NCBI GenBank assembly: GCA_947001705.1
Contig: CAMQHT010000002.1
Coordinates: forward strand, 25,702 to 89,701
Length of the DNA stretch: 64,000 nucleotides
DNA from: an uncultured Collinsella sp.
GTDB lineage: Bacteria > Actinomycetota > Coriobacteriia > Coriobacteriales > Coriobacteriaceae
Direction: 5' to 3'
Positions 1 through 64,000 of the stretch are shown here, piece after piece. Position 1 is the first letter of the stretch. The number at the start of each line of letters is the position of its first letter. The translations under genes and the position numbers were made by a program. Below the pieces are notes generated by a model. The model saw nothing but the letters and a program-made list of their open reading frames with translations. It searched no databases and had not been told where the DNA came from.

Positions 1-160
1 CCTCGACGAGCTTTTTTGCCCGTTACGTCGATAAAGAGGGGAACGGATGCCTTGAGCACACCCATCAGACGGGTAACGGCGAGGTTGCCGCCATCCCAGG
101 GCGGCTTCATGGGGTAGCGCCCGTACGCATCGAATTATTCCTCTCATAGATGTGCGGCAC

Positions 161-197
161 AAAGAGCCCCGAGTTCATACTGAGCTCGGGGCTCTTT
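161..197. terminator. Intrinsic terminator hairpin, probably bidirectional
   Basis: aaagagccccgag ... ctcggggctcttt inverted repeat with A and T runs on either side. Confidence 0.75.
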
Positions 198-222
198 TCG
201 TTTGGATTTCAGACGTATTGAC

Positions 223-356
223 AGACGAAAACAGTCTGCGTCCGGTATTGAGCCATACGAAAGCGAAATTATGCGTCTTAATTCCGTACGCAAATCAAGA
301 CGAAAACAGTTTGCGTCTTATATAAATCAGTACGCAAACGGTTTTCGTCTTATAAT
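223..356 (+). promoter_or_regulatory. Operator-like repeat cluster overlapping the promoter of the AlbA_2 gene
   Basis: agacgaaaacagt(c/t)tgcgtc at 223-242 and 298-317, inverted copy at 330-350, TATAAT at 351-356. Confidence 0.6.
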
Positions 357-366
357 ACGGTTATGA

Positions 367-1647
367 ATGGTACGAAACGAGGGGGTTGTGCATATGGTTG
401 TTAGAGAGAGCCCTACAGTCGAATACAAGGAAAGCGTTACGCCGACGTTTCTTAAAACGGTGAGCGCCTATGCAAACTACGGGACGGGCAAGATTGAGTT
501 TGGCGTTGATGACGAGGGCGTGGCTGTCGGCCTTGCAGATCCGGTCGCAGAGTGTCTCCGCATTGAGAACATGATTAATGACAGCTTGGATCCCGCTCCC
601 CGTTACACGCTCGAGTCCGATGAGAAACACGGGACCGTAATCCTTACGGTTTATGAGGGACAGGACAAACCCTATCGAAGCAAGGGAAAGGCCTACAGAC
701 GAAACGATTCGGCAACGGTGGAGGTCGACCGGTTTGAGTATGGCAGGCTGACGCTCGAAGGCAGCAACGTGACGTTCGACGCGCTCACGTCGGCTCGCCA
801 GGACTTGGGCTTTCATACGCTCGAGCATAAGTGTGTTGAACACCTCGGCATTTCCGAGCTAACGCCGGATATCATGCGTACGCTCCGCTTGCTCGGCAAG
901 GATGGCTATACCAATGCCGCGGCGATTTTAGCGGATAAGAATGATTTTCCAGGCATCGACTGCGTCCGTTTTGGCGATACCGAGGATGTGATCTTGGATC
1001 GCGAGGCGGCGACAAATGTATCCGCAATTGAGCAGGCGGACAGGGCGGTGGCTATGTTTGCACGCTACTACCGTTATGAGCGTATCGAAGGGATGGAGCG
1101 CGTCCAAACCGATCGAATTCCTCTTGAGGCATTCCGCGAAGCTGTTGCAAACGCTTTGGTGCATCGGACGTGGGACGTTCGAGCGAACGTTCAAATTGCC
1201 CTGTACGATGATCGTGTCGTTGTGACCTCCCCTGGATCGCTGCCCGCCGGGTTGACGACGGAACAATACCTGTATGGGCAGATATCCGTGCTCAGAAACC
1301 CCATCGTTGCAGAGGCCTTCTTAAAGCTGGATTACATCGAGAAATTTGGTACGGGAATCGCGCGCATTAGACGTGCCTATCGCGATTCGATCAATCAACC
1401 AATTTTTGATGTTCGCGGCGGCATGGTGGCCGTCACATTGCCCGTTACCGATGCCTTTGAAGGGTCCGAGGAAGAGGTCCAGGTTCTCAAGGCCTTGTCG
1501 GGCGGGCGAATTATGTCGCGAAGCGAGATTGAAAAACAGACGGGGCTGAGCCGCATGCGGACGTTGGCGGCACTCGAATCTCTGCTTGAACGGAATGCAA
1601 TCGTAAGGCAGGGAACCGGGCGGGCCACGAAATACGAGCGCTCATAG
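367..1647 (+). CDS. AlbA_2 (Schlafen-like) domain + RecG-C-like/HATPase_c_4 domain + C-terminal winged HTH protein
   Basis: ESPTVEYKE and FGVDDEG (AlbA_2); FREAVANALVHR, DDRVVVTSPGSLP, RNPIVAEAF..IEKFGTGI (HATPase_c_4); C-terminal HTH. True start may be 388 or 394. Confidence 0.85.
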   Translation: MVRNEGVVHMVVRESPTVEYKESVTPTFLKTVSAYANYGTGKIEFGVDDEGVAVGLADPVAECLRIENMINDSLDPAPRYTLESDEKHGTVILTVYEGQDKPYRSKGKAYRRNDSATVEVDRFEYGRLTLEGSNVTFDALTSARQDLGFHTLEHKCVEHLGISELTPDIMRTLRLLGKDGYTNAAAILADKNDFPGIDCVRFGDTEDVILDREAATNVSAIEQADRAVAMFARYYRYERIEGMERVQTDRIPLEAFREAVANALVHRTWDVRANVQIALYDDRVVVTSPGSLPAGLTTEQYLYGQISVLRNPIVAEAFLKLDYIEKFGTGIARIRRAYRDSINQPIFDVRGGMVAVTLPVTDAFEGSEEEVQVLKALSGGRIMSRSEIEKQTGLSRMRTLAALESLLERNAIVRQGTGRATKYERS

Positions 1648-1669
1648 TCCAAAAGAGCCATGGTACAAG

Positions 1670-1704
1670 ACGGACCCCAAGCCAGCGTTGGCTTGGGGTC
1701 CGTT
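1670..1704 (+). terminator. Terminator hairpin after the AlbA_2 gene
   Basis: acggaccccaagcca-gcgt-tggcttggggtccgt. Confidence 0.7.
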
Positions 1705-1740
1705 ATATCCCGGATGGTAACGGGCCGATTATTGTCAAGT

Positions 1741-1829
1741 TAAAGCAAAGTACAGCGACGTACAGCAAAGTATAGTGAGATATAGCAAGCCGTATAGCGC
1801 GCCTTGATTTTCAACCCTTGATTATCAAC
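1741..1829. repeat. 10-bp-periodic TAYAG repeats followed by a 14-bp direct repeat
   Basis: tacagcgacg tacagcaaag tatagtgaga tatagcaagc; ccttgattttcaac / ccttgattatcaac at 1802-1829. Confidence 0.55.
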
Positions 1830-1904
1830 CGTCCGTATTTCACAGCAACTTATAACAGGCTCGGGGTGCCAATTTGGGGTGCAGTAGTGCTGCGCCACGA
1901 AAAG

Positions 1905-2042
1905 GGCCTATCTACTACGTTTAAGCCGCAGGGGTCAACCATAGTCGGTTTTTTCGAAAATCGACAAGCTATCTACCTGCGGTTTTGTTTTCACGGTTTT
2001 CGGTATGGCCGAGGCTATCCGTGTTAACGTAGTAGATGGGCC
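1905..2042. repeat. About 140-bp element with terminal inverted repeats
   Basis: ggcctatctactacgtttaa (1905-1924) vs ttaacgtagtagatgggcc (2024-2042); inner ccgcagg/cctgcgg pair. Confidence 0.55.
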
Positions 2043-2188
2043 ACTTTTGTGGCAAGGGGGGCCGATCTGCGGGCCAGGGTAGCTAAAAGAGCCCCGTCCC
2101 AAAAAGACTGATTGGGAGCTGGGGCGTGTCGATGCGATAGTATTACGTGGTGATATTCGACAAACCGTGGGCTTCATCCGAGGGCTTT

Positions 2189-2881
2189 ATGGAACAGCAC
2201 CAGCATTATCAGAGCCTGCAAGATCAGGCATACAACGCACTGCGCTCTAAGATCATCTATGCCGAGCTCAGGCCCGGCACGCGCCTTTCGGCGATTGGTC
2301 TGGAAAAGGAGACGGGAATCGGGCGCACGCCCATTCGCGAGTCCTTTGTGCGCCTGCGTGAGCAGGAGCTAGTGGAAACGCGTCCCAAAAGCGGCACCTA
2401 TGTCTCAAAAATCAGCATGGAGCGCGCCGAGAACGCCTGTTTCTTGCGTGAGAAACTCGAGAGAAGCGTACTCATTAAATGTTGCTCTGCCGCCACGCCT
2501 GAGCAAAAACATCGGCTCGAGCAGATTCTTGCCGAGTCCGAGTCGCTCGACCATAGCGAAACGCGTCGCTTTTTCGATCTGGACAACCTATTCCACGAGA
2601 CGTGCTTTGAGATTGCCGGCCGCCACATGTTGTGGGATTGGATGAAGAGCGTCAATACGCATTTTGAGCGGTACAACTGGTTGCGTATGGTGTCGCAGGA
2701 TATGGATTGGGAGCCGATTCGTCGTCAGCATCGCCGGATTCTCGAGTCCATTAAGAGGGGCGATACCGACACGGCGAGCTATCTGGCAGAGACACACCTG
2801 CATCTGATGCCCGAGGAACAGGGACCGGTTATCGCCTTGCATCCCGACTATTTTGAGCTGCCTAAAGACTCGGCCATCTAA
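2189..2881 (+). CDS. GntR family transcriptional regulator (FCD domain)
   Basis: N-terminal wHTH LRPGTRLS..LEKETGIGRTPIRE..L..QELVETRPKSGTYV; FCD-type C-terminus; ATG at 2189 with RBS. Confidence 0.9.
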   Translation: MEQHQHYQSLQDQAYNALRSKIIYAELRPGTRLSAIGLEKETGIGRTPIRESFVRLREQELVETRPKSGTYVSKISMERAENACFLREKLERSVLIKCCSAATPEQKHRLEQILAESESLDHSETRRFFDLDNLFHETCFEIAGRHMLWDWMKSVNTHFERYNWLRMVSQDMDWEPIRRQHRRILESIKRGDTDTASYLAETHLHLMPEEQGPVIALHPDYFELPKDSAI

Positions 2882-2990
2882 CTCGTTCCCTACATTAGTT
2901 GCGGTTAAATAGGGGCTGTTTTGCGGCTTTGGCGGCGTAAGCAGTCCGTGTTTCACCGCAAGTGCGGGGGTGCAATCGGGGCATGAAAAG

Positions 2991-3257
2991 GCTGCGGCGC
3001 CGCTTGGAGGAAAAAACCGGAAGCAAGGGTCCATTCCTCCAGACGGCGCCGCAGCTGTTTTGGTGGCTCGGCTTTTGTCGAAGTGGCTCAGCTGGGCGCG
3101 ACTGCCAGCCGAGTAGGCAAAGCGGCTCGGGCGCGTGTCGCTTCCGTCACGTTCTATCAGCATACAAGACGGTTTTGGTTCTTGTTCGTGACGGAAACGG
3201 CGCGCTTCCGAGCCGCTTTAAAAGAAAGGGGGCGAGGTCTAGGGCACGCCCCCTTTC
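2991..3257. repeat. Intergenic cluster of long hairpins between convergent gntR and eda, including the eda terminator
   Basis: Inverted repeats at 2991-3055, 3121-3217 and 3224-3257 (gaaagggggcg/cgccccctttc). Confidence 0.6.
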
Positions 3258-3274
3258 ACGATAGAGAGCTAAAC

Positions 3275-3916
3275 CTAGCCGCGGACCTTCTTGACGACGT
3301 CCATGGCCTCGCGGGCAATCTGCTCGACCTTGGAGAAGTCGCCATCGGCGAACAGGGCGGGCTTGACCATCCAGGTGCCACCGCAGGCGATGATGGCGGA
3401 GGAGCTCAGGTACTCCTCGACGTTGGCAGTGCTCACGCCGCCGGTGGGCATAAAGCGATGGCCGACAAACGGAGCGGCGAGGGCCTTGATGGTGTTCAGG
3501 CCACCATACTGAGCCGCGGGGAAGAACTTGGTGACCTTGAGCCCCAGGTTCTCGGCGGCGGTAACCTCGGAGGGGGTCACGGTGCCGGGAAGGACGGGCA
3601 AGTCGATGTCGATGCAGTGCTTCACGACGTCCTCGTTGTAACCCGGGGAGACGATGAACTTGGCACCGGCGGCGCGGGCCTGCTCAACCTGCTCGACAGT
3701 CAGGACGGTGCCGGCGCCGACGCACATCTCGGGCTCGGCCTCAGCCATGGCGGCGATGCACTCGGCGGCGCAGGCGGTGCGGAAGGTGACCTCGGCGGAC
3801 TTCATGCCGGCAGACATAAGGGCGTGGGCGAGCGGTGCGGCGTCCTCGACCTTATCGAGCACGACGACCGGCACGATGCCCAGGGATTCAAGCGTGGTGT
3901 AGAACTGATCGAACAT
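3275..3916 (-). CDS. eda: KDPG/KHG aldolase
   Basis: GIVPVVV, EVTFRT, VGAGTV, FIVSPG, KFFPA, FMPTGG; ATG at 3916 with gaaagga RBS. Confidence 0.95.
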   Translation of the reverse strand: MFDQFYTTLESLGIVPVVVLDKVEDAAPLAHALMSAGMKSAEVTFRTACAAECIAAMAEAEPEMCVGAGTVLTVEQVEQARAAGAKFIVSPGYNEDVVKHCIDIDLPVLPGTVTPSEVTAAENLGLKVTKFFPAAQYGGLNTIKALAAPFVGHRFMPTGGVSTANVEEYLSSSAIIACGGTWMVKPALFADGDFSKVEQIAREAMDVVKKVRG

Positions 3917-4171
3917 AGTGTTCCTTTCGATGTGAGGCGCGCACGGGCGCGTGATTGCCAAAGAAGATTGGCCATGAGCCGGTTCCGGATTGGTTATCGG
4001 AGGCACTGCTTGGGTCACAAGCAATTTCGGAACCGGCTACGAGGCCAGTCGTGAAGGAATGCCAGACAAAACCGGAATGGGACTAAGTGGTTCTACCTGG
4101 CCGGAGGAATCGGGGAGCGGGCTGCAGGGGTATGGGTATGGAAAGCTGCAGTCCGCGGAATGGGGAACGAA

Positions 4172-5206
4172 TTAACGGGCGACGCGGGTGCCACCGTCGG
4201 CGGCGGATGCCACGGCTGCGATCTCGTCTGCGGTCACCAGGTTGGAATCGCCCTTGATGGTGAGCTTGAGGATCGAGGCCGCAATCGCGTAGTTGACGGC
4301 GTCTTGCGGGTCAAAGTCGTTGATGAGGGCATGGACGAGGCCGGCGTTGAAAGCGTCGCCGGCGGCAACGCCCTCGAGCACGTGCACGTCGTGAGCGGGG
4401 GAGAACCAGTGCTCGCCGCTCTCGGCGTCAAAGAGCATGCCCATCCAAATGGAGCGCTCGACGCAGGAGATGTTGCGGACGACCGAGGCGACCTTCTTGC
4501 AACCGTACTCGGCGCAGATCTGACGGGCCATCTCGACGTAGGTGTCGCGTTCCTCGATGCCGTGGGCAAGGGAGCCGGAGACGCAGGTCATACCGAGGCC
4601 GGCAGGAGCGTCCTCGTCGTTGGCAATGCAGATGTCAACGAGCGGCAGGAGTTCCTTCATGGTGGCCTGCGACTTCTCGGGCGACCACATCTTGCCGCGA
4701 TAGTTCACGTCGCACACGGTGGCGATGCCTTTGGCGCGGCAGGCGGTGAGGGCATCCTTGCAGGCGGCGGCCATCTCGTCGGAGACGGCGGGCGTCACGC
4801 CGGAGAAGTAGAAGACATCGACACCCTTGAGGATCTCATCCCAGTCAAAGACGTCGCGCTTGGCCATGTTGATGGCAGAGTACTTGCGGTCGTAGACGCA
4901 GCCGTTGCCGCGCTGCGAGGCGCCGACCTCAAACACATAGGAGCCAAGACGGTCGCCCTGGCGCACGACGCGCGAGGTATCGACGTCGTAGACCTTCAGC
5001 GAACGCAGGGCGCACTCGCCCAGACGGTTGGCCGGGACAACGGAGACGTAAGCTGCCTTGTCACCCTGGTAGGCCAGGGAAAGCGCGGTGTTGGCTTCGG
5101 CGCCGCCGTAGCGGACATCAAACTCGGTCGCCTGCTCAATGCGCAGATGATCTTTGGGCGAGAGCCTCATCATGATCTCGCCGAAGGTAAGAACCGTTTT
5201 ACCCAT
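4172..5206 (-). CDS. kdgK: 2-keto-3-deoxygluconate kinase (PfkB family)
   Basis: TFGEIMMRL, GGAEANTA, DVNYRGKMWS, AAGDAFNAG; adjacent to eda; ATG at 5206 with RBS. Confidence 0.9.
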   Translation of the reverse strand: MGKTVLTFGEIMMRLSPKDHLRIEQATEFDVRYGGAEANTALSLAYQGDKAAYVSVVPANRLGECALRSLKVYDVDTSRVVRQGDRLGSYVFEVGASQRGNGCVYDRKYSAINMAKRDVFDWDEILKGVDVFYFSGVTPAVSDEMAAACKDALTACRAKGIATVCDVNYRGKMWSPEKSQATMKELLPLVDICIANDEDAPAGLGMTCVSGSLAHGIEERDTYVEMARQICAEYGCKKVASVVRNISCVERSIWMGMLFDAESGEHWFSPAHDVHVLEGVAAGDAFNAGLVHALINDFDPQDAVNYAIAASILKLTIKGDSNLVTADEIAAVASAADGGTRVAR

Positions 5207-5249
5207 GGTCGCGCAGCTCCTTCTTGCTCGTGCGTACACCTTTGATATG

Positions 5250-5307
5250 GCGTTGGCACGGAGGTGCCAAGACGGTAGGGTACATCTTTGCACCTCCGTG
5301 CCAACGC
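5250..5307. repeat. 23-bp-arm hairpin in the kdgK leader
   Basis: gcgttggcacggaggtgccaaga / tctttgcacctccgtgccaacgc, 22 of 23 positions complementary. Confidence 0.7.
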
Positions 5308-5311
5308 TTGC

Positions 5312-5376
5312 CGAAATCGGTTTACGAAATCGGTTTCGTTTCGAGTTGTAGTATACTCATCTACAACGTTTTGCAA
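5312..5376. promoter_or_regulatory. Tandem LacI-type operators and the kdgK promoter
   Basis: cgaaatcggttt twice (5312-5338); minus-strand TTGCAA (5371-5376) and TATACT (5349-5354). Confidence 0.6.
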
Positions 5377-5441
5377 GCGAGATTTTTAAAAAAATGCCTA
5401 AAATGGCTCAGACTGCCGACAATTGGGAAACGGGGTGCGCT

Positions 5442-6464
5442 ATGGCGCAGATGAGGATTAAGGACATTGCTGCCGAGGCGGGCGTGAGCCCGGCCACGGT
5501 CTCGCGCTATCTCAACAACCGCCCTGGGCAGATGACCGAGGAAACCCGTGCTCGCATCGCGGCAGTTATCGAGCGCACCGGCTATCGTCCACGTGCCGCC
5601 GCGCGCAATCTGCGCAGCTCGCGTACCAACCTCATCGGCGTGATCTTGGCCGACATTGCTAACCCGTTCTCCAGCGCCATGCTCGAAGGGCTTTCCGCCA
5701 GCGCCGCCGCGCGCGGCTGCTCGCTCATGACGGCCATTAGCGGCAACGACCCCGCCAAGGAGGCAGAGTCGCTCACCAGACTTATCGATGCCGGCGTGGA
5801 CGGCCTGGTCGTCAATACCTGCGGAGGCAACGACAAGGCGATCGCCGAGGCTGCGGGACGCCTGCCCGTCGTGCTGCTCGACCGCGATGTTGCCGACGGC
5901 GGTGTCGATCTGGTGACCTCCAACAACCGTGAGCTGGTCGCCGGCCTGGTAGACGCCTTGGCCTCTGCGGGCAGCGAGCGCCTGTGCCTGCTCACCGAGG
6001 CAAGCGACGACAGCCCCGTGCGTCGCGAACGCGCCGAGGCGTTTGCCGACGAGCTTTCGCGCCGCGGTCTTGCGGGCGAGGTCGTCACCCTGGCCGACGG
6101 TGGCGTCGAGGGTGTCAGTCGCCTGGACGAGACCATCCGCGGCTATGCGGGTAAAAAGCTCGGCCTCATTGCCGTCAACGGTCTGGTCTTCCTGCGCCTG
6201 ACCGAGGCGCTGGCACAGTTGGGACCTTCGTTGCCGGCGGGTCTCAAGATCGCAACGTTTGACGACTATCCCTGGAACCACGTGCTCTTTGGCGGTGTGA
6301 CCACGGCAGCGCAGGACACTCTTACCATTGCCGAGCGCGTAGTCGAGCGTCTGTCCGAACGCATCGACATCGTTACCACTACGGTGGGCGATGCCGCAAA
6401 GCTCGCCCCCAAGCGCATCGAGATCCCCGGCCACATCGAACACCGCGCCTCGACCTTACGCTAG
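5442..6464 (+). CDS. LacI family regulator, divergent from kdgK-eda (KdgR-like role)
   Basis: IKDIAAEAGVSPATVSRYLN, hinge AARNLR, periplasmic-binding-like C-terminal domain. Confidence 0.93.
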   Translation: MAQMRIKDIAAEAGVSPATVSRYLNNRPGQMTEETRARIAAVIERTGYRPRAAARNLRSSRTNLIGVILADIANPFSSAMLEGLSASAAARGCSLMTAISGNDPAKEAESLTRLIDAGVDGLVVNTCGGNDKAIAEAAGRLPVVLLDRDVADGGVDLVTSNNRELVAGLVDALASAGSERLCLLTEASDDSPVRRERAEAFADELSRRGLAGEVVTLADGGVEGVSRLDETIRGYAGKKLGLIAVNGLVFLRLTEALAQLGPSLPAGLKIATFDDYPWNHVLFGGVTTAAQDTLTIAERVVERLSERIDIVTTTVGDAAKLAPKRIEIPGHIEHRASTLR

Positions 6465-6518
6465 CCGCTCGTTCGCAACGGTCTGCTCGCGCACGTTTTT
6501 TTGAGCGCTTGATACGCT

Positions 6519-6534
6519 TTAACCCTGCGGAAAC
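6519..6534 (+). promoter_or_regulatory. GlnR-like box upstream of the glnA homologue
   Basis: ttaac-cctgcg-gaaac fits the actinobacterial GlnR a-site/N6/b-site layout; a similar site is at 63590. Confidence 0.6.
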
Positions 6535-6599
6535 ATTTTTCTGCGATAGTATCTGCGATATAGACCAGTCGAAACCCGCCCGAAAGAAAGGGGAGCGAC

Positions 6600-7937
6600 A
6601 TGAACCAGCAGAACATCGATTACGTACTCCGCTCCGTAGAGCAGCGTGATATCCGCTTTGTGCGTCTGTGGTTTGTCGACATTCTCGGCCGCCTCAAAAA
6701 CTTTGCTATTAGCCCCGAGGACCTCGAGGTCGCTTTTGAGGAGGGCATTGGCTTTGACGGCTCGGCCATCGAGGGCTTTGCCACGCCCGAGGAAGCCGAC
6801 ATGCTGGCGTTCCCTGATGCCTCGACCTTCCAGATTTTGCCGTGGCGTCCGAGCCACAACGGCGTCGCCCGTGTGTTTTGCGACGTATGCACCCCCGATT
6901 GCAAGCCCTTCGCCGGCGACCCGCGCGATGCCCTGCGCCGCATGTTCCACAAGGCCGAGAAGGCCGGCTACCTACTCAACGTTGGTGCCGAGCTGGAGTA
7001 TTACTACTTCCCCGACGAGCACACGCCCGAGCCGCTCGACAACGTGGGCTACTTCGATCTTTCGGTGAGCGATGCCGCCCGCGACCTGCGCCGCAACACG
7101 GTCCTCACGCTCGAGAAGATGTCCGTGCCCGTGGAGTACACCTTCCACGCCGCCGGTCGCTCGCAGCACGGCATGAGCCTGCGCCACGCCGAGGCCCTGA
7201 GCATGTCCGACGCCATCACCACGGCCAAGCTCATCATTAAGCAGCAGGCTTACGAGAGCGGTTGCCACGCCTCCTTTATGCCCAAGCCGTTGGCAGGCGA
7301 AGACGGCAGCGCTATGTTCCTGTGCCAGTCGCTATTCGACCACGACGGCAACAACGTCTTTTGGGGCGAGGACGACGAGAAGTACCACCTCTCCGATATC
7401 GCCAAGCACTACATGGCCGGCATCCTGGCGCACGCGCGCGAGATCAGCGCCATCACCAACCCCACGGTCAACTCGTACAAGCGCATTACCACGGGCGGCG
7501 ACTCCGTGCCGCAGTACGCCACGTGGGGCCTGCGCAACCGCGCGAGTATGGTCCGCATTCCGGTCTACAAGCCCGGCAAGCAGCTGTCCACGCGCATCGA
7601 GCTGCGCAGTCCCGATCCCATGGCCAACCCGTACCTGGTCAACGCCGTCACGCTGGCGGCTGGTCTGGACGGCATCGAGCGCAAGCTGGAGCTCCCGCCC
7701 GAGGCCACGGCCGAGACACTCAAGCTTACCGACCGTCAGATGGTTGAGGCCGGCTATACGCCGCTGCCGCGCTCGCTCAAAGAGGCGCTCGACGTGTTTG
7801 AGGACTCGCAGTTTATGAAGGATGCCCTCGGCGAGCACATCCACAGCTTCTTCCTCAAAAAGAAGCGCGACGAATGGCATAAGTTTGAGTCCACGATCAC
7901 CGAGTGGGAGATCAAGCACTACCTGGCGAACTCCTAA
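6600..7937 (+). CDS. glnA: Type I glutamine synthetase homologue with a degenerate active site (probable pseudo-enzyme)
   Basis: Full-length GS-I fold (FDGSAIEGF, ELEYY, FMPKP, NSYKR, RIELRSPDP), but HHEV..GQHE reads FHAA..SQHG and NGSGMH reads DGSAMF. Confidence 0.88.
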   Translation: MNQQNIDYVLRSVEQRDIRFVRLWFVDILGRLKNFAISPEDLEVAFEEGIGFDGSAIEGFATPEEADMLAFPDASTFQILPWRPSHNGVARVFCDVCTPDCKPFAGDPRDALRRMFHKAEKAGYLLNVGAELEYYYFPDEHTPEPLDNVGYFDLSVSDAARDLRRNTVLTLEKMSVPVEYTFHAAGRSQHGMSLRHAEALSMSDAITTAKLIIKQQAYESGCHASFMPKPLAGEDGSAMFLCQSLFDHDGNNVFWGEDDEKYHLSDIAKHYMAGILAHAREISAITNPTVNSYKRITTGGDSVPQYATWGLRNRASMVRIPVYKPGKQLSTRIELRSPDPMANPYLVNAVTLAAGLDGIERKLELPPEATAETLKLTDRQMVEAGYTPLPRSLKEALDVFEDSQFMKDALGEHIHSFFLKKKRDEWHKFESTITEWEIKHYLANS

Positions 7938-7987
7938 TCACGCTGGCTTGTTCCAGTACGATTGAGCTCATTTCCTTGGAGGCCGAT

Positions 7988-8650
7988 ATGTCCGAAAAGA
8001 GTGCCCTGTTCATGGCGCGCACGACGCGCTTCCACGAGTTTGCCCGCAGCTTGACGACTACCCTGGGTGTCGAGGTGAGCCTGGCAACCCCTGATTCGCC
8101 AACTGCGGCGCACGACTTTGACCTGCTGATTCTCGATTCCGATGGCATCCGCAGCGACCGCATCGATCAGATTGCCAAGTGGCTTGACGACCGCGGCGGC
8201 GTTCCCATGCTGGTGATCGTCGACGACGAGGCGCTCGGCACCCTGCGCCTGCCGAATCACGCGCATGCCGACTTTGTATGCCCCACGGCGACGCCCAACG
8301 AGCTCAAGGCTCGCGCGCAGCGCCTGATGGGCGAGGAGGAGACCGTCACCGCCGACGATGTGCTCAACATCGATAACCTCGAGATCAACCTGGCTACCTA
8401 CCAGGTGACGCTCGATAACGAGCCCATCGACCTGACGCTGATGGAGTACTCGCTGCTGAGCTTTTTGGCGACGCACCCCAACCGCGCCTACAGCCGCGAG
8501 GTGCTGCTGCACCGCGTGTGGGGCTTTGAGTACTGCGGCGGCACGCGCACCGTCGACGTGCACATCCGACGCATCCGCTCCAAGGTGGGCCCGCAGATCG
8601 CGGCACACATCACCACCGTCCGCGGCGTGGGCTATCTGTTTAAGGACTAG
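7988..8650 (+). CDS. glnR: GlnR-like orphan OmpR-family response regulator
   Basis: wHTH DLTLMEYSLL..SREVLLHRVWGFEYCGGTRTVDVHIRRIRSK matches actinobacterial GlnR; atypical receiver; no kinase nearby; follows the glnA homologue. Confidence 0.75.
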   Translation: MSEKSALFMARTTRFHEFARSLTTTLGVEVSLATPDSPTAAHDFDLLILDSDGIRSDRIDQIAKWLDDRGGVPMLVIVDDEALGTLRLPNHAHADFVCPTATPNELKARAQRLMGEEETVTADDVLNIDNLEINLATYQVTLDNEPIDLTLMEYSLLSFLATHPNRAYSREVLLHRVWGFEYCGGTRTVDVHIRRIRSKVGPQIAAHITTVRGVGYLFKD

Positions 8651-8654
8651 ATTT

Positions 8655-8687
8655 CCACCACAAAGGGGACAGGCACCTTTGTGGTGG
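8655..8687. repeat. REP-like palindrome, class A
   Basis: ccaccacaaagg-ggacaggca-cctttgtggtgg; further copies at 21752, 23343, 24306 and 33341. Confidence 0.85.
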
Positions 8688-8858
8688 TTTTGACGCAGGT
8701 GCGGGTTTCTTTCGAGTTTGCAGCAGAACTTAAGCCTTCCTAAAAGATTGCGTTCTCGTACACGTACGCCCGCATATTGGGGTACAACTCAACGTGAACA
8801 ATGATGGCCCGCCACATGTTTGGCGGGCCTTTGGTTATTTGACGAAAGGATCGCAGCT

Positions 8859-10319
8859 ATGAGCGAGTACGATTCCCAGCGTCCCCAGGATGCGGGCAAC
8901 GCCGGCGAGACCCAGCAGCAGCCGCGCGTGCAGGTGGAGTCGACGCCTGCCGACGGCAACATTCCCTACGTGCAGGCCTACGATACGCAGACCGGCAAGC
9001 CGCTGGGCGGCCAGCAGGTTGTAAACAAGCACACGGTGGTCAAGACCAAGACCAAAAAGCTGCCGATCTTCATTACGGCGCTTGCCGGCTGTGCCTGCGG
9101 CGCCCTGCTGGTCATTGCACTCATTATGAGCGGCACGCTCGATATCGGCGGTGGCAAGAATGCCGTGACGGCGGGTGCTTCGGGTTCATCGACGCAAAAG
9201 ATCACCATCGATTCCGAGGACACTACGCTGGCCGAGGCCGTTTCTGCCAAGGCCCTGCCCTCCGTCGTTTCCATCACCGCCACGTCGAGCGGCAGCCAGA
9301 ATGGCTCGCTTTCGCAGTCTGCCGACGAGTCGGACAACTCGGGCAGCGTCGGTTCGGGCGTGGTGCTCGATACCGAGGGCCATATCCTCACCAACAACCA
9401 CGTGGTCGATGGCTATGACCAGTACGTGGTGACCATGGACGACGGCACCACCTACGAGGCCGAGTTCGTGGGCAACGACGCTTCGAGCGACCTGGCCGTC
9501 ATCAAGCTCAAGGACGCCGACGCCTCCAAGCTCACGCCGATTGAGATCGGTGATTCCTCCAAGCTCAACGTGGGCGAGTGGGTCATGGCGATCGGCTCGC
9601 CCTTCGGCAACGAACAGTCTGTCTCCACCGGTATCGTCTCGGCGCTGTATCGCTCCACGGCCATGAGCTCTACCGGCGGCAACACCATCTATGCCAACAT
9701 GATCCAGACCGATGCCGCCATCAATCCGGGCAACTCCGGCGGCGCGCTCGTTAACGACAACGGCGAGCTCGTGGGTATCAACTCGCTCATCGAGAGCTAT
9801 TCGGGCTCCAGCTCGGGCGTGGGCTTTGCCATTCCGGTTAACTACGCCAAGAACATTGCCGACCAGATTATCGACGGTAAGACGCCGGTGCATCCGTACA
9901 TGGGCGCCACGCTTTCGAGCGTCAACGCGCTCAACGCCCGTACCAACAAGCTGAGCACCGATAGCGGCGCGTATGTGGCGAGCGTCGTCGAGGACGGTCC
10001 TGCTGCCAAGGCCGGTATCCAAGAGGGCGATGTCATTACCAAGCTGGGCGACGACGAGATTACGAGCGCCGATGGCCTGATCATCGCACTACGCAGCCAC
10101 GAGGTGGGCGAGAAGGTCGAAATCACGCTCATGCGCGGCAAGGAAGAGAAGAAGGTCACCGTCGAGCTGGGCTCCGACGAGGAACTGCAGAACCAGCAGC
10201 AGAACGACAGTGCAACCGACACTGGCAACGGCGGTATTACCGATGAGCAGCTGCGCCAGTACCTGGAGGAGCTGCTCGGCCAGCAGGGCCAGGGCCAGGG
10301 CTACGGCCAGGGTTTCTAA
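8859..10319 (+). CDS. htrA: HtrA/DegP-like serine protease with a TM anchor and PDZ domain
   Basis: GSGVVL, ILTNNHVV, DLAVIK, IQTDAAINPGNSGG, PDZ GIQEGDVI. Confidence 0.95.
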   Translation: MSEYDSQRPQDAGNAGETQQQPRVQVESTPADGNIPYVQAYDTQTGKPLGGQQVVNKHTVVKTKTKKLPIFITALAGCACGALLVIALIMSGTLDIGGGKNAVTAGASGSSTQKITIDSEDTTLAEAVSAKALPSVVSITATSSGSQNGSLSQSADESDNSGSVGSGVVLDTEGHILTNNHVVDGYDQYVVTMDDGTTYEAEFVGNDASSDLAVIKLKDADASKLTPIEIGDSSKLNVGEWVMAIGSPFGNEQSVSTGIVSALYRSTAMSSTGGNTIYANMIQTDAAINPGNSGGALVNDNGELVGINSLIESYSGSSSGVGFAIPVNYAKNIADQIIDGKTPVHPYMGATLSSVNALNARTNKLSTDSGAYVASVVEDGPAAKAGIQEGDVITKLGDDEITSADGLIIALRSHEVGEKVEITLMRGKEEKKVTVELGSDEELQNQQQNDSATDTGNGGITDEQLRQYLEELLGQQGQGQGYGQGF

Positions 10320-10347
10320 CGAGCTGTATCGCACATATCGAAGCCAG

Positions 10348-10385
10348 AGGGGCTGTTCCGCCAACGCGGGACAGCCCCTCTTTTC
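10348..10385 (+). terminator. Terminator after htrA
   Basis: agaggggctgt...acagcccctct followed by ttt. Confidence 0.75.
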
Positions 10386-10447
10386 GCGATGATCCCTTGG
10401 AGACGGAGGAAAACGGATCATTTAGAAACGGCAAGGGCATGGTTTGA

Positions 10448-12796
<2,349 letters not shown>

Positions 12797-12815
12797 GGCA
12801 TCGATAGCCAAATTG

Positions 12816-12855
12816 AAGAACCGCCCGGAAGCACGATGCCTTCCGGGCGGTTCTT
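12816..12855. terminator. Bidirectional terminator between convergent ligA and the MerR regulator
   Basis: aagaaccgcccggaag...cttccgggcggttctt. Confidence 0.75.
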
Positions 12856-13702
12856 ACTTTGCTGGGGCAACCGGCACCGTGATCTGCGTTACGTAGGTTG
12901 CCGGGTCGTCGCTGATGATGTCATCGATAAGGGCGATCTCGCGCGAAGGCCCGGTGGGCGCCAGGTTGTGCTCGCGCATATAGCCGAGCAGCTGCTTATA
13001 GCGCGGGGCTGCTTGCCCGTGCGTGCCGCGGAAGCTTATGGTCAGGCAGCGCGCGGCAGGTCGCGTCTCAACGTCGCCCAAGTAATCATCGGTGTCATCG
13101 AGCAGCAGGAAGACCTCGTCGTAGCCATCAAAGTCGCCGGCGGCGAGGCGTTCGGGCGCGATGCCCACACCCAGATTGCCCAGATAGGCAAAGGTTTCGT
13201 GCTGCCCCTGCTGAAGCTGGCGGATATGCCATCCCAGCGAATAGGCGTCGGTGGGATTGACGCGCTCGTGCAGCGTGGCGCAGCGAAGTTCGGGTTCCTC
13301 GATTTCGCTAATGGTGTCGAGATCAGCATTCAAAGCGCCATGAAGCAAGGCAAGCCGCTGGTCAATCTTGCGCGACATGCGCTCCAACTCACGCCGCCTG
13401 TGCTCAATTAACTCCTGTTGCTTGGTCAGTTGCCGTTGTATCAAATCCATATCGCGCGTAGTGACAAACTCGCGAATCTGCGCCAGCGGCAAGTCGAGAA
13501 CGCGCAGGTTGCCGATGGTGTTGAGGGTGGAGAGCTGCCGCGATCCGTAGTAGCGGTACCCACTTGCCGGATCGACATATGCCGGCTCCAACAGCCCCAT
13601 CTGCTCGTAATGACGCAGTGTGCCCACGCTTAAATTGAGCAGGCGCGCCACCTCGCCAATGCGGAGCAGGCCCTCGGTGTGTTCACTTGGCATGTCGGTC
13701 AC
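12854..13702 (-). CDS. MerR family regulator with a GyrI-like effector domain (BmrR type)
   Basis: LRIGEVARLLNLSVGTLRHYEQMGLL.P..VDPASGYRYY; C-terminal GyrI-like domain. Confidence 0.92.
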   Translation of the reverse strand: MTDMPSEHTEGLLRIGEVARLLNLSVGTLRHYEQMGLLEPAYVDPASGYRYYGSRQLSTLNTIGNLRVLDLPLAQIREFVTTRDMDLIQRQLTKQQELIEHRRRELERMSRKIDQRLALLHGALNADLDTISEIEEPELRCATLHERVNPTDAYSLGWHIRQLQQGQHETFAYLGNLGVGIAPERLAAGDFDGYDEVFLLLDDTDDYLGDVETRPAARCLTISFRGTHGQAAPRYKQLLGYMREHNLAPTGPSREIALIDDIISDDPATYVTQITVPVAPAK

Positions 13703-13757
13703 AGGACCGCTCCTTTCGGTAAAAACAGGGGAGAGGCGCTAGGCCTGCGTCGCCCCG

Positions 13758-15104
13758 CTACGCCACCAGCTTGTCAAAAGCCCCGCGCCGGTTGAGCACG
13801 GTAAATGCAATCACGCAGATGCCCGCCGACAGAATCGACCCGCACGGCGAGGCGATGCCCATGGGGAACAGCGTGTCGGAATAGGCGTTCGACAGCAGCC
13901 ATGCGCCGGGCACGCGAATGAGCACCACGGCCAGCACGTTGTGCGCAAAGCCAATGTAGCTCTTGCCATACGCAGCGAAAAAGCCGCTAAAGCAAATGTG
14001 GATGCCGGCAAAGATCGCGTCGAAAATATAGCTGCGCATATAGCCGGTACCGGCGGCGACTACTGCAGCGTCCTTGGCAAAAAAGCCGATAAACGCCGGC
14101 GCCACCAGCCACATCAGCACCGTGATCAGGCAGCCGTACACCACCGAGATGGTCATGGCGTCCTTGAGTACCTGACGCGCGCGATCGCCCTTGCCCGCGC
14201 CGGCATTTTGCGCCGTGAGCGCGCTGACGGTAGCGCCCATGGAACTCGGCACAATGAACAAAAAGCTGATCATCTTTTCGACCAGGCCCACGGCGGCGGC
14301 GTCGACCAGACCGCGGTGGTTGGCGATGACGGTGATAAACATAAACGCCACCTGGATGCAGCCGTCCTGCACGGCCACGGGTACGCCGATCTTAAGAATG
14401 CTGCCGAGCACCTCGGGCTGGGGGCGCAGGTCGCTGCGCTTAACATGGATGTTTGTGCGACGGCTCTTGAGCCACACGAGCGCGAGGGCAACGCTGGCTG
14501 TCTGCGCGGTCACCGTGCCGAGCGCCGCGCCCACGGGGCCGAGCCCCATGTGGCCGATAAACAGAAAGTCGAGCGCGATGTTGATGATGCACGCCACGCC
14601 GATCACGTACATGGGCGAGCGCGAATCGCCCAGCCCGCGAAAGATGGCCGAGAGGATGTTGTACGCGGCGATAAAGGGAATGCCGATAAAGCAAATGCGC
14701 AGGTAGGCGGCGGTGCCTTCGACCGCCTCGGCCGGCGTGCCAATGAGCGCCACGATCTGCGGGCACAGTGCGAGCAAGGCAGCGGCCAGTACCACCGAGA
14801 CACCCATAAACAGCGTGATGGTATTGCCGATGGCGGTCTCGGCACGATCGAAGCGGCGCGAGCCCACGGCGTGGCCGACGATGACCGTCGTTCCCATGGC
14901 CAGACCCACGAGCGTCACGGTAATGATATAGAGCGTCTGCGCGCCGTTGCCCACAGCGGTGATGCCGGCAGCGCCGCTAAACTGCCCCATCATGTACAGA
15001 TCGGCCATGCCGTAGAGCATCTGCAAAAAGTAGGAGAGCATATAGGGCAGGGCAAAGACCGCGATGGTCTTGAGGACATTGCCGCGTGTGAGGTCGTGTT
15101 CCAT
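13758..15104 (-). CDS. MATE family efflux transporter
   Basis: DLTRGNVLKTIAVFALP, NIALDFLFIG.MGLGPVGAALGT; about 12 TM segments. Confidence 0.93.
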   Translation of the reverse strand: MEHDLTRGNVLKTIAVFALPYMLSYFLQMLYGMADLYMMGQFSGAAGITAVGNGAQTLYIITVTLVGLAMGTTVIVGHAVGSRRFDRAETAIGNTITLFMGVSVVLAAALLALCPQIVALIGTPAEAVEGTAAYLRICFIGIPFIAAYNILSAIFRGLGDSRSPMYVIGVACIINIALDFLFIGHMGLGPVGAALGTVTAQTASVALALVWLKSRRTNIHVKRSDLRPQPEVLGSILKIGVPVAVQDGCIQVAFMFITVIANHRGLVDAAAVGLVEKMISFLFIVPSSMGATVSALTAQNAGAGKGDRARQVLKDAMTISVVYGCLITVLMWLVAPAFIGFFAKDAAVVAAGTGYMRSYIFDAIFAGIHICFSGFFAAYGKSYIGFAHNVLAVVLIRVPGAWLLSNAYSDTLFPMGIASPCGSILSAGICVIAFTVLNRRGAFDKLVA

Positions 15105-15146
15105 GGGCGGGGCACTTTCTGGCTTGGGTCGTTTACGTACCAGTGT

Positions 15147-15177
15147 AGTGAAAACCCTACAACGATTGTAGAGTCAA
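15147..15177 (-). promoter_or_regulatory. MerR-type promoter/operator for MATE-merR
   Basis: TTGACT, then a 19-bp spacer holding the dyad ctacaatcgttgtag, then a weak -10 (TTCACT). Confidence 0.65.
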
Positions 15178-15277
15178 GGTTTGTGTCGGCAGTGGGGCGA
15201 AAAAGTCACGCTCGCGTTCATTTCTAATTGAATACGGACGTGCGCCCTGTGAGCATGGCGCCTGCACTAGCCTTGCA

Positions 15278-15324
15278 GAAATCGATTTCGGAACACTTGA
15301 CACCGCCGCACGGCGCGCCATAAT
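15278..15324 (+). promoter_or_regulatory. Sigma70-type promoter of the ABC pair with an upstream palindrome
   Basis: gaaatcgatttc (15278-15289), TTGACA (15297-15302), CATAAT (15319-15324). Confidence 0.6.
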
Positions 15325-15365
15325 ACGTGGGTTTGCGAACAACGTTTGATGGGGGATGAACCTGT

Positions 15366-17195
15366 GTGCGCAATCTCAAGATTTTGTTTTCCTATCTGGG
15401 GGCATACCGCCGCGATGCCATGCTCGGCGTGCTCTTTGTGACTGCCGAGACGGCGCTCGAGCTGTTTATCCCGGTCATCATGGCAAATATCATCGATGTG
15501 GGCGTGCCCGCGGGCGACATCAACTACATGCTGTTGCAGGGCACGTATATGCTGGTGTGTGCCGCATGTTCGCTGGTGCTTGGCTTGGGCTATGCGCGCA
15601 CGTCCGCCCGCGTTGCCTCGGGGCTGGGCGCTAACCTGCGCGAGGCCGAGTATCGTAAGATCCAGACGCTCGCTTTTGGCAATCTGGACAACTACGACGC
15701 CAGCTCGCTGGTCACTCGCATGACCACCGACATCACCGTGATTCAAAACGCCGTAGGTAACGGCTTCCGCCCCATGGTGCGCGGGCCGGTAAATCTGGTC
15801 ATGGGCCTCGTCTACGCTTTTGCGCTCTCGCGCGAGCTCGCGGCGGTCTTTGCCGTCATTCTGCCGATGCTCGCCATCGTGCTCGGTATCATTACCGTGC
15901 GCGTGAGCCCGCTCTACCGCCAACTCCAGACCTCGATGGACCACCTTAACGGCGTGGTGCAAGAGGACCTTACCGCCGTGCGCGCCGTGAAGGCTTACGT
16001 GCGCGCCGAGCACGAGTGCGACAAGTTCGACACCGTCAATACCGAGCTCGCCGGCACGGCGACCAAGACCTTCGGCACCGCTGTGCTCAACCTGCCGGTG
16101 TTCCAACTCTCGATGTACGTGGCTGCGCTCTCGATTCTGTGGATTGGCGGCCGCATGATCATCGAAGGTCGCTTGGGCGTGGGCTCGCTCACGGGCTTTA
16201 TGAGTTATGTGCTGTTGATCATGAACTCGCTCATGATGATTTCCAACGTGTTTTTGCTGCTCACGCGCGCTCTCACGAGTGTGGGCCGTATCGCAGAGGT
16301 GCTCGATGAGGAGCCCTTTATCGCCAACCCTGCGGGAGACCTCGCGACTGCGGCGCCAGCGGACGGCAGTATCGAGTTTCGCGACGTTTCCTTTAAATAC
16401 CGCGCGGACGCAGCCGAGGATGTGCTCGAGCATATTGACCTTCGCATCGAGAGCGGCTCGACGGTGGGCATCCTCGGCGGCACGGGCTCGGGCAAGAGCT
16501 CGCTTGTGCAGCTGATTGCGCGCCTGTACGACGCCACCGAGGGCGCCGTGCTTGTGGGCGGACACGACGTGCGCGACTACGACCTCGCGACCCTACGCGA
16601 CGCCGTGGGCATTGTGCTGCAAAAGAATGTGCTGTTCACGGGCACCGTGCGTGAGAACCTGCAGTGGGGCAATCCGCAGGCGTCGGACGATGAGCTCCTC
16701 GCGGCTTGCCGCGCGGCGTGCGTGGACGAGTTCCTTGATCGCATCGGTGGGCTGGACGGCGAGTTGGGCCAAGGCGGCGCCGGCGTTTCGGGTGGCCAGA
16801 AGCAACGCCTGTGCATCGCGCGCACGCTGCTCAAGCATCCGCGCGTGCTCATTTTTGATGACTCCACCAGCGCGGTCGATATGGCGACCGACGCTAAGAT
16901 TCGCGAGCACATCGCTCGGATTCCCGATACGACCGTGCTCATCATCGCCCAGCGCATCGCGAGCGTCATGGATGCCGATCGCATTGTGGTGTTGGACGAC
17001 GGTCGTGTCCACGGCGTGGGTACGCACGAGGAACTGCTGGCGGGCGACAACATCTACCAGGAGATTTACGCCTCGCAGATGGAGTTTGCGGGGAACGCGG
17101 ACGCCGCCGGAGGCAGTGACGATGGCTGCGCGAATGATCCGTTTTCCTCCGTCCCCAGCGGATCGACTTTGGAAGGGGGTGAGCGCCATGCCTAA
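15366..17195 (+). CDS. Heterodimeric ABC exporter subunit (TMD+NBD, degenerate-site type)
   Basis: GGTGSGKS, VSGGQKQR, IFDDSTSAVD (Glu replaced by Asp), IAQR. Confidence 0.93.
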   Translation: MRNLKILFSYLGAYRRDAMLGVLFVTAETALELFIPVIMANIIDVGVPAGDINYMLLQGTYMLVCAACSLVLGLGYARTSARVASGLGANLREAEYRKIQTLAFGNLDNYDASSLVTRMTTDITVIQNAVGNGFRPMVRGPVNLVMGLVYAFALSRELAAVFAVILPMLAIVLGIITVRVSPLYRQLQTSMDHLNGVVQEDLTAVRAVKAYVRAEHECDKFDTVNTELAGTATKTFGTAVLNLPVFQLSMYVAALSILWIGGRMIIEGRLGVGSLTGFMSYVLLIMNSLMMISNVFLLLTRALTSVGRIAEVLDEEPFIANPAGDLATAAPADGSIEFRDVSFKYRADAAEDVLEHIDLRIESGSTVGILGGTGSGKSSLVQLIARLYDATEGAVLVGGHDVRDYDLATLRDAVGIVLQKNVLFTGTVRENLQWGNPQASDDELLAACRAACVDEFLDRIGGLDGELGQGGAGVSGGQKQRLCIARTLLKHPRVLIFDDSTSAVDMATDAKIREHIARIPDTTVLIIAQRIASVMDADRIVVLDDGRVHGVGTHEELLAGDNIYQEIYASQMEFAGNADAAGGSDDGCANDPFSSVPSGSTLEGGERHA

Positions 17196-19086
17196 GACCG
17201 CAGCCCAAGCACGCCCGGCCGACCTCAAGCGCACTGTGCTCCGCCTGCTCTCCTACATGGGGCATGCCAAGTTCTCGTTGCTCGCGGTGGGCGTGCTCGC
17301 CTCCGTCGCCGCCATCGCGAGCCTCGCCGGCACCTACATGGTGCGCCCCATCGTTAACGGTTTGGCCACGGGCGGGGAGGAACTGCTTGCCAAGCAGGTC
17401 ATCCTGACGGCGATCATCTACGCCGCGGGCGTGCTCTCGGCCCTGGGCTACTCACAAATCATGGTGCGCGCGGCCCAACGCGTGGTGTCCGATATTCGCC
17501 GCGACCTGTTCGCGCACATCCAGACGCTGCCGCTCAGCTATTTTGACGGCACACGCTCGGGCGACATCATGAGCTTTTTCACCAACGACGTCGACACCGT
17601 CTCCGAGGCGCTCAACAACAGCTTTGCCAACGTGATTCAGGCCGCCATTCAGGTTGTGGGCACCACGGCCATGCTCATCATCCTCAACTGGCAGCTCACG
17701 ATTATCACGCTCGTGTGCGATGCGGCCATTGTGCTGTATGCGCGCTACTCGGGCGCGCGCTCTAAGCGCTTCTTTGCCGCCCAGCAGGCATCGCTTGGCG
17801 ACTTGGACGGATATATCGAAGAGATGGTCTCGGGCCAAAAGGTCATCAAGGTCTTTAACCGCGAGGCAGCGAATGTTGCCGGCTTCGCCTGCCGCAACGA
17901 CGAGCTTCGCCGTACCGGCACCGCCGCCGTGAGCTATGCCAACTCCATGGTGCCCATGACCGTCGTGATTGGCTACGTCAACTATGCCATCGTCGCCGTG
18001 GCGGGCGGCATGCTCTGCATCAAGGGACTCGCCGACGTGGGCGCGCTTGCAAGTTACCTGGTCTTTGTACGCCAGGCGGCCATGCCCATCAACCAGTTTA
18101 CGCAGCTGGGCAACTTTTTGCTCAACGCGCTGGCCGGTGCCGAGCGCCTGTTTGCCGCCATGGACCTTAAGCCCGAGGTGGACGAGGGCTACGTGGAGCT
18201 GGTGCAGACGGGCGACGCCGCGTGGGCGTGGAAAATTCCCGAGGGCCAGGGCGTGGGCGCGTACGGGCACTTGCATGACGTGGCAGCCGTTGATGAGTCG
18301 GGCCGCGCGGTGGCTGCCGACGGTACCGAGCTCACGTGCGGCTTGGTTCCGCTTGCCGGCGACGTGCGTTTCCATGCCGTGGACTTTTCCTACGTGCCGG
18401 GCACCCGCGTGCTCACGGACCTCAACCTGTTTGCCAAGCCGGGGCAAAAGATCGCGTTTGTGGGCTCGACGGGCGCCGGAAAGACGACCATCACCAACCT
18501 CATCAACCGCTTCTACGAGGTCGATGACGGCGAGATCACGTACGACGGCATCGACGTCAAGCACATTGCCAAGGCCAGCCTGCGCGGGTCGCTCGGCATT
18601 GTGCTGCAGGATACGCACCTGTTTAGCGGCACCATTGCGCAGAACATCCGCTTTGGCAAGCTCGACGCGACCGACGAGGAGGTGCGCGCCGCTGCCGAGG
18701 CGGCCTGCGCCGACTCGTTTATTCGCCGCCTGCCTAGAGGCTACGACACGCCGGTCACGGCCGACGGCGCCAACCTGTCGCAGGGCCAGCGCCAGCTGCT
18801 CGCCATCGCGCGCGTGGCCGTCGCTGACCCGCCGGTGCTCATCCTGGACGAGGCCACTTCGAGCATCGACACGCGCACCGAAAAGCTCATCGAGCGCGGT
18901 ATGGACCGCATCATGCGCGGACGCACCACGTTTATGATCGCGCACCGCCTGTCCACCGTCCGCGACGCCGATGCCATCATGGTCCTCGAACACGGCCGCA
19001 TCATCGAGCGCGGCGCGCACGAAGAACTGCTCGCCCAGCACGGCGAGTACTGGCAGCTGGCGCATGGCTTAAAAGAGTTGGATTAA
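17188..19086 (+). CDS. Heterodimeric ABC exporter subunit (TMD+NBD, consensus-site type)
   Basis: GSTGAGKTT, LSQGQRQLL, ILDEATSSID, IAHRLST; ATG at 17188 overlaps the upstream stop. Confidence 0.93.
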   Translation: MPKTAAQARPADLKRTVLRLLSYMGHAKFSLLAVGVLASVAAIASLAGTYMVRPIVNGLATGGEELLAKQVILTAIIYAAGVLSALGYSQIMVRAAQRVVSDIRRDLFAHIQTLPLSYFDGTRSGDIMSFFTNDVDTVSEALNNSFANVIQAAIQVVGTTAMLIILNWQLTIITLVCDAAIVLYARYSGARSKRFFAAQQASLGDLDGYIEEMVSGQKVIKVFNREAANVAGFACRNDELRRTGTAAVSYANSMVPMTVVIGYVNYAIVAVAGGMLCIKGLADVGALASYLVFVRQAAMPINQFTQLGNFLLNALAGAERLFAAMDLKPEVDEGYVELVQTGDAAWAWKIPEGQGVGAYGHLHDVAAVDESGRAVAADGTELTCGLVPLAGDVRFHAVDFSYVPGTRVLTDLNLFAKPGQKIAFVGSTGAGKTTITNLINRFYEVDDGEITYDGIDVKHIAKASLRGSLGIVLQDTHLFSGTIAQNIRFGKLDATDEEVRAAAEAACADSFIRRLPRGYDTPVTADGANLSQGQRQLLAIARVAVADPPVLILDEATSSIDTRTEKLIERGMDRIMRGRTTFMIAHRLSTVRDADAIMVLEHGRIIERGAHEELLAQHGEYWQLAHGLKELD

Positions 19087-19135
19087 CCCGTTCGAGCACG
19101 ATGCTTTGGTCCCTCCGTGCCTCTCACCTCGCCTC

Positions 19136-19200
19136 AAACCATCACAACATTCGACGTTTTTTTCCAAAAACGGGAAAAGCATCGAATGTTGTGATGGTTT
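19136..19200. repeat. 65-bp palindromic element, class B
   Basis: aaaccatcacaacattcga-N27-tcgaatgttgtgatggttt; copies at 23246 and 33385. Confidence 0.88.
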
Positions 19201-19332
19201 GTATGCTGAGGATGGGCTTGGAAAGTCCGTTTTGCTCGAAGCGACCTGTCCTGTCGTACGGGTGTCGGCATGATTCTCCCGTGGGGTATTATGTTTTCCG
19301 AAGAATAAAACGCCGCGTGAGGGGAGGGCTGC

Positions 19333-20388
19333 GTGGACGGGCACGTGCAACATGACGGCTTTGGTCGCGATATCAATTACCTGCGCATTGCCGTTACCGA
19401 CAAGTGCAATTTCCGCTGCATTTACTGCATGCCGGCCGATGGCGTGGCACCCCGCGCGCACGACGAGCTGCTCAGTGCCGAGGAAATCGCCCGCTTTGTG
19501 CGCTTGGTGGCGGGGGAGGGCATTCGCCGCGTACGCCTGACGGGCGGCGAGCCGCTGGTCAGCCGCCGTATCATTCCGCTCATTCGCGACATCCGCGCGA
19601 TTCCGCAGATCGAGGACATCTCGCTTACCACCAATGGCGCCCTGCTGCCCAAGCTGGCACCGCAGCTCAAAGATGCCGGCCTTAACCGCGTCAACATCTC
19701 GCTCGACACGCTCGACCCTACGCTGTTTGGAAAGATTACGCGCCTGGGTCGGCTCGAGCAGACCATGGCTGGCATCGACGCGGCGCTGGCCTGGGGCTTT
19801 GAGCCCGTTAAGGTCAACTGCGTTGTGGTGCGCCGGCTCAACCAAGATGTGGCGGCCCTCGCGCGGCTCACGCTCGACCGTCCCATCCACCTGCGCTTTA
19901 TCGAATACATGCCCATCGGCGACGAGCGCACGAGCTCGCATTGCGCCGTGGACCCTCACGCACCCACGCTCAACCCCGAGTTGTGGGATGCGAGCGACAG
20001 CGTGCCGAGCGACGAGCTGCGGGCGCGCGTCAATGTCGGGGCCGCCGCGATGGGTCTGGGCGAGCTCGAACCGCTTGACATCACCGACGCTCCTGCCGGC
20101 GCGGGCCCCGCGCGCTATTGGCGCTTTCCGGGCGCGGCGGGAACGGTCGGCTTCATCAGCGCCATGTCCAACCATTTTTGTGCGAGCTGCAACCGCCTGC
20201 GCCTGACGGCCGATGGCAACGTGCGTCCGTGCCTGTTCAGCGATGCCGAGTATTCGGTGCGCGAGGCGTTGCGCCGTGGTGATGATATGCAGGTACTTTC
20301 GATTTGGCGCGATGCCGTGGCCCACAAACCGCAGGAACACGCGATAATTGAGGGCACGCAACGATTTATGTCCCAAATCGGAGGATGA
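19333..20388 (+). CDS. moaA: GTP 3',8-cyclase (molybdenum cofactor biosynthesis)
   Basis: CNFRCIYC radical SAM motif, LTGGEP, FCASCNRLRLTADG..RPCL, terminal MSQIGG. Confidence 0.96.
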   Translation: MDGHVQHDGFGRDINYLRIAVTDKCNFRCIYCMPADGVAPRAHDELLSAEEIARFVRLVAGEGIRRVRLTGGEPLVSRRIIPLIRDIRAIPQIEDISLTTNGALLPKLAPQLKDAGLNRVNISLDTLDPTLFGKITRLGRLEQTMAGIDAALAWGFEPVKVNCVVVRRLNQDVAALARLTLDRPIHLRFIEYMPIGDERTSSHCAVDPHAPTLNPELWDASDSVPSDELRARVNVGAAAMGLGELEPLDITDAPAGAGPARYWRFPGAAGTVGFISAMSNHFCASCNRLRLTADGNVRPCLFSDAEYSVREALRRGDDMQVLSIWRDAVAHKPQEHAIIEGTQRFMSQIGG

Positions 20389-20392
20389 TCAT

Positions 20393-21697
20393 ATGGCCAA
20401 GAGCAGGTACGCCGATGCCACCAAGGCCGCTCGCAGGGCCGCGATGTCTGCCCATAAAGCCACGGCTGCTGCCAGCAACACCGCTGGGTCCGCGGCGGTA
20501 CAGCCGTCCGCCGGCACTGCTGCCGAGCCCGCCCGCGACACCCGCCGCGACGAGCTGACGCACGTGGATGCCAAGGGCGAGGTGCGCATGGTTGACGTGT
20601 CCGACAAGGCCGAGACCCATCGCATTGCCATCGCCGAGGGCACGATTCTTATGCACCCCGAGACGCAGGCCATGGTGCTGCAGGATGGCGCTAAAAAGGG
20701 CGACGTGCTCGCTTGCGCACGCGTTGCGGGCATCATGGCCATCAAACGTACGAGTGACATCATCCCCATGTGCCATCCGTTGCTCATTACCAAGAGTAAG
20801 TGCGATATCGAGCCTATCGCGCCGGCGGGGACGCCTGCCGAGGACGTGCCCGAGGGCTGGGCGCCGCCGCGCGCGGACGGGCAGGTTGGCTTTCATGTGT
20901 TGGTCACGGCGGGCGTGACGGGCAAGACGGGTATTGAGATGGAGGCCCTGACCGGCGCGAGTGCCGCGTGCCTCACGATCTATGACATGTGCAAGGCCGT
21001 CGATCGTGGCATGGAGATCGTCGACGTTCGCCTGCTGCACAAGGAGGGTGGCCGCTCGGGCGTGTGGGATCGTGCCGAGCGTCAGGCCGCTACTGTTGAG
21101 GCCGCCGGCGCCGACGGTAACGCTCCCACAAGCGCGCCTGCCGCCGTCGCGCCCGCAGCTCCGACACCGGCCGTCCCCGCGATCGCGTTTATCGGCTACC
21201 AAAACTCGGGCAAGACCACGCTCGTCGAGAAGGTCATTGCCGAGCTCACCCGCCGCGGCCTGCGCGTGGGTTCGCTCAAGCATCATGGGCATCACGGCTT
21301 TGACATCGATGTACCCGCTAAGGACACCTGGCGCCATCACCAAGCCGGATCCAAGCACGTGGGCCTTATCTGCGCCACGCGCTGGGCGGAGTACGCCGAC
21401 ACGCGCGAGGAGGACGAGATGCCCGCGCGCGAGCTGCTGTCGCGTTACAACGATGTCGACGTGGTGATCATCGAGGGCTACAAGACCGAGGGCTTCGACA
21501 ACATCGTCGTCGCGCGCTCCGGTGTCGATCGTCTGCGCGGCAAGAGCTCGCTCGACCTGGTCGACGGTCGCACGCTGGCCCTTGCCTGCAACGAGGCCCT
21601 GGCACGCCAGGCATTCGATGCCGGCTTTGCGACCCGAGCCATCAACATCAACGACGCCCGAGCCATCTGCGATCTGATTCAAGACCATCTGGCCTAA
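20393..21697 (+). CDS. moaC: MoaC-MobB fusion protein
   Basis: LTHVDAKGEVRMVDVS, KKGDVL, IPMCHP, TGIEMEAL..YDMCKAVD (MoaC); Ala/Pro linker; GYQNSGKTTL, KHHGH, IIEGYK (MobB). Confidence 0.9.
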   Translation: MAKSRYADATKAARRAAMSAHKATAAASNTAGSAAVQPSAGTAAEPARDTRRDELTHVDAKGEVRMVDVSDKAETHRIAIAEGTILMHPETQAMVLQDGAKKGDVLACARVAGIMAIKRTSDIIPMCHPLLITKSKCDIEPIAPAGTPAEDVPEGWAPPRADGQVGFHVLVTAGVTGKTGIEMEALTGASAACLTIYDMCKAVDRGMEIVDVRLLHKEGGRSGVWDRAERQAATVEAAGADGNAPTSAPAAVAPAAPTPAVPAIAFIGYQNSGKTTLVEKVIAELTRRGLRVGSLKHHGHHGFDIDVPAKDTWRHHQAGSKHVGLICATRWAEYADTREEDEMPARELLSRYNDVDVVIIEGYKTEGFDNIVVARSGVDRLRGKSSLDLVDGRTLALACNEALARQAFDAGFATRAININDARAICDLIQDHLA

Positions 21698-21792
21698 AAC
21701 CTGCCAAAAAGGGACAGGTTTGTTTTGGCAGGTTTTATCTGGGCAAACGTCAAAACCATCACAAAGGGGCCAGTCACCTTTGTGGTGGTTTT
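21697..21792. repeat. Two adjacent class A-type palindromes
   Basis: aaaacctgccaaaa..gggacagg..ttttggcaggtttt and aaaaccatcacaaagg-ggccagtca-cctttgtggtggtttt. Confidence 0.75.
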
Positions 21793-21964
21793 TGCTTTGG
21801 TGGACGGTTGGGACATGCCTTAAAATCTACCACGTAGTTCATGCTGGGCGAAAAGACGAAAGGAGGGGGCTCGATGCGCCCTTAGTAAGGCATACGGATA
21901 GATTGAGCCAATGGACGGAGGGCCGAATGCCCGCTGTCCACATTCGTATGCAATAAGGAGCCCC

Positions 21965-23245
21965 ATGCTCGCATCTGTATTTCCAACATTCCACTCGTCG
22001 CTGTCCGTACAGGCCAAGCGCCTGGTGGCAATGCGCTTCCTCATCTACACCGGCTTTCAGACCAGTTATTTTATCGGCGTCATCGGAACGCTCACCTATG
22101 CGGACGACGCTTCGGTCGTTGCGACGTCGCTGGCAGTCCTCTTTATGAACGTCTTCGTGATCCTGGGATCCTTTGCGGGTGGAGCGGCACTCGATGCCTG
22201 GGGCCCGCGCCGCCATTTCTTGCTGAGCATCATCGGCGCTCTCGCAACTGGCACGGCAATCATCGCCTTTGGTAGCGCGACCGGCGTCGTCTTGCTCGGC
22301 GCGGTGTTTCTGGGCTTTACGATGGGATTCGCCCAGCCCATTGCCACATCCTATCCGGCCTACCTCACCGATGATCCCGTCGAGCTCAAAGACATCAACT
22401 CCGCCATCGCCATGTTCTCAAACGTGAGTATTATCGTCGGACCCACGTTGGGTGGCTTTGTCGCGGCTGCTGCGTCGTCGCGCGCGGTGTTTGTGCTCAT
22501 GATGCTCTTTACAGTGCTGGCGCTCGTCGCCGGTTGGGGCTTTAGGCCGAAGACCAGCCATGCCGCCGGGGATGCGGATGCCGATTCGGCAGAGGAAGGG
22601 GAGCGTGCGAGACAAAGCTCCAACCCCAGCGCATCCACTCGTGTCACCTTCGCGACCAGCATCAAGACAGTCTTCACCAACAGCGTCCTCGCGCTACTTT
22701 TCTGCATCATTTTTCTTTCGAACTTTGGCTACGGAGCCTTCGATCCGCTCGAGTCGTTTTTCTATCGCGATGTCCTATGCGTCGGTGTTGAGTGGATGGG
22801 CTGGCTCTCGTCGGCTAGCGGTGTGGGCGCGGTGCTGGGCGCCGTCCTCGCGCTCCGCTTGCCGCCGCACCTGGTCAACCTTAAAACGCTGCTCGTGGCG
22901 CTTATGTCCGTGGGTCTGGGAAGCCTGCTCTACGTGGGAACGCCGTATGTGGGCGTAGCCCTTGTCGGCCAGATTGCCCTAGGCGTGGCCTGGGGCGTCG
23001 TCAACCCGCTCCACAACACGATCGTGCAAACGACGGCCCCGCTCGAGCAGCTCGGTCGCGTGAACTCGGTCATGGGCTTTGGCAACATGTTTGCCGGCGT
23101 AGCCCCGCTGGCGATTGCCCCGTGGCTGGCGGCGAAGTTTGGCGTGCAGCAGACGCTCATCGGAGCGGGCGCGGTCGTGACGGCGGTTCCCGCGGCGTTG
23201 CTGCTGTTTGGCCGCCGGCACTTGGATCGTGCCGCAAGGCAGTAG
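21965..23245 (+). CDS. MFS transporter
   Basis: About 12 hydrophobic segments; GGAALDAWGPRR loop motif; LGRVNSV; aaggag RBS before ATG 21965. Confidence 0.88.
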   Translation: MLASVFPTFHSSLSVQAKRLVAMRFLIYTGFQTSYFIGVIGTLTYADDASVVATSLAVLFMNVFVILGSFAGGAALDAWGPRRHFLLSIIGALATGTAIIAFGSATGVVLLGAVFLGFTMGFAQPIATSYPAYLTDDPVELKDINSAIAMFSNVSIIVGPTLGGFVAAAASSRAVFVLMMLFTVLALVAGWGFRPKTSHAAGDADADSAEEGERARQSSNPSASTRVTFATSIKTVFTNSVLALLFCIIFLSNFGYGAFDPLESFFYRDVLCVGVEWMGWLSSASGVGAVLGAVLALRLPPHLVNLKTLLVALMSVGLGSLLYVGTPYVGVALVGQIALGVAWGVVNPLHNTIVQTTAPLEQLGRVNSVMGFGNMFAGVAPLAIAPWLAAKFGVQQTLIGAGAVVTAVPAALLLFGRRHLDRAARQ

Positions 23246-23375
23246 AAACCATCACAACATTCGATGAAAATCGCGATTTTGCCGAAAAACGTCGAATGTT
23301 GTGATGGTTTGCGCCCCGGGCCAGGCCACCCTGCGGGTCCGGCCACCACAAAGGGGCCAGGCACCTTCGTGGTGG
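23246..23375. repeat. Composite of class B (23246-23310) and class A (23343-23375) palindromes
   Basis: Same arms as the copies at 19136 and 8655. Confidence 0.85.
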
Positions 23376-23469
23376 TTTTTGCTTTAACGGGCCGCGCCTG
23401 CGCCTTGGTATACCATGTACGCCGTTCACGACCACACCCCACACCGCCGCACAACCCAGAAAGGCCCCC

Positions 23470-24291
23470 ATGGACGCCACCTTCAGCCACATCAAAGCCG
23501 TGTTCTGCGATATCGACGGCACGCTGCTCACGAGCCAGCACACGGTGTCCCCGCGCACCGTGGCGGCCATCCGCGCCCTGCGCGAGCGCGGCGTGCTCTT
23601 TGGTCTGTGCACCGGGCGCGACGCCCACGCGACCGAGGCCATGTACGAGCTCTGGGGCATCGAAGGCCTGGTGGACGTGCTTGTGGGCTGCGGCGGCGCC
23701 GAGGTCATCGACCGCGCGCACGACATCAACGAGCTGAGCTATCCGCTGCCGGGCGAGACCATCGCGCGCATCTGCAAGCACATGGCGGACCTTCCGGTAA
23801 CGCCCGTCTGCCCCCGAGACGGCGTGTTCTACGTGCCCGAGAGCAACGCGTGCGTCGAGCACCTGTCGCGCGTCGACGGCGTGCCCTACCAGGTGGTCGA
23901 TTTTGCCGAGTTTTTGCGCGAGCCGCAGCCCAAGGTGATGTTTACCACAGCGCCCGAGGTAATGCCGCGGGTGATTGAGCGGGCGTCGACGTTTGCCGAT
24001 AACACTGTTAAGGCGGCGTCTCTGCAAACCACGCAGCGGCTCTACGAGTTCATGGATCCGCGCGTGTCCAAGACGCGCGGCCTTGTGCGCGTGGCAGAGC
24101 TCAACGACATGGAGCTCCAGAACATCTGCGTGTTTGGCGATGCGGACAACGACACCTGCATGGTGGCTGACGCCGGCGTTGGCGTGGCCATGGCAAACGG
24201 CAGCGCCGCCACCCGCGCCGCCGCCGATTTTGTAACCGTCAGCAACGACGAAGACGGCATTGCGATCTTTGTCGAGGAACATCTGCTGTAG
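23470..24291 (+). CDS. Cof-type HAD-IIB hydrolase
   Basis: FCDIDGTLL, CTGR, SKTRGL, FGDADND..M, VAMANG. Confidence 0.93.
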   Translation: MDATFSHIKAVFCDIDGTLLTSQHTVSPRTVAAIRALRERGVLFGLCTGRDAHATEAMYELWGIEGLVDVLVGCGGAEVIDRAHDINELSYPLPGETIARICKHMADLPVTPVCPRDGVFYVPESNACVEHLSRVDGVPYQVVDFAEFLREPQPKVMFTTAPEVMPRVIERASTFADNTVKAASLQTTQRLYEFMDPRVSKTRGLVRVAELNDMELQNICVFGDADNDTCMVADAGVGVAMANGSAATRAAADFVTVSNDEDGIAIFVEEHLL

Positions 24292-24305
24292 CGCCGGGGG
24301 AGAAC

Positions 24306-24337
24306 CCCCGCAATGGGGACAGGCGCCTTTGTGGTGG
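24306..24337. repeat. Degenerate class A palindrome
   Basis: caatggggacaggcgcctttgtggtgg. Confidence 0.65.
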
Positions 24338-24359
24338 CCTCAGGCGATTTGGGCGAATT

Positions 24360-24720
24360 GATGCCTAAAATCTGCGCGATAATTCAAATATAGTTGTCTG
24401 AACATCATGCCTCTAACCACCGGTGGGTTAAAGATATTCTCATCAGTTTGGTAGGATATTCCTTCCGGTTAATAATCTACCGTTCACGGTCGATTTTCGA
24501 CCGTTCACAGGATGTTTGCTCTTGAGCAAAAGGTTGTGCAAATAAATAAAATGCTATTAAAAAACTGATAACTAACTTAATTACCAGTAGAAACAGATAT
24601 TTTATAGCGAATAAACGAAGGCAAATCTAAACAATTGTCAAGAGAATTAAGAACTTGCACAAAAATGTCGGTTTTGCTGCTCAGATGTTTAAACAATCGT
24701 TATAATTGCATCACTTAGCG
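24360..24720 (+). promoter_or_regulatory. AT-rich regulatory region upstream of the pilus cluster
   Basis: Much more AT-rich than the flanks; palindrome taaccaccggtgggtta (24414-24430); repeated gatattc and accgttcac. Confidence 0.5.
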
Positions 24721-24795
24721 AGCGCAATTACAGATTGCGCAGATACGTTTGATAGGGAAAGAGCAAGATCGCGGTCTCTTGGGGAGGAGACATCG

Positions 24796-27700
24796 ATGAA
24801 AGCGAATTCGGACAAATCTAAGCAGAGTAATAAAGCGACGCGCCGTGTACTGGCAGGCGTTTTGTGCGGAGCCTCCGTTTTGAGCCTGGTACTGTCGCTC
24901 GTCATGCCCCCGATCTCGCAGGCCATTGCCAACGATGCCCAGACGGTTTCTACCGAGGAAACTGTGATGGGGGGGGGTTCCTCAAGTGAGTCTACTGGTA
25001 TAGACAACAGTACTAACGGGGATGCCGGCACAGACGCCGAAAACCAGAACAGCGACGATGCTGCGAGCGACGACGACGCTCGGCCGGAGGAGCAGTCCAA
25101 GGACGAGTCGCAGGCGGAAGATAATGATGCGATGGATGTTAACGCTGTCGCGTCAGCCGAGGAGGCTGCAGAGAGCGAAGAGACAACCACAGCTATTACT
25201 AACATTACTAACGCCGATGATTTGTCAGCTAAGCTTCAAGGCGTTGGGGAAAACCAAACTGCCTGCTTCGAGCTTACAGCTGATATTGACTATGCTGGTG
25301 AAATCAAACTTGAGAAGAGCGGCAGCAATATAACGCTGAACTTAAACGGTCATAAGATCAAGTGCTTGAACACCGACAAGCCGTTATTTGATGTTGCTAA
25401 CGGCGCAACACTTACAATTAAGGACGAAATTAAGGACTCCGCGCCGGTGACTGAGACGGTCAACGATGTCCAACAGCTGACTGATCAGGGGCAGAAGCTG
25501 GATCCCAATAATTATGGCAAGAAAGTCGAGCTAAATTACGTTGGTGGCATTCCGTCTAATCTTACCTACTACGTGACCAAATCGACTCCGAGTGGTACAG
25601 GGACAATCGAGACGCTTGTCAGACATAACGTCGATATTAAGGGCGCCATCGTGGCGTGCGACGGCAACGCAAATCTAAAGCTCATCAATCTGTATAACAA
25701 CAACGGCAAGGGTGGCACGTTTAACCTTGTGAGCGGCGTGATCACGCAAAAACAAGGCAGCAGCGTTAGCAGCTTGGTCTATGCCGAGAACGGCTCTACC
25801 GTCAACATGCGCGGCGGCTATGTGTGTGGAGCTTCTGGCTCGGGTGCGGGCGGCGGAATTGAAATACACGGTAATTCGACCCTCGAGGTTTCCGGTGGCG
25901 TAATTGCCGGCAACAGTGCTCCTAGTGGCGGTGGTGTGTATGCTAAAGACTCCACGGTCAACATAACTAATGGCGTAATCTCCGGCAACAGCACGCTTGC
26001 TACTGGTGTTGGTTTCGGCGGCGGCATCATGGCCGAAGGCGGCAGCGTTACTGTTTCTGGTGGCTACATTACTAACAATAAATATGCCAATTACTGTGGT
26101 AACGATGGTAATGGCGATCATGGCGGTGCTGGACTTGCCGCTAAAAACGGTACTGATGTCACCATTTCGGGCGGCCAGATCACGGGCAACTATTCTGAGG
26201 AAGCCGGCGGCGGCGTCTATGTGACCGACATCGAACACCAAGGGGCGAGCTCGCGCAAGACAATGGCATGGCTCAACATTACGGGGGGAACTATTGCCTC
26301 TAACGTGAGTTTTCGCTCTGAGGGTGCCGGCATTCGCGTGGGCCAGATGGTTGACGCGATGATAAAAGGAGCGTCAAATTCAAATCCAGTCTATATCACT
26401 AATAACCACTGCATGTCTCGCTTTGACTGGGGTGGAGGCGGCATCTTCGTCCAGGGCGATTCTAAGGTCGCGTCTAATGCTGGTAGGCTATTTGTCTATA
26501 ACTCCTATATAAGCAGCAATGAGGCCGGTGGCTACGGTGGCGGCGTTGCGGTTTGCCCGACGGGTAAGACTTTGGTGACAGGCACCGACGGCACGGCGAT
26601 TTTCGGTAATACTTCTGCCGGAAATGAGCAAAACGCGAACGATTACGAATCCGTGAGTAATACAGGCAATAACGGCACCCCCCATCTTTCCGGCGGTGGT
26701 CACGGTAAGGACCAGGACTCCGACGCCTACAATGCCGAAGTGTTTCGCGAAAACGGCCACGCGGACTTCTTCCTTGCGGCGGAGGGTCATACGACTCCGA
26801 TCGCGGCGGTGATTGGCAAAATGCTTGGCGGCGGCGATGCTAAGTATCGGGGAAGCTTAGAGCTCCAGAAAGCCATTACTATCCCCGCTAACGGTGGCGT
26901 GCAGGTATATAACAGCATCGGCCTGAGTTCGGATGTTAAGGCTCAAGACCCCGAGGCGATCAATGCGCGAAAGGCTGCGCTAGAGGCGGGCGCGACGTTT
27001 ATCACGGGCAATTATTCCTGGAACCATGGCGGCGGCATCATGTCGAACGGCGACCTGTACATGGGCGCGCCTGAGGACACGTATGCCTATCCGAGCCTCA
27101 AGCTCAAGGCGACCAAGAAGCTGGAAGGCCGCAAGCTCAATGATGGGGAGTTCTCCTTTACGGTGTATCGCAAGGATTCAGACGACCCTTTGGCTGGCAC
27201 GACAGCTGGCACGACATTCAATCGCGACGTTTGCACCGAGGTTGGAACAGCAGCAAATGATGCAGAAGGCAGCATTACGTTTGACCTTGGTGAACAATTC
27301 GCATCGAGTGGCGCGGGTAACGAAATCACATACTACTTGGTCGAAGATCCCGGTGGTGATTCTGGCATCACGTACGACTCCAGCGTGTATAAGATTGTGG
27401 TGACGGCCGAAGATACCAAGACCTTGCTCATGTCTGTTCCGAGTAAAGAAAACTCAAGCCAACTGAAGGATCTTTACATCCATAACTACACGATTAAAAA
27501 CGTCGGTGTAACCAAGTACGAATTCCGCGAGTCGTCTGGGAAGTGGGAGAACGTAAAAGCGAGGAGCAAGGTGCAGAAGAGTGGAGACTATTATCCAATT
27601 ATCTGTGAGGGTGACTCCACGACTTTCACTAACAAGTTCACTCCGTACGACTCGAAGGGCTCCTGGACGCCTATGGCGACTAAGGTCGTTGAGGGTGGCG

Positions 27701-28245
27701 AGATGAAGGAGTTCACGCTCCAGCTTGCGACCGACACAGATTTTACGGATATCGTTAGCAGCAAGTCCACCACTGCCGACGGCGACAAGTCCCAGACCCT
27801 GAGCTTCGACAAGATTGATTACAAACTCGATCAACTCGACCAGCTCGCGTCTGGCCCCACTGGCCGTGGTGCTTCCAAGACCTTCACGTACTACGTGCGC
27901 GAGAAAGACGACGGTTCGCTGTTCTCGCACTATACGTACGACAAGTCGGTCTATCAGATTACGGTTAACGCGACTGACGACTCTAACCACCATATCGACG
28001 TCACTGCGACCTACAAGCAGATTCAGGATCGTGATGGCAATGAAGTGACCACTGACACGCCCCACGACCTCACCGGCAAGTCCACTCCCACCTTCACCAA
28101 CACCTACTCCACCTCTTTGCCCCTTTCTGGTATGTCGGGCGTCACTCTGACGTACCTTGCCGGCGCGGCGGTGCTTTGCGCTGCTGCGGCCTGGATGCAC
28201 ATTCGTCGCAAGGCGAATGCGAAGGGAGGTGAGCGTCGTGAATAA
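24796..28245 (+). CDS. Large sortase-anchored adhesin/pilus tip protein: beta-helix-like GG(G/A)(I/V) repeats, two FctA/Spy0128-like domains, LPLSG sorting signal
   Basis: Signal peptide; repeated GGGI/GGGV motifs; LKATKKLEGRKL..GEFSF, ITYDSSVY, TFTNTY; LPLSG + TM + basic tail. Confidence 0.8.
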   Translation: MKANSDKSKQSNKATRRVLAGVLCGASVLSLVLSLVMPPISQAIANDAQTVSTEETVMGGGSSSESTGIDNSTNGDAGTDAENQNSDDAASDDDARPEEQSKDESQAEDNDAMDVNAVASAEEAAESEETTTAITNITNADDLSAKLQGVGENQTACFELTADIDYAGEIKLEKSGSNITLNLNGHKIKCLNTDKPLFDVANGATLTIKDEIKDSAPVTETVNDVQQLTDQGQKLDPNNYGKKVELNYVGGIPSNLTYYVTKSTPSGTGTIETLVRHNVDIKGAIVACDGNANLKLINLYNNNGKGGTFNLVSGVITQKQGSSVSSLVYAENGSTVNMRGGYVCGASGSGAGGGIEIHGNSTLEVSGGVIAGNSAPSGGGVYAKDSTVNITNGVISGNSTLATGVGFGGGIMAEGGSVTVSGGYITNNKYANYCGNDGNGDHGGAGLAAKNGTDVTISGGQITGNYSEEAGGGVYVTDIEHQGASSRKTMAWLNITGGTIASNVSFRSEGAGIRVGQMVDAMIKGASNSNPVYITNNHCMSRFDWGGGGIFVQGDSKVASNAGRLFVYNSYISSNEAGGYGGGVAVCPTGKTLVTGTDGTAIFGNTSAGNEQNANDYESVSNTGNNGTPHLSGGGHGKDQDSDAYNAEVFRENGHADFFLAAEGHTTPIAAVIGKMLGGGDAKYRGSLELQKAITIPANGGVQVYNSIGLSSDVKAQDPEAINARKAALEAGATFITGNYSWNHGGGIMSNGDLYMGAPEDTYAYPSLKLKATKKLEGRKLNDGEFSFTVYRKDSDDPLAGTTAGTTFNRDVCTEVGTAANDAEGSITFDLGEQFASSGAGNEITYYLVEDPGGDSGITYDSSVYKIVVTAEDTKTLLMSVPSKENSSQLKDLYIHNYTIKNVGVTKYEFRESSGKWENVKARSKVQKSGDYYPIICEGDSTTFTNKFTPYDSKGSWTPMATKVVEGGEMKEFTLQLATDTDFTDIVSSKSTTADGDKSQTLSFDKIDYKLDQLDQLASGPTGRGASKTFTYYVREKDDGSLFSHYTYDKSVYQITVNATDDSNHHIDVTATYKQIQDRDGNEVTTDTPHDLTGKSTPTFTNTYSTSLPLSGMSGVTLTYLAGAAVLCAAAAWMHIRRKANAKGGERRE

Positions 28246-29893
28246 GAAAGTTTGCTCCTTCCCGATCTTGTTTGCGCTGCTTGCCCTCCTGATCGGCATC
28301 TGCGCGGTTGTGTTCCCCGCATCCGCGCAGGCCGCGCCGACCTCGACCGGTTCCATCACGGTGAGCGGCGCCGTGGCGAGCAACTACGACGCCTACCAGA
28401 TCTTTAGCGCCAACGTCGTCGACGGCGACGGCGACGCCAAGACCTTTACCGACCTCGCTTGGGCAAGCGACGCCGCGCGCGACGCTGTCCTGCCTGTGCT
28501 GCACAGCGCCGGCATGCCCGATTCCCAGACCACCGCGCAGGAAGCTGCCGAGTGGCTTAACACCGATTCCCACCTTACGAGCGCGCTGAGCGCACAGCTC
28601 GCTCGTTCCCTCCAGAGCTCTGGCGCCGTGCCCGTGGCCCTTAACGCGGGCACGGCGGCCGAGCTGCCCTGCGGCTACTGGCTCATCGTCGCCGACGACG
28701 ACGCCATCGCCCAGGGCGAGGCCGGCACCGCGCCGATCATGGCGCTGGTGGGCGGCAACGCCGTCACCGTCAAGCCCAAGGCCGCGACGCCCAAGGTCGC
28801 CAAGCACGTGCTGGAGGACAACACCGCCGCATGGCAGAAGGCCGCCGACGCCACGGTCGCCGACGACCTGTACTGGCGCCTCTCTGCCACGGTCCCGGCC
28901 GGGCTCACCACCTACGACACCTATACGGTGCAGTTCGTCGACACCATGAGCGCGGGGCTCGACCTCTCCAAGGTCGCCGCGAGCATACACGTGTACGTGG
29001 CGGCGGGAGCGGACGGCGGCTTCGACGCCGTTGCCACCGGCAAGGACGGACGCGCCGGCACTAAGGCCGCGAAGGGCTGGACCGACATCACGGCCCAGTG
29101 CGCCACCAAGGTGGCCGCGGACGGGACCTTCATCGTGCACACCGGCGACCTGGTCGCCGCGCTCGGCGGGGCCGACGCCTTCGCCACGGGCGCCCGCGTG
29201 GTCGCTGTGTACAACGCGCCGCTCAACAGCGCATGCAACCACGGCATCGCGAAGGGCAACCCCAACGAGGCCTACCTGCGCTACCCGCGCTCTCCCTTTG
29301 CCGACCAGTCCGGCGACGCCGGCTTCACCAGCACGCCGAGCGACGATGCATGCGCCTACACCTGGGATCTCGCGCTCACCAAGCGCGGCAGCGACGGCGA
29401 CAAGCCGCTGCCCGGGGCGGTCCTGAGCATCACCGACGACCGCGGTCGCGCGCTGGCGGCCGACGGCACGTGGGATGCGCAAGGCAAGGCCACCGTCACC
29501 ACGGGCGAGGACGGCCGCGTGACCGTCTCGGGCGTGGACTCGGGCAAGCTGGAGGTCCGCGAGCTCAAGGCGCCCAAGGGCTACACCGCCTTTGAGGGCA
29601 CGCGCTCCGTGACGGTCAAGGCCGAGGGCCTGGACGTCGACCAGGTGGCCGCCGCCAAGCCTAAGGTGACCGTATCGGCCGAAAGCCCTCTGCGAGTTGA
29701 TGCCGCCGATGCCGGGAAGGGTTTAGTCGAGTTGTCGGTGCTTAACACCCCAAGTAACGAAGTGAGTCGAGGCTTTATGCCCTCGACGGGAGATAGAACG
29801 TTGGTGTTGGTAACGGCTTTGGCCGTCATCGGAGTAGTGGCTATTGTCGTCGCGCTCGTCATCAAGCGGGGAGGAGGTCGCCATGATAAATAA
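28238..29893 (+). CDS. Sortase-dependent pilin (ancillary or basal), MPSTG sorting signal
   Basis: Signal peptide; YDAYQIF, KPK..TPKVAK, DTMSAGL, E-box ELKAPKGY; MPSTG + TM + KR. Confidence 0.85.
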   Translation: MNKKVCSFPILFALLALLIGICAVVFPASAQAAPTSTGSITVSGAVASNYDAYQIFSANVVDGDGDAKTFTDLAWASDAARDAVLPVLHSAGMPDSQTTAQEAAEWLNTDSHLTSALSAQLARSLQSSGAVPVALNAGTAAELPCGYWLIVADDDAIAQGEAGTAPIMALVGGNAVTVKPKAATPKVAKHVLEDNTAAWQKAADATVADDLYWRLSATVPAGLTTYDTYTVQFVDTMSAGLDLSKVAASIHVYVAAGADGGFDAVATGKDGRAGTKAAKGWTDITAQCATKVAADGTFIVHTGDLVAALGGADAFATGARVVAVYNAPLNSACNHGIAKGNPNEAYLRYPRSPFADQSGDAGFTSTPSDDACAYTWDLALTKRGSDGDKPLPGAVLSITDDRGRALAADGTWDAQGKATVTTGEDGRVTVSGVDSGKLEVRELKAPKGYTAFEGTRSVTVKAEGLDVDQVAAAKPKVTVSAESPLRVDAADAGKGLVELSVLNTPSNEVSRGFMPSTGDRTLVLVTALAVIGVVAIVVALVIKRGGGRHDK

Positions 29894-30010
29894 TTGCCCC
29901 CCTTGCTCAGTGGCGTACTACCTCCGTAGCGATTAGAGCGCAGGGAAATGAGCCTGCTGACTTTTGGTGATGACGAGAATTAAAGCAACCTCCAAGAAAG
30001 AGGTCCCAAC

Positions 30011-31672
30011 ATGAAAACAACCAAGAACATCGCACGCCTGGCAGTAACCGCCGGCCTCACCGCAGCCCTGAGCTTCGGCGGCGTGATGGCGACAGTCACG
30101 ATGGCGTTTGCTGCGGAGGGTGCTGCCCCCAGCTATTCGCTCACGATTAACAAGTCCGTGGACAATGACTCCACTTCGTTCAAGGCGTATCAGATTTTTA
30201 AGGCTGACGTTATTGACGGAAAGTCCGGTAAGGTTGCGTCCAACATTGAGTGGGCGAGTGATGACGCAGAGACTGCGGTCCTGAAGGTGCTTGTTGATAA
30301 TAATGCCCCAGGGATTACCTTAGACTCGACCGCTTCTGACGTTGCCGACTACCTTTCCAAGATCACTGATACCACTGATACCACGAGTCTGCCGCAGAGC
30401 AGCATCCTTAACAAGATTGCCTTGGCTGTAGAGAAGAGTGTTACCGCTACGGGCGATTCCTTTGCCGCCGGTCGCGCTTTCACCACTACGAGCGCTGGCT
30501 ACTACCTGTTCATGACCGATACCGACTCGCTCAGTGCGAATGAGAAGCAGACTGGTACCTCGCCGATCTTTGCAGTCGTGGGCGGCAACGCAGTGGTCGT
30601 TACCGAGAAGACGAGCATCCCGACCGTGACGAAGCAGGTCAAGGACGATGGTGCGGACAACGACTGGAAGTACAAGGCGGACTCCCAGATGGGTCAGACC
30701 GTTCAGTACAAGCTGACCGGCACGGTTGCAAGCAATGTCGACACGTTCAGCACCTACTATTATGAGTTCCACGATGAGCTGTCTGCCGGTTTGACTGTTG
30801 ATAAGTCCACTGTCAAGGCCGTGATTGGTGAGACTCAGATCACGCCTACTTCTGTGACCGTGTCTGATCCCGATTCAAATGGCAGAACGGTCTTGAGCGT
30901 AAAGTTTGACGATCTTAAGGCTGCCGCCACGGCGGTCGGCGTCACTGTCGGCGAGCATACAAGGGTCGTTGTCACGTACAGCGCCAAGCTCGACCCGAAT
31001 AAGTCCCAGCATGTCGTTGTCGGTGGCACGGGCAACTCCAACACCGTCAAGCTCATCTACTCCAACAACCCTGGCCACGATTCCCGGGGTGAGTCTGTGC
31101 CCGACACCGTGCGCGACTACACCTATGCGCTCAAGCTCGTCAAGAAGGACGCGACGGATGAGAATAAGATACTTAAGGGCGTAAAGTTCACCATCCGTGC
31201 CACTGATCCCGACGATATTGCATCCAAGGACATGTATGTCCAGGAGAATGGCTCCCTCGGTACTGAGGCTTATGAGTTCACGACCACCGACTCCGGCGAG
31301 ATTAACGTCAAGGGCCTCGATGCCGGCACCTACACCGTCAAGGAGACCCATACGCTCGCCCGCTATAACACCATCCCCGAGTTCACCTTCACCATCAAAG
31401 CCATTGGATTCAACCAAGCAGAGGGAGAGGGAGAAAACAAGATTACGGTCGAGACGAGCACCAGGGGTTCCAATTTGGTCGAGGTTGACACGACTAACAC
31501 GGACAACGGTACTGCTGCCTTGATCGTCAAAAACAAGCAGGGTTCCGGCCTCCCGCTCACCGGCCTTAACGGCGTGACGTTCACTTGGATCGCTGGTGGC
31601 GCGGTGCTGTGCATCGGCGTGGCTCACCTCATCCGCAGTCGTAAGCAGGCTGAGGAGTCCGAGCAGGAGTAA
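30011..31672 (+). CDS. Major (backbone) pilin, SpaA/FimA-like, LPLTG sorting signal
   Basis: FKAYQIF, EKTSIPTVTKQV, YEFHDELSAGL, YSNNP, YTVKET E-box, LPLTG + TM. Confidence 0.9.
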   Translation: MKTTKNIARLAVTAGLTAALSFGGVMATVTMAFAAEGAAPSYSLTINKSVDNDSTSFKAYQIFKADVIDGKSGKVASNIEWASDDAETAVLKVLVDNNAPGITLDSTASDVADYLSKITDTTDTTSLPQSSILNKIALAVEKSVTATGDSFAAGRAFTTTSAGYYLFMTDTDSLSANEKQTGTSPIFAVVGGNAVVVTEKTSIPTVTKQVKDDGADNDWKYKADSQMGQTVQYKLTGTVASNVDTFSTYYYEFHDELSAGLTVDKSTVKAVIGETQITPTSVTVSDPDSNGRTVLSVKFDDLKAAATAVGVTVGEHTRVVVTYSAKLDPNKSQHVVVGGTGNSNTVKLIYSNNPGHDSRGESVPDTVRDYTYALKLVKKDATDENKILKGVKFTIRATDPDDIASKDMYVQENGSLGTEAYEFTTTDSGEINVKGLDAGTYTVKETHTLARYNTIPEFTFTIKAIGFNQAEGEGENKITVETSTRGSNLVEVDTTNTDNGTAALIVKNKQGSGLPLTGLNGVTFTWIAGGAVLCIGVAHLIRSRKQAEESEQE

Positions 31673-31772
31673 CGCTCACTCACCCATCCCTTTGGCGGGT
31701 GGGATGTGATGGCCGTGAGACTTGCGGACACTTTTCTCGTCCATCCACGTTCTTGCTTTGCCATTCTCTTTT

Positions 31773-31809
31773 CGGGGCAGACTCCGCGCTGGAGTTTGCC
31801 CCGTTTTTT
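31773..31809 (+). terminator. Terminator closing the pilin transcript
   Basis: cggggcagactcc-gcgct-ggagtttgccccg followed by tttttt. Confidence 0.8.
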
Positions 31810-31975
31810 GGATATAGCAGCCAAGCTCCATTGCCCGATGGATCGAGCGTATGACTATCGAACAGATGTTTGCAATTATTGCGTTTACCAGCTGTTGGTG
31901 CATACACTCGCAGTAAAATGGCTTTGCGACGCATCCCGTGCGCGGGCGGCCGACGACTCGATCGGAGGTCCCCAA

Positions 31976-32125
31976 ATGCTGAAATTCCTTAACGCGCTCG
32001 CCGCCCTCGCGGCGGTGGGCTCGTTCGTCATCGCGTTTCTTGACTCGTATGAAGTTCGGTTTAAGGTCCGTAGGCGCACGCGCGGTGCGGACGGTGGACG
32101 GCATTTGCGCCGCAAGCGCAAATAA
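31976..32125 (+). CDS. 49-aa membrane peptide, candidate type I toxin
   Basis: MLKFLNALAALAAVGSFVIAFLDSYEVRFKVRRRTRGADGGRHLRRKRK; GGAGG RBS at 31964-31968; TAAAAT at 31914-31919. Confidence 0.65.
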   Translation: MLKFLNALAALAAVGSFVIAFLDSYEVRFKVRRRTRGADGGRHLRRKRK

Positions 32126-32218
32126 GAATGCCCGGGGGTCGGATCCCGGGCATTTAACAAAAACTGAAAACTAGGCCGCCCGCGCTCCTAAGTACTTACG
32201 CGGGATGCGTCGTTTCCT
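32120..32218 (-). ncRNA. Candidate antisense antitoxin RNA (about 95 nt)
   Basis: Minus-strand -10 TACAAT at 32225-32230; hairpin at 32127-32154 followed by U-rich cttattt on the minus strand; ends are inferred. Confidence 0.45.
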
Positions 32219-32387
32219 ATTGACATTGTATCCCGAATCGCTCCGCCGATCCGTGATATTTTGAAAACTCAAATGTGGGCTCATGCTCGCGCTGCGCAAT
32301 GCCGCTGAGCTGCGTTGCCCGCAGCAGAAGCTCGCTAATCGGCTATTATTTGTTTAGACAACCTGAGCTGTAGAGGAGTGATCGGCG

Positions 32388-33326
32388 ATGGTGCAGGGCG
32401 CCAAGCATATGAAGAGCAATAACGCCGCGGACAACGGCGGCTCAAGCCCTCAGCCCAAACCTCAACCAAAGCCCAAGCGCCGCCGCAAGCGACTGCCGCG
32501 CTGGGCCGATCGGCTCATCACCATCGTGATCATCCTTGTTGGCGTGGGCCTTATGACCTGGCCGTGGATCTTGGACCGGCTCGAGGCCTCGGGCGTGTTC
32601 AACCAGATCAGCACCGTGTCCAGCACTGTGGACGCGCTGTCTGCCGAGGAGCGCGAGCGCATTCTGCTCCAGGCTCGCTCCTTTAACGAGCAGCTGGCGG
32701 GTGAGGTCACCGAGCTTCCCGACGATCAGATTGAGCCCTACGCCCAGCAGCTCATCTTTGACCGCGACCCCATGATGAGCTGGATCGAAATCCCCTCCAT
32801 CGACGTGAGCATGCCCATCTACCACGGCACGAGCGAGGAGGTCCTCATGGCGGGTGTCGGCCACCTGGAGGGCACGAGCCTGCCAGTGGGCGGCACCTCG
32901 ACGCATTGCGTGCTCACCGCGCACTCGGGCATGCGCAATCTGAGCATGTTCGACGACATCCGCTTGCTAGAGCCCGGCGACCTGGTGCTGCTGCACACCA
33001 TGAACAAGACGCTCGCCTACAAGATGGTGGACTCCGAGGTGGTGCTGCCCGAGGAGATGGAGTCACTGACCATCGAGCCCGGTGCCGACAAGGTGACGCT
33101 CGTTACCTGCACGCCCTACGGCGTGAACGACCATCGCCTGCTGGTGCATTGCGTGCGCACCAAGTACAACAAGAAGGACGTCGACAAGCAAAAGTCGCTG
33201 GCCGGCCGCCACTGGGGCAAGCGCGAGTTTGCCGTGCTCATCGTGGTCGTGGCCATTGTGCTGTTGCTGCTGGACATCGTGATCCACGCGGTCCGCAAGC
33301 GCCGCAAGGCCAAGGCCTCGGCATAA
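32388..33326 (+). CDS. srtC: Class C (pilus) sortase
   Basis: N-terminal TM; GVGHLEGTSLPVGG..THCVLTAHSG; TLVTCTPYGVNDHRLLV; C-terminal TM. Confidence 0.95.
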   Translation: MVQGAKHMKSNNAADNGGSSPQPKPQPKPKRRRKRLPRWADRLITIVIILVGVGLMTWPWILDRLEASGVFNQISTVSSTVDALSAEERERILLQARSFNEQLAGEVTELPDDQIEPYAQQLIFDRDPMMSWIEIPSIDVSMPIYHGTSEEVLMAGVGHLEGTSLPVGGTSTHCVLTAHSGMRNLSMFDDIRLLEPGDLVLLHTMNKTLAYKMVDSEVVLPEEMESLTIEPGADKVTLVTCTPYGVNDHRLLVHCVRTKYNKKDVDKQKSLAGRHWGKREFAVLIVVVAIVLLLLDIVIHAVRKRRKAKASA

Positions 33327-33340
33327 GACATTCTCCAGAA

Positions 33341-33525
33341 CCACCACAATGGGGACAGGCACCTTTGTGGTGGCCGGGACTTCCAAACCGTCACAACATT
33401 CGATGAAAATCTCGATTTTGACGAAAAGTGTCGAATGTTGTGATGGTTATCGCTGTGGGCAGGACGGTTTTCGTTGTGGGCGAGACGGTTTTCGCTATGG
33501 ACGGTGCGGTTTCGCTGCAGAACCG
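33341..33525. repeat. Mosaic repeat cluster: class A (33341-33373), class B (33385-33449) and about 3.5 copies of a 21-bp tandem unit (from 33445)
   Basis: ggttatcgctgtgggcaggac / ggttttcgttgtgggcgagac / ggttttcgctatggacggtgc at 21-bp spacing. Confidence 0.8.
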
Positions 33526-33650
33526 CCAGCCCGCAGCCTGCCAACCGCCGCCCTCGTTACGTTTTCGCTGCATTTGGGTAAAGCACCTGCTCCAAGCGGC
33601 GTTGCCCTGTATACTAGAGCGGTTTAACTGTTATGCGGAAGGGAGCGCCT

Positions 33651-33962
33651 ATGGCACTCAGCGAGAAAGACGTGCGAGGCATCGCCGAGTACGCAAAGAT
33701 CGCACTGACCGATGACGAGCTCACCCAGATGACGTCCTACATGAACGACGCCGTCCAGATGCTCGAGCCCGTCTTGCAATATGACTTGCCCGACGTGGAG
33801 CCCACGTTCCATCCCATCGGAAGCCTGTCCAACGTGATGGGCGATGACCTGCGCGAGCCCGAGCGCGACCTGCCGCTCGACGTCGCGCTCGAAAACGCCG
33901 GCAGCGCGCGCGACCGCTACTTCCGCGTGCCGTCCATTTTGGGAGAGGGGGAGAGCGAGTAA
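33651..33962 (+). CDS. gatC: Asp/Glu-tRNA amidotransferase subunit C
   Basis: DVRGIAEYAKIAL, DVEPTFHP, YFRVPSIL; directly upstream of gatA. Confidence 0.93.
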   Translation: MALSEKDVRGIAEYAKIALTDDELTQMTSYMNDAVQMLEPVLQYDLPDVEPTFHPIGSLSNVMGDDLREPERDLPLDVALENAGSARDRYFRVPSILGEGESE

Positions 33963-35476
33963 TGGCGCAGAGCTTCGATTCCCTTACCGCCGCCCAGATC
34001 GCCGCGGGCGTTTCTGCCGGCGACTTTACCGCTACCGAGGTGGCCCAGGCCTCCCTTGCCGCCATCGAGGCGCGCGAGGGCGGGGTCCAGGCATTCCTGC
34101 AGGTGGCGCCCGAGCTTGCGCTCGAGGCCGCTGCGCGCGTGGATGCCGACCGTGCCGCAGGCAAGCCGCTGCCCCCGCTTGCGGGCGTGCCGCTAGCCAT
34201 CAAGGACAACATGAACCTCGTGGGCACGCGCACCACCTGCGCTTCCCGCATGCTTGGGGACTACCAGAGCGTCTACACCGCCACCTGTGTCCAGCGCATG
34301 CTCGACGCCGGCTGCCTGCCCATGGGCAAGGCCAACATGGATGAGTTTGCCTTTGGCAGCTCCACCGAGAGCTCGGCGTTCCACCGCACCAACAACCCCT
34401 GGGATACCGAACGCGTGCCCGGCGGCTCCTCGGGCGGCTCCGCTGCCGCCGTCGCCGCGGGCGAGGTCGCGCTCTCGCTGGGCTCGGACACCGGCGGCTC
34501 CATTCGCCAGCCGGCGTCGCTGTGCGGCGTGGTGGGCTTTAAGCCCACGTATGGCGCCGTGAGCCGTTACGGCGTGGTTGCCTTTGGCTCGTCGCTCGAC
34601 CAGGTGGGGCCCTTTGGCCGCACGGTCGAGGATGTCGCGCTGGCCATGAACGCGCTTACTGGCGCGGGCCACGATCCGTACGACTGCACCAGCCAGGACT
34701 GTGCCGTCGACTTTACCGAGCACCTCAACGACAGCATCGAGGGCAAGCGCGTGGGTATCATCCCCGCGTTTATGGAGGCCGAGGGTCTGACGCCCGAGGT
34801 CAAGGCCGCTGTTCAGCGCGCCGCCCAGGAGCTGCAGAACCAGGGCGCCGAGCTCGTGGAGGTCGACCTGCCGCACCTGGACGCCGCCATCGCCGCCTAC
34901 TACGTTATCGGCCCGGCCGAGGCGTTCTCCAACCTGGCTCGCTTCGATGGCATTCGCTACGGCTATCAGGAGGAGGGCTGCGCCAACCTGTCCGACCAGA
35001 GCTCGCTTTCGCGCGCCCACGGCTTTGGCGCCGAGGCCAAGCGCCGTCAGATGCTCGGCGCCTACCTGCTGAGCTCGGGCGTGTACGACAAGTACTACTA
35101 CGCAGCGCAAAAGGCCCGCACGCTCATCACGCAGGACTACGACGCCGCGTATGCCAAGGTGGACACCATCCTCATGCCTGCCTCGCCGCGCACGGCCTTT
35201 AAGTTTGGCGAGATCAGCGACCCCACGCAGATGTACCTCTCCGACCTGTACACCATTTCGCTCAACATCTGCGGTAACGGCGGTATCTCGGTGCCGCTGG
35301 GCCTGGGCGAGGATACTCATCTGCCTGTTTCTGCCCAGCTGGTGGGTCCGGCCTTTAAGGACCGTCAGCTGCTCACGTTTGCCCGCGCCTTGGAGCGCGG
35401 CTTTGCCGATGCCGCCACGGGTGCGCCCGCGCTTTCCGTCGCGCCCGATTTTGCCGGGAAGGGAGGCGAGCTGTAA
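33962..35476 (+). CDS. gatA: Asp/Glu-tRNA amidotransferase subunit A
   Basis: IKDN, KANMDEFAFGSSTE, PGGSSGGSAAAV, GSDTGGSIRQPA, RHG-like RAHGFG.EAKRR. Confidence 0.97.
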   Translation: MAQSFDSLTAAQIAAGVSAGDFTATEVAQASLAAIEAREGGVQAFLQVAPELALEAAARVDADRAAGKPLPPLAGVPLAIKDNMNLVGTRTTCASRMLGDYQSVYTATCVQRMLDAGCLPMGKANMDEFAFGSSTESSAFHRTNNPWDTERVPGGSSGGSAAAVAAGEVALSLGSDTGGSIRQPASLCGVVGFKPTYGAVSRYGVVAFGSSLDQVGPFGRTVEDVALAMNALTGAGHDPYDCTSQDCAVDFTEHLNDSIEGKRVGIIPAFMEAEGLTPEVKAAVQRAAQELQNQGAELVEVDLPHLDAAIAAYYVIGPAEAFSNLARFDGIRYGYQEEGCANLSDQSSLSRAHGFGAEAKRRQMLGAYLLSSGVYDKYYYAAQKARTLITQDYDAAYAKVDTILMPASPRTAFKFGEISDPTQMYLSDLYTISLNICGNGGISVPLGLGEDTHLPVSAQLVGPAFKDRQLLTFARALERGFADAATGAPALSVAPDFAGKGGEL

Positions 35477-37152
35477 TGAAGGAGCTTTCCGAGGTCCTGC
35501 AGGATTGGGAGGCCGTGATCGGCCTGGAGATCCATACCGAGCTCACCGCACTCGATACCAAGATGTTCTGCAACTGCAAGCTTAGCCACGATGACGAGCC
35601 CAACGCCAACGTGTGTCCGGTGTGTCTGGGCCTGCCCGGCGCCCTGCCGGTGCCCAATAAGCGCGCCATCGAGAGCATCGTCAAGGCCGGTCTCGCCACC
35701 AACTGCGAGATCCAGCGCCACTCGATGTTCTACCGCAAGCACTACTTCTATCCCGATATGGCCAAGAACTTCCAGACCACGCAGGGTCCGGTCGCTTTTG
35801 CCATGTACGGCCACCTGGATCTTGATGTGACCGGTCGCGGTGCCGCCGAGCGCCCCGACTGCGCGTTTGGCGAGGCCGAGGCCCAGAGCCTGGCGAGTGC
35901 CTCGGCCAACGCCGAGGGCCTGTCCACGTCCATGTCTTCGACCATGCGCGAGGGCAATCAGCGCGCCGGCCACCTGGCCAGCTACGACGCGTCCAACCTG
36001 CAGATGCCCGAGCGTCGCGAGGACGGTTCCTACACGGTGCCCATCCGCATCCTGCGCATCCACATGGAGGAGGACGCCGCCAAGATGGTCCACGTGGGTG
36101 GCGCCGAGGGCCGCATTACCGCCGCGGCCGAGTCGCTCGTCGACTACAACCGCTGCGGCACGCCGCTCATCGAGCTTGTAACTGAGCCCGACTTGCGTAC
36201 GCCCGAGGAGGCTCGCCTGTTTATGGAGAAGCTCCGTCGCATCTTTGTGACGCTTGGCATTTCCGACTGCTCCATGGAGAAGGGTTCCATGCGCTGCGAC
36301 GGCAACGTGTCGCTGCGCCGCCGCGGCGAGACCAAGCTGGGCACCAAGACCGAGCTCAAGAACCTCAACTCGTTTAAGAGCCTGCATGACGGCCTTGCCT
36401 ACGAGATCTGCCGCCAGGCAGAGGTACTCGAGGAGGGCGGCATTATCTACCAGGAGACCCGCCACTGGGAGCCCAGCCGCAAGCGCACCGTGGTCATGCG
36501 TGTGAAGGAGACGGCCGACGACTATCGCCTGTTCCCCGATCCCGACCTGGCGCCGTTCGACCTGGACGACGAGTTTATCGATCGTTGCCGTGGCGAGATC
36601 CCCGAGCTGCCCGATGCCAAGCGCGCTCGTTTTGAGGCCGACTTTGGCATTAAGACGGCCGACGCCGAGCAGATTGCCGGCGACCCGGAGTTTGCCGAGT
36701 TCTTTGAGGCCGCCGCTGCCGGTATGGCTGGCAAGGAGGCCCAGACGGTCGCAAACCTGCTGGTCAACGAGATGATCGCCTACCTTAAGGGAGCGGGTGT
36801 GTCGCTCGCCGAGTCCGGCATCGCGCCGGCTCAGGTGACAGCTCTTGCCAAACTGCTGGCGACTGATGCAATCAGCTCCAACCAGGCGCACGAGGTCTTT
36901 GAGGCCATGGCCCAGACCGGCGACGACCCCAACAAGATCGTCGACGAGCGTGGTATGCGTCAGGTGAGCGATGCCGGCGCGCTGCAGCCGATTGTGGACG
37001 AGGTGCTGGCAAACTGTGCCGAGCAGGCGCAGCAGTATCGTGACGGCAACCAGAAGGTTATCGGCTTTTTGGTGGGCCAGTGCATGAAGGCGAGCCGCGG
37101 CAAGGGCAACCCGAAGCTCTTCAACGAGTTGCTGAGAACGTCGCTCTCGTAG
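35476..37152 (+). CDS. gatB: Asp/Glu-tRNA amidotransferase subunit B, with a large internal insertion
   Basis: VIGLEIH, CPVCLGLPGALP, RKHYFYPD, HMEEDAAK, DYNRCGTPLIE, MRCDGNVS, ELKNLNS. Confidence 0.97.
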   Translation: MKELSEVLQDWEAVIGLEIHTELTALDTKMFCNCKLSHDDEPNANVCPVCLGLPGALPVPNKRAIESIVKAGLATNCEIQRHSMFYRKHYFYPDMAKNFQTTQGPVAFAMYGHLDLDVTGRGAAERPDCAFGEAEAQSLASASANAEGLSTSMSSTMREGNQRAGHLASYDASNLQMPERREDGSYTVPIRILRIHMEEDAAKMVHVGGAEGRITAAAESLVDYNRCGTPLIELVTEPDLRTPEEARLFMEKLRRIFVTLGISDCSMEKGSMRCDGNVSLRRRGETKLGTKTELKNLNSFKSLHDGLAYEICRQAEVLEEGGIIYQETRHWEPSRKRTVVMRVKETADDYRLFPDPDLAPFDLDDEFIDRCRGEIPELPDAKRARFEADFGIKTADAEQIAGDPEFAEFFEAAAAGMAGKEAQTVANLLVNEMIAYLKGAGVSLAESGIAPAQVTALAKLLATDAISSNQAHEVFEAMAQTGDDPNKIVDERGMRQVSDAGALQPIVDEVLANCAEQAQQYRDGNQKVIGFLVGQCMKASRGKGNPKLFNELLRTSLS

Positions 37153-37158
37153 CTGCGA

Positions 37159-37301
37159 GGCCGGGGAAGCCCCGAGTCGCCGGGGTATTTCCTCCAAATT
37201 TCAAACAGTCCTATGCAAGACGAAGGCCACATTTAGTGGCCTTCTTTGCATGCGGAACTCATTTGGAGCAAACACCCCGGCGACTCGGGGCTTCCCCGGC
37301 C
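37159..37301. repeat. 143-bp nested palindromic element
   Basis: Perfect 27-bp inverted repeat (37159-37185 / 37275-37301) enclosing gaaggccac-attta-gtggccttc. Confidence 0.85.
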
Positions 37302-37510
37302 AGACGACTCGGCCGTTCGGGTCAGGCGGGGCTGAATGGAATAGAGTGAATGGGCGCGCCGTTGGCGCGCCCATTGTTTTGGAGGGAACTCATTTTGAGC
37401 AAGCACCCGCCCTGCCGGGGCTCCCGGGTTCTGCAACGACTCGGCCGTTCGGGTCAGGTGGGCTGGATTGAATTTGGTGAATGAGGGCGCCGTTGGTGCC
37501 TTCATTCTTT
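37254..37510. repeat. Two imperfect tandem units of about 132 bp
   Basis: ggaactcattt(g/t)gagcaa at 37254 and 37386; shared acgactcggccgttcgggtcagg and a terminal hairpin with a cgttg loop. Confidence 0.75.
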
Positions 37511-38513
37511 ATATATGTTGGGAGCGCCAAGCGGTGGGGGTGGTGCCGGTGTGTTGCTTGAAGGCTTGGGCGAAGGCGGCCTGCTGAGGGTAGCCTAGAC
37601 GCTCTGCCACCTGCGCTATCGTCAGCGAGCTGTCGGCCAAAAGGTCCTGTGCTCGCTCCATACGGCGTCTGCGGATGTAGGCGCCCAGGGACTCGCCAGT
37701 TTGGGCCTTAAAGGTGGCGCATAGCTTGGAGCGGCTTGTGTAGAGCCTCTCGGCCACTTCGTTGACACCCACACGCCTGCCTTTGTCGAGCGCGCACTCA
37801 ATCATCGCCGTTGCTTCTTCGGCAATGGTTATGCTGGCGCGTGTGTCTGCCGCCCGCCGCGCCTGCTTGTGGGCCGCGCGCGAACAGGCGAGCTCCGCGA
37901 CCATGGTCTCCACGATGCCTTGCATATAGACGTGTCCGCCTACGGTGCGGGCGCGGTCCTCGTTAATCCGGCGCAGCGTGTGGCAGATGGCAGACGTCGC
38001 CTCCTCGTGCCACGACTCGGCAAACGCTTCAAAGACTCCTACGAACTCAGTGGGATACCGATGCTCCAGCTCGTCAAAATACCCGGGCAAAAAGAGCACC
38101 GAGCGCGAGTGATAAAGCTGCCCTGCAAACAGCGGACTTAGCTCCTCGCCGCAGCTATCTTGGATAAAGCTGCACACCGCGCTGTTCGGCCACGGTCCAT
38201 GCAGGGGTTTAAGGTTCGCAGGCGTTATGCCGGCTTCGGGCATGCACATGAGCGTGGGCGCGCTGACCTCGCTCACGCACGCGTACGGTTCGGGTGTGTA
38301 TTCGGCCAGGTACATATCGTGCGTCGGGGTAATGTAATGCTCCATGACGATGCAGGCAGGGGAGAGGGGCATGATCCATGCGCGTCCGTGCGCCCGATCG
38401 TTTGCCACCTCGCCGGTAAAGACGGCGCCCTTGCCGGTAAGCTCCAGGCCAAACTGCTCAAACTGCGGTGCATAGAGCTCGGTTATGTCGGTCGCTGCCC
38501 GCCGTATTTGCAA
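37509..38513 (-). CDS. AraC family regulator (PchR/YbtA-like), divergent from an ABC pair
   Basis: C-terminal double HTH VAERLYTSRSKL..FKAQTGESL..YIRRRRM..A..LL, LTIAQVAERLGY..FAQAFK..GTTP. Confidence 0.9.
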   Translation of the reverse strand: MQIRRAATDITELYAPQFEQFGLELTGKGAVFTGEVANDRAHGRAWIMPLSPACIVMEHYITPTHDMYLAEYTPEPYACVSEVSAPTLMCMPEAGITPANLKPLHGPWPNSAVCSFIQDSCGEELSPLFAGQLYHSRSVLFLPGYFDELEHRYPTEFVGVFEAFAESWHEEATSAICHTLRRINEDRARTVGGHVYMQGIVETMVAELACSRAAHKQARRAADTRASITIAEEATAMIECALDKGRRVGVNEVAERLYTSRSKLCATFKAQTGESLGAYIRRRRMERAQDLLADSSLTIAQVAERLGYPQQAAFAQAFKQHTGTTPTAWRSQHI

Positions 38514-38557
38514 AAGCGTCCCTTTCCTTTGCAGAAACGTCCACGCCTGGCTCGATT

Positions 38558-38573
38558 GTGAGCCATGGCTAAC
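38558..38573. promoter_or_regulatory. Palindromic operator, DtxR-like
   Basis: gtgagccatggctaac; a near-identical site is at 42277-42296. Confidence 0.6.
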
Positions 38574-38627
38574 ACATCAATGATAAGTTCATTACGGTTA
38601 ACTCTCAAGCCGTTAGAAAGGAATCTC

Positions 38628-40451
38628 ATGGCAAAGGGATCAAAAAAGGAAGGCGGCGGTATCGGCGAGCTGCTTGCATATGCCGGCGACCGTAAATTCC
38701 TAACATATTTGGGCATGGCCCTCTCGGCGCTCTCGCAGCTGCTGAGCTTTGGCCCGTACGTGTGCATTTGGCTTGTCGCGCGCGATCTGATCGCCGTGGC
38801 ACCTAACTGGAGCGAAGCCTGCGGCATCGCGACGTATGGCTGGTGGGCCGTGGGGTTTGCGCTGGCAAGCATCGTGGTCTATTTCGTGGGGCTCATGTGC
38901 ACGCACCTGTCTGCGTTTCGCTGCGCGTCCAATATTCGCAAGACTACGAGCGAGCACCTGCTTAAGCTGCCGCTTGGCTACTTTAACACACACGCCACCG
39001 GTGAGCTGCGCCGTATCGTAGACGGATGCGCCGCTTCCACAGAGACTTTGCTCGCACACATGCTGCCCGATATCGCAGGCGCCGCCGCCATGGTCGTGGG
39101 CTTGCTCGTGCTGCTTTTCGCCCTCGATTGGCGCTTGGGCGCGGCATGCCTCATTTCGGTGGCCGTTTCGTTTTGCGCCATGGCCACCATGATGAGCGGC
39201 AAGGGCGCCGAGTTTATGAAGGCCTACATGGGCGCGCTGGTCAAGATGAACAAGACCGGCACCGAATACGTGCGCGGCATCCCCGTGGTCAAGGTGTTCC
39301 AGCAGACGGTCTACTCCTTTAAGGCGTTCCACGACGCGATCGCCGAATACGCCGACATGGCGCAAAACTATGCGGGCACGTTCTGCCGAGGCCCGCAGGT
39401 GCTCAACCTTACCGCGCTCAATGGTCTTGTGACATTCCTGTTGCCCGTGGCGTTGCTGTTGGCGCCGGGCGAGACGGACTTCGCGCATTTTATGGCCAAC
39501 TTCACGTTTTACGCGATATTTTCGGCCGTGGTGCCGACGGCCATGACCAAGCTCATGTTTGTGGGCGAGGCCTCTCAGATGAGTGCCGATTCGCTGGCTC
39601 GCATTCGAAGCGTCATGGATTCCAAGCAGCTCTCCGTGCCTGCCCAGCCCAAGCACCCCGCCGGCGGCGACGTGCGATTTGAGGACGTGAGCTTTACCTA
39701 CGAGGGTGCCGAGGCACCTGCCGTCAACCATGTGAGCTTTAGCGTTTCTGCAGGTAGCACCCTCGCGTTGGTGGGTCCCTCTGGCGGCGGTAAGTCAACC
39801 TGTGCCAGTCTGATCCCGCGTTTTTGGGATGTTTCCGCAGGTCGTGTGCTCGTAGGCGGTGTAGACGTTCGCGACATGGATCCGCACGAGCTTATGGACC
39901 AGGTCGCCTTTGTGTTTCAGACCAACCAGCTGTTCCGGCAAACACTTGCCGATAACGTGCGTGCCTCCAAGCCTACAGCTACTGACGACGAAGTGCGCGC
40001 GGCCCTCTCCGCGGCCCAGTGCGACGATATCGTGGCCAAGCTCCCGCAGGGCATCGACACCATGCTCGGCGCCGGCGGGGCGTACCTTTCGGGCGGCGAG
40101 GTCCAGCGCGTGGCACTCGCCCGCGCAATCCTTAAGGACGCGCCCATCGTGGTGCTCGATGAGGCCACAGCGTTTGCCGACCCCGAGAACGAGGCGCTCA
40201 TCCAGCGTGCCTTTAGCAAACTGGCGGCGGGTCGCACAGTCATTATGATCGCGCACCGGCTTTCGACCGTGGTGGGGGCCGACAAGATCGTGGTGCTCAA
40301 CCAAGGTAGCGTGCAGGAGACTGGCACCCATGCCGAGTTGCTGTCCCAAGAGGGTCTGTATGCCAAGATGTGGGCCGAATACGAACAGGCCGCGAGCTGG
40401 AAGATCACCGCTGCCGCGGATGCCGCCGTCACGAAGGGAGGCGAGGCCTAA
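38628..40451 (+). CDS. ABC transporter TMD+NBD (IrtA/YbtP-like)
   Basis: GPSGGGKST, LSGGEVQR, LDEATAFADPENE, IAHRLST; the AFADPENE signature is typical of this subfamily. Confidence 0.88.
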   Translation: MAKGSKKEGGGIGELLAYAGDRKFLTYLGMALSALSQLLSFGPYVCIWLVARDLIAVAPNWSEACGIATYGWWAVGFALASIVVYFVGLMCTHLSAFRCASNIRKTTSEHLLKLPLGYFNTHATGELRRIVDGCAASTETLLAHMLPDIAGAAAMVVGLLVLLFALDWRLGAACLISVAVSFCAMATMMSGKGAEFMKAYMGALVKMNKTGTEYVRGIPVVKVFQQTVYSFKAFHDAIAEYADMAQNYAGTFCRGPQVLNLTALNGLVTFLLPVALLLAPGETDFAHFMANFTFYAIFSAVVPTAMTKLMFVGEASQMSADSLARIRSVMDSKQLSVPAQPKHPAGGDVRFEDVSFTYEGAEAPAVNHVSFSVSAGSTLALVGPSGGGKSTCASLIPRFWDVSAGRVLVGGVDVRDMDPHELMDQVAFVFQTNQLFRQTLADNVRASKPTATDDEVRAALSAAQCDDIVAKLPQGIDTMLGAGGAYLSGGEVQRVALARAILKDAPIVVLDEATAFADPENEALIQRAFSKLAAGRTVIMIAHRLSTVVGADKIVVLNQGSVQETGTHAELLSQEGLYAKMWAEYEQAASWKITAAADAAVTKGGEA

Positions 40452-42209
40452 ATGTTCGCCTCATTCCAAAAGAAGTACTTCCTATCCGATAAAGGCGTCG
40501 CCGGCGTAAAACGCGGCATTTTCTGGACCGCGCTCACTAATCTCATTACCATGGCCGGCATGGGCTTATTGTTCCTGGTCATGGCCGGTTTTGTCGAACA
40601 TCTCGCCACCGGTGCCGACCTGCCGGATGCCCTGCCGATTGTGGGCGGCCTCCTGGTCTTTTTCGTGTTGCTCTTTGCCTCTAACTGGCAGCAGTATTAC
40701 TACACCTACTGCATCTTTTACGAGGAGTGCGGCAAGCAGCGTATGGAGATCGCCGAGCGCTTGCGCAAGCTGCCGCTGTCGTTTTTTGGCCGTCGTGATC
40801 TAGCCGATTTAACCGAGACCATTATGGGCGACGTCCAGGCCATGGAGCACGCCTACAGCCACGTGCTGGGAGAGCTTTGGGGTGCCATCATCGCAAGCGC
40901 CATTGTGTTCGTGGCGTCGCTGTTCTTTTGCTGGCAGCTGGCGATCGCGGCGTTTTGGAGCGTGCCCGTGGCCTTTGCCGTGCTGTATCTGACACGCGGC
41001 CCCATGACCCCGGTGTTCGACCATGTGCGCGCCGAGAAGGTCAAGGTTACCGAGGCGATCCAGGAGACGCTTGACTGCGTGCGCGAGATCCGCGCCACCA
41101 ACCAGGAGGCTCATTATCTTGAGGGGCTCAACGCCGTGATCGATGCCGAGGAGCGCGAGACCACCAAGGGCGAGCTCGCCAATGGGCTTTTGGTCAACTC
41201 CGCCTTTGCCATCCTGCGCCTGGGGATTGCCACCACGTTGGTCACGGGCGCTGCGATGGTCGCCTCCGGCCAGGTCGACTTTTTGATGATGTTTGCCTTC
41301 CTGCTTATGGTGAGCCGCATCTATGCGCCCTTTGATCAGGCGCTGATGCTGATGTCCGAGCTGTTTGCCGCCGAGTCGTCGGCCAAGCGCATGCGTTCCA
41401 TCATGGAAGAGCCCGTGGCGCGGGGCAGCGAGCAGTTTGAGCCCGTAGGCCACGATGTGGTGTTCGATCATGTGGCATTTGGCTATGGTGCGGGCGAGGA
41501 CGGCCGCGCCGGCGAGAAAGTTCTTACCGATGTGAGCTTTACCGCCAAGGAAGGCGAGGTCACGGCACTGGTCGGTCCTTCGGGCTCCGGTAAGTCCACG
41601 GTGAGCCGCCTGGCCGCGCGCTTTTGGGACGCCACCGAAGGCACGGTCACCGTGGGCGGCGTGGATGTTGCGAGCGTGGATCCCGAGGTGTTGCTGCGCG
41701 ACTACGCCATTGTGTTCCAAGACGTGCTGCTCTTTGACGACACGGTGATGGGAAACATCCGCCTCGGGCGTCGTGGCGCCACCGATGAGCAAGTGCTTGC
41801 GGCTGCGCGTGCCGCCAACTGCGACGAGTTTGTGAGCCGCATGCCGCAGGGCTACAACACCATGATCGGCGAGAACGGCTCCAAGCTGTCCGGCGGCGAG
41901 CGCCAGCGCATCTCCATCGCCCGTGCGCTGCTCAAAGATGCGCCGATCGTGCTGTTGGACGAGGCGACGGCGAGCTTGGATGTGGAGAACGAGACCGTGG
42001 TTCAGCAGGCGCTCTCCCGTCTGCTTGCAGGTAAGACGGTTATCGTTATTGCCCACCGTATGCGTACGGTGGAAAATGCCGACAAAATCGTTGTACTCAT
42101 GGATGGTGTGGTTGCCGAGCAGGGCACTCCGGCGCAGCTCAAGGCGGCAGGTGGAGAATTCGCCCGCATGGTGGCGCTGCAAAAGGAAGCAGCTACCTGG
42201 CAGTTGTAA
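40452..42209 (+). CDS. ABC transporter TMD+NBD (IrtB/YbtQ-like)
   Basis: GPSGSGKST, LSGGERQRISIAR, LDEATASLDVENE, IAHRMRTV. Confidence 0.88.
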   Translation: MFASFQKKYFLSDKGVAGVKRGIFWTALTNLITMAGMGLLFLVMAGFVEHLATGADLPDALPIVGGLLVFFVLLFASNWQQYYYTYCIFYEECGKQRMEIAERLRKLPLSFFGRRDLADLTETIMGDVQAMEHAYSHVLGELWGAIIASAIVFVASLFFCWQLAIAAFWSVPVAFAVLYLTRGPMTPVFDHVRAEKVKVTEAIQETLDCVREIRATNQEAHYLEGLNAVIDAEERETTKGELANGLLVNSAFAILRLGIATTLVTGAAMVASGQVDFLMMFAFLLMVSRIYAPFDQALMLMSELFAAESSAKRMRSIMEEPVARGSEQFEPVGHDVVFDHVAFGYGAGEDGRAGEKVLTDVSFTAKEGEVTALVGPSGSGKSTVSRLAARFWDATEGTVTVGGVDVASVDPEVLLRDYAIVFQDVLLFDDTVMGNIRLGRRGATDEQVLAAARAANCDEFVSRMPQGYNTMIGENGSKLSGGERQRISIARALLKDAPIVLLDEATASLDVENETVVQQALSRLLAGKTVIVIAHRMRTVENADKIVVLMDGVVAEQGTPAQLKAAGGEFARMVALQKEAATWQL

Positions 42210-42240
42210 GAAGGGGCAAAGGGACAGTCCCTTTGTCACA

Positions 42241-42296
42241 TTGACAATCGGTTACTCCGCATCGTTAATTTTCAAAAGGTTAGCCATGGCTGACCT
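42241..42296 (+). promoter_or_regulatory. Promoter with a DtxR-like palindrome just downstream
   Basis: TTGACA at 42241; aggttagccatggctgacct at 42277-42296. Confidence 0.62.
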
Positions 42297-42404
42297 AGAT
42301 AGTTAGATAAAATTGAGATATTTCAAAAGCGTGCTCGAGCAAACTTGTTTACTCGGGTGCTGAGGCACCATGCCGCGTCCAATGCGGCAAAAGGGAGAGA
42401 CATC

Positions 42405-42650
42405 ATGAAGAAGTCCACGTTCAACACCCTGCTTGTTGGTGGCGGTTTTCTGCTTGGTACGGCTGGCATCAAGCTGCTCACCAGCGCTCCGGTAAAGAAC
42501 GCCTGCGTGCAGGGTATCGCGTGCGGCATGCGCATCAAGAACGGCTACCAGGACATGGTCGAGCAGGCCAAGGCTAATGTCGACGACATGGTTGCCGAGG
42601 CGGCCTACATCACCCAGAGCGAGGCCGCTGCTGACGAGGCAGCAGAGTAA
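42405..42650 (+). CDS. Small membrane protein (DUF6110/DUF1490-like) preceding a P1B ATPase
   Basis: GGFLLGTAGIKLL N-terminal helix and acidic tail; the family is commonly upstream of such ATPases; RBS agggag. Confidence 0.7.
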   Translation: MKKSTFNTLLVGGGFLLGTAGIKLLTSAPVKNACVQGIACGMRIKNGYQDMVEQAKANVDDMVAEAAYITQSEAAADEAAE

Positions 42651-42668
42651 CGCTCCCAGGCACAAACT

Positions 42669-44744
42669 ATGAGATTCTCGATTATCAGCGAGATCCCCGG
42701 CAGGACCCGTCTTCAATTGGCGGGTCCTGTGCCAGAGAGCGATCTCGATGCACTTCTTAAGCTCAGCGGCGATATCGACGGCGTGCACAAGGTACGCGTC
42801 TATGGCCGTATTGGCCAGTTAGCGCTCGAATATGACGAGCCGTGTCGCGATGCCGTGCTGGCCGCCGTCGGTGCGCTCGACGCTCAGGCCATTGCCGACG
42901 CAAAGACGGGTTACGTGATGCAGCTTGAGCCGCGCAAGCACAAGCTCGTTATGGATCTTGCCACGCTTGTCGGCGCCCACTATGCGCGCCGATGGTTTTT
43001 GCCCACGCCCCTGCGTGCGGTGTTTGTCGTGGCCGGTTACATGGCATTTTTGCGCGCTGCCCTTCATGAGCTGGCGCAGCCGCGCCTGACCGTTCCCGTG
43101 CTCGACGCTTCGGCCATCGGCATTTCGTTCGTCAAGCGTGATGTCGACACCGCGGGCCAGACAATGTTCCTGCTCAACGTGGGCGAGCTGCTCGAGGACT
43201 ACACCCGCGCCATGAGCGAAAACGAGCTCATCAACTCGCTGCTCGATGTACCCGACAAGGCGCAAAAGGTCGTCGGCGATACCGAGGTAAGCGTTGCCGC
43301 CACCGAGCTTGAGCCCGGCGACTTGGTGGCCGTGCGCACTGGCATGTCCATTTGCATCGACGGTGTCGTCGAGCAGGGGAGCGCTATGGTCAACCAGGCG
43401 ACCCTGACCGGCGAGCCGCTGGCCGTCGAGCGCAGCGTGGGCGACGACGTGTTCGCCGGTACCGTCGTGGAAGACGGCAGCATCTTGGTGCGCGTGCGCG
43501 CCAACACGGCGCAGACCAAACTGCGCTCGATCGTCTCGCTCGTGCAGACGGCCGACTCGCTCAAGTCCGAGGGCCAGTCGCATATGGAGGACCTCGCCAA
43601 CAAGATCGTCCCGTGGAACTTCCTGCTCGCGGGCCTGGTTGCGCTCACCACGCGCAGCCTTATCAAGACCTCGGCGGCGCTGATGGTCGACTACTCGTGC
43701 GCACTCAAGCTCACGGGTTCCGTCGCCGTCATGACCGCTATGAGCGATGCTGCCAAGATGGGCGTCATGGTCAAGGGCGCAAAGTACTTTGAGTCGTTTG
43801 CCAAGGCCGACACCATTGTGTTTGATAAGACTGGCACGCTCACCGAGGCGCAGCCGCGCCTGGCTTGCGTGCTGACGACCGACGGCTGGAGCGAGGACGA
43901 GGTCCTGCGCCTTTCCGCTTGCTTGGAGGAGCATTTCCCGCATCCGGTGGCGCGTGCCGTGGTCAACGCCGCCCTCGAGCGCGGGCTCGAGCACCGCGAG
44001 CGCCATGCCGCGGTCGAGTACATCGTGGCGCACGGCATCGCTTCGTCCATCGAGGGGCGTCGCGCCATTATCGGTTCGGCGCACTTTATATTTGAGGACG
44101 AGGGTGCGCAGCTCGAGTCCGACATCAAGGAGCAAATCGAGCTCCAGATGCAAGGCCTGTCGCCGCTGTATCTGGCGGTCGACGGCAAGGTCGTCGGCGT
44201 GCTCGGCATCGAGGATCCGCTCAAGCCCGGCGTCCGTGAGGCCATCGCCGACCTACATGCGCTGGGCGTCAAGCATGTCGTTATGCTCACGGGCGATTCG
44301 GAGCGCACGGCCGAGCGCATTGCGCGCGAGGCGGGTGTCGACGAGTTTAAGGCCGAGCTGCTGCCCGAGGACAAGTACGCCTATGTGGAGCGCATTAAGA
44401 GTGAGGGGCGCCACGTTGCCATGGTGGGCGACGGCGTCAACGATTCGCCGGCACTCGGTTTGGCCGACGTGGGGCTGGCAATGGGTGGCGGAAGCGACAT
44501 CGCCAAGGAGGTCGCCGATATCATCCTGACCGACACGGATCTGGCCGCGATCGTGCGTTTGCGCCGCATGAGCCAGGGCCTCATTGATCGTCTGACGAGC
44601 TCCTACTCTAAGGTGATGCTTACCAACTCGGCGCTCCTGGCGCTGGGCATTACCGGCATGATCACTCCGCAGACGTCGTCACTGCTGCACAACGGCTCGA
44701 CGATTGCCTACAGTCTGAGCAACGCGAAGGCTTACCTGCGTTAG
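42669..44744 (+). CDS. P1B-type heavy-metal ATPase with an SCA motif (P1B-6-like, possible Fe)
   Basis: LTGEP, VDYSCALKL, DKTGTLT, HP, GDGVND; no CPC motif. Confidence 0.9.
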   Translation: MRFSIISEIPGRTRLQLAGPVPESDLDALLKLSGDIDGVHKVRVYGRIGQLALEYDEPCRDAVLAAVGALDAQAIADAKTGYVMQLEPRKHKLVMDLATLVGAHYARRWFLPTPLRAVFVVAGYMAFLRAALHELAQPRLTVPVLDASAIGISFVKRDVDTAGQTMFLLNVGELLEDYTRAMSENELINSLLDVPDKAQKVVGDTEVSVAATELEPGDLVAVRTGMSICIDGVVEQGSAMVNQATLTGEPLAVERSVGDDVFAGTVVEDGSILVRVRANTAQTKLRSIVSLVQTADSLKSEGQSHMEDLANKIVPWNFLLAGLVALTTRSLIKTSAALMVDYSCALKLTGSVAVMTAMSDAAKMGVMVKGAKYFESFAKADTIVFDKTGTLTEAQPRLACVLTTDGWSEDEVLRLSACLEEHFPHPVARAVVNAALERGLEHRERHAAVEYIVAHGIASSIEGRRAIIGSAHFIFEDEGAQLESDIKEQIELQMQGLSPLYLAVDGKVVGVLGIEDPLKPGVREAIADLHALGVKHVVMLTGDSERTAERIAREAGVDEFKAELLPEDKYAYVERIKSEGRHVAMVGDGVNDSPALGLADVGLAMGGGSDIAKEVADIILTDTDLAAIVRLRRMSQGLIDRLTSSYSKVMLTNSALLALGITGMITPQTSSLLHNGSTIAYSLSNAKAYLR

Positions 44745-44827
44745 CAGATGTGTTCGCCCACGTTATTTGGCCTGCGCCCAGACGGCATTGGTGTCGTCCG
44801 AGCGCAGGTCTTTTGCATTTGACCATG

Positions 44828-44866
44828 TGCTAGCTTCTTTATATAGTGGTGCTAGCATGGCTAGCA
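44828..44866 (+). promoter_or_regulatory. TGCTAGCA palindromes, probable TA autoregulation operator
   Basis: tgctagc at 44828, tgctagca at 44850, gctagca at 44860. Confidence 0.55.
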
Positions 44867-44905
44867 ATTGAAGGGAGCGGGATCGACGTGGGTGCTGTTA
44901 GTGGC

Positions 44906-45241
44906 ATGGCGCAGGTGAACGTTCGCGTAGATCGCCAGGTCAAGAACCGTGCCGAGGAGGCGCTGCGGCTTTCGGGCGGGTCACTGCCCGAGCTCATCAA
45001 AAAGGTGGTGGCCAAGGTCGCGCAGGGTGGCGGGCAGTGCGAGGAAGTGCTTGCGGCCGTCGACGGCCGGCGGCAGGCCGTCGCGCCCGATACACCGTTC
45101 GCCGCGTCGTGGGCAGCGGCAGACCGGCTTTATGCAGATTTGGGCATCGCTACGTCGCCCGTATCCGACGATCGCGATTGGGACGCAATCTATTCCGACG
45201 CCATGGATGAGCATTATCGCCAAAAGGGGATGATCCTGTGA
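44906..45241 (+). CDS. RHH (RelB/DinJ-like) antitoxin
   Basis: MAQVNVRVDRQVKNRAEEAL ribbon-helix-helix start, acidic C-terminus, stop overlaps the PIN start (GTGA); alternative GTG start at 44888. Confidence 0.75.
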   Translation: MAQVNVRVDRQVKNRAEEALRLSGGSLPELIKKVVAKVAQGGGQCEEVLAAVDGRRQAVAPDTPFAASWAAADRLYADLGIATSPVSDDRDWDAIYSDAMDEHYRQKGMIL

Positions 45242-45753
45242 GTGGGGCGCCTCTCAAGATCATGGTGGACGCCAACGTATGGGTTGATTCGTTTTGCGTC
45301 GACCATGCCGAGTCGATTGCCGCGCGTGCGTTTATTGGGCAGGCGACGGAGATGGGGGCGTTGCTGTTCTTTCCGGTGCATATCGCCAAGGACGTGCTGT
45401 ACGTTGTCCAGCACGAACTGAAGCGTAGCGTTCTTGCCAGCGGGGGAGCGCTCGACGAGGCATCTGCCCGTGCAATTGGCGATGCGGCGTTGGCGTTTGT
45501 TCGGAACATGACCGAAAACGCCACGGCCGTGGGTGCAGATGCGTCGGACCTTTGGCTGGCCGACAAATACTTAGCGCTCCATCGCGATTACGAGGACAAC
45601 TTGGTACTCGCCGCATGCAAACGCGCCCAGGTTGATTACTTGGTGACCAACGATCGAAAACTGCTCGAACATGCCAATCTTGCAGCAAAGACACCTCGTC
45701 AAATGATGCCGATTCTTGCTTTGGCCAAACGCGGCGGCACGGCTATCGGTTGA
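45238..45753 (+). CDS. PIN-domain (VapC-like) toxin
   Basis: IMVDANV, DYEDNLVLA, LVTNDRK acidic PIN motifs. Confidence 0.85.
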   Translation: MSGAPLKIMVDANVWVDSFCVDHAESIAARAFIGQATEMGALLFFPVHIAKDVLYVVQHELKRSVLASGGALDEASARAIGDAALAFVRNMTENATAVGADASDLWLADKYLALHRDYEDNLVLAACKRAQVDYLVTNDRKLLEHANLAAKTPRQMMPILALAKRGGTAIG

Positions 45754-45764
45754 CGCGAGCTGTT

Positions 45765-45803
45765 CGCGGGCCCCTTGGACGACGATGCGCCAAGGGGCCC
45801 GCG
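45765..45803. terminator. Hairpin between convergent genes
   Basis: cgcgggccccttgg...ccaaggggcccgcg. Confidence 0.65.
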
Positions 45804-45811
45804 TCTGCTAT

Positions 45812-46246
45812 TTACAAAAGCTCGGCCTTGATGGTGGGACTTTCTGCGAGCTGCTCGGCTGCCTTTTCGTCGGAGCTGTCGAGTGCTGCCAGACTGCGGT
45901 AGACCCACTCGTTGACCTGGGTGTTCTTGACGCCTGCGGTCTGCATAAGGGCGCCTACCTCGCGGATTGCTGCGAACAGATCGGCCTTGGGACCCGCGAG
46001 CTCGACCTCGATACCGTGGTAGGCGGCCACGCCGCGGTTCTCACTCACGTGGTCGATAAAGCCCTCGACGGTCTCAAGCTGCTGGGCGAGAGTTGCATCA
46101 TCGTCAACGTCCAGCGCGACGAGTGCGTTCGATATCGTGAGGGCGGGATGTCCGCAGGGGACAAAGCCCTCGATGACATCCATAGCTTCGGTAATGGTTG
46201 AGCCCAGGCCTGCGAGGGCATTGACGAGTTGCTGCTTGGTATCCAT
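45812..46246 (-). CDS. Hypothetical alpha-helical protein (144 aa)
   Basis: Host-like codon usage, aaagga RBS, ends at a terminator; no recognised motif. Confidence 0.75.
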   Translation of the reverse strand: MDTKQQLVNALAGLGSTITEAMDVIEGFVPCGHPALTISNALVALDVDDDATLAQQLETVEGFIDHVSENRGVAAYHGIEVELAGPKADLFAAIREVGALMQTAGVKNTQVNEWVYRSLAALDSSDEKAAEQLAESPTIKAELL

Positions 46247-46485
46247 AACGGTCCTTTCGACGGGTCAATTTTGCTTGGCGAAAATATACGTGACGCGATC
46301 GGTAACAAAAGTGCGAAGTGCGGCGCACATTGGGGTCTTCACAGCTCGTGCATAGAACAGCTGTCCGCTTTCAGAACGTGGTAAGATAACACTCCACAAG
46401 CGGGGCTCGCCCCGTATGTTCCTTGAAAAGTCGACGGTTATCGGGTGTTTGCAGGCCCGATACCATCCAGACTTTCCCAACATTC

Positions 46486-46849
46486 GGGGGCGACTGGTTT
46501 CGACACGATAGCTCTGAGAGAGGAAGCAAGCCGAGGTCTCCTCGCCTCGTTAAACAGGGGTACCGTCAAATTGAATTGACAACAACTCTTCTTTTGAGCC
46601 TATGGCTCTCGCTGCTTAATTTATAGCGGCGCGTCAACCCGGTGATTTCCCCGACACCGGCGCGACGTCATTTTAGGGGAATGCTCCTGCGCACGTAATC
46701 GGTATGGCGCAGGCTAAGACCGAACCGGTTAGGACGCCGCGAGCGTGTCGCTGCGCGCAAAGCGTCTGAGACTAAACCAGCGACTGAGCTTGGAGATGCC
46801 AATCAGGGGGCTTTCGTGGACCGGAGTTCGATTCTCCGCGCCTCCACCA
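46486..46849 (+). ncRNA. ssrA: tmRNA; tag peptide (A)DNNSSFEPMALAA
   Basis: 5' GGGGGCG pairs with 3' CGCCTCC-ACCA with G3-U; T-arm ggagttcgattctcc; tag ORF 46578-46619 ends ALAA-stop. Confidence 0.96.
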
Positions 46850-46858
46850 TACGTAACA

Positions 46859-46891
46859 GGCAGGTAGAGAAGTGTCTCTACCTGTCTTTTT
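46859..46891 (+). terminator. ssrA terminator
   Basis: ggcaggtagaga-agtg-tctctacctgtc followed by ttttt. Confidence 0.85.
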
Positions 46892-47116
46892 ATTACTTGC
46901 AGATACCGCGGAGAATCGAACTCTATGCAGGGCGCGGGCGTTAGGAAAACGCGTAAGCGTTTTTAGCCCGCGGGCGAGGACGCCGACAGGCGGCCGAAGC
47001 CGGTGCGTATTTGCGAAGCAAATACGCGGATTCTCCGCGCAAAGCTTCAACCCTATGCAGATGCGATGCCGATCGGACTGCAGCCTGCCATGCCCCGCAT
47101 CAACGTCGCCCCAGGT

Positions 47117-47348
47117 GGAAAATCCATCCCAGAATTCCGGTTCAGACTGGGATGCGGTTTCCGGATGACGTTTCAAGCGGAAACCGCATCCCGGAATCGA
47201 CGCTCGGAATGGGATTCATTTTCCGGATGGCGCCTCAAGCGGAAACTGCAACCCGGAATCCGCGCTCAGAACGGGTCGCGCTTTCCCAACGGCGGTCCAA
47301 ACGGAAAGCGCATCCCGGAATCCGCGTTCAGACCGGGACACACTTTCC
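47117..47348. repeat. Tandem array of about 3.7 palindromic 62-bp units
   Basis: ggaaa at 47117, 47179, 47241, 47303; unit ggaaaNNNNa(t/c)cccggaat..cg.tcaga..ggga....tttcc. Confidence 0.85.
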
Positions 47349-47435
47349 GCTTCACCTGCCGCCTCGAAAAACCTGCGCGCCCTCCATCCCAAAACTGGGT
47401 AGAAGAAGGCCAAAACTCAATCGCAGGAGGTCAAT

Positions 47436-48314
47436 ATGACTGCAGAAGATAAGGCAAAGAACGCCGGCAAGGTCGCGCTCGTCTTGGAGGGTGGCAGTTT
47501 TCGTGGGCAGTTTACCGCCGGCGTGCTCGACGTTCTCATGGAGGCCGGTGTCGAAATTCCGGCGGTGTACGGCGTTTCGGCCGGTGCGCTCAACGGCGTC
47601 AACTACAAGTCGCACCAGATCGGTCGCGTCAATCGCATCAACCTGACCTTCTGCAATGACAACCGCTACATGGGTGCCGCATCCTTCGCATCCACGGGCT
47701 CCATCGTGGGTTACGACTTTATCTTCAACGATATCCAGGACCGCCTGGATCCCTTTGACAACGAGGCGTTCGACGCGAGCCCCATCGAGATGTACGCCGT
47801 CGCGACGGACATGCTCTTTGGAACCGCCACGTACCTCCCGGTCAAAAGCGCCGTGCTCGATCTCGACGCCGTGCGCGCCTCGACCTCGCTGCCGCTGGTG
47901 ACGCCGCCGGTCGAGATCGACGGACACAAATACGTCGACGGCGGCGTAGCCGATTCGGTCCCCATCGAGCACGTGCTGGAGGAGGCGGGCTTCGATCGTG
48001 CGGTCGTCATTGTCACGCAGGACCGCTCGTACGAGAAAAAGCCCTACGAGTTTATGCCCGCCGCACGCGCCCGCTATGCCGACTACCCCTACCTGCTCGA
48101 GGCTATCGAGACGCGCCACGAGCGCTATAACATCCAGCGCATGCACCTGTGGAAGTATGAGCGCGAGGGCCGTGCGTTGGTCGTTGCTCCGCAAAAGCCG
48201 GTCGAGGTCGGCCATGTCGAGCACGATCCGGCAAAGCTTTTGGACCTGTATATCCAGGGCCGTCAGGAGGCAAAGCGCCTGCTCGCGGAAATCCAAGAGT
48301 TCGTTGAGCGCTAG
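47436..48314 (+). CDS. Patatin-like phospholipase
   Basis: LVLEGGSFRG..TAGVLD, GVSAG nucleophile elbow, YVDGG. Confidence 0.93.
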   Translation: MTAEDKAKNAGKVALVLEGGSFRGQFTAGVLDVLMEAGVEIPAVYGVSAGALNGVNYKSHQIGRVNRINLTFCNDNRYMGAASFASTGSIVGYDFIFNDIQDRLDPFDNEAFDASPIEMYAVATDMLFGTATYLPVKSAVLDLDAVRASTSLPLVTPPVEIDGHKYVDGGVADSVPIEHVLEEAGFDRAVVIVTQDRSYEKKPYEFMPAARARYADYPYLLEAIETRHERYNIQRMHLWKYEREGRALVVAPQKPVEVGHVEHDPAKLLDLYIQGRQEAKRLLAEIQEFVER

Positions 48315-48471
48315 CGCTGCAACGTCACGGCTCGTGGATGACATGTGCAGAAACTCTGGTCGGAGCCAAAATACCTGTTGACTCGTACGGCGAGCGGGGT
48401 AATATGGACGGGTTACTTGCAGAGCCCCGTGAATCTCTGTAACAACACGTACTGTACATGGAGGAGTCTAA

Positions 48472-48915
48472 GTGATTTCGAAATCGACTCACTACGCCAA
48501 GCAGGGCGAGGTCCAGCGCAACTGGGTTCTCGTCGACGCCGATGGTGCTGTCCTGGGCCGTCTTGCCACCCAGATCGCAATGATCCTGCGCGGTAAGAAC
48601 AAGCCCCAGTTCACGCCCAACAGCGACTGCGGCGACTTCGTTGTCGTCATCAACGCCGATAAGGTCCAGCTTACCGGTAACAAGGCCGACACGAAGACCT
48701 ATTATCGCCACAGCGGCTACAACGGCGGCCTCAAGGCTGAGAGCTTCCGCCAGGCTATGGAGAAGCACCCGGAGAAGGTCATCGAGCGCGCCGTTCGCGG
48801 TATGCTGCCCAAGACCACCCTCGGCCGTGCCCAGATGACCAAGCTTAAGGTCTACGCTGGTGCCGAGCATCCGCACGCTGCCCAGAACCCCACGAAGATT
48901 GAGCTGGAGGCTTAA
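48472..48915 (+). CDS. rplM: 50S ribosomal protein L13
   Basis: WVLVDA..LGRLA..LRGKNKP.FTP..DCGD.VVVINA; GMLPK. Confidence 0.98.
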
Positions 48916-48917
48916 AG

Positions 48918-49313
<396 letters not shown>

Positions 49314-49343
49314 GGTTTTATCTCCTTACGAGATACAATGTAC

Positions 49344-49387
49344 AAGCGGGGCCTGCCGATTCCTCGGCGGGTCCCGCTTTTCTTTTT
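49344..49387 (+). terminator. Terminator after rpsI
   Basis: aagcgggg..ccgc/ggcgggtcccgc followed by tttt. Confidence 0.65.
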
Positions 49388-49436
49388 CGACTAGGGTGGG
49401 CGGTTGCATATCGCCTGCTAGGGAAGGAGCGATCCT

Positions 49437-50774
49437 ATGCCCCAGAACATCTTCGGTACCGACGGCGTCCGTGGCGTCGCCAATGCCGACCTCTCGTGCG
49501 ACCTCGCGTTTCGCCTGGGCCGCGCGGCGACCAAGTTCCTTGGCCCGGATATCTGCGTCGGCCGCGACACGCGTCTTTCGGGTACCATGCTCGAGAGCGC
49601 TCTGACCGCCGGCATCATGGCCGAGGGCGGCCGTCCGCACTGCTGCGGCGTCATCCCCACGCCTGCCGTGGCGCTGCTCACCGTCCAGAACGAGCTCGAC
49701 GGCGGTATCGTCATCTCTGCTTCGCACAATCCGCCGGAGTTCAACGGCATCAAGTTCTTTAGCCGCAAGGGTATGAAGCTTCCCGACGCGGTCGAGGAGG
49801 AAATCAGCGCCTGGGTCATGTCCGAGGAAGCCATGGCTGCCGACACGCTGCCGACCGGTGCCGGCGTGGGCCACATCATCAAGATGAAAGACGCCCGCAA
49901 GGCATACGTCGACCACGCCATCGATACGCTTGATGGCCTGAGGCTCGATGGCCTGGTCGTTGCCGTCGACTGCGGTCACGGTGCTTCCTGCCAGACTACG
50001 CCCGCCGCGCTGCAGCGCCTGGGTGCCACGGTCCATGCCATCAACACCGATTACTGCGGCACCGACATCAATGTCGAGTGCGGCTCTACGCACCTCGAGC
50101 CTCTGCGCGAGCTCGTGCTGCGCACCCACGCCGATATCGGCCTGACCCACGACGGCGACGCCGATCGCGTGCTGTTCGTGGACAGCGAGGGCAACGAGAT
50201 CGATGGTGACTACATCCTGGCCATCTGCGGCTCCGACCTGGCTGCCCGCGGCAAGCTCGCCAACTCCGAGATCGTCTCGACCGTCATGTGCAACCTGGGC
50301 TTCTCCATCGCTATGAAGGAGCAGGGCTTTGAGATGGTCCAGACTGCCGTGGGCGACCGCTATGTTCTTGAGCGTATGCTCGCGGACGGCGCCGTCATCG
50401 GCGGCGAGCAGTCCGGCCACATCATCTTCCTGGAGCACAACACCACCGGTGACGGTCTGGTGACGGCTCTGCAGCTGCTGGCCGTGCTCAAGCGCACCGG
50501 TCGTACCCTCACCGATCTTGCCGGCATCATGAAGAAGTACCCGCAGGTACTCGTCAACGTGCATTCCGACAACAAGGCTGGTCTGGACGATTGCCAGCCC
50601 ATCTGGGATGCCGTCGCTGCTGCCGAGAAGGAACTTGACGGCCGCGGTCGCATTCTGGTGCGTCCGAGCGGTACCGAGCCGCTGGTCCGCGTTATGGCCG
50701 AGGCCGAGACGCACGAGCTGACCCAGCGCGTTGTCGACGACATCGTCGAGGTTGTCAAGCGCGAACTTCCCTAA
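49437..50774 (+). CDS. glmM: Phosphoglucosamine mutase
   Basis: FGTDGVRG, ISASHNP, DGDADR, GGEQSGH, RPSGTEP. Confidence 0.97.
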   Translation: MPQNIFGTDGVRGVANADLSCDLAFRLGRAATKFLGPDICVGRDTRLSGTMLESALTAGIMAEGGRPHCCGVIPTPAVALLTVQNELDGGIVISASHNPPEFNGIKFFSRKGMKLPDAVEEEISAWVMSEEAMAADTLPTGAGVGHIIKMKDARKAYVDHAIDTLDGLRLDGLVVAVDCGHGASCQTTPAALQRLGATVHAINTDYCGTDINVECGSTHLEPLRELVLRTHADIGLTHDGDADRVLFVDSEGNEIDGDYILAICGSDLAARGKLANSEIVSTVMCNLGFSIAMKEQGFEMVQTAVGDRYVLERMLADGAVIGGEQSGHIIFLEHNTTGDGLVTALQLLAVLKRTGRTLTDLAGIMKKYPQVLVNVHSDNKAGLDDCQPIWDAVAAAEKELDGRGRILVRPSGTEPLVRVMAEAETHELTQRVVDDIVEVVKRELP

Positions 50775-50845
50775 TGGTCAAAAACGAGTGCCAAGTGGTA
50801 AACTGTTAAGGCTATTTTGGTCGATTGGTATGTCCGAGGGGGAGC

Positions 50846-51343
50846 ATGTTCACTAAAGTCCTAAGGTCTTTTGGTATGCGTGGTCGAGTCCTTACGCTGG
50901 ATGCTCCCATCTCGGGCGACGTCATTCCGCTTTCCGAGGTAAACGACCAGACATTTGCCACCGGCCTTTTGGGCCAGGGCGTGGCGATTCAGCCTACCGG
51001 CACGCGTGTGATTGCACCGGCTGATGCCAAGGTCGAGGCCATTTTTCCCACGGGACACGCTGTTGCGCTTAACACGGTCGATGGCTTGGACGTGCTCATC
51101 CACGTTGGTTTGGACACTGTTCGGCTTGAGGGCAAGCACTTTACCGTACATGCGCAAGTGGGTGACATCGTCCATAAGGGCGATGTGCTCGTTGAGTTCG
51201 ATCGCGAGGCAATTGCTGCCGAGGGCTACGATGTGACGGTTCCCATCTTGGTGTGCAACTCCGTTGAGTTCTCGAGCATCAAGGGCTCCGTTGGCGTGCA
51301 TGTCGAAGAGATGGACCAGCTCATCGTTGCTCGCGAGCGCTAG
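50846..51343 (+). CDS. crr: Stand-alone PTS EIIA (glucose family)
   Basis: APISG..IPLSEVNDQTFA..LLG.GVAI.P, FPTGHA, LIHVGLDTV.L.G. Confidence 0.9.
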   Translation: MFTKVLRSFGMRGRVLTLDAPISGDVIPLSEVNDQTFATGLLGQGVAIQPTGTRVIAPADAKVEAIFPTGHAVALNTVDGLDVLIHVGLDTVRLEGKHFTVHAQVGDIVHKGDVLVEFDREAIAAEGYDVTVPILVCNSVEFSSIKGSVGVHVEEMDQLIVARER

Positions 51344-51364
51344 CAAGTGCACGTGGCCATTAGC

Positions 51365-51615
51365 CTACAATTCAAACACGTTTATGGAGGGCGCCCTTGA
51401 AAGAGGACGCCCTCCGTGGCAAGATGGGAGTTGTCCGAAGCTAAAAGGCTTCGGGTCACCGTGGACGGGCAGGGGCCTCGACGCGGCTAGACACGAGACA
51501 CATACATTACGCGACCTCGCCCTGGTGGCCGCACACGTTGGTTGCGGCCGACGCGGGCCGCGGGCAAGTGCTTGTAAGGGGAGCCTTGCCTCTCTTGTAC
51601 GAGAAAGGACGCGTA
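51365..51615 (+). other. Long, GC-rich, multi-hairpin leader upstream of nagB
   Basis: TACAAT at 51365; hairpins ggagggcg/cgccctcc, ccgaagc/gcttcgg, ggccgca/tgcggcc, ggcaag/cttgcc; cctctc can pair with the RBS. Confidence 0.4.
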
Positions 51616-52344
51616 ATGAAGATCATTAAAGCTAAAGACTACGAGGATATGAGCCGCAAGGCCGCCAATATCATCTCGGCGCAGGTTATCCTCAAGCCCG
51701 ACTGTGTGCTGGGCCTTGCCACCGGCTCCACCCCGATCGGTGCCTACAAGCAGCTCGCTGCTTGGTACGAGAAGGGCGACGTCGACTTTGCCGAGGTCAG
51801 CACCTACAACCTGGACGAGTATCGCGGCCTTTCGCACGACGATCCCCAGAGCTATCACTACTTCATGCGTGAGAACTTCTTCGATCACATCAACATCGAC
51901 CTGAACAACACGCATGTGCCCGACGGTTCCAACCCCGATGCCGCCGCTGCCTGCTCCGAGTACGACAAGATCGTCGCCGCCGCCGGTTACCCGGATCTGC
52001 AGCTGCTCGGCATTGGCAACAACGGCCACATCGGCTTCAACGAGCCCGATGACCACTTCTCCAAGGGCACGCACTGTGTCGACCTCACCGAGAGCACCAT
52101 TCAGGCCAACAGCCGCCTGTTCGACAGCATCGACGACGTTCCCCGTCAGGCCTACACCATGGGTACCCAGACCATCATGTATGCCCGCATGATCCTGGTC
52201 GTCGCCAACGGCGAGGCCAAGGCTCAGGCCGTGCATGACATGTGCTATGGTCCGGTTACGCCCGCGTGCCCGGCTTCGATCCTGCAGCTGCACACCAACT
52301 GCGTTGTCGTTGCCGACGAGGCCGCCCTTTCGCTCTGCGAGTAG
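51616..52344 (+). CDS. nagB: Glucosamine-6-phosphate deaminase
   Basis: LGLATGSTP, YNLDEY, QLLGIGNNGHIGFNEP, CPASILQLH. Confidence 0.97.
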   Translation: MKIIKAKDYEDMSRKAANIISAQVILKPDCVLGLATGSTPIGAYKQLAAWYEKGDVDFAEVSTYNLDEYRGLSHDDPQSYHYFMRENFFDHINIDLNNTHVPDGSNPDAAAACSEYDKIVAAAGYPDLQLLGIGNNGHIGFNEPDDHFSKGTHCVDLTESTIQANSRLFDSIDDVPRQAYTMGTQTIMYARMILVVANGEAKAQAVHDMCYGPVTPACPASILQLHTNCVVVADEAALSLCE

Positions 52345-52376
52345 CGCGAATCCTGCACCTCGACATAGCCTTGCCT

Positions 52377-52405
52377 AAGGCCTCCGCTTTGCGGGGGCCT
52401 TTTTG
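52377..52405 (+). terminator. Terminator after nagB
   Basis: aaggcctccgc-ttt-gcgggggcctt followed by ttt. Confidence 0.75.
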
Positions 52406-52792
52406 CTATCCCTTTCCGCCCACTTGACCAAAATCTTGCCGCAAGCTTGACGAATGCCGGATGCCCAACAGTTTGATTCATTCCATACCAGATTCTATGC
52501 AAAAATGCCACTAAAAGGTCGTAGACGGTAGCGGGTGCTAGGCGAGTTGAATGACATAGCTGAACCTTGTTCATCTGCGTTACACTGCCGTTTAGATGGG
52601 ACAAGCTGACAAGCTCATTTACCTGCTTAAAGACCGATTAGTCGGGGGATTAATAACAATCGGCCCTCGCTGTACAAAAACTTGCCGCTTGCGTACCAAA
52701 AGACAACCTAGAACACAAGGTCGCTCTATTCATAGCGCGGCTTGTATGGTCTTGCGGTTACAGTGTCCATACGGTCGAGTTGAGGAGCGGGC

Positions 52793-55792
52793 ATGGTAAA
52801 CGATTTGGACAGTATAGACGACCTCGAGCTGATGCCGCTGGGCGGAGGCTATATGGTGCGACGCGAACGCTTGATGAATGAGCTTATCGCCAAGGGCCGA
52901 AAGGCTGGCATCGTGGTTCTTTATGCGCCCGACGGGTTTGGGAAGACCTCGGTGCTGCTGCAGTACACCCATGAGGTTAAATGCGACCCGACGCGAGGCC
53001 CCGTGCGGATTATCGAGGCCGATCGCGCCACTGGGCGCGAGGTGTTTATGCAGCTCGAGGTGGTTACCGAAGAACTCAAAGACAAACCGCACTCCCTTAT
53101 CGCGATTGATAATGTGCCAAACCTCGATCAGCACGATACCGAAGACCTCATCGACAGGATTCGCGGCCTGCGCGCTATGGGGGTAGGGGTCTTTATCTCC
53201 TGCCGTCCTTCAAATCGTCAACTGATTCATGGGCTGGGCGATTCGGTTAAGATCAATGCGCAGATGCTCAAGGTGCATGCCTATGAGTATTCGGCGTGGG
53301 CATCGGCGTTTTCGATCAGCACATCGCTCGACTTTTATCAGCTCACGCAGGGCGTGCCCGAGCTCGTTTCGGCATTGCAGACGGGTCTGTATGGCCAAGG
53401 CGACGTAGCCGGTCTGCTCGAAAACGAGATTGTCAACGTATATGGCGCGGCACTTGTCGATCTGGCTTCGCTCGACAATAATGCGCTGTTTTGCGTGGCA
53501 TGTCTCATGATTTTGATGAGCGAGGGCAATATCGCAGAACTCGAGGCTTGCGGGGTGAGACTATCGATGGTCGACCAGTCCTACTTCGTACGCGACTACC
53601 CGATCTTTGGCTTGGACCCCGCCGAGCGGAGTTTTACGTGTCTGGGCACGGAGGATAACGGACGCTTGCGCTTGCGTAAGTTGGTGGCCGAGGTTCGCCC
53701 CGAACTTGTTCCGAGGGCGGCCCGGATTTTGCTTAAGGCGGGCCGATGCGATGCGGCGATGGGCCTGGCGGACGCCTTTTTGGACCGTGATGCGGTCCTT
53801 GAACTTGCTGGGCAGTATGGGGTCGATCTGGCTCTGACGGGGCACGGGGCCGATATCTGCCGAGCAGCGCTGGGCACGATCGATGCCGAGGATCCGGCTC
53901 CAGAGCCAACGCCTGCCGAGGCGCTCGGCGTGTATTTGGCAGCGGTCAGCGTGTCCAATACAAAGCTCGCTCGCTATATGGCATCGGTCATCGAGCGCGG
54001 GGGCGAACGGGCGGCCTGCGAAATAGACCCTGTTTCATGGAGAGTGGCCCAGACACTGACGGCTGTTTGCTATGGGGACAACGGGCTTGGGCTTCCTACG
54101 AACCTGGCCGTGCCAGAAATCGAGACATCCCATACCGCACTCGATATGTTGTCCGCGCATATCGAGGTCAAGCGCTGCCTGACCGAGCGGGGAGATGACG
54201 GCGGCGTTCTACAGCAGCTCAAAACGAGCAAGGCCTACGACTGTGAGCTCGACATCGCGGGGATTGTTATACGGGCCGATAGCATGCTGGTGGAGCTCTT
54301 TGACGGGTCGTTTACGGGAACCGACGAGCGCGACGACGAGATGACGGTGGTGCGGGAGGCGCTCGACGTGCGTGGGCTTAAGGCGATGGCTATCTGGGTG
54401 CGCATGGTGTTGGCGGCACGGCGGCTCCTTTCCGGCCTGCCGGTAACCGACGACGCGGCGTTCAACGAGCTCGATCGTTTTGCCGTGCGCATGCGCGACA
54501 ACCAGATTCAGCTGTTTGGCCTGTTGCTAGAAGGCTGGCAGTCGCTGGCAGAGGGACGGCCGGTTAATGCAAAGTTCCGTGCGGTCCAAGTGCTCAAACT
54601 TGCCGAGGAGTCGATTGCGTACATGCGCGATAACGCATTGCTGCTGGAGCGCGCGGCGTATCTGCGTAACACCTCGATGGTTTCGGTACGCGAGGAAGCG
54701 GAGTTGCTCGATATAAGCCAGACGCAGGTTGGTGGTGCAGAAGCCTGGATGGTGGCGCTGCATTTGGCTTGCGCGGGGCGAGATAGCGATCTTGCGGCCT
54801 GGATGTCCATGAATCGCGCGGGGATTCTGGAACCATCGTATCGGCTCTTTGCGCGCCTTGCCATGCATTGTCTGGGCGAGCCGGCGACCAGGATTCGCAA
54901 GAAGCTTCCCGTGCGCGAGCTGTCGCGGTACTCGCTGCGCGACGATTTGGAAGGGGAGGGCGAGCGCCTGTTCCAGGCTGGCGAGGTTGAAGCCGTTGAT
55001 ACCATCGACCATATCGAGATTCGCATGTTTGGTGCGTTCCGCGCCGAGCGCGACGGGTTTCCCATCACGGACAAAATGTGGCGCCGCAAGAAGGCGGCGA
55101 CGCTTGCCGAGCGGCTTGCACTGGGCATGGATGCGCTCGTCGACCGCGAGACGCTGGCAATGGAGTTGTGGCCCCATGCCGAGTTCAATAGCGCCCGCAA
55201 CAACCTGTACTCGACGATATCGCGCTTGCGGTCGGCTTTGGGACCGACGCCGGATGGCAAGTCGTGTGTGCTCATCCAAAATGAATGCATCGGACTCAAC
55301 GGCGACTACGTCAAGACCGATGTACGGCTGTTTGACCAGATAAGCCGCGAGGTTTTGGGAAATCGCACGGGTGCGCGCGGGCCCCATTTAGTTGAGCTGT
55401 GCCTTAAGATTGAGCAGCTTTATGCCGGACCGCTGTATGTTCCCAATGGCTGTAATCCAACCTACTTTTTGCGCATGCGGCGCATTATGCAGTCAAAGTA
55501 CATCGATTGCATGATTAAGGGGGCAAATGCCGCTCTAGAAGAAAACGACCTGCAGTCGGCGATTTGGCTGGCGGAGTCGGGGCTTCGGCAGGAAACGGCG
55601 CGTGAGGATATGGTGCGCTGCGCCATGCGCGTCTACAGTGCGGCGGGGCGGCGGCGCGATATCGTCGAGCTGTACAGCGGGCATATGCACCATCTGAGGG
55701 AGCAGGTCAATGGCGTGCCCGAGCCCGAGACGCGGCGTCTATACGAGCGCTTGGTGGAGGGACGGCTCAATCGCGTGCTGGTCGAGCGATAA
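52793..55792 (+). CDS. 999-aa MalT-like STAND-type ATPase with a C-terminal SARP module (OmpR-type wHTH + BTAD)
   Basis: APDGFGKTS Walker A, LIAIDN Walker B-like; IRMFGAF..WRRKKA..VDRETLAMELWP..ARNNLY..ISRLRSAL; BTAD-like REDMVRCAMRVY...PEPETRRLY. Confidence 0.8.
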   Translation: MVNDLDSIDDLELMPLGGGYMVRRERLMNELIAKGRKAGIVVLYAPDGFGKTSVLLQYTHEVKCDPTRGPVRIIEADRATGREVFMQLEVVTEELKDKPHSLIAIDNVPNLDQHDTEDLIDRIRGLRAMGVGVFISCRPSNRQLIHGLGDSVKINAQMLKVHAYEYSAWASAFSISTSLDFYQLTQGVPELVSALQTGLYGQGDVAGLLENEIVNVYGAALVDLASLDNNALFCVACLMILMSEGNIAELEACGVRLSMVDQSYFVRDYPIFGLDPAERSFTCLGTEDNGRLRLRKLVAEVRPELVPRAARILLKAGRCDAAMGLADAFLDRDAVLELAGQYGVDLALTGHGADICRAALGTIDAEDPAPEPTPAEALGVYLAAVSVSNTKLARYMASVIERGGERAACEIDPVSWRVAQTLTAVCYGDNGLGLPTNLAVPEIETSHTALDMLSAHIEVKRCLTERGDDGGVLQQLKTSKAYDCELDIAGIVIRADSMLVELFDGSFTGTDERDDEMTVVREALDVRGLKAMAIWVRMVLAARRLLSGLPVTDDAAFNELDRFAVRMRDNQIQLFGLLLEGWQSLAEGRPVNAKFRAVQVLKLAEESIAYMRDNALLLERAAYLRNTSMVSVREEAELLDISQTQVGGAEAWMVALHLACAGRDSDLAAWMSMNRAGILEPSYRLFARLAMHCLGEPATRIRKKLPVRELSRYSLRDDLEGEGERLFQAGEVEAVDTIDHIEIRMFGAFRAERDGFPITDKMWRRKKAATLAERLALGMDALVDRETLAMELWPHAEFNSARNNLYSTISRLRSALGPTPDGKSCVLIQNECIGLNGDYVKTDVRLFDQISREVLGNRTGARGPHLVELCLKIEQLYAGPLYVPNGCNPTYFLRMRRIMQSKYIDCMIKGANAALEENDLQSAIWLAESGLRQETAREDMVRCAMRVYSAAGRRRDIVELYSGHMHHLREQVNGVPEPETRRLYERLVEGRLNRVLVER

Positions 55793-55861
55793 AAAACGGG
55801 CGCCCGAAGTACTTGGGCACCCGTAAGCTTGCTATGTGTTGGCTCGCCGGATCATTGGCTC

Positions 55862-56161
55862 TTAGACGAGCTTGATCTTCTCGATGTCCTTGCGCGAGGA
55901 CTCGCGATACAGCGAGAACTTGCGGCCGATGACCTGGACGACCTCGGCGTGGCAGCGCTCAGCGAGCTCTTCGGCGGCCTCGCGGGCGGAAAGACTGGAG
56001 CCATCGAGCACGGAGCACTTAACGAGCTCGTGCTTCTCCAGGTAGGCGACCGTCTGCTCGACGGTGCCCTCGTTGACATCGGACTTACCGATGATGATGG
56101 CGGGGTTGAGGTGATGGGCCATGCTGCGAAGCTGCTTGACCTGGGCTCCTGTCAGTGCCAT
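55862..56161 (-). CDS. yhbY: YhbY/CRM-domain RNA-binding protein
   Basis: LTGAQVKQLRSMAHHLNP..IIGK, HELVK, VQVIGRKFSLYR. Confidence 0.93.
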   Translation of the reverse strand: MALTGAQVKQLRSMAHHLNPAIIIGKSDVNEGTVEQTVAYLEKHELVKCSVLDGSSLSAREAAEELAERCHAEVVQVIGRKFSLYRESSRKDIEKIKLV

Positions 56162-56342
56162 GGGTTCTCGCTTTCTATGTATGGGGCGCCCCGCGACGGG
56201 GCCTTAATCTACGTGAGCTGTCCCACGATAGCGCAGGAACGGCGCGGTGTGGGGCGCGTTTGCCCAGTTCGCAAAGAATGCGGATGCCGAACGGGAGAAC
56301 AACGCGGGTTGCAGGCGGACGTGTACGGCGGCCGAAAGCGGT

Positions 56343-57230
56343 CTATGGACGGCTCGAAGAGACCGGCTCCCATGCAATAAACGCCCAACGGACCTTGCGG
56401 ACGTGGTCGAGCATGTAGCGCCCCTGCGGCACGCCCTTGGACCCTGGCTCGCCGGCATGGGGATTTTCAATCATATGCTGAGCGACGTAGACGCGCAGAC
56501 GGTCGATCTTATCCTCGTTACCGTGCTCGAGCATGCGGGAGAAGTCCGCCATGCCCGCCTCAAGGCTATCGAAGGTATCGCGACGAGGCGATTCAAAGTA
56601 CGTAACCTGCGGCAGGGCACCCATCTGAATGAGGATATTAAAGGCATACACAAAGCCATTACTGCAGGTAACCGAGGCACCGATGGCGTTCATTAGGTGC
56701 AGGTCATAGCGTGGGCTGGAGTTGGCGACCATCGTGACAGCACAACGCCGACGAGCCGTTTGATCAAGCTTAGCAAGCGCGCCTTTTAGGTTGGTCGTGG
56801 TAACCGACCGACTGGCAAAGGCAACATCCACCGCTTTCGCGACCGGTCCAACCAAATCCCAATCATCATCCCAAGCAAGCTCAAGCGGCGTAATAAGATC
56901 CTCGAGTCCGTAATACTCAATGCCAGCATCAAGGGTGCCCAGCATGGCAGGGGAGAAATCAGCCGCAATCACAGGATGCCCAGCCTGAGCAAGCGGAATA
57001 GCAATCGACCCAGCCCCACACCCCATATCAAGCACCGATTCACCAGGCTTTAACGCCAACAGCTTCATAAAGTCCCGGGCATACGGGGCAGTCTCCAACG
57101 GCCGAAAATGCCGAGCCCGCTTATCCCATTCAAAAGAATCATCAGCCCGCCGCCGATCAGCTTGCAGACGCATCCATTCGCCATTCCAATCCGCAGAAAG
57201 CAGCTCAGATTGAATTACACCATCAGCCAC
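56343..57230 (-). CDS. Class I SAM-dependent methyltransferase
   Basis: VLDMGCGAGSIAIPLA, AADFSPAML, DVAFASRS. Confidence 0.88.
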   Translation of the reverse strand: MADGVIQSELLSADWNGEWMRLQADRRRADDSFEWDKRARHFRPLETAPYARDFMKLLALKPGESVLDMGCGAGSIAIPLAQAGHPVIAADFSPAMLGTLDAGIEYYGLEDLITPLELAWDDDWDLVGPVAKAVDVAFASRSVTTTNLKGALAKLDQTARRRCAVTMVANSSPRYDLHLMNAIGASVTCSNGFVYAFNILIQMGALPQVTYFESPRRDTFDSLEAGMADFSRMLEHGNEDKIDRLRVYVAQHMIENPHAGEPGSKGVPQGRYMLDHVRKVRWAFIAWEPVSSSRP

Positions 57231-57396
57231 GGGCCATCCCCCTCACAACAAAAAAGCGACTCCTCCCAAAAGAAGAGCCGCAACCAGCATATATCAGAAA
57301 GAACCGATCCAACGCCAAACCGCCGTATCAACCATGTGGTGCAGGAGCGAAGCAACTGCAACATGGGACAGAACTCAGCCAAGGTTGAGATGTGCG

Positions 57397-57538
57397 GGAG
57401 CCCCGCCGCCGGGCGGCAGACATATAAGGTCGATCGCGAGTTCCGCACGAGCCGGAGAGCACTTAATGTGCTCTCCGTGCGAGTCAGGACTGTCCGAGCA
57501 GGCGACCTTATATGTCTGCCGCCCGGCGGCGGGGCTCC
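57397..57538. repeat. 142-bp nested palindromic element with perfect 36-bp terminal inverted repeats
   Basis: 57397-57432 is the exact reverse complement of 57503-57538; inner ggagagcac-ttaat-gtgctctcc. Confidence 0.9.
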
Positions 57539-57556
57539 TCGCCTCGTATCCCTAGG

Positions 57557-58921
57557 CTAGTTCTTCAGCGAGTTCAGCGGCGCTGGGAAGCGTCCACCGC
57601 GATGGGCAAGCACGGTGCCGGCGTTGGGGTTCACCGGCATGATGGGTGCACGGCCGAACAGGCCGCCGTACTCGACGCAGTCACCCACGCCCTTGCCGAT
57701 GGCGGGAATCACGCGGACGGCCGTGGTCTTGTTGTTGATGACGCCGATGGCCATCTCGTCGGCGATGATGCCGGCGATGGTCTCGACCGGGGTGTCGCCG
57801 GGGATGGCGATCATGTCCAGGCCAACGGAGCACACGCAGGTCATGGCCTCGAGCTTCTCGAGCGAAAGCGCACCGGCCTCGACGGCGGCGATCATGCCGG
57901 CGTCCTCGGACACGGGGATAAAGGCGCCGGAAAGACCGCCCACGCTGGAGCTGGCCATGACGCCGCCCTTCTTGACGGCATCGTTGAGCATGGCGAGCGC
58001 GCAGGTCGTGCCCGGGCCACCGCAGGTGCCCACGCCGATGATCTCGAGGATGCGCGCGACGGAGTCGCCGATGGCAGGCGTGGGAGCCAGCGACAGGTCG
58101 ACGATGCCCTTCTCGACACCCAGACGATGGGCGGCCTCGCGGCTCATGAGCTCGCCGGCACGGGTGATCTTAAAGGCGGTCTGCTTAATCTTTTCGGCGA
58201 CTTCCATCATCGAGGCGGAATCGGGCAGCGTCTCCAAGGCTGCGGCCATAACGCCGGGGCCCGAGACGCCTACGTTGATGACGGCGTCGGCCTCGCCACC
58301 GCCGTGGACGGCGCCCGCCATAAACGGGGAGTCCTCGACCATGTTGGCAAAGCAGACAAACTTGGAAGCGCCGACGGAATCCTGGTCGGCCGTGAGTTTA
58401 GCGGCATCGATGATGGTCTGGGCGGCCATGAGCACGGCATCCATGTTGATACCGGCGCGCAGGCTGGCGACGTTGACGCTGGAGCAGACGCGGCTCGTGG
58501 TGGCGAGTGCCTGGGGGATGGACTGGATAACGCGGCGATCGGCGTCGCCGATGCCCTTCTGGACGAGCGCGGAGAAGCCGCCCAGGTAATCGATGCCGAG
58601 CGTCTCGGCCGCGCGGTCGAGGGCGTGCGCGATGGGGGTGAGGTCCTCATCCTTGCAGCACGCGGCGATCTGGGCCACCGGGGTGACGGAAACGCGCTTG
58701 TTGACGATGGGGATACCGTACTCGCGCTCGAGGTTCTCGGCGGTCTCGACCAGATGCTCAGCCGTGTGCGTCACGTGGTCGTAGATCTTCGTGCACATGC
58801 GGTCGAGGTTCTCGTCACCGCAACCCATGAGCGAAACACCCATGGTGATGGTCCTGATGTCGAGGTTCTGCTCCTCAACCATGCCGCGGGTTTCCGCGAT
58901 TTCTGCGGGCGTGATCGCCAT
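57557..58921 (-). CDS. DUF711/UPF0210 (PFL-like) family protein
   Basis: [68 protein letters not shown]. Confidence 0.92.
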
Positions 58922-59029
58922 CCTTGCGCTCCTATCTGCCAAAACGAGCATAGTCTTTTCTATTCTAACGTGCCGCACGTGCCAAGTGGCGCATGCGGCA
59001 CGTTTTGGTGCTCGGTTGTTTCCGTTGTG

Positions 59030-61588
59030 TTACTGCCCAAAGACCTCTTCGGCGATGCGCGCGCTTTCGGCGGCGTCCTTGGCGTAGTAGTCCGCGCCGA
59101 TCTGCTTGGCGTATTCGGGGGTGAGCACGGCGCCGCCTACGATGATCTTGACGCCCGGAGCCTCGGCATGGAGCAACTTGATGGTCTCTTCCATGGCGAC
59201 GACCGTGGTGGTCATAAGCGCCGAGAGGCCGACGAGCTTGATGTCACGCTCCCGCACGGTCTTGAGCACCTCTTGCGGGTCGACGTCGCGGCCTAGGTCA
59301 AAGACGGTATAGCCGTAGTTATCGAGCAGCATCTTGACGATGTTCTTACCGATGTCGTGGATGTCGCCCTTGACGGTGGCCACGCAGATCTTGCCCTTGT
59401 CGGCGATCTCGCCGGCGGGCATCAGGCGCTTGATGGTGTCGAAGCCCACGCGTGCGGCTTCGGCCGAGGCCATGAGTTGCGGCAAGAAGAACTTGCCCTG
59501 GTCAAAGAGGACGCCCACCTCGTCGAGGGCGGGGATAAAGTGGTTGTTGATAAGGTCCATGGCGTCGTGGTCTGCCAGCAGACGCTCGGTCTCGGCAGCG
59601 ATCTCGCCTTTGCGGCCCGAGACGACCATGCGACGAATCGGGTCGTCGTTGCCGTCGGTGCCGGCGGTGCCGGCAGCGGGCACGGTGTCGGTCGATGCGG
59701 CCTGAGCCGCTGCCGGGTTGGCGGCGATCTTATACGGATCGGTCCAGCCGGCATAGCGCTCGATGTATCCGGTCGAGCCCTCGTCCTCAACGCTCAGGAC
59801 GCGATAGCTGTAGACGGTGTCCATAAAGCGCTTGGAGCCCGGGTTCATGATGGGGGCATCGAGGCCCGCGCCAAAGGCGGCGGCCAAAAAGACCGAGCCC
59901 AGCAGCGGGCGGGCAGGCAGACCAAAGCTGATGTTCGACACGCCGAGCGCGCATTTGACGCCCAGGCGCTCCTTGCACAGGGACATGGCGCGCAGGATCT
60001 GCTCGGCCTGGCGTTGATTGGTCGAGGCGGTCATGACCAGGCAGTCGATGAGGATACGGTCCGGGCCGATGCCGTAGCGGGCAGCCTCGGCCACGATGCG
60101 CTCGGCGATGGCAAAGCGGGCCTCGGCGGTATCGGGGATGCCGCCTTCGTCGAGCGTAAGGCCGACAACGTTGGTGCCGTAGTGGGCGACCAGCGGGAAG
60201 ATCTCGTCCATGATCTGCTGCTTGCCGTTGACCGAGTTGATGATGGGCTTGCCGGCGTAGCGACGTACGGCGGCCTCGACGGCGGCGGGGTCGGTGGAGT
60301 CGATCTGCAGCGGCAGCAGCGTGGAGCCTTGGAGCTGCTCGGTGGCCTGTTGGATAATCTTGACCTCGTCGATCTCGGGCAGGCCCACGTTGACGTCCAG
60401 GATGTCGGCGCCCTGCTCCTGCTGGCTGATGCCCTGGCTCACCACGTAGTCCAGGTCGCCGTCGCGCAGGGCCTGCTGCAGGCGCTTTTTGCCGGTGGGG
60501 TTGATGCGCTCGCCGATGACGGCGATCTTGTGGCCGTCGCAGGGGAGGTCCACCACGGTCTGGGCGCTTGTGACCGACATGCTGGGCTTGCGGTGGCGCG
60601 GACTGGGCGTGTGGTTATCGATAAGCGTGCGCAGCGCTGCCATGTGCGCCGGCGTGGTGCCGCAGCAGCCGCCCACGACGCTTACGCCGTCCTCAATCAT
60701 ACCGGCGACGGCCACGGCGTACTCGGGCGCCTGGATATCAAAGACGGTGTTGCCGTCGTCGTCCACGTGGGGCAGTCCTGCGTTGGCCTGCACCATAACG
60801 GGCTTGTCCGTAACGGTGAGCATGCGAGCGGCGAGTCCTCGGAGCTCGGCCGGTCCCTGGCTGCAGTTGATGCCCAAAACGTCGGCGCCGATGGCATCGA
60901 GCGTGATGGCGGCAACCTCGGGACTCGTGCCCAGGAAGGTGCGACCGTCTTCCTCAAAGGTCATGGTGGCAAAGACGGGCAGGTCGGAGTTCTCGCGGCA
61001 GGCGAGGACGGCCGCCTTGATCTCGGCCAGGTCGGTCATAGTCTCGATAATAAAGAGGTCCACGCCCGCGGCGACGCCGGCGCGCACTTCCTCGGCAAAG
61101 AGGTCATAGGCCTCGTCGAAGCTGAGGGTACCCAAGGGGCGAAGCAGCGCGCCGATGGGGCCGATATCGCCGGCGACGTAGTGGGCGCCGGCCGCGCGGG
61201 CGCAGGCGACAGCGGCGGCAAAGACATCTGCCACGGTGGCGGTACCGTCGAGCTTGTGGGCGTTGGCGCCAAAGGTGTTGGCGGTGATCACGTCGCAGCC
61301 GGCTTCGACGTACTGACGCTGGATGTCGGTAATGACCTGAGGCTCCTCAAAGTTGAGCAGCTCGGGCAGGGCGCCGGCCTTCATGCCGGCCGCCTGCAGC
61401 ATGGTACCCATGCCGCCGTCGAACAGCAGGTGTCCCGTGCCCTCGATGGCGGCGCGCAGACGATCGTCCTTAATGCGAAGGTCGTCGATCGTGCGCGTCT
61501 TGTATGCAGCTCCGTTGCGGCGCGCAGCATCAACAGGCGCCGCCAATGCAGTGCCGTCAGAATCATGAGTGATAAGCGGAGTAAACAT
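59030..61588 (-). CDS. metH: Cobalamin-dependent methionine synthase core (Hcy-binding, pterin-binding, cap and B12 domains), without the activation domain
   Basis: FDGGMGT, GINCSQGP, GGCCGTTP, IGERINPTGKK, IDSTD, GVSNISFG, ATVKGDIHDIGKNIV. Confidence 0.93.
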   Translation of the reverse strand: MFTPLITHDSDGTALAAPVDAARRNGAAYKTRTIDDLRIKDDRLRAAIEGTGHLLFDGGMGTMLQAAGMKAGALPELLNFEEPQVITDIQRQYVEAGCDVITANTFGANAHKLDGTATVADVFAAAVACARAAGAHYVAGDIGPIGALLRPLGTLSFDEAYDLFAEEVRAGVAAGVDLFIIETMTDLAEIKAAVLACRENSDLPVFATMTFEEDGRTFLGTSPEVAAITLDAIGADVLGINCSQGPAELRGLAARMLTVTDKPVMVQANAGLPHVDDDGNTVFDIQAPEYAVAVAGMIEDGVSVVGGCCGTTPAHMAALRTLIDNHTPSPRHRKPSMSVTSAQTVVDLPCDGHKIAVIGERINPTGKKRLQQALRDGDLDYVVSQGISQQEQGADILDVNVGLPEIDEVKIIQQATEQLQGSTLLPLQIDSTDPAAVEAAVRRYAGKPIINSVNGKQQIMDEIFPLVAHYGTNVVGLTLDEGGIPDTAEARFAIAERIVAEAARYGIGPDRILIDCLVMTASTNQRQAEQILRAMSLCKERLGVKCALGVSNISFGLPARPLLGSVFLAAAFGAGLDAPIMNPGSKRFMDTVYSYRVLSVEDEGSTGYIERYAGWTDPYKIAANPAAAQAASTDTVPAAGTAGTDGNDDPIRRMVVSGRKGEIAAETERLLADHDAMDLINNHFIPALDEVGVLFDQGKFFLPQLMASAEAARVGFDTIKRLMPAGEIADKGKICVATVKGDIHDIGKNIVKMLLDNYGYTVFDLGRDVDPQEVLKTVRERDIKLVGLSALMTTTVVAMEETIKLLHAEAPGVKIIVGGAVLTPEYAKQIGADYYAKDAAESARIAEEVFGQ

Positions 61589-61597
61589 CGAGGGCTC

Positions 61598-62386
61598 CTA
61601 ATGGCTGGAATAGCAGGTGGTGTGGGCGGCGCGGAAGCGACAGTGCTCGCGCATGCGGCAGATATTGCAGGTGGGGCGGCTCTGGGCGTCGTGGACCTCG
61701 CCGTCGAACAGACCGATCACCGCGGTCACGCTCTTGGTGGGCATGAGCAGGCTGGTGGGCGTGATGGTAAGCCCGATGAGCCGCGTGGCGTTGAGCGCGT
61801 CCACGATTGAGCGCTGTGCCGTAAGCGGGCAGTCGCCGTAGCCGGGACTGAAGCGCCAGTTACCGGCGAGTCCGTGTGCGGCGGCCGCAGCCTTAACCTG
61901 CTGGTCCATCTGCTCAACGGCGGCTTCTACATAGGCAGAGCATGCGGCGTCGAGCACGGCTCCCTCCAGGGGCTGCTGGGCTCCCGTGGTACGCAGGCGA
62001 CGCTCGGCGTCCATGCCGAGGGTGCATGCCATGAGCGCGGCAAAGCGTGCGTCTTTGAGATGTCGATAGATGTCGCGACCGCGCAGCTCAACGTTGGTGC
62101 CAACCAGACGGATGCAAGGCTCTCCCTGCTCGTCCACGCCCGTGGCATCGACGGTAAACACGCGCCGCACGCCGCGGGGCTCAATGTCCAGCTCAAGGCG
62201 CTCGACCACAAGCTCAATACGTCGTGACAGCTCGGGCTCAATCTGCTGGCCGCCGTAACCCAGATACCGCAGCATCTCGGCACGGTCGACACGGGGATGG
62301 TGCGCAGCATCGACACGGTAAAGCGCCGGCGACGCAAGGTCGGCCGGCACTTCGACAGCGGTTGTATCGATGTGCGGTTTTTCCAT
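61598..62386 (-). CDS. Stand-alone methionine synthase activation (AdoMet-binding) domain
   Basis: LMACTLG, WRFSPGYGD, LIGLTITPTSLLMPTKSVTAVIG, C-terminal C..C....C. Confidence 0.9.
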   Translation of the reverse strand: MEKPHIDTTAVEVPADLASPALYRVDAAHHPRVDRAEMLRYLGYGGQQIEPELSRRIELVVERLELDIEPRGVRRVFTVDATGVDEQGEPCIRLVGTNVELRGRDIYRHLKDARFAALMACTLGMDAERRLRTTGAQQPLEGAVLDAACSAYVEAAVEQMDQQVKAAAAAHGLAGNWRFSPGYGDCPLTAQRSIVDALNATRLIGLTITPTSLLMPTKSVTAVIGLFDGEVHDAQSRPTCNICRMREHCRFRAAHTTCYSSH

Positions 62387-63258
62387 TACCCCAGGCGCTC
62401 CATAATGGTCGCGGCGATCGCAGGACGATTCATAGTGTACAGGTGCAGACCGGCGGCACCGTGCTCCTTAAGGTCGCAAAGCTGACGGGCGGCATAATCT
62501 ACACCGGCTGCCTGCAGGCTCTCGGGGTCGTTCTCGTACTTGGCGAGAATCTTGATGACGGGGGAGGGCAGCGACGCGCCGCACATAAAGACCATGCGGC
62601 TGATTTGCGACTTGCCCATAAACGGCATGATGCCCGCGGTAATGGGCACGGTGATGCCCGCCTTGTCGGCAAGCTCGCGAAAACGGTAGAAGCACTCGTT
62701 GTCAAAGAAGAGCTGCGTCACAAAGAAGCTCGCGCCGGCGTCCTGTTTTTGCTTGAGGTATTCGACCGAAGCGTTGAGGTCCTCACAGGCAATGTGGCCC
62801 TCGGGGTAGGCCGCGGCGCCCACACAAAAGCCGGCGTCGACAAGCTCGGGGATGAGGTCACGGGCGTAGGCGTAGTCCGAGGCGGGCTTGTCATCCTCGG
62901 TCGCGCCAGTGGGCAGATCACCGCGCAGGGCCAGGATGTTTTCTACGCCGGCGGAGCGGTATTCGTCGATCTTGGCGACGATATCGGCGTGCGAGCGGCC
63001 CACGCAGGTAAGGTGCGCCACCGAGGGCGTATTGAATTCGCTCGTAATCATATGCGCGATGGGGGCGGTGGTGGCGCCGTTGCCCGAGCCGCCGGCCGAG
63101 CAGGTGACCGAGACAAAGCTCGGCGAAAGCTTGCACAGATTGCCCGCCACCTCGCGAGCCGTGTCGAGGGTCAGCTCGCCCTTAGGCGGGAACATCTCAA
63201 ACGAAACGGGCGCGGTGCCTCGGGATGCCGCCTGCTTAAAAACCTCGTCGACGCGCAT
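62386..63258 (-). CDS. metF: 5,10-methylenetetrahydrofolate reductase
   Basis: SFEMFPPK, FVSVT, AHLTC, ILALRGD, AYPEGH, KQDAGA.F.VTQLFFD, HLYTMN. Confidence 0.95.
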   Translation of the reverse strand: MRVDEVFKQAASRGTAPVSFEMFPPKGELTLDTAREVAGNLCKLSPSFVSVTCSAGGSGNGATTAPIAHMITSEFNTPSVAHLTCVGRSHADIVAKIDEYRSAGVENILALRGDLPTGATEDDKPASDYAYARDLIPELVDAGFCVGAAAYPEGHIACEDLNASVEYLKQKQDAGASFFVTQLFFDNECFYRFRELADKAGITVPITAGIMPFMGKSQISRMVFMCGASLPSPVIKILAKYENDPESLQAAGVDYAARQLCDLKEHGAAGLHLYTMNRPAIAATIMERLG

Positions 63259-63397
63259 ATCGTGCTCCTTTAGATACGTAATAGTGTGATGTGTTGTAAG
63301 GATTCTACAGCACCACTGTGTCACGGTGGAGTTTCACTCGCTATTCGGGGATACCAATCAAAGATGCCTTGCTATCGACATTCCCTATAGCAGAGCG

Positions 63398-63473
63398 GTC
63401 AATCTAGGATGGGGCTATAAAGACTGGTATCTGATGCGAAATACCAGTTAATAGAGCCCCATCCCAAATTGAC
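63398..63473. repeat. 76-nt imperfect hairpin in the divergent metF / GS-III intergenic region
   Basis: gtcaat..ggatggggct..actggtat / ataccagt..agccccatcc..attgac. Confidence 0.65.
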
Positions 63474-63589
63474 TACCCTTAAACCATGGGGAGAGGTCTG
63501 CAATTTATACAGTTGATTGGCTGTTGAGGGCGGCAACGCCGCCGCGATGCGGTAACCTCATTGATTGGTTTCGTGACAGCAACATAACG

Positions 63590-63605
63590 GTAATGTTGCG
63601 GAAAC
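63590..63605 (+). promoter_or_regulatory. GlnR-like box upstream of the type III GS
   Basis: gtaat-gttgcg-gaaac; shares tgcggaaaca with the site at 6519-6534. Confidence 0.6.
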
Positions 63606-63684
63606 ACGACGAGCCTAATCTATGACTCGTTCGTTAGTAATCAACACCGCTTCTCACGCGGTGCCGATACGAAGGGAGTTCCGT

Positions 63685-64000
63685 ATGGCCGAACTTACTG
63701 ACCGCTTCGGGACCATGGTGTTCTCTGAGGAAGTCATGAAGGACTACCTCCCCAAGGACATTTGGAAGCGCCTTGCTGCAACCCTCGAGGACGGTGAGCC
63801 GCTTGACCTGGATGTGGCCAACGCCGTTGCCCACGCCATGAAGGTCTGGGCCATCTCCAAGGGTGCTACGCACTACGCGCACTGGTTCCAGCCGCTTTCG
63901 GGCATTACTTCCGAGAAGCACGACAGCTTCCTCGAGCCCAACCACGACGGCACCGCCATTACCAAGTTTACGGGCAAGAACCTCATCCAGGGCGAGCCGG
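63685..64000 (+). CDS. glnN: Type III glutamine synthetase, 5' part (runs off the window)
   Basis: [35 protein letters not shown]; aaggga RBS. Confidence 0.92.

What the first reader, a model, noticed from the sequence alone, without database searches (positions are those of the whole stretch)
6600..8650. Probable pseudo-glutamine synthetase paired with an orphan GlnR: candidate undescribed nitrogen-sensing module
Seen in sequence: the ORF is a full-length GS-I. Aligned by eye to Bacillus subtilis GS (numbering recalled), it has lost three of the six metal ligands: E189 to Ala (codon 7149), E196 to Gly (7170) and H245 to Phe (7317). N240 is Asp, and the GYEAP flap with E304 reads GGDSVP. D53, E132, E134, R298, R316, R321, E333 and R335 are kept. 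It lies 50 bp upstream of a GlnR-type regulator with an atypical receiver and no kinase, and a separate type III GS starts at 63685. Established: GS needs both metal sites; actinobacterial GlnA2-4 gamma-glutamyl ligases keep the metal ligands; in Bacillus, feedback-inhibited GS controls the MerR-type GlnR/TnrA by direct binding. Inference: this protein is a catalytically dead oligomeric sensor or scaffold for an OmpR-type GlnR, while GS-III does the assimilation.
Basis: partly seen in the sequence, partly recalled or inferred. Interest (0 to 1): 0.88.

Follow-up and report, generated by a model that had tools for sequence, protein, structure and literature searches.

The report
Dead glutamine synthetase kept beside GlnR
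This common gut bacterium (Collinsella) keeps, under strong selection, a full-length glutamine synthetase that has lost the metal sites needed for catalysis; it sits in one operon with the nitrogen regulator GlnR, so it is probably a nitrogen-status sensor, while a second, intact (type III) enzyme makes the glutamine.

Summary
The ORF at 6600-7937 is a full-length GS-I-alpha (Pfam 1e-100; AF2 model TM 0.86 to solved GS). It has Ala, Gly and Phe at B. subtilis E189, E196 and H245, a wrecked N240 loop and flap, and no feedback Arg62. D53, E134, E333 and the four active-site arginines are kept.

This is not strain-private decay. All 80 Collinsella species and all 64 Atopobiaceae species checked lack the same three ligands. 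The two families form one clade on a long stem branch. dN/dS inside Collinsella is about 0.02.

GS-III is present in 143 of the roughly 145 sampled genomes of the order and in only 2 of about 156 genomes in the rest of the class. Here it keeps every catalytic motif.

The OmpR-type GlnR gene lies 50 nt downstream (79/79 Collinsella, 78/78 Eggerthellaceae). In Atopobiaceae it lies 3.4-5.5 kb downstream, behind an inserted GlnHPQ-type transporter.

A GlnR-type box precedes the dead glnA, glnN, gdhA, gltB and transporter genes, and is conserved across families.

The dead enzyme and the takeover by GS-III are well supported. A sensor role for GlnR is inferred, not shown. I found no paper describing this.

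The parts
6519..6535 (+). GlnR-type operator: TTAAC-n6-GAAAC(A), two 5-nt sites 11 bp apart, immediately upstream of the -10 region
   Evidence: 3 matches in the window against 0.04 expected. The same architecture is conserved upstream of the GS-I gene in Coriobacteriaceae, Atopobiaceae and Eggerthellaceae.
6540..6560 (+). Promoter -10 region with TCTGCGATA twice at a 12-bp period. It corresponds to the conserved TGnGAnAnAGT element of related promoters.
6600..7937 (+). Pseudo-glutamine synthetase (GS-I-alpha fold, 445 aa). Metal ligands are lost at codons 7149 (A184), 7170 (G191) and 7317 (F240). Feedback Arg is lost at 6783 (T62). The N240 loop and flap are degenerate.
7988..8650 (+). glnR: atypical OmpR-type response regulator (GlnR family). 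It has no acidic pair and no conserved Lys. Co-transcription is likely: a 50-nt gap with a GGAGG ribosome-binding site and no terminator.
8806..8829 (+). GC-rich hairpin followed by a T-rich tail: likely end of the glnA*-glnR operon.
63590..63606 (+). Second GlnR-type box, GTAAT-n6-GAAAC(A), upstream of glnN.
   Evidence: The same box plus -10 architecture is found upstream of glnN in three families.
63685..64000 (+). Start of glnN (type III glutamine synthetase, 695 aa from this ATG; runs off the window). All catalytic motifs are intact.
59017..59033 (-). Third box of the same type, upstream of a DUF711 gene (57557-58978, minus strand).

Best explanation
The gene encodes a GS-I-alpha that stopped being an enzyme and was kept as a regulatory protein of the nitrogen circuit.

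Shown:
- An ancestor of the order Coriobacteriales gained GS-III.
- After that, GS-I lost constraint on its active site in steps. N240, the flap Tyr and Arg62 are already lost or variable in Eggerthellaceae. In the common ancestor of Coriobacteriaceae and Atopobiaceae, two of three n1 ligands (E189, E196) and one n2 ligand (H245) were also lost.
- The protein has since been held under purifying selection as strong as that on glnR.
- It remains the first gene of a GlnR-box-controlled glnA*-glnR operon.
- That operon shares its operator with glnN, gdhA, gltB and amino-acid transporter genes.

Inferred:
- It no longer makes glutamine (my estimate about 0.9).
- It still binds an anionic metabolite. 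The four active-site arginines, E134, E333 and D53 are invariant in 144 of 144 species, and the 2-oxoglutarate pocket of M. mazei GlnA1 is intact in 80 of 80 Collinsella.
- It passes nitrogen/carbon status to transcription, most likely by binding GlnR directly (about 0.35-0.4 for that last step).
- Being made from the same transcript as GlnR, it would form a feedback loop on the regulon. GS-III and GOGAT/GDH do the assimilation.
For: - Ligand loss.
- Fixed in 80/80 Collinsella and 64/64 Atopobiaceae species.
- The two families form one clade, SH-aLRT 100, stem length 0.39.
- dN/dS is 0.023 at dS 0.1-0.3, against 0.015 for glnR.
- 94 of 145 columns invariant in canonical relatives are still at least 90% conserved. 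Losses cluster in the metal/ATP strands, the H245 loop and the flap.
- The fold is intact: pTM 0.86, TM 0.85-0.86 to GS-I-alpha structures.
- Only two GS genes are in the genome. GS-III is intact.
- GS-III is in 143 of the roughly 145 sampled genomes of the order and 2 of about 156 genomes outside it.
- Synteny with glnR: 79/79 Collinsella, 78/78 Eggerthellaceae, 42/50 Atopobiaceae.
- Regulon: 18 of 21 genome-wide box hits are intergenic. They lie upstream of glnA*, glnN, gdhA (twice), gltB and two substrate-binding-protein genes.
- The box is conserved upstream of both GS genes across families.
- The 2-OG pocket residues come from PMC11957540 and were mapped.
- One 98%-complete Atopobiaceae genome lacks both the GS-I gene and the GlnR orthologue.
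Against: - There are no protein-interaction, ligand-binding, activity or expression data.
- Adjacency can reflect co-regulation alone, and the glnA-glnR pair predates the inactivation (canonical GS-I of other orders also has it).
- The Bacillus precedent depends on Arg62 and a MerR-type C-tail, and both are absent here.
- The 2-OG pocket is not universal in the dead clade: R26 is Gln in 21 of 64 Atopobiaceae, and one genus has F24Y, R87K/E and R173Y.
- Few new clade-specific invariant surface positions were found that would mark a new interface.
- The co-loss in one genome could be a single deletion.
Confidence: 0.5

Rival explanations
1. It is a non-catalytic regulator, but its target is not GlnR. 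It could modulate GS-III, GOGAT, or the PII protein GlnK and AmtB (M. mazei GS binds GlnK1), or act as a metabolite buffer. On this reading the link to glnR is only shared transcription.
For: The same conservation evidence applies. The genome has amtB-glnK. The closest solved relatives include a GS-GlnK1 complex (8tge). The glnA-glnR pair predates the inactivation.
Against: Synteny with glnR has persisted over more than 200 species and survived the insertion of a transporter in Atopobiaceae. No linkage to glnK, glnN or gltB was seen.
Confidence: 0.22
2. It is still an enzyme with changed chemistry, for example a one-metal or metal-independent gamma-glutamyl ligase or hydrolase, or an amide-transfer enzyme that uses the retained arginines, E134, E333 and D53.
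For: The substrate-binding arginines and D53 are invariant. GS-like proteins have repeatedly acquired other substrates (review PMC11800386). Eggerthellaceae copies keep their metals but have altered substrate residues.
Against: All characterised GS-family ligases that I know of keep both metal sites (from memory, not checked here). Here 2 of 3 n1 ligands and 1 of 3 n2 ligands are gone, with E132 also lost in all 64 Atopobiaceae. No compensating acidic residues appear. Residues near the ATP site also changed (H190F/Y, Y217A, G183S in M. mazei numbering).
Confidence: 0.13
3. It is a decaying relic with no function of its own, tolerated because its reading frame or promoter is needed to express glnR.
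For: One f4 genome has a frameshifted copy with glnR intact, and a few genomes lost the gene.
Against: dN/dS is about 0.02 over 445 codons. The gene is full-length with no stops in about 290 genomes. 65% of canonical-invariant sites are retained after family-level divergence. It is kept in Atopobiaceae, where glnR is 3.4-5.5 kb away.
Confidence: 0.03

Closest known systems
Bacillus subtilis-type GS-GlnR/TnrA circuit (feedback-inhibited GS-I-alpha binds the MerR-type regulators; PMC9249791; PDB 7tf9, 7tfa, 4s0r)
   Same: A GS-I-alpha and a regulator called GlnR are encoded in one autoregulated operon. GS acts as the nitrogen sensor for a transcription factor. The folds match (TM 0.86).
   Different: In Bacillus the GS is the working enzyme and signals through glutamine bound at Arg62. 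Here the metal sites and Arg62 are gone. The regulator is an unrelated OmpR-type protein without the C-tail that enters the GS cavity. The gene order is reversed (glnA then glnR). Binding is untested.
Actinobacterial GlnR (orphan atypical OmpR-family regulator of Streptomyces, Mycobacterium and Amycolatopsis; PDB 8hig/8hih; review PMC10704036)
   Same: These are the best structural relatives of the regulator. The receiver is degenerate and there is no kinase. The gTnAc-n6-GaAAc-type boxes precede glnA-like, gdhA, gltB and transporter genes.
   Different: In the model actinomycetes glnR is not reported beside glnA (from memory, not checked here), and its signal input is stated to be unknown. 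Here it is co-transcribed with a dead GS. The Pfam GlnR_1st match is below cut-off (22 against 27 bits).
2-oxoglutarate-activated GS-I-alpha of methanogens (M. mazei GlnA1, 8s59; PMC11957540)
   Same: It is the closest solved sequence (E 5e-118, 44% identity). The pocket residues F24, R26, R87, R172, R173 and S189 (S or T) are kept in Collinsella.
   Different: GlnA1 is an active enzyme switched on by 2-OG. Here there is nothing catalytic to switch on. The pocket is partly eroded in some Atopobiaceae.
Type I GS next to the ANTAR regulator NitR in Clostridia (C. thermocellum glnA deletion deregulates nitrogen metabolism, Rydzak 2017, as cited in PMC9888227). Earlier notes of this scan report dead GS-I copies there.
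   Same: An anaerobe has GS-III as the working enzyme plus a GS-I-alpha copy encoded beside a nitrogen regulator. The loss of metal ligands recurs in several lineages (about 20 of 128 representatives).
   Different: This is a different lineage: the Collinsella protein nests inside Coriobacteriia GS-I. The partner class also differs, a DNA-binding OmpR-type regulator instead of an RNA-binding antiterminator.
Lengsin (vertebrate lens GS-I-like pseudoenzyme, PDB 2j9i)
   Same: A GS-I fold retained without GS activity. It is a distant hit (E 3e-8).
   Different: It is a eukaryotic structural lens protein with no regulatory context and has an independent origin.

Membership tests
Catalytically active glutamine synthetase type I (GlnA) | Beta-grasp N domain plus catalytic C domain, full length | tested here: met
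   Pfam PF03951 and PF00120. AF2 model TM 0.85-0.86 to GS-I-alpha structures.
Catalytically active glutamine synthetase type I (GlnA) | Score above the curated equivalog cut-off (TIGR00653) | tested here: not met
   398 bits against a cut-off of 429.15.
Catalytically active glutamine synthetase type I (GlnA) | Six metal ligands (Bsu E132, E134, E189, E196, H245, E333) | tested here: not met
   E189A, E196G and H245F. The same losses occur in 144 of 144 species of two families.
Catalytically active glutamine synthetase type I (GlnA) | Substrate residues N240, G243 and the E304 flap; arginines R298, R316, R321, R335 | tested here: inconclusive
   N240D, G243A and a degenerate flap. All four arginines are kept.
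Catalytically active glutamine synthetase type I (GlnA) | ATP-dependent glutamine synthesis | not testable with these tools
   Needs an enzyme assay or complementation.
Actinobacterial GlnR (atypical OmpR-type regulator) | C-terminal winged-helix OmpR/PhoB domain, closest to known GlnR | tested here: met
   PF00486 at 2.8e-23. The top PDB hits are GlnR structures 8hig/8hih, ahead of MtrA.
Actinobacterial GlnR (atypical OmpR-type regulator) | GlnR-type N-terminal domain (PF21695) | tested here: inconclusive
   22.4 bits against a cut-off of 27.
Actinobacterial GlnR (atypical OmpR-type regulator) | Degenerate receiver (no acidic pair, no conserved Lys) and no cognate kinase nearby | tested here: met
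   ALFMARTTRF replaces xxDD, and DFVCPTATP replaces DDYxxKP. No kinase ORF lies within about 4 kb.
Actinobacterial GlnR (atypical OmpR-type regulator) | GlnR boxes (gTnAc-n6-GaAAc) before nitrogen-assimilation genes | tested here: met
   Binding by this protein has not been tested.
Bacillus-type GS-GlnR/TnrA sensor complex | Glutamine-feedback Arg62 in GS, and a MerR-type regulator with a C-terminal tail | tested here: not met
   Arg62 is Thr (Thr, Pro, Ala or Ser across the family's representatives). The regulator is OmpR-type.
Bacillus-type GS-GlnR/TnrA sensor complex | Direct GS-regulator binding that changes DNA binding | not testable with these tools
   No complex prediction or experiment was available.
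2-OG-binding GS-I-alpha (M. mazei GlnA1 type) | Allosteric pocket residues F24, R26, S38, R87, R172, R173, S189 | tested here: met
   In the window: F, R, N, R, R, R, T. Five of these positions (F24, R26, R87, R172, R173) were tallied across species and are kept in 80/80 Collinsella; they are partly lost in Atopobiaceae. Binding itself is untested.

The most novel reading that the evidence does not exclude
GS-I is the missing signal input of the OmpR-type GlnR. In Coriobacteriia the ancestral glnA-glnR operon would encode a sensor-regulator pair. Once GS-III took over catalysis, GS-I was free to become a dedicated, non-catalytic metabolite (2-OG) sensor that binds GlnR and sets the whole nitrogen regulon. 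On this reading the Collinsella/Atopobiaceae protein is a natural separation-of-function mutant, and it could show how orphan GlnR senses nitrogen in Actinobacteria more widely.
Probability: 0.3. Interest if true: 0.85.

Novelty: new variant of a known kind. Interest (0 to 1): 0.72.

Why it matters
A 2023 review still describes the nitrogen signal that reaches actinobacterial GlnR, and how it gets there, as unknown (PMC10704036). This locus offers a concrete, testable candidate: a GS-derived protein that can no longer be explained by catalysis, is conserved for a whole family-level radiation, and is made from the same transcript as GlnR.

It also gives a clean evolutionary case of an enzyme turning into a pseudoenzyme after functional replacement, with a step-by-step series: canonical, then Eggerthellaceae, then Coriobacteriaceae plus Atopobiaceae.

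It affects annotation too. Genome-scale metabolic models of very common human gut and vaginal Actinobacteria (Collinsella, Olsenella, Atopobium relatives) that count this gene as a glutamine synthetase are probably wrong. GS-III would be the only GS.

Tried and rejected
- The search for homologous proteins returned only 99-100% identical copies and gave no diversity. I used whole-genome searches instead.
- A strict TnAY-n6-GAAAC search found the box upstream of GS-I in only 11 of 43 relatives. Reading the promoters showed that the real consensus is GnAAC-n6-GnAAC next to the -10.
- I looked for new clade-specific invariant positions that could mark a GlnR interface. Only about eight turned up (G175S, D198E, Y209A, V213I, F116, H263, T289, P366), and they form no obvious patch.
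- The AF2 model adds only that the fold is intact. Complexes cannot be predicted here.
- GlnR of the dead-GS families shares many substitutions against Eggerthellaceae GlnR. This is what phylogeny alone predicts, so I do not count it as co-evolution.
- Literature searches for pseudo-GS, for Collinsella or Coriobacteriia with GlnR, and for catalytically inactive GS found nothing relevant.
- Decay is rejected on dN/dS. Horizontal origin from the clostridial dead GS is rejected by the tree.
Full report
**What is there**

The window comes from a Collinsella genome (record titles). The genome is 2.1 Mb and 99.8% complete.

The ORF at 6600-7937 (+) encodes 445 aa with both GS-I domains (PF03951 and PF00120, 1e-100). 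It falls below NCBIfam's GlnA equivalog cut-off (398 against 429 bits). Its closest solved relatives are GS-I-alpha enzymes: M. mazei 8s59/8tfb at E about 5e-118, then Paenibacillus, Bacillus and Listeria.

An AlphaFold2 model built on 22 relatives has pTM 0.86. It superposes on these structures over the whole length, with TM 0.85-0.86.

**The substitutions**

In the HMMER alignment and my MAFFT alignments:
- SHHEVAPSQHEID reads TFHAAGRSQHGMS, which gives Bsu E189 to Ala and E196 to Gly.
- NGSGMHSN reads DGSAMFLC, which gives N240D, G243A, H245F and H247C.
- PGYEAP reads TGGDSVP.

D53, E132, E134, R298, R316, R321, E333 and R335 are kept.

So two of three n1 ligands and one of three n2 ligands are gone.

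**Not a private decay**

A search of 301 genomes of the class found one homologue in 288 of them, and never a second GS-I in the families discussed. I fetched representatives of 40 genera.
- All 9 Coriobacteriaceae and all 9 Atopobiaceae representatives lack E189, E196 and H245. They carry A/S, then G/A/C, then F/M/L/P at those positions. Many also lack E132.
- Eggerthellaceae, a fourth family (f4) and other orders keep HHE...QHE...GSGMH.

In species-level surveys:
- 80/80 Collinsella have Ala, Gly and Phe at these positions.
- 64/64 Atopobiaceae (Olsenella, Thermophilibacter, Tractidigestivibacter, Atopobium) lack all three, and also have E132K.
- 80 Eggerthellaceae keep the metal ligands. 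But N240 is lost in 80/80, the flap Tyr is lost in about 79/80, and Arg62 is kept in only 31/80.

A maximum-likelihood tree puts the two dead families in one clade (SH-aLRT 100) on a long stem of 0.39, nested inside Coriobacteriia GS-I. That fits one ancient inactivation, not horizontal import.

Inside Collinsella, dN/dS is 0.023 at dS 0.1-0.3. The value for glnR in the same loci is 0.015.

Of 145 alignment columns that are invariant in canonical relatives, 94 are still at least 90% conserved in the dead clade. The 30 lost columns cluster in the metal/ATP strands (M. mazei 183-223), the H245 loop and the flap.

**Who makes glutamine**

The genome has only one other Gln-synt_C gene. It is GS-III, starting at window 63685. 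Aligned to B. fragilis GS-III (3o6x, E 7e-187), it keeps the E-x-E, H-N-E...Q-H-E, NGSGKHNN, R...E flap and R...E-F-R motifs.

The GSIII_N domain is present in 143 of the roughly 145 sampled genomes of the order, and in 2 of about 156 genomes of other orders of the class.

Where GS-III is absent, GS-I is canonical. Where GS-III is present, GS-I takes one of several states:
- Dead (two families).
- Altered at substrate residues (Eggerthellaceae).
- Frameshifted (G090).
- Lost (G031, G238).
- Occasionally canonical (f4).

The pattern is what one expects if GS-III took over assimilation.

GOGAT, GDH, AmtB and PII are also present.

**The regulator and the operon**

The downstream ORF has its ATG at 7988, a GGAGG ribosome-binding site, and a 50-nt gap without a terminator. 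It has an OmpR/PhoB winged helix. Its best PDB relatives are the actinobacterial GlnR structures 8hig/8hih (E 1e-29), ahead of MtrA.

Its receiver lacks the acidic pair (ALFMARTTRF) and the conserved Lys (DFVCPTATP), as in GlnR. The Pfam GlnR_1st match is weak, 22 against 27 bits. No kinase gene lies nearby. A hairpin with a T-rich tail follows at 8806-8829.

The glnA-glnR pair is older than the inactivation:
- glnR is directly downstream in other orders of the class, in f4, and in 78/78 Eggerthellaceae and 79/79 Collinsella.
- In Atopobiaceae it lies on the same strand, 3.4-5.5 kb downstream, in 42 of 50 loci with enough flank.
- In two Atopobiaceae loci examined, a GlnHPQ-type ABC transporter sits between the two genes.

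One 98%-complete Atopobiaceae genome lacks both genes.

**The regulon**

Upstream of the dead glnA lies TTAAC-n6-GAAACA (6519-6535). Upstream of glnN lies GTAAT-n6-GAAACA (63590-63606).

The pattern KWAAY-N6-GWAACA occurs 3 times in the window against 0.04 expected, and 21 times in the genome. Of those 21, 18 are intergenic. They precede the dead glnA, glnN, gdhA (two boxes), gltB, two Peripla_BP_6 binding-protein genes and a DUF711 gene. Inverted copies precede amtB-glnK.

Promoter alignments show the same layout, GnAAC-n6-GnAAC abutting a -10 element. It is conserved upstream of the GS-I gene in Coriobacteriaceae, Atopobiaceae, Eggerthellaceae and beyond. It is also conserved upstream of glnN in three families.

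This is the actinomycete GlnR box layout (PMC10704036). So the dead GS is still wired as a nitrogen gene and is made together with the regulator.

**What it most likely does**

Catalysis of the GS reaction is very unlikely. What remains conserved is informative:
- D53, E134, E333 and the four arginines that hold glutamate and the phosphates are invariant in all 144 species of the dead clade.
- The allosteric 2-oxoglutarate pocket described for M. mazei GlnA1 (F24, R26, R87, R172, R173, S189) is intact in all 80 Collinsella.
- That pocket is eroded in part of the Atopobiaceae: R26Q in 21 of 64, and several changes in one genus.

I read this as a ligand-binding, probably oligomeric protein that reports nitrogen/carbon status.

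GlnR is the most economical target, given the persistent synteny, the shared transcript and the Bacillus precedent of GS controlling a regulator (PMC9249791). But the mechanism cannot be the Bacillus one. Arg62 is gone, and the regulator is unrelated to MerR-type GlnR.

My estimates are:
- Dead for GS chemistry: about 0.9.
- Kept for a non-catalytic role in nitrogen control: about 0.7.
- Direct action on GlnR: about 0.35-0.4.

The rivals are another target (GlnK/AmtB, GS-III), a new chemistry, or a relic. The relic reading is nearly excluded by dN/dS.

**Is it known**

Full-text searches found no description of a dead GS-I in Coriobacteriia, or of GlnR in this class. A 2025 GS review discusses moonlighting and neofunctionalised GS, but no bacterial pseudo-GS. 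The 2023 GlnR review states that the signal and its transmitter are unknown.

Earlier notes of this scan describe a parallel in gut Clostridia: a dead GS-I beside the ANTAR regulator NitR, with GS-III as the enzyme. I did not test those notes.

My own survey of 128 full-length representatives shows that about 20 have lost two or more metal ligands, so the loss is recurrent. The Collinsella lineage is an independent instance with a different class of partner.

**Limits**

There are no expression, activity, binding or complex data. Family f4 was not named. The six metal-ligand assignments follow B. subtilis and Salmonella GS literature recalled from memory, and were checked only by motif identity with solved, active enzymes.

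Noticed in passing
Proteins P0121, P0123 and P0223: The representative library holds giant proteins with many GS-like repeats: 4424 aa with 12 matched stretches, 2757 aa with 6, and 1356 aa with 3, at about 30% identity. They could be real multi-GS proteins or assembly or gene-calling artefacts.
   Followed up: no
Representative proteins P0125-P0267: About 20 of 128 full-length GS-I-alpha-like cluster representatives lack two or more of the six metal ligands. Most of these keep F24, R26, R172 and R173 (the 2-OG pocket). This points to several independent pseudo-GS lineages.
   Followed up: partly
L261-L340, and L048-L069 (Eggerthellaceae): Eggerthellaceae GS-I keeps all metal ligands but has lost N240 (80/80, mostly Pro) and the flap Tyr. 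Arg62 is kept in only 31/80. Many of these genomes carry two GS-III genes. This may be an intermediate or a substrate-shifted enzyme.
   Followed up: partly
L075/L076 (G090:C1:1746613-1747927) and genome G238: One f4 genome has the GS-I gene split into two frames (213 + 275 aa) with glnR intact downstream. One Atopobiaceae genome (98% complete) lacks both the GS-I gene and the GlnR orthologue.
   Followed up: partly
L045:5385-8768 and L047:724-3466: In these two Atopobiaceae loci a polar-amino-acid ABC transporter (SBP_bac_3 with BPD_transp_1, fused into one ORF in L045, plus an ABC_tran ATPase seen in L045) sits between the dead glnA and glnR.
   Followed up: yes
Window 57557-58978 (-), with a box at 59017-59033: A DUF711 (UPF0210) gene carries the same GlnR-type box upstream. 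This suggests that this uncharacterised family belongs to the nitrogen regulon here.
   Followed up: no
Window 6540-6560: TCTGCGATA occurs twice at a 12-bp period across the -10 region of the glnA* promoter. Relatives have a single TGnGAnAnAGT element. This could be a duplicated -10 or a second operator.
   Followed up: no
Own genome C18:33060-33200 (upstream of amtB-glnK): GTTTC-n6-GTTTC (the box in inverted orientation) occurs upstream of amtB. The strict forward pattern did not catch it.
   Followed up: no
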